Shown: positions 1 to 64,000 of the stretch, in pieces
How positions within the stretch are numbered: the first letter of the stretch is position 1
How the letters are laid out: every line of letters begins with the position of its first letter
Assembly: GCA_951406725.2 (NCBI GenBank)
Contig: OX597823.1
Span: 40,238,001 to 40,302,000, forward strand
Direction of reading: 5' to 3'
DNA length: 64,000 bases
Source: Octopus vulgaris
Lineage: Eukaryota
The notes under the pieces: model-generated
Seen by the model: the letters and a program-made list of their open reading frames with translations, nothing else
Told to the model about the DNA's origin: nothing
Databases searched by the model: none
Position numbers and translations under genes: made by a program

Positions 1-955
1 TTTCCGTTCACCCTTCTCAAGTAACCCTCTATCTATCTTCTTCTTTTCTTAGTTTTTACAATTTCCCTTCACTTTTCCATATCTTCTTATCCATATACCC
101 TTCTGTCTCTATCTACATTTCTTTCTATTTATCTGCCTCTCCTTCGATTTACATTTTCCCTCTGTCTGATGCGTCAACTCTTAACTGCCTATCCTTTCCT
201 CTTTCTCTTTCCACACTCTCTCTTTCTTCGTATCTGTTCTTCTCTAGCGGTCTCTTTTTTCCTTTTTCATTTCGTCTATTTTGCTCTTTCTTCTCCTTCT
301 CCGACCCTTTACTCACACTCTCTCTCCTATTTCTTTCTATTCTTTATTACCCGCTCTTTCTCTCCTCTCCCTTAAAGGTACTATGTGACCATCCAATTTT
401 TAAACCCCTCATCCTTTTCCAACTTGACCACTCACCCACTTGATTGCTTGGATATTTTTTAGCTCCTGTCACAGAATTTACTTCAGGTCTTTGTATGTAT
501 ACACATTTTTCTTCCAAAACCGAGAGGACCATGTTCTTTGCTATTAGCGTTATTCGCTCATGTCTTAACCCTGACGTATACAAATACCTGTGTGGTATAC
601 TGTTTCTATATTTTTTCCCTTACTGTCCTTAACTTTCCATTTTATATATTTTCCCGTTGTCTTTATAACTTGATCTTTTTATCGTTCGGTCTATAGATCT
701 CATCTTTCTGTACTCATTCTCTCCTTCATGTTCACTCATTTATACCTCAGTTGCGTTTTGTTGTCGATGCCAACAAACTGAAAAATATTATCGATGAACT
801 ATCAACATTGTGATGATTTGGGTCGATAACAGATAAAGTAAGAACTTGTCCATGTCCATTGTTTGATTTTCTCTGTTTCCTGTATGTTCCTCCGTCGTCT
901 TTCCATGCAAATATTTTACCATATACATACATACATACATACATACATACATACA

Positions 956-1013
<58 letters not shown>

Positions 1014-1596
1014 ATATAGATGATAATGGGGCATATAAGCCCTCGACAGAATCCACACCACTTTGTTTATGCAGCCAAGTGTGCCACCGTTACACCAACA
1101 CACCAGCCGGCTTCTTTCTGTCAGATTTGTATATATACATATATGTATACATACTAAGACAACCATATCGACACAACACACACATGCACACACATACACT
1201 CACACACACATACGTACGCACGCACACGTACACACACACGCTCACACATATATTTATCCATAAATGGGCCTCTGAACAAATACTTTACTTTTAAACCTCC
1301 GTTTTCCACTACACATCCGTCCTATTTGTTGCCCTTAAACTTCTCTATCTCCGTTTCTCGTCTACATTCTTTATCTTTGATACTCATTTCTGAAACACCC
1401 GCCACTCCAATTTCACCGCTTCCCCGCTCCAATAACTTTATACTCTAACATATTACTTTATGTCGGCCACGTAGCGAAGGCTAGTACTGGACATGTGCAC
1501 ACTGTACACTGATCACTACCAAAGCAACCACCACTACCATCACCAGTTCTATCACCACTACAACACTCTATTCTTCCTACATGCCTCTTTCATCAT

Positions 1597-1665
<69 letters not shown>

Positions 1666-1668
<3 letters not shown>

Positions 1669-2062
1669 GATGCTTGACCAAAGAGGAAAGTATCTGTCTT
1701 TAGCCCTTTCAAACGGGTCCACCATACTACCTCTTTCGCTACAGCCACTAGACAAATAAAAATTACTGGTCCCTCCCGACCAAAAGAGGGCGGTGGGGCA
1801 ATCTTCAGCTGATAGCCGGATTCAGCTGATAGCCAGATCCGTCCTACACGCGACAGCAGGTGTTCGACATAAACCCACATGTTAGCAATACTCGGGCACT
1901 GGACTAGGGCGTGCAGAACGGTTTCATCGTTCAGGGCTCACTTCGAGCAGGCCCGGCTGATGGCATTTCCGTGCCTGTAAAGTTTATCCCAAACAGGCAG
2001 CGCCCCTCGGTAGCACTGCCAGGCAAGGGATTTCTGGAAGTTATCCCGAAAGTTCTCCGAAA
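1666..2062 (-). mobile_element. Tx1/L1-like LINE ORF2 C-terminal fragment (zinc-knuckle region), decayed
   Basis: Minus frames read NFQKSLAWQCYRGALPVWDKLYRHGNAISRAC, ETVLHALVQCP, MWVYVEHLLSRVGR and FICLVAVAKEVVWWTR. Homologous to copies at 38030-39390 and 63083-63655. Confidence 0.8.
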
Positions 2063-2139
2063 TAGTAACAACAGCAGCATCAGCAACAAGAACAAGAACA
2101 AGAACAAGAACAAGAACAACAACAACAACAACAACAACA

Positions 2140-2690
2140 AATGCTTTGATGCAGTACCAGGTAGAGGCTCTCATGGCTTCAGATTTCAACTGATTGGAAG
2201 TGTTATCATGTACATTGTTTTGTCTTGGTTATAAAAGAAGGGCTACAGAAAATATTCTGCTCAATACCACAAATTTACTTGTCATTTGTTTGACTATATA
2301 ACCAATTGAGCATATCCCTTAGTGGCTGATGATATGTGCATCTCTGATCATGAGCAGAAGTAGTGGAGGAACATCATAGCCATGTGTTGGGAGGAATTCT
2401 TTGGGGTTTGAATAATTCACCCCTAGAAACATGGGTGTTTCCTTCAACATCATTAAACAATCCTTATTTAAGGACCATTTGAGCGGGATGAGTTACTCGA
2501 CCAGAAGAAAATTCTAACTGGGCCCCACCTGCAAGGTCATGCGCTGTTTATATTGATATGAGATCACCATGTCGCGCACATGTGGTTGTGCTGCATGTGC
2601 CTGGTGTACCCTTATCAGACGGGTAGTCGTGATGGGCTTCGTATATTTTACTCCAGTGTCACTTTGATGATATGCACTGCACTCTTATCC
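2140..2690 (+). repeat. ~550-bp non-coding interspersed repeat, probably a retroposon, between (AAC)n and (AAT)n
   Basis: Complex sequence with sharp microsatellite boundaries and an (AAT)n tail-like end. Single copy in the window; family not assignable. Confidence 0.4.
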
Positions 2691-2771
<81 letters not shown>

Positions 2772-2889
2772 AAGGTGCTGGAGGAGGAGAAGGAGCAAAA
2801 GTGAAAGGAGTAAGTGTAGCATATGAGGGCTGATGAAGATGAGGAAAGAAGCGATATAGATGAAGGAGTAGGATGAATAGCAGGAAGGA

Positions 2890-2956
<67 letters not shown>

Positions 2957-2958
2957 GA

Positions 2959-3165
2959 GCAGGCAGAATCGTTACTGCGTCAGTCAAAATGCTTAGCAGC
3001 ATTTCGTCCGACATTATGTCCTGAGTTCAAATTCCACCGAAGTCGACTTTGCCTTTCATTCTTTCGGGGATGATAAAAATAAGTGCCAGCTGGACACTGG
3101 GGGCCAATGTAATAGACTTGCACCCTCCCTCGAAATTGCTGGCCTTGTGCCAAAATTTGCATCTA
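2959..3165 (+). mobile_element. tRNA-derived SINE, family B
   Basis: A-box-like GGCAGAATCGTTA, B-box GAGTTCAAATTCC, and central GTCGACTTTGCCTTTCAT...GATAAAA...AAGT.CCAG domain repeated many times in the window. Confidence 0.8.
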
Positions 3166-3169
3166 TTAT

Positions 3170-3420
3170 CATTATTTATTCCTTATACCTCAGGTTTTGC
3201 CGTAACTCCTGAAGTCCTGCATGTGTAGCGGGCTTGCTGCCTGCAGCCTACGGTACCATGCTATCTGTTAATTTTAGCTATCTAATACTTTCCTGATTGT
3301 TCTTGTCGGGCCAAGGAGGCACCTTTTTAAACAGTTGTACTGGACACTCTATTCTGATTTCCTTTATATTCCTCTTGATGCTTTCTGATGCTATCCCCAA
3401 GGACTCAACGATAATTTGCA
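3170..3420 (-). mobile_element. RLE-type (R4/Dong-like) LINE 3' end fragment
   Basis: Minus strand reads VQIIVESLGIASESIKRNIKEIRIECPVQLFKKV then, after a frameshift, CLLGPTRTIRKVLDS*. This resembles the typical PIVVGALG...LQKAALLGTARILRKVL C-terminus. Lies among (TAA)n tracts. Confidence 0.65.
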
Positions 3421-3432
3421 CTATCTACACAT

Positions 3433-3438
3433 TTATTA

Positions 3439-3520
<82 letters not shown>

Positions 3521-3630
3521 CATCATCATCATCATCATCATCATTATTATTATTATTGTAAGCAGCAGAAGCAGCAACAGCAGCAGCAGCAGTTGAAGTA
3601 GTAGTAGTAAGAAGAAATAGTATTAGTAGC

Positions 3631-3686
<56 letters not shown>

Positions 3687-3739
3687 AAGAAGAAGAAGAA
3701 GAAGAAGAAGAAGAAGAAGAAGAAGAAGAAGAAGAAGAA
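3433..3739. repeat. Compound trinucleotide microsatellite (TTA)n-(CAT)n-(CAG)n-(TAG)n-(GAA)n
   Basis: Directly visible. Confidence 0.95.
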
Positions 3740-4893
3740 AACGATGATGATGAAAAACAAGGAAAAGGAGTTTCTTGAGCAAATACACAAAAGAAGATAA
3801 AGTTATAAAGAAAATTCATAAAAAAATATATAAACTCTATATTTGATCGAAATATAAGGCATTGAAGAAAATATAGGTTTGAAAATAATCGATAAAAATG
3901 AGTAAAAATAGACGGAATACAATGGAAATGTATGTCCAATAGAACCATATATGTGTGTGTGTGTATGTGTGTGTGTATGTGTGTGTGTGTACATAAATAT
4001 ATTTATGGGTGTATGCAACTATATATACGTATATATACGTATACACACACAAACACAGACACACAAACCCATACGTATATATACACACGTTTATACATAC
4101 CGATATTTTCACATGCATACTCATAGATATATATGTGTGTGTGGTGGTATGTGTGTGAGTGTGTGTGTGCGTGTATGGGTGTGTTTGTGTGTGTACACAT
4201 ATGTTGAGACTGAAATTTGGGTTTTAGTCTCCGTTTTAATTTGCACACGTGTATGCACGAACGTATGTATTCATGCATGCATGTATTTAGCATGTATATA
4301 TACATATGTGTGTGTTTGATTGTGCAAATATGTATTTATACATACGTATATTCGTATGTAGGCATATATACTTATATACATACATATGTGTGTGTGTGTG
4401 TGGGTACATATTTATATTTATATTTTGCACCACTTTCATTTCGACCTCTGATGTAGTAAATTAGCACAAGAGTCAAAGACGACCTCTGATCCCGGGAGAG
4501 AAAGTATACTAAATAGTGAAATTCTACAAAATCTGTATTCTGTATTCTGTATTGAGTGCAGTGTATAAAAACTAAGCAGTCTGACTAAACCAATATGAGT
4601 GAAGTAAATCAAAATATAAGATTGATATTCTTATACAAAATTTTCCTGTATAGGGAAGACCTTGAAAAAGTTATATAAGAATGTAAGGTTTTGGATCGGA
4701 ATTTTTGCTTTAATTGATTTAATAGAAATCGATTAGGTGCGGAGAACTATCACATCTAAGGACACTAAGACGTTTATACACGAGAAACATATGTTGGAAC
4801 TTTTCTACGCTGGGGAAATTTTAATAAAGATGTACAATTCTCGAATTCCTTATCATGTTTTTCCACACACACACACGCACACATATATATATG

Positions 4894-4973
<80 letters not shown>

Positions 4974-4974
4974 C

Positions 4975-5029
<55 letters not shown>

Positions 5030-5042
<13 letters not shown>

Positions 5043-5829
5043 GGCAGTTTGTCTGTCTGTGTGTCTGTGTGTCTGTCAGGTTGTACCCTCACCCTGACCA
5101 CGGCTTTCAACCGATTCTGATGAAACTTGACACACACATAGCCCAATGTCATAATTCAAAACTAGCGCAGTGAAAACTTTGAAAAGTTCCCCCAGTTCTG
5201 AAAAAAATCGATAAATTCGACATGGGGTCTAGAATCTAAGCTTTTTATATGCAACACATTTTCTGTTGTAGTTTTCGCAACTTGCAATCGATTTTCACCA
5301 AACTCAGGGTGAAGCTTACTGTTACACTAAGAAACTTAATTCTGACGTTAGTTTTTCATGCAATACCTTACCATCAGAAAAAATTGATAAGATCATGCCA
5401 TTTTTGGAAATCGCGTTCAAATTCAAGATGACATATTTTCGACAATATCTTTCACAAATTGGCAGGAATTTTTTAAAAAATTCACACCGAGCATCATGTC
5501 TGCTCCAAGGAGCTACATGGCCCTTTTTATTCCAGTAGGATACTTCATTACTGGAAAAAATCGGTTAATTAAATCATATGTGGCACACGTAGCAAACCGA
5601 TTTGTGTATTAAACACAAACCACAGACTGTCTAGGGGACGCAACTCGACCTTTTTATCGCTCAAAGGGACAGCTAGGAACATCGTATACACAGAAGTATT
5701 CGAGTGAAGAGAAGACATTGCAGCCTGCACATGCGCCTTCGTTCCCTAGAGGGAATGGACTAGATTGGGATTAGTCGTTGCCTACTAGGGGCTCTTACAT
5801 ACCCGGGCAACGCCGGGCTATGCTGCTAG
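5030..5829 (+). mobile_element. Non-autonomous Helitron
   Basis: 3' hairpin CCCGG-GCAACG-CCGGG (5802-5817) followed by CTAG (5826-5829) and T. The 5' region has ATATAAACGGCAG plus (GTCT)n; the 5' boundary is obscured by (TA)n. Confidence 0.75.
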
Positions 5830-5948
5830 TACATATATAAATATATGTATAAATTTTTACTGAATATGGTTCTTTTCCATACCGAAACTACTTGGTGAAA
5901 TTTATTAATATTAAATTAATGATTTTTTACCCTATATCTATAATTGAT

Positions 5949-5980
<32 letters not shown>

Positions 5981-6006
5981 CATACATATATATATATATG
6001 TATATG

Positions 6007-6037
<31 letters not shown>

Positions 6038-6067
6038 GCATGTATATATATATATATATATATATGC

Positions 6068-6109
<42 letters not shown>

Positions 6110-6326
6110 AACTATATATAGTAGTCGCTGTTGGGCAGCGATATAGAGAAGTACTCAACGAAACGTAAAATGCAATAGTTTACTTAAGCCGGTTCAATAG
6201 CGTATTATTTTGAATTTTTCACTTCTTGGAAGCCACTCTTCTTGACCAGTCACTTTTCGGAAACGTCAAGCGTGAGAGGCAACCAGTTAAAGAATGTACA
6301 CACACACTCACAACAAACACACACAC

Positions 6327-6384
<58 letters not shown>

Positions 6385-6409
6385 GCACACGCGCACACAC
6401 ACACACGCG

Positions 6410-6580
6410 CGACGGGCTTGTTTCAGTTTCCGTCTACCAAATCCACCCACAAGACTTTGTGCGAACTGAGGCTATAGTAGAAGACACTCGCCCTTGGTGC
6501 CACGCAGTGGGACTGAACCCGGAACCCTGAGGCTGGAAAGCAAGCAAGCCTCTTACCAGACGGCCACGCCTCCGCCTATA
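6410..6580 (-). mobile_element. tRNA-derived SINE, family A, 5' half
   Basis: Reverse complement of the head of 12242-12745 (B-box GGTTCAGTCCC). Confidence 0.8.
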
Positions 6581-6680
6581 TACATACATACATACATACA
6601 TACATACATACATACATACATACGTACATACATACATACATACATACATACATACGTACATACATACATACATACATACA

Positions 6681-6783
<103 letters not shown>

Positions 6784-6933
6784 TTATGTGGGTATGGGGG
6801 AGCATGAATGTTTATACGTATATACTTATGCCTCGAAGGACTTTGAAAATGTAGTGTTAAACAGATCTCAGAGATATGTAAGGATACTATTTAATGTTTT
6901 TTAAAAAATAAACAGTTAAAACGACGTAAAAAT

Positions 6934-7860
6934 TCAAAGAAATCGGTAAATATTTCGATTAATGCTTTGTAGTGGAACACGTACGAGGGAGACAACTATA
7001 ACAAGACACAGTGGCGAAAAGAGTTCTTTCTTCAAGTCTGGAAAATTAAAACCAGCTGATGACAAGAAAATTCGACGAAATAGAAAAATGATTTCGCGAT
7101 AGCGAAGGAAACAAAAGTATTTGAATATGGATATAAAAAGCAGGCAATAGAGAGACAATAAACATTATGAAAAAGCAGGTAGCAGATAAAAGTAAAAACA
7201 AATAGTATTTAAGATGCAATTCATTTTAGTATGGACAGTTAGAACGTCTTCAATATACTTCATCAACTACTTGATAATAGGTTACACAGCAGGAATCTCA
7301 AGGAATGCCTGCAAAAATTTAATAAGTCATCTCATTTATTCAAATCTTCAACGTTCCGGAATAAAAGGAATTACTCGTTAAAGCATAAAGCGCATTCTAT
7401 AGGAACAGGATAGGCTCTGTGTCTGTATGGACTGGCACGATCTTTTATAGATCAATGTATAACAGTAAGTGGTGAGGAAAATTTTTTTCAGTAATCAAAT
7501 ATACTTGGAGAAATCCATAGACAACATTTTATCCAGGATTTTAAAAGGATTCCTGAATTAACTTCTTAGATTTATTCTCTACCAATTCAGAATATATCTT
7601 CAATATAGGACTGTTGTCTATCTCTATTCTCACAGTGTACAAGTTTGACCAAGCAATTACCAGCAAGGTGACAGCTGGTTGGAACCACACAATTACCGGT
7701 AGGATATCGAACATTATTATTGACATCAAAGATATTTTGGTATACAATTGGTTTATAAGAAGAAGCAAAGAATTTTTACAAGAAGAATAAATAACAGTGT
7801 CAGAGATTCTGTTAAGCAATTTACCATATCACTGCCCTCCTACGTAAGTGCGGAAAGATT
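6934..7860 (-). pseudogene. Possible decayed intronless class-A GPCR-like sequence
   Basis: Broken frames give, in order, PAVTLLVIAW (TM3-like), IFAGIP*..CVTYYQVV..VY*RR (TM5-like), ATCFFIMFIVSLLPAFY (TM6-like) and FNFPDLKKELF (helix-8-like). No DRY or NPxxY motif retained. Confidence 0.25.
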
Positions 7861-8080
7861 AAATTAAGGAATTCTTTAGCTCAGCTGGTCTCTACATTAA
7901 GGCTGAGCCATAAAATTTTCAGGGTTTTATTTCTAGTTCTATGCTTCGAGCTATTAGAGCGAGTTATAAATTAGATTTTATCGAGAAAAAATCGCTATCC
8001 TGAAGCGTTTCGTTGTAATGCGAGGCGCTATTAAACGTATGCTTATGTATGTGTATATATGAGCAAATATGTATGCATGT

Positions 8081-8114
<34 letters not shown>

Positions 8115-8211
8115 ACACACATATGCACATACACATATATGCACATACATTATCTATGTATAAGTGCTTTGTGTTTATATATATTTATAACCGTGTGTAT
8201 GTGTGTATATA

Positions 8212-8269
<58 letters not shown>

Positions 8270-8925
8270 CATGCATATATACGTATATATATATATGTGT
8301 GTGTGTGTGTGTATACATAGATACATAAATATATCTCCATATTCTGCCCTAGAGGTTTTGTGCCTGTATAAGAAATTAAAAATCAATACTTACTCTCCTC
8401 AGGTATATAAGTAGAGCGTTCAATCCTTCCTACTTCCTTGCATTAGCTTTATAGTGAGAATTACATAACAATCTAATGGGCATACAAAAAAGATCTACAT
8501 TCAATATATGAGTATAATATAGATGTATAAAATGTTAATTTAAGCAAAAACAATTCTTCTTGGACACGGAGATCTCCGGTATCGTGCAAGCATGCAGTCA
8601 TTAGATTTGAATGGAGTGGCAAATCATATTTTTGCTCGATTGGGAGATTCTAATGTATAATACCTACGATAAAATAGAAATTGCATTCACCTCGTTGTAC
8701 CTGCATTGGGAACGTAATTTATACTATATTACATAAAAAGTATATCTGAGTATATATACACCCTGTACCAGGGACACCGAGTCTGTAATGTCCTTCTAAC
8801 CGAACAAAACAAGATTTGCTAGTTTGCTATAACCTTTCCGCCTCGCAGACGAATACACGAGTACGCCGAAAAAGATGTCAAGTTCTGTAAAACAAATGTT
8901 CTTGTTATATTAAAAAGTCACACAT

Positions 8926-8997
<72 letters not shown>

Positions 8998-9097
8998 CTT
9001 GCATACAACTAACGCATACTGGGTAAAGGCAACGGACACTAAGAAAGTCAAGACGGGAGAAACAAGCATTAATAAATCTGCTAGTAACTTAATGCAT

Positions 9098-9163
<66 letters not shown>

Positions 9164-9328
9164 GCATGTATGTATGTAACTATGTATGTATATATACATA
9201 TATCTGTGTGTGTGTGTGTGTGTATCTTTGATCGCACTGTTTATATAGAAGTATTCGTATAAGAAATATTGTAACTTCCAGTGCCGGCACTGAATATTAT
9301 AGGAACACTCTAGAGATGAACTTCAAAA

Positions 9329-9364
<36 letters not shown>

Positions 9365-9464
9365 TGTATGTATGTATGTATGTATGTATGTATGTATGTA
9401 TGTATGTATGTATGTATGTATGTATGTATGTATGTATGTATGTATGTATGTATGTATGTATGTC

Positions 9465-9868
9465 ATTATTCAGTTTTATTTCAAGATTTCTTGTCAATAC
9501 AGAAAGAGGTAGTTTCTAATCTAGATCCAAGGCTCATTCACTGGAATTTCAACATCAACGGGTTATTTTTGCATGTATTTTTGCTTGTGTGCAGCATTTG
9601 AAGTCACTGCACATGCAGATTAAGGTTTTGTTTTATGTATGTATCATCATGCATATAGTTGCATGTCTAGGCATGCGCATATATACTTAGATGATAAATT
9701 TCTGGAAAGTTTTACAGATTTTTACAGTTCTAGTGATGGCTTGGATTTATAGTTTTCGAATCAGCTTTCTACTTTCTGGTTTTGAGAAGCCTTATCTTTC
9801 AAGATTGGTATTTAGGCAGTGTGTTACATATCCCAATACCTCAATAATTACAGGTATAAATCTGGGTA
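9465..9868 (-). mobile_element. RLE-type LINE 3' fragment, copy 1
   Basis: RFIPVIIEVLGYVTHCLNTNLER*GFSKPESRKLIRKL*IQAITRTVKICKTFQKF* plus a 3' UTR shared with copies 2 and 3. Confidence 0.7.
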
Positions 9869-9921
9869 GAGTATGTATGTATTCATGCATATGTATATAT
9901 TTATATATATGTATGTATATA

Positions 9922-10160
9922 CGAGGGACGTTCAATAAGTAATGCCCCTGACCCAGTTGCAGTTGTTTGATCTAGCTGAAATTTTGCATGTGCAATTATT
10001 TATATCTCTATAGATTAAGTGAAAAATTACAGTTCTGAACTAATTGTGGTTTCTGATTTACAGGTGTTTGAACTGAGTCAAGTGTGAAATGGAGCCTGTT
10101 GAGTGTCGAGCAGTTATCCGGTTTTTGCATTTGAAAGGACGCACACCACGGGAGACTTAT
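9922..10160 (+). mobile_element. mariner 5' fragment
   Basis: TA|CGAGGGACGTTCAATAAGT TIR-like start; ATG at 10089 gives MEPVECRAVIRFLHLKGRTPRET, a mariner transposase N-terminus. Confidence 0.75.
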
Positions 10161-10291
10161 ACCAACTTTCTCCTGTCAGCATTTCCATAAAGAGCGACTG
10201 ATCCTGCACAGTCCTTCACCATTGTAAATAAATAATCTGTGTGGCTAGTCTAACAGCTGACTGTTGGACACTCACACGTCAAAATCAACGG

Positions 10292-10405
<114 letters not shown>

Positions 10406-10485
10406 GATATAGGATAAATTTTTTTCGGGAAAAAATTTTTATCAATGGCCAGCATATCAAAAAATGCCTCTAAAGGTAAACTTTA

Positions 10486-10856
10486 TACATAATTTACAAG
10501 ATAAGGGCAGAAGGAAATTTCTAATGCCAGATACATCGAAACAAAAAATTGTCGATAACCATTAAATTTATGCGTCTCGAAACAAACCGATAGAAATCTC
10601 TAAAAAATTCGTTATTACCGTATTGGTCCAATTTCGGGGTTAATTCACAAGAAATTTTCCCCTCTTCAGCGGCACGTACGCGAGATATAAATGAAATACT
10701 TATTCACACCCACGGAAGAAGCAAGCACCAAGTCCCGAGCAGACTTAAGTACCCCAAATATATCCAGACGCATATATTTAATGGTTATCGACAATTTTTT
10801 TGTTTCGGCGTATCTGGCATTAGAATTTTTCTTATGCCCTTATCTTGTAAATTATG

Positions 10857-10858
<2 letters not shown>
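10486..10858 (-). mobile_element. Short non-coding Penelope-type module with inverted arms and a hammerhead
   Basis: Imperfect inverted repeats 10486-10577 and 10766-10858 around an HHR; (TA)n nearby on both sides. Confidence 0.7.
10616..10674 (-). ncRNA. Type I hammerhead ribozyme, canonical core
   Basis: Minus strand: UGCCG-CUGAAGA-GGGG(19 nt)CCCC-GAA-AUUGG-A-CCAAU-A|CGGUA. Stems I, II and III all pair; AUA triplet. Confidence 0.8.
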
Positions 10859-10939
<81 letters not shown>

Positions 10940-10954
10940 ATATATATGTATATT

Positions 10955-11345
10955 ATTATTTAGTTTAATTTCTTTATTTCTTGCTAATGGAAAAAGACCG
11001 GTTCTAATTTAGATTAAAGGATTCTTTATTGGAATTTCGGCAACATTAACTGGGTAGTTGTGCATGCATGTATGTGTGCAAGTATTTGGTGTCAGTGTAA
11101 AACATACAAGTCTGTATGTTTTGTTTATGTGTATATGCTCATATATATTGTTACATGTTTAGACTAGCGCATATGTATTTATATGCTAAACTTTGGGAAA
11201 GTTTTTACCTATATTAACAGTTTCGTTGATGACTTCTATTTGTAGTCTTCTAATAAGCTTTGACTTTTCTGGCTTTGAGAATCCTAATTTCTCGAGATTG
11301 GTGCTGAAGCAATTTGTTACCAATCGTTGTGCCCCAATAATTATG
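10955..11345 (-). mobile_element. RLE-type LINE 3' fragment, copy 2
   Basis: IIGAQRLVTNCFSTNLEKLGFSKPEKSKLIRRLQIEVINETV; homologous to 9465-9868. Confidence 0.7.
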
Positions 11346-11489
11346 CACAATAATTTAGGCCATGCAATCCGAGCAGAATAGCTGTAAATTTCTATTGTTC
11401 AGTGCAGGTATTTTTTTTTATTTCACTGATCTTTATCTTTATGTTGACATCTGCTGAGCAACTAATTTTCACTACTGTATATTAATTCT

Positions 11490-12180
11490 CTTCTCTTGAT
11501 TTTTTTAATTATTTGAAACTTTCGTACAAGAAAGGCTCTGGTTTTAAACAAAGCTCCAAAGCTCCATCGTTGGAAAGTAGATAACAATAATAAATTTGCA
11601 TTTTAGACTTGAGAAAAGTCTTAAGTATTTTAACTGTTCCGCACACAGATTATATTTATAACATGTATGTTATGCGGTTGATCTCATTTTCTGAAAACCT
11701 CAGATTGTCACTTGGGTATTTAATCACAAAACAAAGTGTACCAATTATTATTATTCACATTATTTGTAGAAATGTGAATTTATAACGTGGGTAAAGAAGC
11801 AGATGTCCATAGTTATGTTCTTTCTCTCTGATTTTCGAAGTGATATTTACATCAGAAGGCAGCTGACCATTATGTCAGTATACCCTTTTTCCTGTCTATC
11901 ACAAACAACAATAGCCAGCATGTTCTGTCTACATTTGCTAGAAGTGTTGATGGGAACGTTCCACCCGTGTTATTTCTCTTCATGTTCGTAAATATATTCA
12001 ATAATAGGTAGGTTCTCTATATTTATTCCATAACAGTCTCTTTTTCGGATGACATTGTTTTGGTGACTACTTAATGTCGAATAGGAACATTTCGAGTAGT
12101 TGCAGATCATGTGTGATATCTTCCACAAGAAAAGCGACACAATCGACATTTTCGGTTGCATTTTAAAGCTCCAAGGAATT
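11490..12180 (-). mobile_element. RLE-type LINE 3' fragment, copy 3 (zinc finger plus degenerate endonuclease)
   Basis: KCRLC...EDISHMICN zinc finger, WNVPI..., IVVCD...VSC..DVNITSKIREKEHNY, and C-terminal GTVKILKTFL; frameshifted. Confidence 0.7.
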
Positions 12181-12241
12181 CACTGTCACTTGAGTATGTA
12201 TGTACGTATATATGTATGTACGCATTACATAAATATGAATC

Positions 12242-12745
<504 letters not shown>

Positions 12746-13181
12746 ATAGACAGACAGACAGATGGATAGACAGATAGATAGATAAATAGATAGACAGATA
12801 GATAAATAGACAGGTATATCAAATGTGTATTTTTGCATGTTCCTACATAATTCTATAATGCCGTCTACGAATATTTCATGAGTAAAACTTGAGTCATCTG
12901 TCCCTCTGCTACGAGTTATAATACATTCAGATGTGCGTCTAAAGAATCAAAACATTGACGAGTACTGTTGGGTGATTTCAAAGTGAGGTGTATGTAACCT
13001 TTTGGATTTGTGCACATAGGTACACGACAATACGTCGAAGCATGCTGAAATACAACGGCAAGAAGAATCCATTCCAGAATCCTCTCTTATATGAAGAATA
13101 TCAGATGCAAAAATTTAATCCATTCTATAAGTTGGAACTTTATCCCTATACATACGCACACATACCTATACATATGTATGC

Positions 13182-13233
<52 letters not shown>

Positions 13234-13234
13234 G

Positions 13235-13265
<31 letters not shown>

Positions 13266-13401
13266 GTGTGTGTGTGTGTGGGTGTGTGGGTGGGTGTATT
13301 TATATGCATGTAATATTTACCTTATTTGGATATTGATTTCTTTTTTTCTATCTTATTTCTGGTATTATTTGCAACCATGCATACAATATTGCAACAAACA
13401 A

Positions 13402-13484
<83 letters not shown>

Positions 13485-13497
13485 GTCTATGCTTATG

Positions 13498-13538
<41 letters not shown>

Positions 13539-13825
13539 TCATACAAAGGGAAGAAAGATATACGTACATACATACATGCATACATACACACGCAAACACT
13601 CAAATCTACATAGTTACATACTTGGTCTACAAGTTCACAATATACTTTAGTTATTTATATAGCATGCAATGAAATATATGTATATATATACATACATATA
13701 TATATTTGTATATTTATGTACACATATATTCATCTATATATATTTCCATAAATGCATATATATACATGATACACACATGTATATATATGTATAATACATT
13801 TACATCATGTATGCATGTATGTATA

Positions 13826-13877
<52 letters not shown>

Positions 13878-15029
13878 TGTATGTAATCCAATTGCTGTTT
13901 GTTCATGTTGATTCCGAAGAAAGATAATAACTGTGGGGAGGTGAAGAACGTTGGGAGAGAGAGGAAAAAGAGAGAGAGAAAGAAAGAAATGAGAAAGAGG
14001 GAGAGAGAGTGAAGAAGAGAGAGAGAGAGAAAGAAGGAGAGAGAGAGAGAGAGAGATAGAGAGAGGACAGAATATTGGTTTTCCGCATAATTCGTTTCTG
14101 GTTAGGTTATCTTCAGATTTTTATTGATATTTTCACCTCTATTTTATGCTCACATCATTTCGCCGAGACTAATCTTTGCCATTCCAAGATTTCGGAACAA
14201 ATGTATGAAAACCGGAATAATTTCTTCTGTTAAATTGGAGAGGGACTGGTGTGCGTTAATTGAAGTACCGTGATCGTAATATCGATACAGAGGATGAAGC
14301 TAAGCTCATTGAGAAGCCTGAATGGAAAGCGATAGTCAACCACGGACCGTATCACGCAACCTATCTCGGAAACGAGGCTACGTTTAAATCTCGCTTATAC
14401 CCACTTACCTCTTCTTTCTACTCCTACTCCCCGGCTTTGTAGAGCTACCGTCAATACAATTATCGTCACCATCACCACTTCCAAAACCATCAGAACCACC
14501 AGCACCAGCACCGCCGCCGTCGTCGCCACCGCCGCCACCACCACCACCACCACCACCACCACCACCACCAGTACCAGCACCATCAGAAACACTACCACAA
14601 CCGCCACCAACAACAACCCCTTCACTACTATGAAGGTAACTACTACCACAGTCACCATACAACGACAACGATCGTCACCATGACCATCATCACTATCACC
14701 ATCACCACCACCACCACCACCATCATCACAACCACAACCACCACATCCATTATTACTACCATCACGACTATCAACTTCTAATCTACCACCACCATCTACA
14801 TCACTATCACCACCATCTACATCACCCTTACCACACTACCGCCGCCGCCGCCGCCACCACCATAATCACCACTACCACCACCACCACCAGCACTACTACT
14901 GCTGTCCACTTATTCACTCTTGCACCAACCCGAGAATATAATGGAAGAATTTTGCCGAAAAAATTGAGAATTAAGCCCTCGTTATAGCTTTTTGCTCTCT
15001 TTTTAGTTGTAGCAGCAGCAGCAGTAGTG

Positions 15030-15087
<58 letters not shown>

Positions 15088-15612
15088 ATGCAGCAGTAAC
15101 AGCAATAGTTTTTGTTGCTACCCAGACTTATATTGATCTTTGTTGTTGTTGTTATAGTAGTTCATTGCATAGTAAATGCAATGATAGCTTATGCTGTCGT
15201 TTCAGTTGTAGTAGTTGTAATTGCTGATAAAAGTGATAAGACAGAATTAATGGTTCAGTGGCTTACACCTTCACCAAAGTCTCTTGTATTCTTTATCACT
15301 TGCTCACCAGTATGTCGATGGTTCCCTTGTCCGAAGACTTGCTCAATTTCTTCGCTCACCAAGATTGATGACGTTCTGTCAAGAATTATTCTCGCTTCAC
15401 ATATATTTCTTTGCCTCGCGACACAAATATCTAAACCCCAGCTTTAATATCAAGATCAGCATATACATAGGAAGCTGGTCATTTCCAGCTCTTTGGCTGT
15501 GTCGGAATCATGAATCGATCTTTCAAACATACATGTAACTTTTTATTTTATATATGTATGTATGTATAGACAATTATGCGAATCAACAAATAAAACTTCT
15601 TGGATTGATATA

Positions 15613-15670
<58 letters not shown>

Positions 15671-15683
15671 TTGGATTGATATA

Positions 15684-15796
<113 letters not shown>

Positions 15797-16129
15797 AGTA
15801 AATAGAGAGAAAGCAAAGACCGAAAATTATCAGGCGATGAATATTCAAGTATAAATATACAGATATTTATAGTTTAGCAGAACAAACTTACACAGCGTAC
15901 AAACGACAGAGAAAATCAAAGATGTGAAGGTATAGTTTTACAAGCCCGACAGCTGTTTCTGGGGGCTCGGGGATTCATAATAATGTTGACAGATGTAGTT
16001 CAGCAGAATATGCAACCAATAATGGAAGCAAATAACCTTTGGATAAGTCGAGCCTGAGTTTTCAAGGTAGAAAAAAGCTAACATTCCAGATCATGATACA
16101 GAGAATGTGATCAGCAATCTCGATAACAT

Positions 16130-16285
16130 TAGTACCAGTTCTCAACTGGTACTTTATTTATCGACCTCAAAAGGAAGAAAGGTAAATTGAACCTCGGTGA
16201 AACATGAACTCAGAACGTAAAAAATGGATGAAATGTCGCTATGCCCTTTGCCCATCGTGCTAACGATTCTTCCACCTCGACGCCA
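16130..16285 (-). mobile_element. SINE family B copy
   Basis: Reverse complement of the 2959-3165 core. Confidence 0.7.
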
Positions 16286-16339
16286 TATTTGTTCCAAATA
16301 TTGAATTGCGAGCTACAGCATTGTAAAAGCACTAGATTA

Positions 16340-16595
16340 GTTCTGATCGAGCAGATATTTGGTAAAAGGCATTCCATCTCCGACTGAATCGTCTAAAAGC
16401 ACCAGCTCTGATCGAGCAGATATTTGGTAAAAGGCAACCCATCTCCGACAGCGTCGTCTAAAAGCACCAGCTCTGATCGAGCAGATATTTGGTAAAAGGC
16501 ATCCCATCTCCGACAGCATCGTCTAAAAGCACCAAGTTAGTTCTGATTGAGCAGATTTTTGGTAAATGGCAATCCATCCCCGACTACATCGTCAT
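16340..16595. repeat. 65-bp minisatellite, about 4 units
   Basis: Units start at 16340, 16405, 16470 and 16540 (G.TCTGATCGAGCAGATATTTGGTAAAAGGCA.CCATCTCCGAC...GTCTAAAAGCACCA). Confidence 0.95.
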
Positions 16596-16844
16596 TGGTA
16601 AAGGCGTATTCAATACTACGTTATATAACACATCCTCTTCATTTTTTAAGGCAACGCTCTCATGTTACCTCGTGTTGGAAGAGACAGGATAAATGTAAGC
16701 ATGACACTTAATGTGTTTATTACAAGTGGATAGTTCTTATGGTTGATAACATTTTATATATGTATCAAACGTTTATCATTTATTACGAGTGGTTAAAGCA
16801 AAATCGATGATTTGTAGCATTTAGTTACATCCCTTCATGTATCA

Positions 16845-17223
16845 TTCATCTTTTACTCGTTTTAGTCATTGGACTGTGGTCATGCTGGTGCACTGCGTTG
16901 AAAGTTTTAGTCGAAAAAAACGACTCTAGTACTTATTTGTAAGCGTGGTAAGTATTCCGTTGATATCTTTTGCCGAATCGCTCAGTTACCGGACGTAAAC
17001 AAACCAGCTTCGGCTGTCAAGCGGTGGTAGGGGACAAATACACACACATACATATATTCGATAGACTTTCATACAATTTACGTCAACCAAATTCACTTAC
17101 TAGGTATTAATCGCCCCGGGGTTATAGTAGAAGTCGCTTGATCAAGGTTCCGCGTGGTGGAAATGAATCGAAACCACGTGGTGAAAAAATGAGCTTCTTA
17201 ACCACACAGTCACGCTTGCGCCT
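16845..17223 (-). mobile_element. SINE family A copy (diverged)
   Basis: Reverse complement of 12242-12745. Confidence 0.75.
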
Positions 17224-17705
17224 AGTTTTGTCAAAACAGACGTTCAGTTTCGCTATTTCAAAGTCGATAAAACGCATACCAGTAATATCAGTTGAGAATA
17301 TACCTTTACACAGATGCGTGACTTTGTGCAAAAAATTAGAGTATTTAGGTGTAACCAGAGCTAAAGACGTCTTTATGTTGTCTTTAGGTTTGGCTTCACA
17401 TAAAGAGTTAATTATATGCACGCACACACGTACAGGAATTGATATCTTATTAGTCAGAGCCGAGTGATGCTGTGTGTGGTTAGTGTTCACTCGAAGAGAG
17501 CTAAACTACGTTTAGCTTCACATATATAAATACAGAAAAATATTCGGAGTAAGCAATTGAAACAGAATAAAATTAAAGTCGCCATCTGTATATCAAACTA
17601 TATGTAGATACACTGGTAGAAGGTATGATGGTGTGAAATTGTCTGAGATAGAATCTCTTCATAAACTTGGGTTAAAAACAATATGTATATATATACACAC
17701 ACACG

Positions 17706-17787
<82 letters not shown>

Positions 17788-18109
17788 CATGTACATATAT
17801 ATATATACACATATACACACAAATATATATATATATATACACACACACGCGTTTATGAATTTATGTTGCAAGATTCCTGGTGTGAAACTGTGTGTTGAAA
17901 CAGATGGATTAAGCGGAACTGGAGGATACACGTGGACAGAAAGGGTCGCTGAAGAGGTCACTGACGTTTGACGAAAGATTTCCGGACAATGAACATAAGA
18001 TAAAGTAAGAGCAATAATAAACGAGGGAAGGAACGAATATATAGTGCGTGTGTTTATTTGGCAAAAAAAAAGAAAGATAAACATGACTATCCCAAAATAT
18101 AAGTCCTAT

Positions 18110-18197
18110 TGTGCGACATCTTGGGTAAGTGTCTTCTACTCTAATCTCGGGCCGACCAAAGCCTTTGTAGACAGAAACTGAACGAAGCCCGTCGTAT

Positions 18198-18252
<55 letters not shown>

Positions 18253-18450
18253 TGTGTGTGTGTGTGCCACCATCGCTTGACAACCGATGTTGATGTGTTT
18301 ACGTCCCCGTAACTTAGTGGTTCGGTAAAAGTACCGGTAGAATAAATACTGGGCTTACAAAAAAAAATAGTCCTGGGGTCGATTTGTTCAACTAAAGGCG
18401 GTGCTCCAGCACGGCCGCAGTCAGATGACTGAAACAAATAAAAGAAAAAG
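18110..18450 (+). mobile_element. SINE family A copy, 5'-truncated
   Basis: Matches the body and tail of 12242-12745. Confidence 0.8.
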
Positions 18451-19683
18451 ATTATATATATATACATACACACACACACACACGTATATATAATATAGCT
18501 GACTGGAATGCAAGCACAATCACACTTTGTACATACACATATGACAACATATATGTATAAACAAAGCTGCAGAAACGGAGATTCAGAGATTCGTGATATA
18601 TATAGTCACGAATCAGCAGGATAAAACAAGATTGAACCAAGGGAAATAACTTAAATAAACTAATGGCTCGGCAGGATATAAATCAAGAAAATAGCGAAAT
18701 ATTGGATAGCGTGTGGGAAAAAAGTTTGTGGACAAATAATTGCATCTTATTTGGAGAAAGAAAGCAGACACCTACGGGTAATTGTTACTAACTCACAAGA
18801 AAAAAGTGAAAATAATTTGAAAAATAATACATTCTTATTCTTTATGAAGCATCGTTTCTTTTAACGTAGACGGTGGTAGGGTGTTTCTATCTTAATGGAT
18901 GTCGTCAGTGTAGCATAGTCAACACAAAACGGTTCATCAGTAGAGTGAAAATTTTACATGAAGAGGAATAGGTTAGAAACATTTTTGGTAGGTAGTAATT
19001 TGAATAATGTTAAACAAATCTGAAGCAAGGGAGATAAACACAAATAAAACTAGAGGAAATTTGAAGATAAATCATATACATATTGATGTATGGAATAACG
19101 AAGGCGAAAAATCTTAATGAATTTATATTTGTATTTTAATTAGAGAGAGAAAAATATAAGCCTAGAAACATAGATAATCATGTAATGATATACACAAACG
19201 AACACACACACTCTCACAGACACATGTAAACGCATGCATATGCACATGTATACATTCATACATGTAGGAAACATGCATAAGCACATAGGAACATAATATA
19301 TACATATACATGCACACGTACATAAATGTACCCCACCAAAATGCATACACATTATATACATGCTTACATACCGAAATTTCACCTAGACACAAACCCACAG
19401 ATATACATTCACGCGTATTTGTATGTATATATGTATTTCTACACACGTACACATACATATTCTCCCGCAGACACAAACACTTAAATGCAAACGCACATAC
19501 ACATACATACATGTATATTCACAAATGTAGTCACATAAAGGCACATATACATAGATATACTCATATCACTACATACAGAAATACCAACGCATACACATAC
19601 TTACACAGAAACACACACGTACACACACTAAAAATATCACATATATATGTATATATTTACTTACACACATATATACGTCTACA

Positions 19684-19725
<42 letters not shown>

Positions 19726-19739
19726 TATATACATCTACA

Positions 19740-19777
<38 letters not shown>

Positions 19778-21028
19778 TTCACGCTTGCGCTCACACGCAC
19801 ATATATATTTATACCACATTCTGAATATACTGTTACTGTCAGCAAGCTCTACTGGCAGACGTTAGTCAACAGAACCCTGGTAGCTAAGATGACTTACAGT
19901 TGCTAAAATGGCGTACGTTGTGTCATTGCACCAAGTGGTTTAGAATTACACCAATAGCTGCACATATATCGCAATTACAAGAATTTCTGTGGGAGCGGTT
20001 TTCCACTGAAAATACTCACTTCTTAGTAATTTTTCAAAGACATAAATATGTATTCATACGCAGCTATAGTTATCATACGTACGCATTTACACAACAGCGC
20101 TTATGGACACGTTTATCGCTGACTATGTATGGCTATCCGTACCTATGTACATGCATACACATCGACATATACACATAGAGACATTCGCACACACATAAAT
20201 ATTGACACATTTATCGATATACATGCATAACGATAACCATACACACACCAGACATGTGCCTTGAATAAAGCCTTGGTGTATGCAGTAGGCATTAAGAAAT
20301 AATGTCAACAAACGGCTTTATGCATAAGTATTGCGAGTACAGGGGGAATATTTGTAGAAATGTTAGGGCTTCAGACACAATGATTGGCATCGGTACTTGA
20401 TTCAATTCTCTGGGCTCTGGGTTCAAATCACGCCCAGGTCAACATTACCTTTCATCCTTTTCGTGTCGATAAAAGAGTACTAATCGAAAGTAGCGAACTG
20501 GCTGAACCGTAAAAACGCCAGGCCGGATGTCTTCCAGTATTTGTTTCGGCTTCTTGCGATGTAAGTTCAAATCTCGGCATGGACTACGTGGATGGTAGTC
20601 ATAATCTTTCATCTTGTTTAATACCGCCATCTGCTATCTTGGGTACCATTAGCAGAGTCCATTCTATAACAAGCATTCTAGTTATGCTTTCGTTGTGAAG
20701 ATACCTACCGCCCTCCTTCTCACAAGTCGAAGGGGCCTGTAGTGGATCGTGGGTATTGCGTTCCCTCCGAAGTAAAAGATAAAAAAGGAACACACACACA
20801 CACACACACATACACACATTCACACACACATATATAAACACATACATACATACATACTAATGTTTGATTTAACGTCAAGTTACAATAGAATTGTGCATTA
20901 AACTGGGCTGCCCAGTACATATTAAGATAGTACATACTTATATTTTAACAAGAACATTATTGAGACTCAAAACTTCGAAGTCACTATTCAGCAGATACTC
21001 TTCTTAAAGAATAATACACATACATATA

Positions 21029-22106
21029 AGAAGGTCGGCTAAAAAGTTCACAGGCTGACAAAGACAGTCTAAAGGAATGTGACCAAATGAATCTATTTTT
21101 CAATATAGTTCCTTTTGCGGTCCACACACTTCTTCCATCAGAGTTACACTGCTTGGATCCCATTGGCGAAGAAGTTTTCATCCTGTTGATTAAAAAAAAA
21201 AAAATCATCAACATCAGATATGACGTCATCATCACTGCGACACTGATTCCCAGCCTAGTGTTTTTCTCATAATAGGGAAGAGATGATAGTCAGATCGGGC
21301 TAAATCAGGTGAATAAAGACAGTGATCAACCAGTTCAAATCCTGTCACGCACAGCAGCCACAGAAACCAGAGACTTGTGTGCTGAAGCATTGTCCTGATG
21401 AATAAAGACCCTTCCGTGAGTTTTCCTGGTTGTTTGATCTTGATAACCTTTCGTAACCGCCTCAGCAAGTAGGCATAGTACTCTCTCTCTCTCCATTCCT
21501 TCTGAAGATAGTAAAAACACTGAGGCAATCAGCTTCTCTCCAGATGGTTATGAAGCAGGTGAAGAGGGGTGTTTCTATTGCATGGATTACCTCTTTGTCT
21601 CTGGCTCAAAGTATTGAACCCAAAACTCATTCTTGGCTAGGAAACGTTCAAAGAAACCAAATGGATCTGCTTGAAACTATGTCAGATTTTCCCTTGATCT
21701 GGTTTCAGAAGACGTGGCATCCACGGAGCTGGGACATTCGACAGTTGCAGGACGTCCAGACCTGGTGTCATCTTCAAGACTCCCTCTTCCCCTGATGAAT
21801 TCAGCTGCTCACTTTTACTCGGTGGATAAAACCAGAGCGACATTATCTAATGCTGCAAGCGTATCAGCATGAATGTCCTTGGGAGCTAACCCCCTTTTCT
21901 GTTGGTACTTGATAACTTTACAATGCCAAATTTTGTCTATTTTCAAGTCGCTATTATTTACATTTAGAGTTCTTTGAACAGTCATCAGTTTACTTGGAAA
22001 GAAACAATGCAATTATTAATACGTGTTGAAATTAATACGTGCAAGATTTCACAACTCTATCATCATTCCTTCATAGTAAGCCTATGAACTTTTCAGTCCA
22101 CTCTCG
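21029..22106 (-). mobile_element. mariner (DD34D) element with both TIRs, decayed transposase
   Basis: Imperfect ~28-bp TIRs (AAAAGTTCA.AGGCT) with flanking TA. Motifs include VIKY...KDIHAD, SLEDDTRSGRP, HQDNASAH and YSPDLARSDYHLF; stops and frameshifts present. Confidence 0.9.
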
Positions 22107-22341
22107 TACGTACTTACATATACGCATACATACATACATACATACATACATACATACATACATACATACATACATGCATACATACATACATACATACATA
22201 CATACTGTATATATATGTATGTATGCATACATATTGTATGTAAGTATCTCTCTATATAAACATATATATATATATATATATACTGCATATATGTATATAC
22301 ATATATATATGTACATATGTGTATATATATAGATATGTGTA

Positions 22342-22391
<50 letters not shown>

Positions 22392-22958
22392 ACATACAGA
22401 GAGAGAGAGAGAGAGAGAGGGAAAGAGAAAGAGAGATAGGTGGAAATAGAAAGAAGGCGAGAGAGAGAGATAGAGTGGGAGAGAGAAAGAAAGAAAGAAA
22501 GAAAGAAAGGAAGAACTTTTCGATATGTCACAGTTCGAGTTAAAAAGTTTTTTATTAAATATTTTTTTCTCATATTTTCTCATTATTAAGAGCTTTTGTC
22601 ATGAAGTTTACAACTTTCGTGTTTATAACTTTCATACTTTGTATACTATATTGGTTGTTTGAAGTAAGTTCAATGCTGCACAATATATTGCTGTTTGAAG
22701 TTCGGTCTATGGCGTGAAACTTTGTGGTTTCTGACTGGTGAGAAAATTTTTCATTCTCGAATTTTTTTTTAAGTATATGTTCGAACTATGAACTTGTATT
22801 TGTTCTGTTATACACTCCATGTTATATTTTACAAGATTTTAATAACGACACTGGTATCTACTGTACGTTTGGTTTGTGTATTTTTTCCCCTGTATAATGG
22901 ATTTGATTTATCTATGGGAATGCACTCACTGACAGATAGTTCTACAGAGAGAGAGAGA

Positions 22959-23012
<54 letters not shown>

Positions 23013-24176
23013 TAATTTTAATTGGGTACGTCATTATCATCACCGACACTCAGATATTTTTATTCAGAGTCCTAGGATTCGGGGCTGGTTTTCAAGTTCC
23101 CATAACGTATAAGTGACTGAGATCATAATATGCATCGCTTAATCCTTATATACCCACGTTGCGTTTTTGCAACGCAAATCCTGTTCCTACTTGTTTAGAT
23201 ATGAACTCGCCGGGAAGCATCTGACCGAGCATTCGAAATGTTCAGGAGGTGGTCGACACCCGTAGCTGAGAGCTGCATAGTGTCCTTCTCTTCCAGATTG
23301 TGAAAGCTTGCCATAACGTTTAATCTAAATACAGTGAAATTTTAAGACTTCATTTTTTATTGGACATATATGGGTTAACGAGATACCAGTCCGTCGCAAC
23401 GTTACCTATTTACAGCTCGGTGGACAGGATCAACGTGAAATGCGGAGTTTTGCTTAAGACTACAACGCGTCAACTATTCTGGGAATCAGTAAAAATCACG
23501 ATCTTCCGAACATTAGTGCAACACCTGAAACGTATTTCACTCATGAGATCTATCAAAAGTTTTTTCTTAGTAGATGAGAATTTACAAGATGCTCTAATCC
23601 TATCGACTACTGATATTCTGTATCTTTCGTTACCCTCACTCACAACCTCCTTGCACGTATAAGGATGTGTTTAAATTTTGTGTCATGTATACCAAAGTGC
23701 TATGTAACGTTTCTTATTTCTTCCTTTATATCTAAGAATGCAATGATATTGCTATGCAAATTTATGTTAGTTTTCTTGAACTAGGGATTTACAAGAGGAA
23801 TTATTTCGAGATTTTCTGTCAGTCTTTCAGCCTGTCCTTCCATATTTGTCCAATGGCTATGTCAGCAATAGTACTAGGTATAGATAATGGGTTTTTTAAA
23901 ATCTTAGAATGACTTTGATTTCGTGTTTTCTCACATAGTATCTATGAGGAGATATTTTCCCCCGAAACTATTGCTGCAGCGAAAGGTCTTCTCACGTCCA
24001 AATTTATAGGAACGTGTTAAATATGATTGAACACAGATATATTTAATTTAACCTTGCTTTGTGCACCACTGGTTAATCAAAAGATAAAGCTTAGTGCATG
24101 TCAGTGAATGTATTATTTGCTGATCATATATACATAAAAAACCCAGTTATTTCAGGGCTGAGGTTGATTGGTTCGG

Positions 24177-24232
24177 TATTCGTAGCTGATGAAGCGTAAC
24201 AATGCAGAAACACATGCGTCCTACAATCGAAT
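24177..24232 (+). ncRNA. Candidate type I hammerhead ribozyme
   Basis: AUUCGUAG-CUGAUGA-aGCG(uaacaa)UGCa-GAA-ACACAUGCGU-C|CUACaauCGAAU. Bulged stem I, GUC triplet, near-palindromic stem III; weak base of stem II. Confidence 0.55.
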
Positions 24233-24365
24233 GACATCATTCATTTCTCAGCGATGTGTTTCAACACATTTTCCATGAAAAGAAATGTTTCCGGACACTA
24301 TTTCTGCAGCGAATGGTTCTTCCCCATCCGATTGTATTCGGTCGTGTTTAATATGGTCATACATA

Positions 24366-24797
24366 CCTTTTATCTTTTATCTTTTACTTGTTTCAGTCAT
24401 TTACCTTCGGCCATGTAGGAGCACCGCCTTAAAGTATTTTTAGTCGAAAAAATCGACCCCAGGACTTATTTTTTAAAAGTTAGTATTTATTCTATCGGTC
24501 TCATTTGCTAAACTGTTAAGTTACGGGGACGTAAACACAGCAGCGGTTTTGAAGAAGTGGGAGGGGGAGAAACACAAACCCAAAGACACGCTCACACACA
24601 CACACACAGACACACACACACATATACACATGCGACGTGCTTCTTCCCGTTTCCGCCTGCCAAATCCACTCACAAGGCTTTGGTTGGTCCGAAGCTAAAG
24701 CTGAAGACACGTGCCCAATGTGCCACACAGTGGGACTGAACCAGCAACAATGTGGTAGAAAGCAAGCTTTTTACCTCACAGCCACGCCTTTGCCTTT
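24366..24797 (-). mobile_element. SINE family A, full length
   Basis: Reverse complement of 12242-12745. Confidence 0.85.
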
Positions 24798-24972
24798 CCT
24801 CATTAATATATAGAACATCGCTACCTGTTAAATGAGGCATCTGCAGATGCAGCACGAAGTTTTGTCATTGGACATTTTCCCCGCAGCAATTGTTTCTGAA
24901 AATTAAATGTTGAAGTGAATCTTATGGGTTTTTTTCTTAAATGGCTAACAAATATATTCGAAGCTGCAATTA

Positions 24973-25033
<61 letters not shown>

Positions 25034-25784
25034 AGTAATAAAACCACAAAAACCCTTGTGAAAATTAGCAACCCAGGGTTTCGTGAATGAACTTCAAAAT
25101 AAAACGAAATGTTGTATTATGTATATCGTAAAAATTACGTTAGTATTAGATAGATGTGTCTTAATTTCAGCTAAGATGTATTTTTTAAAATGCGGATAGC
25201 AAGAAAAATCCTCACTCCTAGTAGTTAAACATTTATTCGAGGTCTTTAAGTACTTCAAAAGGTGTGAAGAGAGGGTGATTTGTCTGGTATTTCTAGCATG
25301 TTGAACGAACATATAGAGGTGATGCATCAGTCTAAAATATAAATATTTAAAGCAGAGACATAGAAGATGAAATATTACAAAGCAGTTATTAACAGAACGT
25401 GCATTTAATATTAAAAACAATGATGAATTAATAAGATATATTAAATGAAAAAATATCACACAACTAAACATAAGCTTCAATAAAAATAATTCTGTCTACG
25501 GAGGAACGATGAAAACAAAATATTATTCGTATTAAAGAGATGGAGATTAAACACTATGCAATAAATATTTTTAGATGTCTTATATCACAAAAGCAAATCG
25601 AATTGTTTGAATACATCGTAAGACTGATCCGCGAAGTAAAAATTTCAAATAGCGTTGACCGTAATTTAGCCCGGTCTGGAAAACGGTATAACCGGTTAAT
25701 GTATATCACTTGACATGTATAATAGGACAAACAGATAAACACCTTTTCAGTTAAATATATTACTAATAATAATAGTTCAAATTT

Positions 25785-26009
25785 ATAGAAAAACGAAGAC
25801 AGGTGTTGAGCAACAAGCAAGTGTATTAGTTTGACGCACGGGAAAAATGGAAAAGGGCTTCACGTTTCGAGCCTACGCTCTTCGCCAGAAAGGAATAAAA
25901 GGGAATAGAGAGAATGGAAATAAAAGCATGTAGAGTTCAGTGGTCCAACATGGCACTCTCACTATCCATTTCTAAGTAAGTTTATATACATATATATATA
26001 TACATATCT

Positions 26010-26108
<99 letters not shown>

Positions 26109-26275
26109 GAAAAATGAAGACAGGCATAGGAACAACAAGCAAGGTATTGACGCTCGGGAAAAATAGAAAAGTCTTTCACGTTTCAAGCCTACGCTCTTCG
26201 ACAGAAAGGTATAAGAGGAAATAAATAGAGAATAAGAAAAAAAAACATCCAGAGTTCAGTGGTCCAACATGGCGA
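25785..26275 (-). mobile_element. Two direct copies (~25785-25955 and ~26109-26275) of a ~170-bp module with a hammerhead-like motif
   Basis: Copies separated by (TATC)n. Each has CUUU-CUG(G/U)CGA-a-GAGC(guag)GCUY-GAAACGUG-AA on the minus strand. Confidence 0.65.
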
Positions 26276-26285
26276 CATATGTGTA

Positions 26286-26327
<42 letters not shown>

Positions 26328-26328
<1 letters not shown>

Positions 26329-26596
26329 CACCGTGACCGACCAGGCTATCAGATGTTGCTACACATCACTGCTCACAACGTACTTCGCATTGTTTTAGCC
26401 TTCAAATGACGCCACCCCGCTGGCTAAGCGAACAGGCCAACAAAAGAGCGAGAGAAAGTTGTGGTGAGAGAGTCACCACTCCCTGCAAGAGGCTCGTGGA
26501 ACTTTAGGTCCTTTCGCTCAATAAACACTCACAACGCCCGGTCTGGGAATCGAAACCGCGTCTTACAACCGCGAGTCCGCTGCCCTAACCACTGGT
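26328..26596 (-). mobile_element. tRNA-derived SINE, head X plus tail 1
   Basis: Head matches 61534-61700 (CCAGTGGTTAG...GGTTTCGATTCCCAGACCGGGCG); the 3' half is unrelated to that copy. Confidence 0.8.
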
Positions 26597-26599
26597 GGC

Positions 26600-26674
<75 letters not shown>

Positions 26675-27670
26675 CCACCTGCTGTCACACACTTATCAGG
26701 TCAAAGGTTGGGAGTGCTAAAGTGATGTCTATATCTAATCCCGACTATAGAGCCACCTAAAACAGTTAGGAAGGCACGGTACATGTTTACTAATCCATAC
26801 ACGCTTGCAGGTGACACCAGATTATTCTATAAATGAATATACATTCACACTCATACTCACGCATTCCTTTCAAATGTTCAAAAGTTCGTTTTTAACGACT
26901 AAATATATATACGCTATGATTAACTAAAACCTGTGGACTCATAAATTATCTCAACACAATTATGATTTCTATTTTAATATATTCACTTATTTTGGTGGCT
27001 TCTACCCACTGAAGTTGTGATTTCAACTTTCACTTTCAATAAACTTTATCTTCAAGAATCTTCATATATCTTCAGAAATCACAAGGGTCTACAGGGTGTG
27101 ATGATTATGGTTGAAAAACCGCTCAGTTAATATTCCAACGCCGATGCAGTACTGTGTTCTTAGTTAACGCAATAGATTAGATGCACTAAATTTACCAATT
27201 GTTGAACGTGTAAAAACTGTCAGAGACAATGTTGTTAAGCTCTATGCTGTTTTGGTATATTAACATGTTGCCTGATAATTTACAGTACTAACATACTGTC
27301 CCCTCATGAGATGAAAATAGATATTATTTATGTTTGGTTTCTCCATAAAATTTGAGAACTGAATGATCTCTCAGAGCAATAGCAGTCATAAATTTAAAAG
27401 TTATTTCATATCTTAAGGGATTAAAAACTTGCTGCCGGTGTAGAACTTTTAGTTTCGTGCTAAATGTTTTTGTGACAACCAGCCAGCCAGACACAGATAC
27501 ACACACACACTCACACAGACGCACACAGGCACACAGACGCACACAGGCACACACACAGAGGTAGATCAATATCAACCTATGAATTTAAACACAAAACAAA
27601 AGAAGTCCAAAGGATATTCACAGTGAGTATTATCAGTTCGACGTTCGAAAAGAAATATTATAAAGGGTAA

Positions 27671-27703
27671 GTTGACGTTTCGAGTATAATCCTTCGTCAG
27701 AAA
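27671..27703 (-). ncRNA. Degenerate minimal hammerhead
   Basis: UUU-CUGACGA-aGGAuuauaCUC-GAAACGUC|AAC. Core and GUC intact; stems I and II weak. Confidence 0.45.
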
Positions 27704-27799
27704 TGTAAGGGAGTCCTGAGATGAGAAAAATGAGGGGCGAAAAAATAGAAAAAAGCACGTGTGTCACTACATGTTCGAATCATAACTACATATATGTAT

Positions 27800-28140
27800 C
27801 TTTGTTCAGTCATTCGATTACGGTCAAGCTGGGGCACCGTCTTGAAACATTTTAGTCAAACGGATCGAGCCAAATTCTTATTTCTTTTCAAGTGGGGTTC
27901 TTATTCTATCGATCTTTTTATCTGAAATGCTAAGTTACGGGGGCGTAAACATAACACCACTGCTTGATAAACAGAGATAAATGTCACACATATATTACAG
28001 GCTTCCTTCAGTTTCCGTCTACTAAATTCACTCCCAAGGCTTTGGTCGGCCCGGGGCTGTAGCAGGCACGTGCCCAAAATACCATGCAGTGGGACTGAAC
28101 CCGGGACTATGTGGTTGGGAAGTAAAATTCTTACTACACC
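27800..28140 (-). mobile_element. SINE family A copy
   Basis: Reverse complement of 12242-12745. Confidence 0.8.
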
Positions 28141-28744
28141 TCGAAAATGAAATACGACAGTAATTTTGTAAATTCAATTTGATACATCCTGGAACGTATT
28201 AAGAATGCAGATGTACACTATTATTTTGATTGTGGCTGTTCTCTGAGTGCACGATAATTTAACTTTGGTTTGCCAGATATCAATAGACATCAGTAAATAA
28301 TTTGTTTGTTAAATTCTATAAAATGACTCACCAGCAGTGTTAGTTTATTTGATCCTTGGCTAGCCTTGAGTGAGGAAACACAGGGTGGTCGAAATACTGC
28401 AGGGTTTTAAAATCCCTTTACGTCAATAAATCGTGTGTGTTGTGAAGAAAACATTAGAAAGGTGAAGGCGTCCTCTGAAGGCGAAAAATAATAGTAGTTA
28501 ACATATTGACATTCGAATTAGCCGGAATGTAATAAAAATGAACATGGTCATCATTGCTTTGGTTCTCGCTGATCTCAGTGCACATTGTATGTATGTATGT
28601 ATGTATGTATGTATGTATGTATGTATGTATGTATGTATGTATGTATGTATGTATGTATGTATGTATGCATGTATGTTCGTGCGTACGTACGTACGTGTGT
28701 ACTTATGTATGAATATATATATATATGTGTGTGTGTGTGTATAA

Positions 28745-28831
28745 TTTTGGGCAAGTGTATTCTACTATAGCCTCGGGCCGACCAAAACCTTGTGAGTGGA
28801 TTAGATAGACGGAAACTGAAAGAAGCTCATG

Positions 28832-28888
<57 letters not shown>

Positions 28889-29130
28889 CACATATATATA
28901 TGTATGGTGTATGTGTGTGTATGCCTTTGCGTCCATGTTTGTCTCCACCACCAGTTGACAACCGGTGTTGGTATCTTTACATCCTCATAATTTGGTGGTT
29001 CGGCAAATTAGTGTGACAGACTATGTACTGGGCTTAAACAGTAAGCCTTAGTATCAATTTCTTTCGCTAAAACCCTTCAAAGCGGTGCCCCAGCATGGCC
29101 ACAGTCAAATGACTGAAGCAAGTAAACTGA
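28745..29130 (+). mobile_element. SINE family A copy, 5'-truncated
   Basis: Matches the body and tail of 12242-12745. Confidence 0.8.
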
Positions 29131-29175
29131 TAAACACTAGAACATAATAATAATGATTACATATATACACACACA

Positions 29176-29920
29176 CAGATATAGCGAATGTAAATAGACA
29201 CCCTTATAATCATTAAAATTTATATAAATCTGAAATTTTATATTCAAATTATTTATTAATTGCTATAATGTGAATATCTAATATTTAGTTAACATGTTCT
29301 TTACATTTTTCAATGCAAGGACCCTATTAGGCATGTTACTGGTCAGATGACGAATATTCTCTTGGGGAATTTCTTGCCAAGTTTCATGCAGTAATCTCAA
29401 AAGAACTGGCTCTGAAGATGCTTTCTTTTTATTTTTACGAAGTGTCCTGTTCATTATGCCCCAGAGGTGTTTAATAGGGTTCATATCTAGTGACTGGCTT
29501 GGTCATCCTTTTTCTTTAATGCTATTCTTTTCTAACCAATCTACAGTCTTTTTAGCCGTGTGACAAGGAGCACCATCTTCCATAAGTAATCTTCTTTAAT
29601 CATTTCACCATTGGAGAAGATTAGAAAGGATCCTTTATGCATCATGTACACATATTTATCTGAGCTTATGTTTCCATCACATCCCACCAGCTCTGATTGA
29701 CCATTGCTCCAAATTGCTCCCCAGACCACCACAAAATAGTTGCCTTGTTTCATTGTTTGCAGCTATCTTTTCATGTCAAAGTCTTAATCACAGAGACCTA
29801 CACTCGATCACTGACAGAAAATGCAACAAATCTGGACTCATTAGAGAATATAATAGTGTCCTAAACTGCTAGCGGTTATTCTATCCTCTCACTGGCCCAA
29901 TTTTATCTTTACTTTATACT
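29176..29920 (-). mobile_element. Tc1-like transposon, 3' half, decayed
   Basis: IIFSNESRF, VVVWGAIW and SLDMNPIKHLW (SPDLNPIEHLW-like) through MPNRVLAL...TKY*; CAG-starting terminus at 29176. Confidence 0.85.
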
Positions 29921-29949
29921 GTCTGGTTGAAGAAGTGGCTTCCTTCTTG

Positions 29950-31753
29950 CTGCTCTGCCATAGTAGCCAAGTTTGTGGAGATACCTGTCAGCTGTTATGG
30001 GACTAACATCAACTTGTTCTGCTATGTAAGAGGCGTTACAATGAAGGGAATAAAAAAACTTGTGGATTTAGCGGTTAATCATGGCGACTGGTTGAACAAA
30101 GGTAATTGGACAGGAGAGCTAGGAAGAAGGGGAGATAATAAAGTACTGGTGATGCCAAAACGAAGGTGCGCGTGCGTTGTGTAGGTGTAAGTGTGTAAGT
30201 GTGTGCGTGTGGAAAGGGGCTGGTGACTTTGACGTGTGGATTTGTGGGTGTGTGCATCTGTAATGTGTAAGCGTATGGATGATGGTGTGGATGCTGGGAG
30301 GTGTTGAGTGCTAGTGTGTGCGGAGTGGTGTGGGGGGATGTGATGTAGTGTGTGGTGTGGGGATGTAAGGGTGGGGTGTTGGATTAGGGGTGGGTATGTG
30401 GGAGTGGAATGTGTGGGGGTGGAATGGAGGGGTAAGAGATGAAGTAGGTGTCAGAGGAAGAGAGGAGAGGAGGGGAGTCAGATGAATAGGGGAGGGGAGT
30501 TGAGCCCATATGACACAAAGGAGCGAAGAGAGAAGATTAATTTCTGTTCACGGCGAAGATGCCCGCAAAATGATCAACTGCTTGGAACTGGCCAAGAGCT
30601 GGCGTCCAGTGGGATGGTTGGCGGCTCAGGTCGGTGAAGCAGTCTTCTTTGTTAAATACAGGTGGATCGTTGTGGAATAGTGCATATAACCTGACACAAC
30701 GACGAAACTATGAATATCAGCACAGGTCTGAAATTCGTTACTGGATGGAGTGAGGGGGATGAAACGCAAAACCTTACTGAGAAGGGAGCGCTCCGTCTCA
30801 GAGAAGACAAGATCAGGAGGAATGGTAACAACAGACTGAAGTGGGGAGGGTTGATGTGTTAGATGTGGGTGGGTGGTAGGAATAGTGGAAGGCTGGGAGG
30901 AGAGAGAAGAGGGGTAAGTGTTTGTGTGTGGGAGTTGGAATAACGGAAGGGTTGGGGGAAGATGAAGGGGAAGTGTATCAGAGCGAGAAGGAGTGGTGGT
31001 AGTGACATCGGGTGTGACTGAATGAAAAAGTGAGTGGAGTTTACGTTGTTTAGTGCGAGCGACAAACTTGTGGAAAAGATAATTTAAGTGGATTATGTAG
31101 CTTAGAGTGGAATGTGCATAAGAAGGTGAAAGAGAGGCAAAAAGATGGAATAAGCGAGAGGGAGAAGGCGGTCGTGGGTGTTATTTTGGAGAGATTGGAA
31201 CAAATGGCGGCACGTATAATGCGGTAGAATGTAGTACGGAGTATGGGTAGGATGGCAAGAGTAGAGTAGGAAATGGAGTGGAAATGGAGGCCGAAAACTT
31301 TGGGGACGAGGTGGTGGTGAAGGCAGCGACTCAGAAATGAAACGTGGCTAGAGAACTGTTTCTTTTTTTTGAAAATTACTAGGGAAAGATTAATAGAAGG
31401 TTGAAAGCAACGGAAAGGACTTGTAGAAAGGTATTTCTTTAGGCGGTGGTGAAGGTGTAGGAGGAAAGATTTGTTATCGGGCAAAAAGGAGAAAAACCTG
31501 GCAGAGAGAAAGGCAAAGACATGACGTACTGAGTATAAAAGTTCAAAAACTTCAAAAGGCGTGAGAAGAAAAGGAAAAAATAAGAAGAAAAAAAGAAGAA
31601 ACTGAGAGAAAAGGAGAAAAAAAGAAGAAAAGGAAAAGGAAAAGAAAAAGCGAGAGCGACAGGGAAAATAATGTACGGTTTAAGACAAAACGGATATATA
31701 TATATATATATATATAGGTATATATATGCATATACATACATATATACGTATAA

Positions 31754-31801
<48 letters not shown>

Positions 31802-31832
31802 GCATATATAAACACACACATACATATATAAA

Positions 31833-31866
<34 letters not shown>

Positions 31867-31887
31867 GTATATGTATATATATATGCA

Positions 31888-31938
<51 letters not shown>

Positions 31939-31990
31939 GTATATGTATATGAATCTCTGCTTTTGTCTCCGCCTGTCAGTTTGTCACTAT
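29950..31990 (-). mobile_element. Penelope-like element, internally deleted (RT missing)
   Basis: N-terminal FSSHVSFLSRCLHHHLVPK.F and VVTIPPDL.FSETERSLLSK.LRFIP...NEF...WTP..GQF are joined directly to a GIY-YIG-type C-terminus, RREQKLIFSLRSFVSYGLN (stop ~30478). HHR relics near both ends; boundaries approximate. Confidence 0.75.
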
Positions 31991-32630
31991 GTGTGTGTAT
32001 ATATATATAAATATATATGCATGTATATATATATATATATATATATATATGAGCGAGTGAGGGAACAAATGTAGGAAAGTAGCACATAGCGTATTTTGTT
32101 GGCGCTACATGTATTTAATAATAGTTTGACTCGGAGCCATATTATTGTTTCGTGAACATAGGACGCGTCTAACCTATCAGTTGTTCGAGGCCCTATGTAG
32201 ATGTGTGCGTGCGTGTCTACATATGCACTCGCGTCGCGCGCGCGTGTGTGCATGCGCTCCAATGTGTGTGTTTGCGTGTGATGTCCGCTTGTATTTGTGT
32301 ATGTGTGTCTATGGAATTATTTTTGTAAAATAAATAATAGTAGCATATAAATGCAGCATCACACTTTCACTTATACCGCTAACGTTCTGGAGAGAGGGTG
32401 TGACTAAGAGAGAGAGAGAGAGGGGGGGGAGAAAGAGAGTGGGAAAGGGCGAAAGAGATAGGGTGAAGGAAAGGCATGAATGTCATACAACTTTATTACG
32501 TTTCTTCTATAAGATTTGAATCCTTGTTATTTGTGTGATGATAACATATGAATTTATTGCTTTCTTTCAAACATTAGCACAAGACCCGAAATTTTGGGTG
32601 CGGCGATTCCTCAGTTACACTATTCTCAGT

Positions 32631-33188
32631 AATTCACCGGAACTTTATTTTATCGACCCCGTAAACTTGAGAGTCAAACTTGATCTCTGTGGGATTCGAA
32701 CTGTGAACTCAGAGCCGAAAGTTATATTGCAAAGCATTTTCTTTGACGCTCTAGTGATTCTGCCAGCTCGAAGTACATCAATTGCAGTCGGTAAACGCAC
32801 TAACAAATCGATTTGCAGTTTCTACTTATGACACATTACCTCCTACTTTCAAATCTTTGTGAGGCCAGCTTTGCTTGCATGTCTTCTGAAGCATTTATTA
32901 CGCAGAAAAAATTCACCGGAACTTTATTTTATCGACCCCGTAAACTTGAGATTCAAACTTGATCTCTGTGGGATTCGAACTGTGAACTCAGAGCCGAAAG
33001 TTATGTTGCAAAGCATTTTCTTTGACGCTCTAGTGATTCTGCCAGCTCGAAGTACATCAATGCAGTCGGTAAACGCACAAACCAATCGATTTGCAGTTTC
33101 TAGTTATGACACATTACCTCCTACTTTCAAATCTTTGTGAGGCCAGCTTTACTTGCATGTCTTCTGAAGCATTTATTACGCATAAAAA
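32631..33188. repeat. Recent ~279-bp tandem duplication (SINE B fragment plus unique flank)
   Basis: Units start at 32631 and 32910 and differ at only a handful of positions. Confidence 0.95.
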
Positions 33189-33524
33189 AATAAAATACCC
33201 ATTAAGAACCGAGTTTGATGTCATTGATCATTTCTTCACTATCAAACTTGTGACTTTTTTTTTCCTAATTCAGATATCAATATATGTTAAGACCAGTTCA
33301 GATATAATTGATAGAGAACTTATGAAAGGCTTTTTAAATTTGTTGTGGATAGAAAAATATGCACTCTTTAGAGAAAAATATATTAAAACACTATATTCAG
33401 TTTAGAGAGCTCTCTATTCGACTGATACATACATTTCGACCTCGTTAGTTCTCTTCAGCATGAGATAACTAGAAAGTGAAGCTCTGTTTATTGGAAGTCA
33501 GTCAATAATATGGACTGATAGCAA

Positions 33525-33685
33525 AGGTGGCATTTCGTCGTTCTTTACATTCTGAGGTCAAATGCCGCCGAGGTTGACTTTGCTTTTCATCTTTTCGGGT
33601 TCGACAAAATAGATAAATAAATACCAGTTGAACACTGGGATCTTACACGAAATTGGTAGTCTTGTACCAAAATTTGTAACTAATA
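33525..33685 (+). mobile_element. SINE family B copy
   Basis: Matches the 2959-3165 core. Confidence 0.7.
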
Positions 33686-34479
33686 TTATGAACTGATAGA
33701 GAAGAATGGCCACCAGGCGAGAACAAAATCGTCTCTGTCACTGCTTCGCTCATCTAGTCAAGATTTTGTTCTACAAACTGCAGTGAAACGCCATTAAAGT
33801 TTCAAATATTTATCAAGCATATTTGAACTGATATTACTCACAATATATCTTAATTCTAATATATAACTTTCAAAAATGGGTGTTGTCAGAAGTGGAAAAA
33901 AATTCAAGCAAATTATTTACAATATTCTAAATTCAAGTCACGTCTTTCATCCTACTGGGACAGATTAAAAATAAAATGTTTAATCTGTTCGATTTTGTGC
34001 TCGTCAATACACGTTCCTAGCTCCCAGACTGTTAAATATTCCATTATATGTTTTAATTTATTAAAAACCTAAACGTATTTTATGAACTTACTAATAATAT
34101 TACCAAAATATTTTACATGTGATTTTTTAAATTTAATTTTTGGAGTAAAGGGAAAGTTTCTTTCGGCACCTTAGTATTCCAGTGAGTGAATCTTGGAGAA
34201 TATTCTCTTACTTCATTATTGGAGAAAATTGATTTGATTTTTACGTTGTGCAATATAGGCCGTTACTTTTGTAAATATTTAATTCTTATTTATGCCTTTT
34301 GGCAATATAAACATATTCCGTTTGAGCAGGCAATGGCTTGGGAGAGTAACGATGTGGGCACCGGTCTAAATATCTAATCGGTGTTTATTTCGTCTCCTTG
34401 TATGCTGATTTCTAATCTCGCTGATGTCAATTTTACCTTTCGTGCATTCTAGGATGATAAAGGACTGGCCCTTCTTAGG

Positions 34480-34740
34480 TCTGTTATGATCCCTAAGACT
34501 CATAAGGCCGGAGCATGTCTCAGGTTCTATGGTGTGCAAATGGTTGAGGTACTTCCTCGAGAGCGGGACACCCGCCCGGAGCAGGGATAACTTCCTAGCT
34601 GTTCTTGTAATTCATCGCAGCTGAGTGGAATAGAGCAACATAAACATTTTCCTCAAGATCACAACGCTCCGCCCGGTCCGGGAATCGAAATCACGATTTT
34701 ACAATCGTAAGTACAACACTTTAACCACTTGACCACGAGC
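34480..34740 (-). mobile_element. tRNA-derived SINE, head Y plus tail 3 (diverged)
   Basis: Head resembles 42040-42165; the tail differs. A similar decayed copy lies near 23380-23530. Confidence 0.6.
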
Positions 34741-35801
34741 CGTCAGTAAGTGTCAGTAGACTGAAGGAATTGTTAGAACATCGGAAACGATCCCTTGCAG
34801 CATTTCTTTCGGCTCTTTGCGTCCTGAGTTCAAATCATACTTGCATAGGATACTTAATCCTAGAGTTGCTGTAGCAGAATCCAGTCTGTTGTAATCATTT
34901 AGATCCGATCTCTAGCATGAAGAGTCCCAAGCAGCGCGAGAGACCGTGGCCATGACCATCGTTCCTCACCAAAAATTGAAGCATTTTCAGATTAAAAACT
35001 TGACTTCTTTTATGACCGAGTCAGTGGAGGAAGAGCAATGGCCATGACCTTGATTAGGCTATCGGAGACTGGTTGGATGGGCGAGAAGTGGAAGAAACAC
35101 GGAGTTTGTTGCGTTGGGAAATAGAACATCAATATATCGATTTATCTTCTGGTCAAGAAACCGTTTACAACATTTGCAACAGGGTTAAGTCTGTTAAAGA
35201 TGTTCGTGTGTCAGTTGGGGAAGGTAAACCGAGTGATAGGTAAAGTCAAAGATCTTCAGCCCATTCAACAGGCTCTTTATAGTTTTTATTTACTTAATTT
35301 CACTTATGGGGCTTGGATCAACCTGTGTCTATTATAGTAGAGATTTGATCAAGCTGAAAGTCGATATTCTGTTAATTATTTTAATTATGCTTCTGGGTTT
35401 TTATACGCAATCTGTTAGTGGGAGTTCGGTTGCCTCGAACGAACCCTACTGGGTGATGTAAGGATATATAATGCACAAACATATGATGGATTCTCCCGTC
35501 GGCCACGACGTATGAGGGTTTAACAGCCAATATTATAACTGTCAAATTACTCACACAGATGAAGGCTTGTGAAGAATCAGCCACATTTTTTGGAAATGCT
35601 GATAACAGAAACTTGGTGCAAATGTTTGTCACAAACTCAATGAGCAGCTTACCGCAAGCTTTTCTATTAAAATGCGCCATATCGTTGGTTAGTTGACTTC
35701 TTGATGTGACAGTGCAACTCATCTTGGTAGGCTTAATGCACACACCCCAATAACTCCCACCCCACACGCAAACACATACACACGTGTGTGTGTGTGCGCG
35801 C

Positions 35802-35860
<59 letters not shown>

Positions 35861-36333
35861 TGTGTGTGTGTATGTATTATGTGGATAGAGTTAAAATCCA
35901 AACAGTACCCTCTTGAAGCACATCTGCTTATTTCACTACACCAACTCTGTATGTAGATGTTATATTGTTGTGAGTTATGTAAATGAGTTGCAAATACTGG
36001 AAAATATTTTCCACAGAGTAATAATATCAAAATAGGAAACTGCAAAATTTTTGGCGTTATTCATTCATCATTACACGTGTTTCACCTGCTAATAGGAGTC
36101 ACAAAATAGGATATGTAGTAGAAAACATAAGATATCTCTTAGTAGAAGTTCTTCGGACAGAATAAAATAATTATTTCATTCTTTATCTGAAGAATTTCTA
36201 ATAGGAGATACCTTACATATTTTCTAGTACATGATGAATTTTATGACTTCTATTAGGAAATGAAACGCGTATAAGGGTGAATAAATAATGTTAAAAAAAT
36301 TGCAAAGTCCTCTTTTAATATGTATATACGTAC

Positions 36334-36369
<36 letters not shown>

Positions 36370-36370
<1 letters not shown>

Positions 36371-36603
36371 TGTCTGTGTGTCTGTGTGTCTTTGTGTCTG
36401 TCTCTGTGTTTGTGCCCTCCACTGCTTGACAACCGGTGTTGGTGTTTAGTTCCCCGTAACTTATCAGTTTGGCAAAGGTGATCGATAGAATAAGTGCCAG
36501 GCTTTAAGAGAAAAATATATACTGGTGTCCATTTGCTCGACTAAAATGCTTCAGGGTGGTGCCCCAGCATGGCTGCAGTCTAATGACTAAAACAAGTAAA
36601 AGA
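36370..36603 (+). mobile_element. SINE family A, 3' half
   Basis: Matches the tail of 12242-12745. Confidence 0.8.
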
Positions 36604-36605
36604 TG

Positions 36606-36669
<64 letters not shown>

Positions 36670-37384
36670 AGATAGACAAATATGTCACATAATTGGCGCT
36701 CTTGAATTCATCCTTCCTTTGACGGGATTTGTTTTTCATCCCACAGGGTGTCCCAAAACCATCCTTGCCAATCAGATTTGGTGGTGTTGCCGGTTTAGTC
36801 ACCGAGGGCCGGCCCACCACAACCATGCCACACATGGGGTCACATGATACGAAAAACACTCAAGAGAGACAATATGCAGACACATTGTATTTACCTACAA
36901 TATTCTTGGTCGCACTTCTGGTTACGCCCCAGTGTTGTTAAGTAACTTTACATAACTTTATACGTACATAATTCCACAAAATTGTTACGGAGGCCGGAAG
37001 TTTAAGTAAAGCTGTATATAATCAGAAAATGGATTGGGATAATCAGAAAGAAAAATATAACAGTTACACATTCGCTTGCATATAAACACCGAAACACACT
37101 AACATACACAGATACACAGATATACGTAGACACGCATAAACAAAACCAGCAAATTACGAAAACAATCATGCAATAATTAGAAGCCAATGTCACATCCTTT
37201 TATTAGTTAATTAACCTAATATTAGCATCATTAATAAAGACGGACAAGAGAACAATAAAATCTAATTTTAAAATTAAAATTGATTTTGTTGTAAGGACTT
37301 GAATCTTATAATATTTTACATCGTAGAGCAGTTTGTTAACATCCTGGTATAAATAAGAAAATATATTATCCTTATATAAATTTA

Positions 37385-37397
37385 TTCTTCTTCTCCC

Positions 37398-37428
<31 letters not shown>

Positions 37429-37470
37429 CTTCTTCTTCTTCTTCTTCTTCTTCTTCTTCTTCTTCTTCTT

Positions 37471-37516
<46 letters not shown>

Positions 37517-37604
37517 CACCACCACCACTACTACTACGACCACCACCACCACCACCACCACCACCACCACCACCACCACCACCACCACCACCACCACCAC
37601 CACC

Positions 37605-37686
<82 letters not shown>

Positions 37687-37695
37687 ATAATAATA
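37385..37695. repeat. Compound microsatellite (CTT)n-(CTA)n-(CCA)n-(CTA)n-(CCA)n-(CTA)n
   Basis: Directly visible; explains the poly-S/G/R ORF. Confidence 0.95.
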
Positions 37696-37849
37696 CTTCC
37701 TATTCTTTTTCCTGTTTTTTCTTCATCTCTTATCTTTTTCTTCATCTCTCATCTCTTATCTTCTTCTTTCCAAATATTCACCTAGAAATGGAAGCTAACT
37801 ACAAAATATTACTTACCTACCTACCTACCTACCTACCTACCTACCAACC

Positions 37850-38027
37850 TGTTATATCATTATGGATAAACGAATACACTGCAACACTGCAATGACAAGA
37901 TAATAGAAACAAACGGCAGTAACCACACGTAACGTAGCAACAGTCTTTTAAGAACCAACAATCCAACACACTAGCTTGAAGTGTAAACTCCAGCTTTGAA
38001 CTACCAGCATATGAACTGTGGTACTGG
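37850..38027 (-). mobile_element. Partial LTR, diverged direct repeat of 41078-41240
   Basis: Both start TGTTATATC.TTA.GGATAAACGAATACACTGC and stay alignable for ~170 bp. Confidence 0.8.
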
Positions 38028-38029
38028 TA

Positions 38030-39390
38030 CTATGATTTTATTTAAACCACAAGGATTAAACAAAGAGGAGACAATACACGGGACAAATGGGGTCGGGGAC
38101 TTATTGAATGATATTACACATATGAAGAAATACATTATAATTTCGGATGAAAAATGAAAAAATGAACGAACGCAGAATTGGTTTGATCCAACCAACCACA
38201 TTCCTACGTTGAACCTCGCCTTTTTTTTCTAAAACTCCGCTTAATTAGGCATTTACAAACCCAACATTCGGGCTACATTCCTCCATCTTCTTTCGTACGT
38301 TTTTGACGTCAGGCATTTCTTCTCCAGACATGCTTTCCCTCTTAGGTGATATAAAATGAGTTGAACCAAAGCATGCCAGGAGACAAAGGTGTCTGATGCC
38401 ATACCTCTCCCACACGTCTTCCATATCAACGCTTTCGCTATAGCTATTAGGGCTAAAAAAGAGCATTTCTCTTCTCCTTTTAGAGGAGACGGCGGAACGA
38501 TCTTAGTAATCGATTCGGCTGACATCTGAACTCTCCCTATCTGTGACAGTACTCGTTCGGTAGAAACCCACAGGTCCGCAGTTTCGATGCTCTGATCGGA
38601 ACGTGGGCAAGTAGGCGAAACCGTGACGCCGTGCCTTGCGAGTTTATCCCAAACTGGCAAGGCACTTCAGAAGCACAGCCAAGTCAGGGACCCCTGGAAG
38701 TTGTCCGTAGTTTCCGGGCCGAATGTCCTTCGATGCAGGTTGGCAAGCTGACTTTCATCGAAACCCAGAGTCTCCCCCAGGCCGTCATCACACTTGCCCT
38801 CTACTAACCCTCTATAGTACGCCGAGGTGGTACCCCCTCCGGCGGCATTGCTAGTTCAGGAGAGAAGCATGAGCGTCTGTCAACACTCTGCTTGCCAAGC
38901 TCCCAGCCTTGGTCTAGGCCTGATCCAGCATTCCAGTTCATCAAAAGAGATGAACCTGAGAAATATCTCATCAACGAACGGAGACCACACCCGCTCATTG
39001 TCCAGGTAGAGCCAGAGATGTCTCAACCTCAGCGCATGCCTGCGCATCTTTAGGCACAGCAACCCTAACCCACCCGTTAGCGGCTGTTGGCAGCAGATAG
39101 AGCATCTTACAAGAAGCCGCCTGCCCTCCCACAAGACTTGAAAAAGCATGCGTTCCAACTTGTTTAGTCACGAATCGGGGCACGGCACGACGTTTAGGCG
39201 GAAGGTAATGACAGGTGCGATAAATACATTTGCCACATCCGTGCTCCCTTTCAGGGAAAGCCTCCGCCCAGACAAGGTCTGTGTTATGGACGCCACTCTG
39301 CCTGTAACCTCGCTTCAATTCTTCTCTACCTGGAGGTCTGAACCAAACTAGAATCCAAGCATTTTCACCAGAACATCTGTCCAGCGTCCG
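38030..39390 (-). mobile_element. Tx1/L1-like LINE, 3' 1.36 kb, decayed
   Basis: RWTD..VKMLG...FGSDLQ, LERMLF..LWEG, GGLGL...MRRHALRLRHL, LPVWDKLARHG...CPR and C-terminal RRWRNVARM; 3' UTR with AATAAA near 38040. Confidence 0.85.
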
Positions 39391-39519
39391 TGAATCCTAT
39401 TTACCCTTTCTAAATGAATAAATGTCATCAGCAATCGGGAGTGGATGATGGTATGTTTTTAAGCAGATGTTTAATTCTGTAGAGAAATCGGCACACAGCC
39501 TAATCTTATTATTATTATT

Positions 39520-41333
39520 TTTAGTATATACCATGGCTGCCGCCTACTTCCTTCGCGTAATCCACCTTTTTGATGACTCCACTCTTTTCGAGTCTGTCCA
39601 ACTCTTCATTTAAGGTTACAGTTGCTGCAAACGTTACTTTTCTGTTTGCTTTAAATACAGCGTTTTCACTAACTTGCAAATAGGTTTTCTTCGTCTTTCT
39701 ACATAGACCTAAATCCTCTGAAAACACTTGCGGGAACATTTTTTTCAATATTTTCTTCAGTTTTGCCGAAGACTTGTTTTTAACGGGACAACCATTTATG
39801 CTGTTGCAGTAAAGATACATGGGGAGGTGCCATAAATCGAATAGTTCTAACTAATCTGTGCCAAACAGATTGATTGTATTATCCACAACGAATAATTTTG
39901 CTTCGCGTGTCTCTCCTCGAAATGTGACGTCGAAACACTTTCTGCTCATGAAATGGAAATGTAATTTATCACCCGTTACAACATGCGCTATTTTCGCCGT
40001 TTTACGTAATCTCGGTTTACCAATTTTTTTCCAAGTATCCGCATTTGGTATTCACATCATTTATTTTTACGTGCACGAATTTTCTTCTTTTTCCGTCGTA
40101 ATCACTCTTCACTGAAAAGACTTTAGAACTTTTTGTGTTTGAGCCTCGTCATCTTGTTCTACAATCATAACTCCTGTGTCCCAGCTTCTGACAGCTATAG
40201 CGCTTTTTTGTTTTCAAACGGACAATCCTTTTTTGTAGTGTGGGCCTCCACGACCATAATACGGATTGGGACCTGTCACTTTTTGTGGGTTGTGCTTCCA
40301 GGACGACATATTTGAAATTCTGCATCGTCTTTATCTTGTATTTTTTTCACATCATATATAAGATTTACCATAGTCTGTCATTCATCTGCGATGGTCTGTA
40401 GAGATAAATCCTGGTTTGCTTGCTCCATTTCCGAGAGAATTCTTGCCCGAATTTCTCTACCTTCATGTACTATAAGTCATTGCAGGAAGATAAGTGATTT
40501 AAACATATCCTGAGTGAGATCCTGGAATTTAAAATTTTCACTCTTAGGGTTGACTACTCCGGCGTAGATTTTTTTTTATTAAGTTCCAATACTCCATTCT
40601 GGTGCTGAATAATGAATTTCTATCACAAAACATTTTGAAAGCAGCTCCACAGTTTCTTGGAAACCGATCTCATTCGACTTTTAGGCAAAATAAAGTTACA
40701 GTAACGCTCATATTCGGCAGGAGCTACCTTGCACAGGGAAAACCTTATTTCTGCTTCTCTGACCATGACTTGCAATCGTTGTTAAAAATTTCCTCGCATT
40801 TTTTATAATACGTGGGAAACTTAGTACCCTCCTCCGGATTATATGTAAATTCAGAAACTGTGTTAGCCACGCTGTCTGACGTAAACGAGCTTACTGGAGT
40901 TTTGGACTTCGCCGACTGTAACTCAATTAATTGTTGTTGTTGTTGTATTTATTTTTGCAACTCCTATAGTTGTTCCTGTTGCTTCTTTTGAAGCTGTACT
41001 ACTGCAGCTAATAGGCTTTCCAGACGCAGAAATTGTCAAATAACCAGCGTGGGTTTCGAATGATCCTCATCGCCAGATGTTATATCCTTACGGATAAACG
41101 AATACACTGCTACAGTGTAATAAAAATATTATCGAAACAAACAGCAGTAACTACACGTAACGTAAAAACAATCTTTTCGGAACCAACACGCTAACTCGAA
41201 CAGTGAACTTTGAACTATCAACACACGAACTGTGGAACTAACACGAACTACCTGACTTACTCAGACCACTACAGTTTATATGTAGTGATCCAGTCCATGC
41301 TCGCAAGGGGGCGTCGTACTCTCGCACAATACA
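39520..41333 (-). mobile_element. Gypsy LTR retrotransposon 5' part: LTR (41078-~41333), PBS, gag, protease region and start of RT, decayed
   Basis: LTR ends ...TAACA followed by PBS TGGCGATGAGGAT (41063-41075). Gag EFTYNPEEG..F..YY...EEIF, degenerate double CCHC (GGPHYKKDCP...SCQKLGHRSYDC), pre-RT FPQVFSEDLG...ELDRLEKSGVIKKV. Confidence 0.85.
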
Positions 41334-41837
41334 TACATTCAGACATGCAAAACATGTATACACTATATGTAGGCATACATACAATCATACATATATGCAC
41401 AGGTATATATGCGTACATACAAACATACCTACCTATACACACACATGCATGTATGTATACATACCCAGATACGCACATACATGCATATGTGTTTTCCGTA
41501 CACTTAAGGATGATGGTAATATTAACATGAGGTGTACCTTCTGTTAAGCAATATACTACACAATCCATAGGAAAGACAGCTTATAAATATAGACAGTTAC
41601 TCCTGTTCTTGAATTACATAACACATTACATAACAACAAGTCTGATATAGTTATTTAGGATACAAGAGAAAGTTCTTGTGTAGTGAACATGATAATCGCA
41701 ATGCAAATGTGAAGGTTTCTAAAATCAGCAAGAAGTGAAATACTTATGTATAATTGCCTCTTGCCCTCCAGTCCTTCTACTCTAATTGAAATTTCTCATT
41801 TAAACAAAGGAATATTTATGTACTAGGTTATATTACT

Positions 41838-42165
41838 CTCAAAGACTCCGCCGGTTACGACGACGAGGGTCCCAGCTGATACGATCAACGGAACAGCTTG
41901 CTCGTGAAATTCACGTGCAAATGGCTGAGCATTTCACAGACACGTGTACCCTTAACGTAGTTCTCGGGGATAATCAGCGTGACACAGAGAGTGACAAGGC
42001 TGACCCTTTGAAATACAAGTACAACTCATTTTTGCCAGCTGAGCGGACTGGAGCAACGTGAAATAAAGTGTCTTGCTCAAGGACACAACGCGTCGCCGGG
42101 AATCGAACTCACAACCTTACGATCATGAGCCGAATGCCCTAACCACTAAGCCACGCGCCCTCACT
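41838..42165 (-). mobile_element. tRNA-derived SINE, head Y plus tail 2, with 12-bp TSD
   Basis: TSD GGTTATATTACT at 41826-41837 and 42166-42177; A-box GTGGCTTAGTGG and B-box GAGTTCGATTCC on the minus strand. Confidence 0.9.
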
Positions 42166-42252
42166 GGTTATATTACTAACTGGAAAAGTTAGGATATTCG
42201 GGCACAGAAAGTGACCTGCTTACAGGCAGCTCACAGATATAATCTGTTAGTG

Positions 42253-42641
42253 CAGTGGTAGTCAAATAGGGTTCATATAACCTCTAAGGGTCTTTATAAG
42301 ATTTTGGAGGAGGAGTCCACACGAGCAGAGTAGTAAATTCGATACCCACAGTAGTATACTAAGGTTCCGTAAATAAATTTTGCTTTTGTAAATATTTATT
42401 GCAAGGAGTTAGGTTTTCTTTCTCGAACGTTTTACACAGTTTAACATGTTTCTGGTCACTGAAACATGTTCTGTTAAAAAGGTGCTATTGCAAACCTACA
42501 CAAGTGGTCGTGTGAAAAACAAAATGGGAATTTTGAAAGAAGTCTCTATAAAACTATTTAACATCGAATGGCTATAGGAGTCCATCAAAATGACATAGTA
42601 ATCAAAGTGTTTCATAGATAAGAAATGGTTGAGAACTACTG
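42253..42641. mobile_element. hAT MITE (diverged)
   Basis: Imperfect TIRs CAGTGGTAGTCAA / TTGAGAACTACTG; 8-bp TSD TGTTAGTG / TGTTAATG. Confidence 0.75.
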
Positions 42642-42932
42642 TGTTAATGGAGCGATAAATTATCGCAGTCAATCAGTGAGGAACTTCTACGTCACGTGTT
42701 GAGTAACGTGATAAAGCAGTTGACATCGACAGCACGTTTTATAGAAATATTTTAACCAACCATAGTTTCTGATATAGGATTCGGCTACATTCGAATAGTG
42801 AGAAACAAAATGTAGTCCTATTCTGATTTTAAATGGAAAAAAAAAAATCAAATTCACATAAAGATTATCAATCTTACGACAGTTTCTTTTTTAGTCAAAT
42901 TAAATTTAAATCAATACTAATATTATTATTCA

Positions 42933-43038
<106 letters not shown>

Positions 43039-43553
43039 AACAGGTTTGAAATTTCAATAAAATTCTTTCTTTTTATTGTTCTTCTAACTTCATTTGAGTC
43101 GTAAATTTTGTAAAATGGAATTATTAAAAACATTTAATAATTCCAAGAGTAAGGGTTCAGCAAAAATAGATCGATAGAATAAGGACCACACATAAAATTA
43201 TGCACTGGGATCGATTTGATCGACTAAAATTGTAGAGGAGCTGCCCCAGCATGACCGCGTTGCAATTACCGAAGCAATTAAAAGAATAAAAGAAAAATAG
43301 AATTAAAAGACTGCAATAACATTTCTAATGTTGCAGTTCTTGATGATAATGATGATGAGGATGATGGTGATGACAACGACAACGATGACGACGAGGACGA
43401 CGATAATGATGTCGTAGACAATGATGTTGATGACGATGATGGTAATTTTGATGATGAAGTGGGAAAAAAACCAAAACTAACAAAGGTAGTAGTAGTAGGA
43501 GTAGTAGTAGTAGTAGTGTAGTAATAATAATAATAATGATGATAATAATAATA

Positions 43554-43612
<59 letters not shown>

Positions 43613-44652
43613 TTATTATGATTAATCAAAAGGATAATTGATGTAGGATACATGCAATAAAGTTGATTGAATTATATCGCAAATTATAACTGCTAGCTAG
43701 AAAGAGAGCTGATATATTAATATTTGGGATTGAATGAGGTTGATATTATACATCATACGTAAATGAGTTAGATTAACAAACAGATAAACAAATGAATGAA
43801 GAAATGGATTAATAAATAAAAGACAACTGATAAAATAATTCACATAAACACACTGGTCATCGCAGAAATTAAGTACAGCTTCATTGTAATAAATTAACAA
43901 TTAAGTAGGGACTAAGAAAGAGAAAATTATAGACATTATGACACTTTTTGGAATATAATACCTTCAACGTTAGCTACATGAAGAGAGCATACGCCTCATG
44001 TATTAAAAAACAGGATCCATGCATAAAAACATTCTCTGCAATGGAAACAGACGTCGAAAAAATTGGTATATTTCTATTTCTTTTTCTCTAGTGGTTCTTA
44101 TTGCTTTTACTTCTCTTTGATAAAGGGCATAATCCGAAACCTTCAGTTTTTATCTTCCTTTCATTAGGCGCAGAATTTTCATTGTGCACATTTATTTTCA
44201 AATTACATATTGATTATTTTATTATTTTATATTTCTTATTTACGGCCTTTCATACTGATGTTGGGGAGAGTCTGACCGGAAAACTGGCTCAAATGCTTCC
44301 AACAAAGTTTACTAACTCACACCTTAGCTGCATTTAGCAGAGTTTATTCTGCTGAAAATATTTGGGTAGAGCCTTCAATCTGGGGCAAAATTCTCCTCCC
44401 TCCCTCACAATGATATTGGAGGTGCTGTAAAAATTGAAGGTCATAAGTGGTAACATTTCTTGTGTGAATAAGCTGTATAAACACTCCTATCACACTCATA
44501 AGCACACGCATATTCTACGTAGAAGCTGGCGCACGAAATACATACACAGAGAACCTCTACCTATACCTCATGTACATGGAATTGATCGTATATTTATGGA
44601 ACAGACTCAACAAAATTTCGATCTCCTTTCTTCCTTTCTTTCTTTCTTTCGT

Positions 44653-44698
<46 letters not shown>

Positions 44699-45220
44699 TT
44701 CCTTCCTTTCTTTCTTTCTTTCTTTCTTTCTTTTACATATACATCACACTTTAAACCTGCAATTTAAACATACATCGTAATATTATGTGTGTGTGTGCGA
44801 GTGTGTGTGCGCGAGTGTGTGTGTGTGTGTGTGTATGTGTGTGTTGATGTCAAATGAATGTTATAAACTTGGAATATCTCGAAGCACAGTAAGAAACCTG
44901 CAAATAATACCAACCAAATATTGGGTTTAAAAAAATCCATCTTGATGTGGGTTCGTGTCCCACGGACAGCATACTAGAGCATTCAAGTCAACATTTACGT
45001 GCCATAGTTTATAGCTTTTATGTGTGTGTTTTGAGATATTCCAACCCGCCCCAAGAACACGCACACATATGTATATAGGTATATATATAGACAGATACAA
45101 AGATGTAGATAAAAATATACAAATATATATGTATATATATGTATATAAATACATGCATATATATATACGTATATGTATATTTTCGTCTATATCTTTCTAT
45201 CTATAGATATTAATTGCATA

Positions 45221-45285
<65 letters not shown>

Positions 45286-45965
45286 ACTGGTCTCGCAACA
45301 GTAATTAAGTCGTTGGTTCCTTACCAAATATTTTCTTCTCTGATATATTGAAACCGCCGACATCTCTCCAGTTATTGATTCTTAAATAGACAAGTGAAAT
45401 AAAATAGTTCATCTACGAAATGAAAGTTTGATGGTAATTAATTTTGTTATAGTTTAACTATTATCGTACAGTGTGCATTCATTAATAATCTCTCTCTCTC
45501 GCTTACACACGCACACACACGCACACACACACACACACACACACTAATATATATAATTTCTGTCACAAGGACACGTATAATTCGCAAATATCTATGTAAA
45601 TAATATATAGATATAGGTATATGTAGATATAGTCAATTCAAAAACACAGAGAAAAGGAAAAAAAAAATCAAACGTGAAGGAACGAAAAGAAAGTGCTTTT
45701 GGGGTCAAGAGAGTGTGAAGATGGTCGGAATACGCGCGCACATGTGTGTCGTAGTGTGTGTGTGTGCATGACAGTAACTGCGTGTGTGTGCGTGATAGCG
45801 TGTGTGTGGTATAGGAATAAAAAATAAAAATCGATACAAATAATTAAAAATATATATTAGTAAATTAAGAAAATAAATGGAAAGTATTATATATATGTAT
45901 ATTTTTTTTAAATAAAATTTATGAATAAATGAAAGAATGGAGTTGAACGACAAATTAACAAATTT

Positions 45966-46060
45966 CCTTTATTTTCGACATATGTTTCGAAGGCTGCATA
46001 TTCCTAATTGTGACGGAAAAAGGAGTACATTATGCCGCTTTCTCATCAGGAAAAACAAGG
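45966..46060 (-). ncRNA. Type I hammerhead ribozyme with long stem II
   Basis: CCUUguUUUUC-CUGAUGA-GAAAGCGGCAUA...UAUGCAGCCUUC-GAA-ACAUAUGU-C|GAAAAuaAAGG. Palindromic stem III, GUC triplet. Confidence 0.8.
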
Positions 46061-46244
46061 AATTTATGTCAACATCAAGATTCACAAAAACTTTTAGATG
46101 ACTGCTCTCACACAAATTTCCACACGAAAACACGTAGTCTCTGCCCTAGGCACGTAACTTCAACCGTGTTATTTCTGATGTGAATTTGCTACCCAGGTAT
46201 CGGTTAAACGAATTATCCATAAAAAGATATTTCATTTTTCTACT

Positions 46245-46277
<33 letters not shown>

Positions 46278-46279
<2 letters not shown>

Positions 46280-47005
46280 AATAGAAATATTAAAATAACT
46301 AAGTCTCTCTAAAAGAGAACAGCGGCAGCGTTCCCGGAAAATAATAGTTATCGCCATACTAATATGGCATTCTTATAAAAATAAGAAAAAAGCTGTCCGC
46401 TTATTAGCTCCATGAGGCCATCGCCTTAAGTTAGCTATTTGATACACAAACTGTATCCATATAACCTTCGAACAAGGGAGGTCAGTCGCTCCACACTACT
46501 TGACCGGCAGCTACAGACGCGTTTCGGGGTATTGCCCCTTTTCAATGCAGCGTAGCCAGCCAGTAGGTGTCGCTTCCGACAATCTCTGTTCGATGGTTTT
46601 ATTTACCTAGTTTCGGTGGAATACATCCACTTGTTTTCAATAATAGAAATATTAAAATAACTAAGTCTCTCTAAAAGAGAACAGCGGCAGCGTTCCCGGA
46701 AAATAATAGTTATCGCCATACTAATATGGCATTCTTATAAAAATAAGAAAAAAGCTGTCCGCTTATTAGCTCCATGAGGCCATCGCCTTAAGTTAGCTAT
46801 TTGATACACAAACTGTATCCATATAACCTTCGAACAATACTGCCGGTCAAGTAGTGTGAAGCGACTGACCTCCCTTGTTCGAAGGTTATATGGATACAGT
46901 TTGTGTATCAAATAGCTAACTTAAGGCGATGGCCTCATGGAGCTAATAAGCGGACAGCTTTTTTCTTATTTTTATAAGAATGCCATATTAGTATGGCGAT
47001 AACTA

Positions 47006-47006
<1 letters not shown>
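46278..47006 (-). mobile_element. Young non-coding Penelope/retrozyme-like module: 362-bp unit, 198-bp partial tandem copy and 167-bp inverted copy
   Basis: 46640-46837 repeats 46278-46475. 46840-47006 is the reverse complement of 46344-46510 (one mismatch seen). (TA)n on both sides. Confidence 0.85.
46506..46557 (-). ncRNA. Type I hammerhead ribozyme, U3-A8 core variant
   Basis: GCUGCA-UUGAAAA-GGGG(caaua)CCCC-GAA-ACGCGU-C|UGUAGC. 6-bp stem I, 4-bp stem II, palindromic stem III, GUC triplet. Confidence 0.85.
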
Positions 47007-47098
<92 letters not shown>

Positions 47099-47143
47099 AA
47101 ACAAGTCAAGATAGAAAATGCTAAAATAATTTTATAAAGAACA

Positions 47144-47187
47144 TTTCAGTACCGGTTTCGGTCATTTTGAGACTTTTTCAACTGTAA
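47144..47187 (-). ncRNA. Type I hammerhead ribozyme, U3-A8 core variant, within module ~47094-47462
   Basis: UUaCAG-UUGAAAA-aGUC(ucaaaau)GACc-GAA-ACCGGU-A|CUGaAA. Palindromic stem III, GUA triplet. Confidence 0.7.
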
Positions 47188-47456
47188 CGATTAAATAGTT
47201 AAATTTAGAAAAATTAAGTGGCATTTTCCTTGTTTCTGCCTTGTGGGTTCGAGGTCGTATTCTCCTGGTTTGCGGAATTAATGTTATTTTGCGGTTGAAG
47301 CTTTGGCTGTTATTTCTAGTGGGTGAATGGCCTATTATGGCCGTTCCTTGATTGTGATGTTGAACTTATAAATGGTCTATGACTATTTAATTTTTTCCCA
47401 CTAGGCCGCTGGTGGCAAAAAAATTCTACAAAATTTTTTTTGCCACCCTATATTGA

Positions 47457-47493
<37 letters not shown>

Positions 47494-47544
47494 CACATAT
47501 TCATATATATATATATATATATACATACATACACACACATATTC

Positions 47545-47575
<31 letters not shown>

Positions 47576-47576
<1 letters not shown>

Positions 47577-48810
47577 TGGGTCATCCCATAAATAATGTGT
47601 TTTTTTTCAATTGTATGAACTAAAATTCGGAAGGGGACGGGATAAGCTACCTGCATCAACTTGCAATAAAAGCAGGTTGTAATTTTACCTTGTACTAATT
47701 CTTAGTGCAAGCTTTGAAGAGTGCAGTTCGATTTTAACAGTTATTTTTTAAAAGCAATAAAATAGAAGTGACAAAGGAGCATATTGTTTTGTGTGTTCAA
47801 TAAAGTTAACAACGCAACGGTAAGTGCGAGGAATATTAATGCAATATATGGAGATCAGACAATAAGCGTAAGCCAGTGTCAACGGTGGTTCCAGAAATTC
47901 CGAGCCGAAAACTACAGCCTAGAAGACGAACCTCTTCCTAGAACATCTTTAGGGCTCGACGAAGACGTCCCGCAAACCCTGGTGGGACTTAATTCCATTG
48001 TGACTGTTGAGGAACTAGCAGAGAAGCTTGGATTTGGTCATTCAACCATTCATCAGCACCTTCTTGCTATCGGAAAAGTCAGAAAATTGGGTGAATGGCT
48101 TCCTCACAAATCTTTCGGAGTCTATTCGCGCGCCGCGCAGAGAGTGAATGTATGCTCTTCTTTGCTGTCACGTCTCACGAATGAATATTTTTTGAACCGA
48201 ATAATGATTGGTGACTAGAAATGGGTTCTGTATAAAAACGTCAAGCACCGAGGATAGTGGGTAGGGAAAGGAGAAACACCAGTACCTCAGGTTAAATAAG
48301 GCCTTCACCTACGTAAGGTGTTGTTATCTGTTTGGTGGGATATGAAAGGTTTAGTCCACTTTGAACTTTTAAACCCAAACCAAACAATAACAAAGATCTA
48401 CTGCGAGCAGCTTGAATAGCTTATATCAGCGCTAGAAGAAAAACGATCATCTTTGCTTTCAAGACGAAAGGTTTCCTTACATCAGAATAATGCTCGGCCA
48501 TATACAGCGTGAATGACATTCGAAATGCCGGTGCAGTTTGAATGGGAAACGATGTCACACCCACCATATTCACCGGACATTGCCTCATCTGATTACCATT
48601 TATTCTGCAGTCTTCAAAATAATTTGAACGGAAAAAATATGAATTCTGTAGATGAGGTCAGAACAGTACTGGAAGAGTATTTTTCGTCATGGACAAGTGA
48701 ATTTTGGAAGAGAGGCCTTGCAAGTCTACTAGACAGATGGAAGAGCTTTGTAGAAAATGAAGGAGAGTATGTTTTAGATTAAAAAAGAACTTTGTCTTAA
48801 TTTTGAAAAA
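47576..48810 (+). mobile_element. mariner (DD34D) element, near-complete transposase pseudogene (~47763-48782)
   Basis: TA|TTGGGTCATCCCATAAATAATG left TIR; QRWFQKFR...SLEDE, GEWLPH, IGD*KWVLY, HQNNARP and YSPDIASSDYHLF; multiple stops. Right TIR not clear. Confidence 0.9.
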
Positions 48811-48959
48811 TAATAGATAATAATAGAGTAATGGATATATTCATGACACACTATATCAATATTTGTGGTTCTGTATATATATGTATATATTTGTATATAT
48901 CCATACATATCTTTATGTATGTGTGTGTATGTATATATGTATACACACTTACATATATA

Positions 48960-49009
<50 letters not shown>

Positions 49010-49559
49010 TTGTGTGTGTGTGTATGTGTCTATGATTGGACGGCTAGGGCTCTTAGAACGGGTCTAGATATAATCAGCCTATTTTCTTTTAACGACCAAG
49101 GAGAAATAACCCATTCATTTTTCTTTATTTTACTCTTTTGCCCACTGGTCATTTCTTTCTCCATTTATTAGAGAAGCAATATCATTATATTGACTGCTTG
49201 GCAGTGGTTACATTGTATAAATACAGTGACTGCTTGATAGTGGCTACGTTGCATAAAAAAAAACTTTAGGGCTGCGTAAATTACATGAGTAGATCATTTC
49301 TAGAATTTGTTTAGGAATTTTTTGTTGAAAAGAGACGTACAAAACGCAAACATTCGTACCGGAAGTTGACGCATTTAAATAGCGGCTTAAATATAATGAA
49401 GTTGACTATTATTTATGCTGGACAGTATAATGCTTACTTTCTCTGTATAAATTTACTAAAACCATTAAATGGTTAACTACTGACGTTCATGCTGGTAATC
49501 ACGGTCCGGGCCATATTTTATATTGCTAGGAGTTTCTACCTATCGCAATAGAGCACCAT

Positions 49560-50472
49560 TGACATACATAGTGATATGGATATTCCTGGCTGAAAAAATG
49601 TAATGATATGGATAATCTTCATTGTATGATTTTTATTTTTGTCTCTTTATTTTTGTCTGCTTATTACTTAGCACAGTTTACGCCAATTTCGAACATTGGC
49701 TTCATTAACATTAAAATGCCTTCCGGCAGCTCTATTGCTACATTCAAATGCATATTCAACATATTTCAATCCTCCTTCGCATTAAACGATTCATAAGTTC
49801 TGCCCATAACTACAATAACGGTAATGACGAATTTTAAAGTTTGCTTGTCATTATATAAGTGTGGAAGGGATTAAAATATCGATACTCCATATCAAATGTT
49901 CCTACAAGAATAGGCGGAAAATCAGAACTTGAGTCAAGGAGACGCTTTCAACAAATCAGAGTTCTGTTTACATAATCAGTTTGATCGGTCACCTTCCCCT
50001 GTTGGTTGAGTAAAGTGTCATCCAAGCTGATGTTTATTGGTAATTGAACTTAATTTGTAGCGTTTTATCAGCTTTGTTTTTGTTGATAATTTTTATCAAC
50101 TACTTTTCCTGTGATCGTGATTTGAGAAGATATACAGCAGTATGTTTAAGATCGGACATAACCTCTTGCAGGCAAGAAATGTAAAATAAAGTTTATTATA
50201 AATAATACTCTTTGTAATTTAATAGCTTTCAATGTGATACCTATTAAACAGAAATTATTTTTATATAATGGTAATTTAATAAAATCTAATCATATGTAAG
50301 TGAAACTATACTAAATACAACTAAATTGAAGACCTTTTTCTCTTGGCTATATCGGCAATTCTGAATACTTTTGGCAGCGAATTTTACACGAGAAAGTTTT
50401 TTTAAACAAATTTTAACTTGCAAATCACCTGCGTAAATTACACAGGTGCACAAATTATATAGGTTTTTACGG
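49560..50472 (-). mobile_element. pogo-like transposon 5' relic with Brinker-type DNA-binding domain
   Basis: ~49675-49790 reads SFNAKE then LKYVEYAFECSNRAAGRHFNVNEANVRNWRK. Terminus TA|CCGTAAAAACC with subterminal TAATTT.(C/T)GCA repeats. Left boundary unclear. Confidence 0.7.
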
Positions 50473-51448
50473 TATTTGAACTGTTAGGATTATTTTCGCA
50501 CTTTACCCAGAACAAATAAATAGTATTTTCCTTAACAATAGATTCACATATTTCGGTTAGTAACGTATTCACCAATATACCATGAATGACGATGCCTTTC
50601 ATGTCACTTCAGCCAATTGACAGGCGCTGCATGAAGACTTACTTTGAATTGTTACTATTTCATATCCGATCTGCTGTTATTACGATTTTGATTTCCATAC
50701 CTTATTGGAATGTCTTCTTAAGTTCTCTATATTCATTAAAGCCCTTTCCAGGGTTTCTTTATTTGAATTGTTACTATCGGATAACTAAGTTGCATGTTAT
50801 TACGTGACTGACTTCACGATTCATAACTTATTGGGATTTCCTAAAAACAAGATCCTATATAAGACGGTTCGGTATTCTCTGTAAATACACAAAATCCGTT
50901 TTAAGGGCTACATATTTCGTATTGATGCAATTGGATTAGCGAAATAATTATGAGAATGGGACCAGGGATGAGACCCGCTTTTCCGGGAATTACCGGATCC
51001 GTCAGCTAATACACACACACGCGCGCGCGCGCACACACATATATCTGAGCTCGTGCTCGAGTATGTATGCCAGTGTACATGTGCACACGTGTCTAAGTAT
51101 TTATTCTTATTTTTGCTATTGTGTGTGTGTGTGTGTGTGTGTGTGTATTTATGTCCGAGTGTCTACTACCAAGGTGATTCCGTAGTTTGTATCAAAATCC
51201 ATTTTCCAATTACTGTCTTAAATAATTTTCTTCTTCTTATGCTGACGATGGTATTACACTCTTTAAGACGGCCCACCTCCTCCTCCCCCTCCTCATTATC
51301 ATCATCATCATCATGACCACTTCATCTTTCAATCATCATCATCGACTCCCCTTCTCTTTACCTGCCTCTCTCTCTCACCACCGCAAGACAATGTTTTGCA
51401 TGCATTCCAATTAAAATTGCATTGACTCCCCTGCTTAATAACACTTGC

Positions 51449-51501
<53 letters not shown>

Positions 51502-51679
51502 AAGCAAGAAAACAATAATCGAAGAAGCCCCCCCGCCTCAAAACCCCCCCAAAAATTCGTAATAAAAAGGTGCAACGTTTTTTAAAGTGTTAAGGTATTC
51601 TGTTTTTCGTTTTAATGGCCCTTTAATGAGAAAAATAATTAAAAATCTCATAATTACTTCTTTCTGAAAAACTATACTC

Positions 51680-51754
<75 letters not shown>

Positions 51755-51799
51755 GCGTTTGTTTTTCTGGTTTTTCTTTTTCGCTTTCCCTCTATTTTC

Positions 51800-52840
51800 T
51801 ATTTTCAACTTGAATTTACCATTCTGTTCCTTCTAGCATTTCTTTGCTCCTTCTTCCCCTTTGCTTCAGTTTTCTATACTTTTTATTTCTTCCCTTCATT
51901 TAATATATTCTTTCTTCATTTTTCGATCTTTCTCCCTTTTTCTAATTATTTTTCCACTTTTCTTACTATTATTCATTCATTTGTCCTGTTTTTCGTCCTC
52001 TTTTTTCTATTCTTTATGTCACTTTTTTGTGTTTTACTCATTCACTCATTCATTCTTTCTCTTTTTCTATTTTTCGTTCAATTTTCTTCCTTTTATCGAT
52101 TCCCTTTATCTTTTTCATTTTTTCTTTCTATTTTCCGTCACTTGTTCATTGCTTTAGTCTTGTCTTTCCATTTTGTCTCTTCTTTTTTCATTCCTTCTTT
52201 TCTTTTTGTTTCATTTTCCTATTTCTTTCTTTTTTGCTTTTTTTCCCCCTTTCGTTTCTTTCTGCTTTTCACTCGCTCTTTTCTGTCTTCTTTCAGCTTT
52301 TCGCTTTCTTTCTTTCATTTAGTTTACACGTTCTTTCTTTTTTCGACTTTTCTCTCTTTCATATTTTCATGCTTCATTTATTCATTCATTCATTTTTCAT
52401 TCATTCTTCCTTTATTTCTTTCACTCTTTCGAATTTTTTGCTTTATTTAAATCGTTATTTTTCAGTTTTCTTCCCTTATTCATTCATTCCTCTTTTATCT
52501 TCCTTTCGTTTTCTTCTGTCATTTATTCTTTACATTCTTCTTTCACCCTTTTCACTTTCTTTTACTCAATTTTTATCTTCCGATTATCAAAGTTTCTTTC
52601 TTCACCCTCGTTTGTTCATTTGTTTGTTTCGCGTTTTTTCTCTTTTCAATCTTTTTAATTTTCCTCCCTCTTCCCCCACAGTCATGTGTTTAATATTGGA
52701 TTTCTCACTTGCTGACAACATCCTATCATCTCTCCATTCTCCCCTCTTCTCCCCTCTCATCCTCACTCTAATTCTTCTCTCTACCAGTTCTCTCTCTCTC
52801 TTTCTCACACTTCTTTCATCCTTTTTACCCTTTCTCTTAC
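51800..52840. repeat. ~1-kb pyrimidine-rich low-complexity tract
   Basis: Strong T/C strand bias; explains the F/S/L-rich ORFs. Confidence 0.85.
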
Positions 52841-52932
52841 ACAAACAAATTAATAACGAAAATAGAAAACAAAATATTCAACTGCATTTTCCCTTAATTT
52901 CTCATATCCCACCTGAGCAGCAGGCTAATCAA

Positions 52933-52934
<2 letters not shown>

Positions 52935-53015
<81 letters not shown>

Positions 53016-53033
53016 AACAACAACAACAACTTC

Positions 53034-53104
<71 letters not shown>

Positions 53105-53166
53105 CAACAACAACAACAACAATAACAACAACAACAACTTCAATAATAATAATAATAATAATAATG

Positions 53167-53231
<65 letters not shown>

Positions 53232-53310
53232 AACAACAACAACAACAACAACAACAACAGCAACAACAACAACAACAGCAACAAGAATAAGAACAGCAAT
53301 AATAATAAAT
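52935..53310. repeat. Compound (AAT)n/(AAC)n/(AAG)n array with internal higher-order duplication
   Basis: The pattern (AAC)n-AAT-(AAC)n-TTC-(AAT)n-GAT-(AAT)n occurs twice. Confidence 0.9.
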
Positions 53311-54229
53311 AAATAAAGGAAAATAAAAGTAAAAGAATTGCCATATCTTGCGAGAAGAGAATTTCGTAATTCAAGAACTGTCCTTGGGAAAAAAACTGTT
53401 GACGCTTCACTTTTTTCTTACTTTATTGATTCCTGATTTCGAAGGAATTCTTCTCCAAGTCCGTCAGGACCACTCATGTTCTAGATTCAGAGTATGTATG
53501 TAAATGTGAGTGCGTTCTCGGTGGAGGCTACAAAGCAGCCGAATTCGAAGTTAAGGATAAAATGTAGCGCAGTGGATAAGTAGAATCAGTGGAGCTACAG
53601 AACAAATTCCTTGCGGTTCTTTTATGTAATCTGAGTTCAAATCCTGTTGAAGTGATTTGCGTAATTCCCGGGGTGATAAAATACAGTAGGTACTAGTCAA
53701 GTATTGACGATAACCTCCACACAAATATTGAGGCCTTGTGAGACAAGTTCAAACTACTGTTATAAAATATAGCGGAGCAACGAGGTAGAATAAAAGACGG
53801 AAACCTAGGTTTGCTGAAACTACGAATTGGGTTCAATTCCTGGGATCTCGACCAAATTTTTAGTTCAGTAATATTAGAAATTACTCTAAGCAGCGAGTTG
53901 GTTAGAATCGTGAGTGCCTTCCAAAGTATTTTTATAGGTTTATTCTAAACCTGGATGTTTGTTTTCAGACTTTTATTTAGACCTTGTTTCATACGATCAG
54001 AGTGATATAAAGCTTTCCTAAGCCCCAAGGTACTCTGGTGGTTGGACAAAAACGGGAATGTGAATCATATATGATATATGCTGCATGGACACCAAAGATT
54101 TGCCTATCCTGTCTATCACATGTGATACACAGGATAAGCAAAAGTTTAGTGTATAGAGCAGCAACACGATAGAGGAAGGGATGGGACCTTACGTTAACTG
54201 AAACTACACTCTGTGTTCAATTTTATACC

Positions 54230-54453
54230 TATTTCTTTACTACCCACAAGGGAGCTAAACACAAACAAGGACAGACAAACGGATTAAGTCGACTATATCG
54301 GCCTCAGTGCGTAACTGGTGCTTATTTAATCGACCCCGAAAGGATGAAAGGCAAAGTCGACCTTGGCGGAATTTGAACTCAGAACGTAACGGCAGACGAA
54401 AAACCGCTAAGCATTTCGTCCGGCGCGCTAACGTTTCTGCCAGCTCACCGTCT
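54230..54453 (-). mobile_element. SINE family B, full length, imperfect ~16-bp TSD
   Basis: TGTTCAATTTTATACC / TGTTTAATTTTATGCC flank a well-preserved copy. Confidence 0.85.
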
Positions 54454-56204
54454 TGTTTAATTTTATGCCATTTATTCAATACACCGACTGATGCTCCTAC
54501 TTCGACTTATATGAATGTTGTGGCTGGCTAAAAGAAACAAACTTATATACAGGGATATGTAATATTTGTATAAATCACATAAAAATGTCAGTTTGCATAT
54601 ATACAATAATTATAACTGATGCGATCCGTGGAAATTTCACAAAATGTAAAAAATTAACAAGATCTATTTAAGAAAGAAAGGATGATTTGCATTTTTATAG
54701 CATTTATTGTTCAGCTTCCTTTAAATAAACTTGACGTTCGGTTACATTAATTTCCTCACATCCTTTCTCGGGCAGCTTGCAACCGTATTTCTTGTGAATC
54801 CAGAGTTTAGGCTAAATTAACCCTTATAAACAAATATCAATTTTTTAAGCGAACAGACGATAAATAATTGCACTTATGCGTTAAGCGATGGTCGCTACAA
54901 AAAAAAATAGTTCAATAAAAAAATGCTTTTCATTATCAACACACCATCACCACCACCACCGTAATCTGCTTCTCTCTCTCTTTCCCCTCTCTCCCCTTTC
55001 TTTCTCTTTCTCTTTCTCTTTCTCTCTCAATATAACTGTCTTCCTTGTCCATCTCTCTCTATCTCCCTTTCCATTCAGCCAACTTTTTAACTACATAATA
55101 AGTATTCCTTTCCCACCCACCGCACGTGGAAAACACTTCTCTCACCCTCTTTTTCTCTCGTCGTTTTTTTCTCTCGTTTTTCGCCTCCATCTTCAGCTGA
55201 TCATGTGACGCATTTGGCATCAGTGTATTAATATTAATCAAGTTTCTCTACTTTTTCCTCTCTTCTTTCTTCACCCCCACTCTCTCTCACACACACTCTT
55301 ATTCCACCTCTCTGTCACTCCACCTCTTTAACTAACTAATGTATAACGAGTAAACGAACAAGCAGATTATTATATATAGTTTACTTTTAACAAATTATTT
55401 GGTGCTTAAGTAAAACGATGTAATGAGTATTAACTCTGGAAAGACAAATAATTATTATCTCAAAGTTAAATAAAGCAAAATTTTTCATTTGTATAACTCC
55501 TCCTCCGAACACTCTGATTAACTTCATCTTTCTACTCTTCTGCCTCAATGATTCTTTCTCTTTCATTCAGCCTGCACATCTGAGGTTAACTCTCTGTTTT
55601 TATTTCTCTCTTACTTCCTCTCCCCCTTTCTCTATGCGATGCAAAGAGTAATTTGAAGAACAAACCAACGTTTATATTGACTTTTATTGTATAGAGATAC
55701 AAAATTACTTCTTTCCAAAATCTTTATGTTGTGTACGTATTAACATTTTACGCACACGTGAACACAAGCTTATCACCCTCCGTTGCTACCATGAGTTACA
55801 ACAACAACAACAACGTCATAAACAACAGCAATAACGTAAATGAACAGTGGCGTAAACAGAAACATGAAAAACAGAGCTAATAAAGTTTACGTTATCGCTT
55901 GACCAGCAATAAATAGCGGTCAAATCTCATTCAAATCACACTGTACAGTCTTAAAAACCAGAAACTCACTGATGTACCAGATAATGGAACGCTTTCAAAA
56001 AATTTGTAATATTTTAAGAAAAATATATACAGTAATCCCACACCATATCACGGTTCACATATTGTGCACTCAGTACATCGCAGTTTTTTTAAGCTAATAT
56101 ATGTAAATTTATATCGTGGACTCCTTGGTATATCCGGGTTTCTGCAGCCGATAGGTAATCATATCTTTTAGGATTTTAATTATTTCTGTGGGAGGTTTTG
56201 GAAC

Positions 56205-56525
56205 GTAGTCTACTATAACCTCGAGCCTGGTAGACGGAAACTGAAAGAAGCCCGACGTATATACATATATATATTTATATATATATGTATATACATATTT
56301 ATGTGTCTTTGTATTTGTGTTTGTCCCACCCACCCCATCGCTTGACAACCGATGTTGGTGTATGTATATCCCCGTAATCTAGCGGTTCGGCAAAATAAAT
56401 TCATGTAATAAGTAATAGGCTTACAAAGACCAAGTCCTGGGGTTGATTTCTTCAACTAAAACCTTTTAAGGCGGTGCTCCAGCATGGCCGCAGTCAAATA
56501 ACTGAAACGCATAAAAAGATAAGAA
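56205..56525 (+). mobile_element. SINE family A copy, 5'-truncated
   Basis: Matches the body and tail of 12242-12745. Confidence 0.8.
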
Positions 56526-56559
56526 GAATATTCCCATGTCTCTCGTTCAAGGACTCATA

Positions 56560-57255
56560 AATAATTAAGTTTTAGCACAAGGCCAACAATATGGGGGTAG
56601 GATGTCGGTTACATATGCACCAGCATTTTACTGGTACTTTATTTTATCTACCTACAAAAGGATGAAAGGCAAAAATCGACTCTAGCGGGAACTGAAGTCA
56701 GAACGTAAAGCTGGAAGAAATTCCACAAAGCAGTTTATTCGGTATGTTAAGGATTCAGTCAGTTAACCTTCAAGAACTCGCATAAGTGTTTCAAACTTTG
56801 GCACAGTGCTAGTAAGTTTTATGAAGTGGATATGTCGATTACATCAACCCAAGTTTTCCCTTGGTACTTATTTTATCGACCACAGAAGTATGAATAGCAA
56901 AGTAAACCTCGGCGGAATTGGAACTCTGAACGGAAAGCTCAAAGTGATACAGCTTAGCCGTTTGTCCTACGCGCTGATAATTCTGCCAGCTTGCTGCCTT
57001 CAGGGATTCATAAATAATGAATTAAGTAATAGTTCTTTCTAGAGTAATACAGACACAGGGACTGAAATTTTGGTATGAGGGTCTAGTCGATTACACCGAA
57101 CCCAGTGCTTAACTGGTACTTATTTATATCGAGCACGAAAGAAAGGTAAAGAGTTGACTTCGGCAGAATTTGAACTTCAAACGTGAAACCGGGAGAAAGG
57201 CCGTTAAGTATTTTGTCGGACGTAGTAACCAATTGTAGCAGCTTGCTGCCTTCGG
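56560..57255 (-). mobile_element. Three head-to-tail diverged SINE family B copies
   Basis: TGGTACTT.....TATC core recurs at ~56632, ~56862 and ~57114. Confidence 0.75.
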
Positions 57256-58039
57256 GGACTCATAAATAACGAATTGAATAATAATAAGATAAAATCAGAT
57301 AGTATTGTAGCTTTTGAGAAGCAGCGATGAAATGTAGCAAGAATATACCAAAGAAAAATGTGTGAATGAATAAAACAGGCAGTTCTAATCTCAGAGTTTT
57401 AACCATCGCTTGCAGTGAAGCGCAAAATACGAGCATTTGTTCATCGAAAGATTCCTTTTTCCAATGAATCCAAGCAAAGATTGGTGCAGGCAAGCATGTA
57501 TTACTAATATATCTCTCTTCATTCAGAGTTGGTCCCTTGCTCTCATCTTAGTGATGTACTCATTGGCTGCCATTGGTACGCTTCGTTTCGTTTCTGATCT
57601 TACATTTACCTGGTTTCCGAGTTAAGTTTCCTCTTCCTTTACTAAACTTCGATGCATTCTTTCGACTCCAACATTTCTCAACTTCTAAGTGGAAATAAAT
57701 TTAATATATTGGATTTGATTTCTTCTTTTTTTTCCATTCTATTTCTCTTGTCTCTGTCAAATACTCCCCCTTTCTCAAATTTCGTTTATCCCTTCGGTTT
57801 CTTTTCTTTTCATTTCTTTCTTCCTTTTTTTCTTTCTTTTATACGTTCTTCCATTCATTCTTCCTCTCTAATTCCCGTCATTTTTCATTTCTCTCTCTCT
57901 CTCTCTCTCCACACACACACACGTTTATAAGAACACATATGCATGTCCGTATCGATGTTTGTCCCTATATTTTAGTTACAGATATGTTCGTAAATAGATA
58001 CTCAAGTATTCCTTCTTTCTTTCTGTGTGTCTGCCTGTC

Positions 58040-58102
<63 letters not shown>

Positions 58103-58280
58103 ATATATTTACATATATATATTTATACACATATATATATATATATATATCCATATAAGATATATATGCATAAATCTCTCTCTTTATTTACACACACACA
58201 CACACACATGAAATTTGATGTTAGTATGTTCAAGCAAAGTTAAAAACACCAAGTGACATTTACTGAAAGTAGTACTGGGC

Positions 58281-58382
<102 letters not shown>

Positions 58383-58383
58383 G

Positions 58384-58427
<44 letters not shown>

Positions 58428-58516
58428 AATCTATCTGTTTATCAACGTATATATGTATATATGTTTATAAATGTGGGCTTATATATGTGTACACTTATAC
58501 ATATATAGGAAGACAG

Positions 58517-58644
<128 letters not shown>

Positions 58645-58860
58645 TCTCAATAATTCATGAGCAGAAAGAGTGAATATATATAACAAACATAGTTGTATAA
58701 CTTTTTTTACGCTGAGTTCTTAACATCCCTGTACGTTGTACATATGCATCTTATCCCCTTCCTATGTATACATACATATATACATGCATATATATGTATA
58801 TGTATGTATACATGTGTATATATATATATGTACATATATGTATATATATATGTACATATA

Positions 58861-58939
<79 letters not shown>

Positions 58940-59714
58940 TATCGTTGCGTTTAGCTATTTTTTTTACTTGGTAAAATGGTAAATAACATTCTAAATTTGT
59001 TTATTGTTCAGAAGCATTTCAATCCCAGCAGTAATGCTTTTAGTTCTGCGGTTGATTATAATCATTTTAGGAACAGATGAAACTTGATAATAATATCTAT
59101 TTTTTTTATTACCTTTATGTTCTGCCTGTTCCATGAAAGACACCACAAACCAAGGACAATTTAAATCGTCTTCTTTATAATCTCTTGTATACTGTATTCT
59201 TATTTATCTATAAATTTGGCTATAATTCCTGAAACTTCGCCAAATTTAGACGGTTTTCCTCAATGACTACTACGGTGGTTGTGATTTTCTTAAGCTTTTA
59301 AAATTTACTTCGTTATAATTCTAGAAATTCTTCGAATCACAAGAAATTTTTTTTCTCGGGGTTTTGAATTTAAAATTTTATGTCTCTTTTTTATTGTTTA
59401 AATGATAACCTAGGAGATATACAGATAAAATAATAACTAAATATCTGAAATTTACAGAGCTGGAAGTGACGTAAATATCAAAATTTAGATTCCATATTGA
59501 CACAAAATTTTTCGAAAGCTTTTATTTCAATATAGCACTTACGATGACAAAACTCACTAAGAAAATGAATAAATTTATGGAATGGTATTTTAGCAAATAC
59601 CAGTTATTTATTTATATATATATATATATATTTATTTATTTATCTATTTACTGGTAAATCACTGTGGGAAGGCGGGCAATGGAAGAATACAGTTCTTAAT
59701 GCATGTGTATCTTT

Positions 59715-60082
59715 CATCATTTTCTTGTTTTAGTCTTTGGACGGAAAAATGCTGGGGCATTGTCTTGTAGTGTTTTAGTCGAACAAATCGAAGCCAGTAC
59801 TTGTTTCTTTTTAAAGTTTGCAACATACTTTATGGGATACTTTTTGCCGAAACGCTAAGTTACGAGACACGTAAATAAACTGACATCTGTTGTCAAGCGG
59901 AGTCGTGAGATAAATACAGACGCAACGACACACACACACACATACACACACACAGGACGGGCTTCCACAGTTTACATTTACCAAGTTCACTCACAGGGCA
60001 TAAGTCAGCCTGGTACCGTTCGGTGAGGCCGAACCCTAATCCATGTGACTGCAAAGCAAACCCTTTAAGCTCTTAGCCATGC
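59715..60082 (-). mobile_element. SINE family A copy (diverged)
   Basis: Reverse complement of 12242-12745. Confidence 0.7.
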
Positions 60083-60308
60083 AGAGTTCGAATACCGCCG
60101 TGGTCAACTTTGTCTTGGATAAAAACGATAAAATAAAATACTAGTCACATACTGGGTTAGATATAATTCCCAATCTTGTACTGACGTTAGAATTCAATAT
60201 TTAGCGAAGTCTCTTTATGTTTAGGAATCTTTACTCCAAAAATGTTCTTATAGAAATAACACCAAAAATATACACTACACCGAAGTCTAACAAAGTGTTT
60301 GACTCGTG

Positions 60309-60472
60309 CAGTGGTTCCCAACTTGTGGTCCATGGACCCTTGGTAGTCCGCAAAGGTAGTACTAGGGTCCGTGAACATGTTAAGCTGCCAGACCCGTCAA
60401 TATCCTGGGGTCCGTGGAAAAACTCATTTAAATAAAAGGGGTCCTTGGTAGTGAAAAGGTTGGGAACCACTG
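60309..60472. mobile_element. hAT MITE, 164 bp
   Basis: Perfect 14-bp TIRs CAGTGGTTCCCAAC / GTTGGGAACCACTG; 8-bp TSD GACTCGTG / GACTAGTG. Confidence 0.9.
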
Positions 60473-61533
60473 GACTAGTGCCAATGAACGAATCGTTTTT
60501 AGCACTGTTGTCATCAAAGAATGAGCTTTAGATTCGTTTCTGCCATACGTCTGCAGTCAATTCTGCCGATTGCATCCAAACCTTTGTTTATCTGCAGTTG
60601 GGAATCACTGGAACAGAAAGGAATATCTTCAGTGAGATTATGAAAAATACGTGAGTGTTACCCGTCATATTATAGGTAACTTTGGAAGTATATCATGAAG
60701 AACATTACTTGTCAAATGACGGGAAACTTCGAAAGCATATTTTTGCCATCATGGAAATATGTCATACATACAATAATTATTTAGCGTTTCCAAATTTCTT
60801 GGATCTTATAAAAAATATGATGAAATGGATACTAATTTTCCAATGTAAACTATTTACTACCTTAAAATAATTTAAATAAAACAAATTTCTCATTTATATA
60901 TTTGTTATTTATGAATGTTTTTATTTCCCCAATAATTATAAATATAATCACATTCTACTCAGTTGAAAACCTACCTCTGCAAACTTTCATTAAAAGATGT
61001 GTTACAAAACCCTCATCTCGCACCTTTTACATTAGTTCTGTTTCTCTCTTATACTATCTCTCTCAGTTTCTTTCTCTCTACGACGTATAACGTGACTGGA
61101 GAAACCAGCCAACCAATCAACCAACTTATTAACCAACCAAATAACAAACTCACATTCTGTTATTAGATAGAGATAATTTAGAACATATATGAGTTGAAAT
61201 ACTATTGAAATGTCGCAATGGAGAGAAAAATAACGGTCCAAATTTGAAAACTAATTCTAACTTAAAACATTATAATTTTTAGTTTTCCTGGCACTCAAGA
61301 CCAGTACAACTGTCAAATCCCTACGGATGCATGTTATGGATTTATTATCTTCAAAGCACGAAGACAAAATATATCACAATTCTTCAAAATGGATTGCACA
61401 TAATTAGCAAATGATGAATGTATTTTACATAGTAGTTCATTATTTCGTAAAAGTTCGAAGGAGGAACAATTGATAGTTTAAACTCTAGTACATCACTTTA
61501 TTTTATCGACAGCAGAAAGATATATCTTGGTGA

Positions 61534-61919
61534 ATGGAGGCGCAATGGCCCAGTGGTTAGAGCAGCGGACTCGCGGTCATAGGATCGCGGTTTCGATTCC
61601 CAGACCGGGCGTTGTGAGTGTTTATTGAGCGAAAAACACCTAAAGCTCCACGAGGCTCCGGCAGGGGATGGTGGTGATCCCTGCTGTACTCTTTCCCCAC
61701 AACTTTCTCTCACTCTTACTTCCTGTTTCTGTTGTACCTGTATTTCAAAGGGCCGGCCTTGTCACTCTCTGTATCACGCTGAATATCTCCGAGAACTACG
61801 TTAAGGGTACACGTGTCTGTGGAGTGCTCAGCCACTTACACGTTAATTTCACGAGCAGGCTGTTCCGTTGATTCGGATCAACCGGAACCCTCGTCGTCGT
61901 AACCGACGGAGTGCTTCCC
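61534..61919 (+). mobile_element. tRNA-derived SINE, head X plus tail 2, with 12-bp TSD
   Basis: TSD ATATCTTGGTGA at 61522-61533 and 61920-61931; A-box TGGCCCAGTGG and B-box GGTTTCGATTCC. Confidence 0.9.
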
Positions 61920-62799
61920 ATATCTTGGTGAGATTCGAATTCATAATAAGCAAATAAATAAATAAATTTGATTAAATTCATTTGAAATTTTTACGAAATT
62001 TGAACGTAAGTCTTTTTAAGAGTAAACATTCTCACTTTCACGGACAAGGCTCCTAATTAGACTGTTAAAAGTTGTCAGAGTTTCTTTAGAGTACTCATTT
62101 CTTGGATTTACAGTAACAGACAACAGTAATATCTTTTGATTATCATAAGTAACTCTGTCCACCTTCACACCTTAGATGTATTTCAACTGATGTATTACAA
62201 GCTGTTATTTATATCAGTATTTGCATTAGGGCAACTTCCTTGAAAGAATATCATTTTCACGCAGACAATTCCAGTGGGAACTTGTATTTTTCGAAAGTAT
62301 TTCTCGTATATAAATTCCTTATTAGTGCAAATATTAAATGTCAAACTGTAAACATCTGATGATTTTGAACAATGAAGTAGTCATCCATACGTCTGATTAA
62401 AGGGTGAGTTTAATTTTAGACATTTCAGGGTTATGTCATCAAAATAGTCTGTACAGGTAAGTGTTAGTCATTATCAGCGTTTATTACAAAAATCTCATTG
62501 CTATCTCTTCCTATTAATACTGATCTGTCACATCAGTCAATTTAAAGCAAATTGTTTTTAGATACACTGTTAGTCTTACAGTTATATTAATCTTTATATA
62601 GCAATAGCCGATATAAATATTGGTTGGTTCATTTCTTCAGTCACGCTTTACATTGTATAGAGAATTGGGAAAGGAGTGAGTATAAGATAAGTGAACAGAG
62701 AACTAGCTGAAGAGGTGTTAAATTAGTGTTACAACTTTCTGAAAACTAAACATTTTGAAATTGAAATTCTACAGAGATAGGTTTTCAATGGTGTAGATT

Positions 62800-62985
62800 T
62801 TTATCTTCCTTTATATTTTACTTGTTTCAGTCATTAGACTGCGGTCATGCTGGGGCACCATCTTGAAGAAATGAATCGACTCGAGGACTTATTTTTTTAA
62901 ACACTGGTACTTATTCTAATGGTCGCTTTTTGCCGAACTGGTAAGTTACGGGGGACATAAACACACCAGCATCGGTTGTCACGCG
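62800..62985 (-). mobile_element. SINE family A, 3' half
   Basis: Reverse complement of the tail of 12242-12745. Confidence 0.75.
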
Positions 62986-63082
62986 CACACACACACACTC
63001 TCTCTCTCACACATACACACACACATGCACTCTCTCTCTCTCACACATACATACATATATATATATATATATATGTATGTAT

Positions 63083-63655
63083 GTCGGCGAGACGGCAATT
63101 CCGTACCCTGACAGCTTGTCTCGAACAGGCAAAGCCGAGTGGTAGCACTGCCAAACCAGGGATTTCTGGTTATTATCCAGATACCCCGGCCTGAAAGTTC
63201 TCCCGAACTGGTTGATCAACTGATTTACATCGAAGCCCAGGGTCTCCCCCAGGACATCGTCTGACATAAATTCCACTAACCCGCTATAGAAATCCGCAGT
63301 GGAACTCCTGTTGCCGGTATTGCTCGTCCGAGAGAGTAGCTGGGAGTGCCGCCAAGCACTCCAATTGCCAATCCTCCAGCCTAGGTCTTCGTTTGATCCA
63401 TGGACCAATATCCATTAAGGATGTCAACTGTGGAAGGTAGAACCTTACGTGCGGTGAGCACACCTGCTCTCCATCCAGGTAAAACCAAAGATGCCTCAAC
63501 CTTAACGCGAATTTTCGCATCTTCAGCCAAGTTAGTGGTTTTTGGCAGCAGATAGAGCGCCTCACAAGTGGCTTTCCTCCCTTCCACAAAAAGGGGAATA
63601 GGATTCTTTCCAACTTGCTCAACCACAAATTGGGGCAACAAACAAGATGAGGACA
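63083..63655 (-). mobile_element. Tx1/L1-like LINE ORF2 fragment
   Basis: KLERILFPFLWKG..PLVRRSICCQKP..WLKMRKFALRLRHLW and LDNNQKSLVWQCYHSALPVRDKL; homologous to 38030-39390. Confidence 0.85.
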
Positions 63656-64000
63656 AATATTCGTTAAATGTAAATAATGTAAATAATGTAATTTATCTCT
63701 ACCGAAATATCGGTTGAGATAATTAGAGAAAAATGCTCTCTGGAAGGGAGTGCAGCTTTGGAGCTTAACCAGCGCTTCCCTCAAAAGATTACATACTGAA
63801 AATCTGGGGATCCCATTTGGAGATTTCCAGATGTTCAAGAGGCTGTCGGAGGCGGAGAGCGATGTTAAAATATCGCCTTTCACTGATGCACGGGAAATAA
63901 AAAAAAGAACTGTTATTTTTAAAACATTTTGCCCAAAGGAAAAAATAGCACACATGGACCAGGATAAAACTGAAAAAGGTTTTGCCTCAATTTGAAATAT

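Follow-up and report, generated by a model that had tools for sequence, protein, structure and literature searches.

Introduction

Metazoan non-LTR retrozymes, as described in PMC7229834, share many features with the locus presented here, which lies at positions 46278-47006 of a 64-kb stretch of Octopus vulgaris DNA (the window, i.e. the whole stretch analysed). The features in common are the size of the unit, a G+C content below 45-50%, the lack of an ORF, the occurrence of tandem joints, one type I hammerhead per unit and a monomer with strong self-pairing in which the ribozyme fold is preserved, with the Mytilus repeats of 350-390 bp being the closest in size to the 362-bp unit found here (PMC7229834). 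Unlike those retrozymes, the 362-bp unit has a U3-A8 core and the locus contains a single ribozyme; helix III of the unit is predicted to need a dimer, as in amphibian retrozymes and unlike most invertebrate ones.

A Penelope-like element (PLE) was proposed as the mobiliser of retrozymes in 2020, a proposal backed by co-occurrence and sequence likeness in a 2026 preprint (10.64898/2026.07.22.740005). Both the enzyme that copies animal retrozymes and the role of circles as its true template have so far been argued from these two kinds of evidence. The PLE-derived retrozymes of the preprint resemble the element studied here in being non-autonomous hammerhead repeats tied to PLE pseudo-LTRs, many copies of which are monomers. 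The co-occurrence and sequence likeness reported there come from 35 genomes, no mollusc is named in the available text, and in the main text we found no analysis of tails, inversions or targets.

The insertions of PLEs have a recognizable form: a partial tandem is accompanied by an adjacent inverted, 5'-truncated copy and by a tail of 30-40 bp at one end (PMC8557442), with target duplications of 8-10 bp (PMC3846280). Purified Poseidon protein nicks AT-rich DNA and extends both strands, its reverse transcription starting at two sites within the RNA, which mark the limits of the tail; in these in vitro experiments, on the one PLE studied biochemically, the main template was unprocessed RNA, insertion did not require ribozyme cleavage and none of the RNA reads started at the cut (PMC11167929). 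The endonuclease-bearing PLEs (Penelope/Poseidon, Neptune and Naiad; PMC8557442, PMC3846280, PMC11167929) leave a scar of the kind observed at 46278-47006, in AT-rich or (TA)n targets, whereas the present locus differs from them in having no RT/GIY-YIG ORF, a tail of 66 nt, an inversion joint free of palindromes and a non-minimal ribozyme. The non-autonomous Chlamys PLEs, e.g. MRC1, are likewise non-coding PLE dependants with pseudo-LTRs and head-to-tail copies, but they reside in green algae and most of them are reported to lack canonical hammerheads (PMC8557442).

For cephalopods, our literature searches, which covered few subscription papers, retrieved no paper on retrozymes; the words "inverted", "octopus" and "cephalopod" do not occur in the main text of PMC7229834. 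The repeat annotation of Octopus vulgaris includes 31 recently active PLE families, and the word ribozyme is absent from its available text (PMC13282606). The family of the unit may already be catalogued in Repbase or Dfam. The class of element is already known, and the value of the locus lies in its mechanistic evidence and in a probable new host lineage: it unites, at a single young locus, a retrozyme-type unit and what is probably a complete PLE insertion scar, its ends sit at readable distances from the predicted cut, and the many near-identical copies of the unit make the question of mobilisation testable genome-wide.

Structure of the locus

The full unit (46278..46639) is 362 bp long, non-coding, with 41.7% G+C and with the ribozyme sense on the minus strand. 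It is followed by a partial tandem copy on the same strand (46640..46837), which comprises unit positions 1-198 and stops 40 nt before it would reach the predicted cut, and thus lacks the ribozyme. Two filler bases (46838..46839) occupy the head-to-head joint between the direct and the inverted parts, and the inverted copy (46840..47006, plus strand) then runs from unit position 233 to 67 and carries a family allele at 46859. The 66-nt tail of the unit (46278..46343, minus strand) is present at the direct end only, being absent from the inverted copy. On the left the element is bordered by a (TA)n target tract that a single G interrupts (46248..46280) and on the right by a second (TA)n tract (47004..47094).

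Direct repeat comparison showed that 46278-46475 and 46640-46837 are identical at 198 of 198 positions with a spacing of 362, and that 46840-47006 is the reverse complement of 46344-46510 at 166 of 167 positions, the sole mismatch being 46491/46859. The sizes and coordinates given in a preliminary description of the locus (a 362-bp unit, an identical 198-bp direct repeat and an inverted copy of 167 bp that differs at one position) were exact, and its statements that there is no ORF and that (TA)n lies on both sides were confirmed. Scanning the six frames of 46278-47006, the longest ATG-started frame has 38 codons and the longest stop-free frame 61 codons. No RT/GIY-YIG ORF is present in 46278-47006, and no second copy of the unit was found elsewhere in the 64-kb window. 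The possibility that 46278-47006 is itself an autonomous PLE was rejected, given that it contains no ORF and gives no PLE protein match among 12 proteins related to the PLE remnant of the window.

Geometry and predicted folding of the ribozyme

The unit contains one predicted type I hammerhead, located on the minus strand at 46501..46562, the first base of its core being 46545. Helix I is formed by 46551-46546 with 46515-46510 (6 bp) and continues, past a 3+1 internal loop, for another 8 bp; the core UUGAAAA (46545-46539, minus strand) is of the U3-A8 variant; helix II (46538-46526) has 4 bp and a 5-nt loop, and is followed by GAAA (46525-46522) and by the helix III palindrome ACGCGU (46522-46517), in which helix III measures 1-2 bp. 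The cut is predicted after GUC, between 46516 and 46515. The internal loop of helix I together with the 5-nt loop 2 may resemble the Schistosoma motif of loop 1-loop 2 tertiary contacts. The whole arrangement holds this single hammerhead, since the partial and the inverted copies end 40 and 5 nt before the cut, respectively.

In the canonical metazoan type I hammerhead, helix I has 6 bp, helix II 4 bp and helix III 1-2 bp with a palindromic loop, whereas the minimal PLE hammerhead has a helix II of 7-8 bp, a helix I of 4-5 bp and an extra unpaired base at 9/10.1; the U3-A8 pair is a natural covariation in Schistosoma PLE ribozymes (PMC4209133). The literature search yielded no figure for the frequency of U3-A8 cores. 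The ribozyme of the unit resembles the minimal PLE hammerheads of PMC4209133 in being of type I, in its dependence on a dimer (predicted here) and in its U3-A8 core, known among them, and differs from them by its 4-bp helix II, its 6-bp helix I and the absence of an extra base at 9/10.1. Judged from its sequence, the motif at 46501-46562 is of canonical metazoan geometry with a variant core and is not the minimal PLE form, which the preliminary description had cited. The claim made there of a fully paired type I hammerhead holds as to the type, on the minus strand, but not as to the pairing, helix III having 1-2 bp and being predicted to form in the dimer only.

The folding predictions point to the same dependence. 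The dimer folds as a double hammerhead at a predicted -31.9 kcal/mol, versus -12.9 kcal/mol per monomer, and closing helix III in the monomer would cost a predicted 5.6 kcal/mol; according to these models helix III forms only between two copies. The 66-nt ribozyme region folds with z = -3.59, 1 of 200 shuffles being equally good. The 362-nt monomer, taken from cut to cut, has a predicted circular fold of -121.9 kcal/mol with 64% of its bases paired; its z values are -6.7 and -7.0, the latter being below those of all 25 background stretches of the window, the lowest of which reached -4.9.

A hammerhead descriptor, composed after the motif had been seen, gave 5 matches in the window (3 of them with a palindromic helix III), compared with 1 match, not palindromic, in 30 block-shuffled windows. 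Rfam returned no match at gathering score over the 64 kb, and two narrower searches returned no hammerhead family at E <= 10. Exact scans found no match to a 30-nt ribozyme pattern in metagenome and viral contigs, nor to a 22-nt pattern in metagenome contigs.

Occurrence of the unit in sequencing runs

The unit was present in 20 of the 24 public runs listed, each holding at least 0.94 of 31 sampled words; leaving out the 5 runs that are marked as a possible source of this DNA, the unit is still found in 15 runs, which belong to 9 studies. In addition, 2337 contigs were recovered from one run (X12), in keeping with a multi-copy sequence. The runs holding the unit carry nine coded organism labels, which, considering that samples may be host-associated, we do not read as a sign of cross-species occurrence or horizontal transfer. 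No RNA run is listed among those holding the unit; X6 is only guessed to be RNA, and its contigs were not counted as expression.

The joint that leads from unit position 362 back to 1 (46639->46278) was found in all four of these 20 runs that were compared with the bare unit. Two contigs (X4 record 16 and X10 record 1) are unbranched loops of 392 nt (362+30) with 0 differences from the unit at 46278-46639; X4 and X10, like X12, are each marked as possibly the source of this DNA. The recurrence of the joint and the unbranched loops imply that 362 is the unit of the family and not a chance truncation. Eight of the 10 rows with extra letters fall at the 362-to-1 joint, of which 7 are length-neutral substitutions and 1 is a six-nt deletion; the joint thus acts as ordinary templated sequence, and on the same counts the idea that these letters are untemplated additions by the reverse transcriptase was rejected.

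The 2337 contigs of X12 comprise 888 at 99+% identity, 892 at 95-99%, 436 at 90-95% and 121 under 90%, a spread which indicates a young family alongside an older sister family. The depth in X12 is about 21,000-25,000 at the least-branched places, versus 34-61 for contigs with rare variants, which suggests hundreds of copies of the unit, although depth is no copy number. By these data the unit at 46278-46639 is multi-copy, young and non-coding. It lies within about 150-450 bp, has a G+C content under 50% and occurs in multiple head-to-tail copies, and by the features tested it would belong with the metazoan non-LTR retrozymes (PMC7229834, PMC7761336, PMC6155905, as far as their available texts describe them).

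Within the family contigs 24 variant places were identified, none of them in the core; one falls in 46510-46551, where about 2.8 would be expected, a difference that is not significant. Two variants break pairs in the extension of helix I, and two others give G-U pairs.

The sister subfamily, about 10% diverged, occurs in X6, X10 and X12, differs most at unit positions 42-70 and 110-125, and has a head-to-head inversion of its own. Diverged sister copies add almost no cover over 46560-46639 in X6 and X10. An inversion joint linking 46387 and 46428 on opposite strands was observed in X12, and another in one X10 contig, read by eye. The inversion joint of the 46278-47006 locus was not seen among the joints listed for four runs, in which contigs show presence and not absence. 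Unrelated flanking sequence adjoins unit positions 1-4 in diverged copies, twice in X6 and once in X10, and one X6 contig stops at unit position 197 within a TA run; together these contigs imply further dispersed insertions with similar ends.

Traces of the insertion event

At its direct end the element begins with unit position 1 and at its inverted end with position 67, which leaves the 66-nt tail on one side. Both ends fall within the only two ATAATAG motifs of the unit, a motif that was picked post hoc and that occurs in the window at background frequency (25 seen, 26 expected). From these ends we infer two start sites of reverse transcription, at unit positions 1-4 and 64-67, flanking the tail.

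A 12-nt repeat with its lone G in register occurs at both borders (left 46269-46280, right 47004-47015) and probably represents the target duplication. The 12-mer has 3 nt in common with the element on each side, and a TG within the first five units is found in 12 of the 52 TA tracts of the window, which sets the background for the G. With this background the repeat is only suggestive of a target duplication produced by a staggered cut with both ends priming.

The difference at 46491 corresponds to a family allele, present in 17 contigs of X12 at a depth of 121,550/458,022 and found also in X10. Unit position 214 occurs once on the direct side, where it carries another letter than in the inverted copy. 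Given that the single mismatch is a family allele, the inverted copy likely derives from another, second template. Fold-back self-priming was disfavoured as the origin of the inversion, considering that the joint has no palindrome and that the inverted copy carries a differing allele.

Taken at the level of sequence, the scar at 46278-47006 is PLE-like, with a head-to-head inversion, a one-sided tail and a probable 12-nt target duplication. The PLE-like pattern of tandem and inverted copies noticed earlier was corroborated, the locus having a partial tandem, an adjacent 5'-truncated inverted copy and a one-sided tail. The length of the tail, 66 nt versus the usual 30-40, counts against a PLE scar.

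Origin of the locus and proposed mechanism

We consider it probable that 46278-47006 is the insertion of a young, non-autonomous element of the retrozyme type that was mobilised in trans by a PLE. The preliminary description had similarly proposed a young PLE-mobilised ribozyme retroelement; its multi-copy, young and non-coding character, its one hammerhead and its PLE-type scar were borne out, the remainder being what we infer. The same description had offered a truncated PLE end as a fallback. On this reading, in the form considered here, the unit would be a mere pseudo-LTR of an autonomous PLE and the locus and tandem joints would be 5'-truncated partial tandems, without an independent monomer RNA. 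The arrangement is indeed that of a textbook PLE end, a PLE remnant lies inside the window, the U3-A8 core has been reported from PLE ribozymes (PMC4209133), and retrozymes can equal pseudo-LTRs, 24 of 57 Xenopus families in the 2026 preprint having matched known elements, nearly all of them PLEs. This fallback is weakened by the fixed 362-nt period, which closes in 4 of 4 runs, unbranched in two, and which random 5' truncation would not yield, even though loop contigs would mask a low-copy autonomous element with the same end. Furthermore, none of the 18 loose-end rows listed (97 more exist) exits into other sequence from unit positions 283-362, to which the body of a PLE should be joined; the short helix II, the true helix III palindrome and the lack of an extra base at 9/10.1 are unlike minimal PLE ribozymes; and the unit is unmatched to 12 proteins related to the PLE remnant of the window (best E = 1.4, a weak test with one full-length PLE among the 12). 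We judge an origin as a mere pseudo-LTR to be unlikely.

Two further explanations concern how the unit spreads and whether the locus is real. A PLE-derived minisatellite could spread mainly by DNA recombination or from transcripts that are uncut linear multimers, the ribozyme being a passenger and no circle being formed. Long arrays and many short tandems are indistinguishable in the loop contigs, which fit both alike; the preprint proposes local amplification by unequal crossover, with most dimers inactive (10.64898/2026.07.22.740005), and unprocessed RNA was the main template of one PLE in vitro (PMC11167929). Considering that 46278-47006 is a dispersed insertion with a retrotransposition-type scar, that the monomer is predicted to be unusually self-paired and that only 5 nt separate the end of the inverted copy from the predicted cut (a single event, with a chance probability of about 6 in 362), we find this explanation quite unlikely. 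It is highly improbable that the tandem-plus-inverted structure is an assembly artefact, either a fold-back read or a mis-resolved repeat between TA tracts. It does lie between two microsatellites, and PLE structures of this kind trouble assemblies (PMC8557442), but the inverted copy has the other family allele and includes positions 199-233, which do not adjoin the joint on the direct side, a matching G-marked 12-mer is present on both flanks, and an older, unrelated element of like design, with arms 8% apart, exists at 10403-10858.

For the preferred reading, an insertion mobilised in trans by a PLE, we propose the following course of events. Tandem master copies elsewhere would be transcribed from the strand that is minus here, and adjacent hammerheads would pair through the ACGCGU palindrome, so that 362-nt monomers are cut out. 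These monomers may be ligated into circles, which a lone ribozyme could not easily reopen. The PLE endonuclease would make two nicks in the (TA)n tract, one per strand and about 12 nt from each other, and each of the resulting 3' ends would prime reverse transcription at one of two internal RNA sites with a 3-nt ATA microhomology. The top strand would copy 1.55 units, crossing the cut site once, which implies either a circle or an uncut multimer as template, two forms that the sequence cannot distinguish. For the bottom strand the template would be another RNA, one that had been cut, copied from position 67 to near its 5' end; a cleaved linear template is consistent with the position of this cDNA end, 5 nt from the cut. 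The two cDNAs would finally be joined head to head.

With a single ribozyme, the locus would be a dead-end daughter, and the 46278-47006 copy is best seen as a daughter insertion unable to make a circle of its own. It does not hold the two consecutive complete ribozymes that the rule for active copies in the 2026 preprint calls for, which excludes the locus as an active master copy but not the family. Counting against the proposed cycle, 8 of 9 tested retrozyme dimers are reported not to have cleaved in vitro (Li, Clavereau, Pollet 2026, 10.64898/2026.07.22.740005), and Poseidon inserted in vitro independently of cleavage (PMC11167929).

A more far-reaching reading, which we regard as possible if doubtful, is that the retrozyme family is active in a cephalopod and that its insertions preserve a record of the cycle's chemistry in vivo. 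One target strand would prime on a ligated 362-nt circle and run beyond the ribozyme joint, the other would prime on a ribozyme-cut linear monomer and stop at the 5' end of that monomer, and each would begin at a fixed internal start. If true, the hundreds of near-identical copies would prove genome-wide that retrozyme circles are mobilised by a PLE enzyme, and hammerhead cleavage would shape the template, in contrast to what was found for Poseidon in vitro.

Other elements in the window

The older element at 10403-10858 has the same design as the locus described above and an unrelated sequence. It is about 360 nt long, with a C3-G8 hammerhead (core 10669, minus strand), an inverted arm of 96 nt (91.7%) from which an 83-nt tail is missing, and (TA)n on both sides. 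This arm and the partial copy at 46640-46837 both stop 40 nt away from their respective predicted cuts.

Two segments of about 350-360 nt between TA tracts border the locus, each with a hammerhead-like motif on the minus strand. The one at 45900-46247 (core 46049) has a long helix II and a palindromic helix III, and the one at 47095-47455 (core 47181) has a U3-A8 core and a palindromic helix III, the first pair of its helix II being mismatched. The segments 45900-46247, 46278-47006 and 47095-47455 probably constitute a nest of PLE-type insertions into TA tracts. The four hammerhead segments of about 350-360 nt in the window showed no homology to one another (best z = 1.9).

Over the joint of the unit, at 46600-46650 on the minus strand, we observed a hammerhead-like ghost consisting of core-like bases, a 5-bp hairpin and GAAA. 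It was not counted as a hammerhead, lacking helix I and the G10.1-C11.1 pair, and it may be due to chance or be a decayed second ribozyme. A weak hammerhead-like motif is found at 33420-33460 (core 33458, minus strand), near which a 69-nt stretch recurs at 56869-56937 with 78% identity.

The PLE remnant of the window, at 30567-31490 on the minus strand, is the decayed 5' part of a PLE ORF that matches an 897-aa protein (tblastn E = 9e-11), whose RT and GIY-YIG matches are below the Pfam cut-offs and whose CxxCxxC-type cysteine linker we read as Neptune-like. The remnant implies that PLEs have been present in this genome, but nothing connects it with the unit (best E = 1.4). Downstream of the locus, at 47772-48218 on the plus strand, there is a remnant of a mariner-type transposase, one named protein among its 12 matches being a SETMAR-like protein of Octopus sinensis (64% identity), in keeping with a cephalopod genome though no proof of one. 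Finally, a 279-bp unit is present in two tandem copies with 96% identity at 32631-33191.
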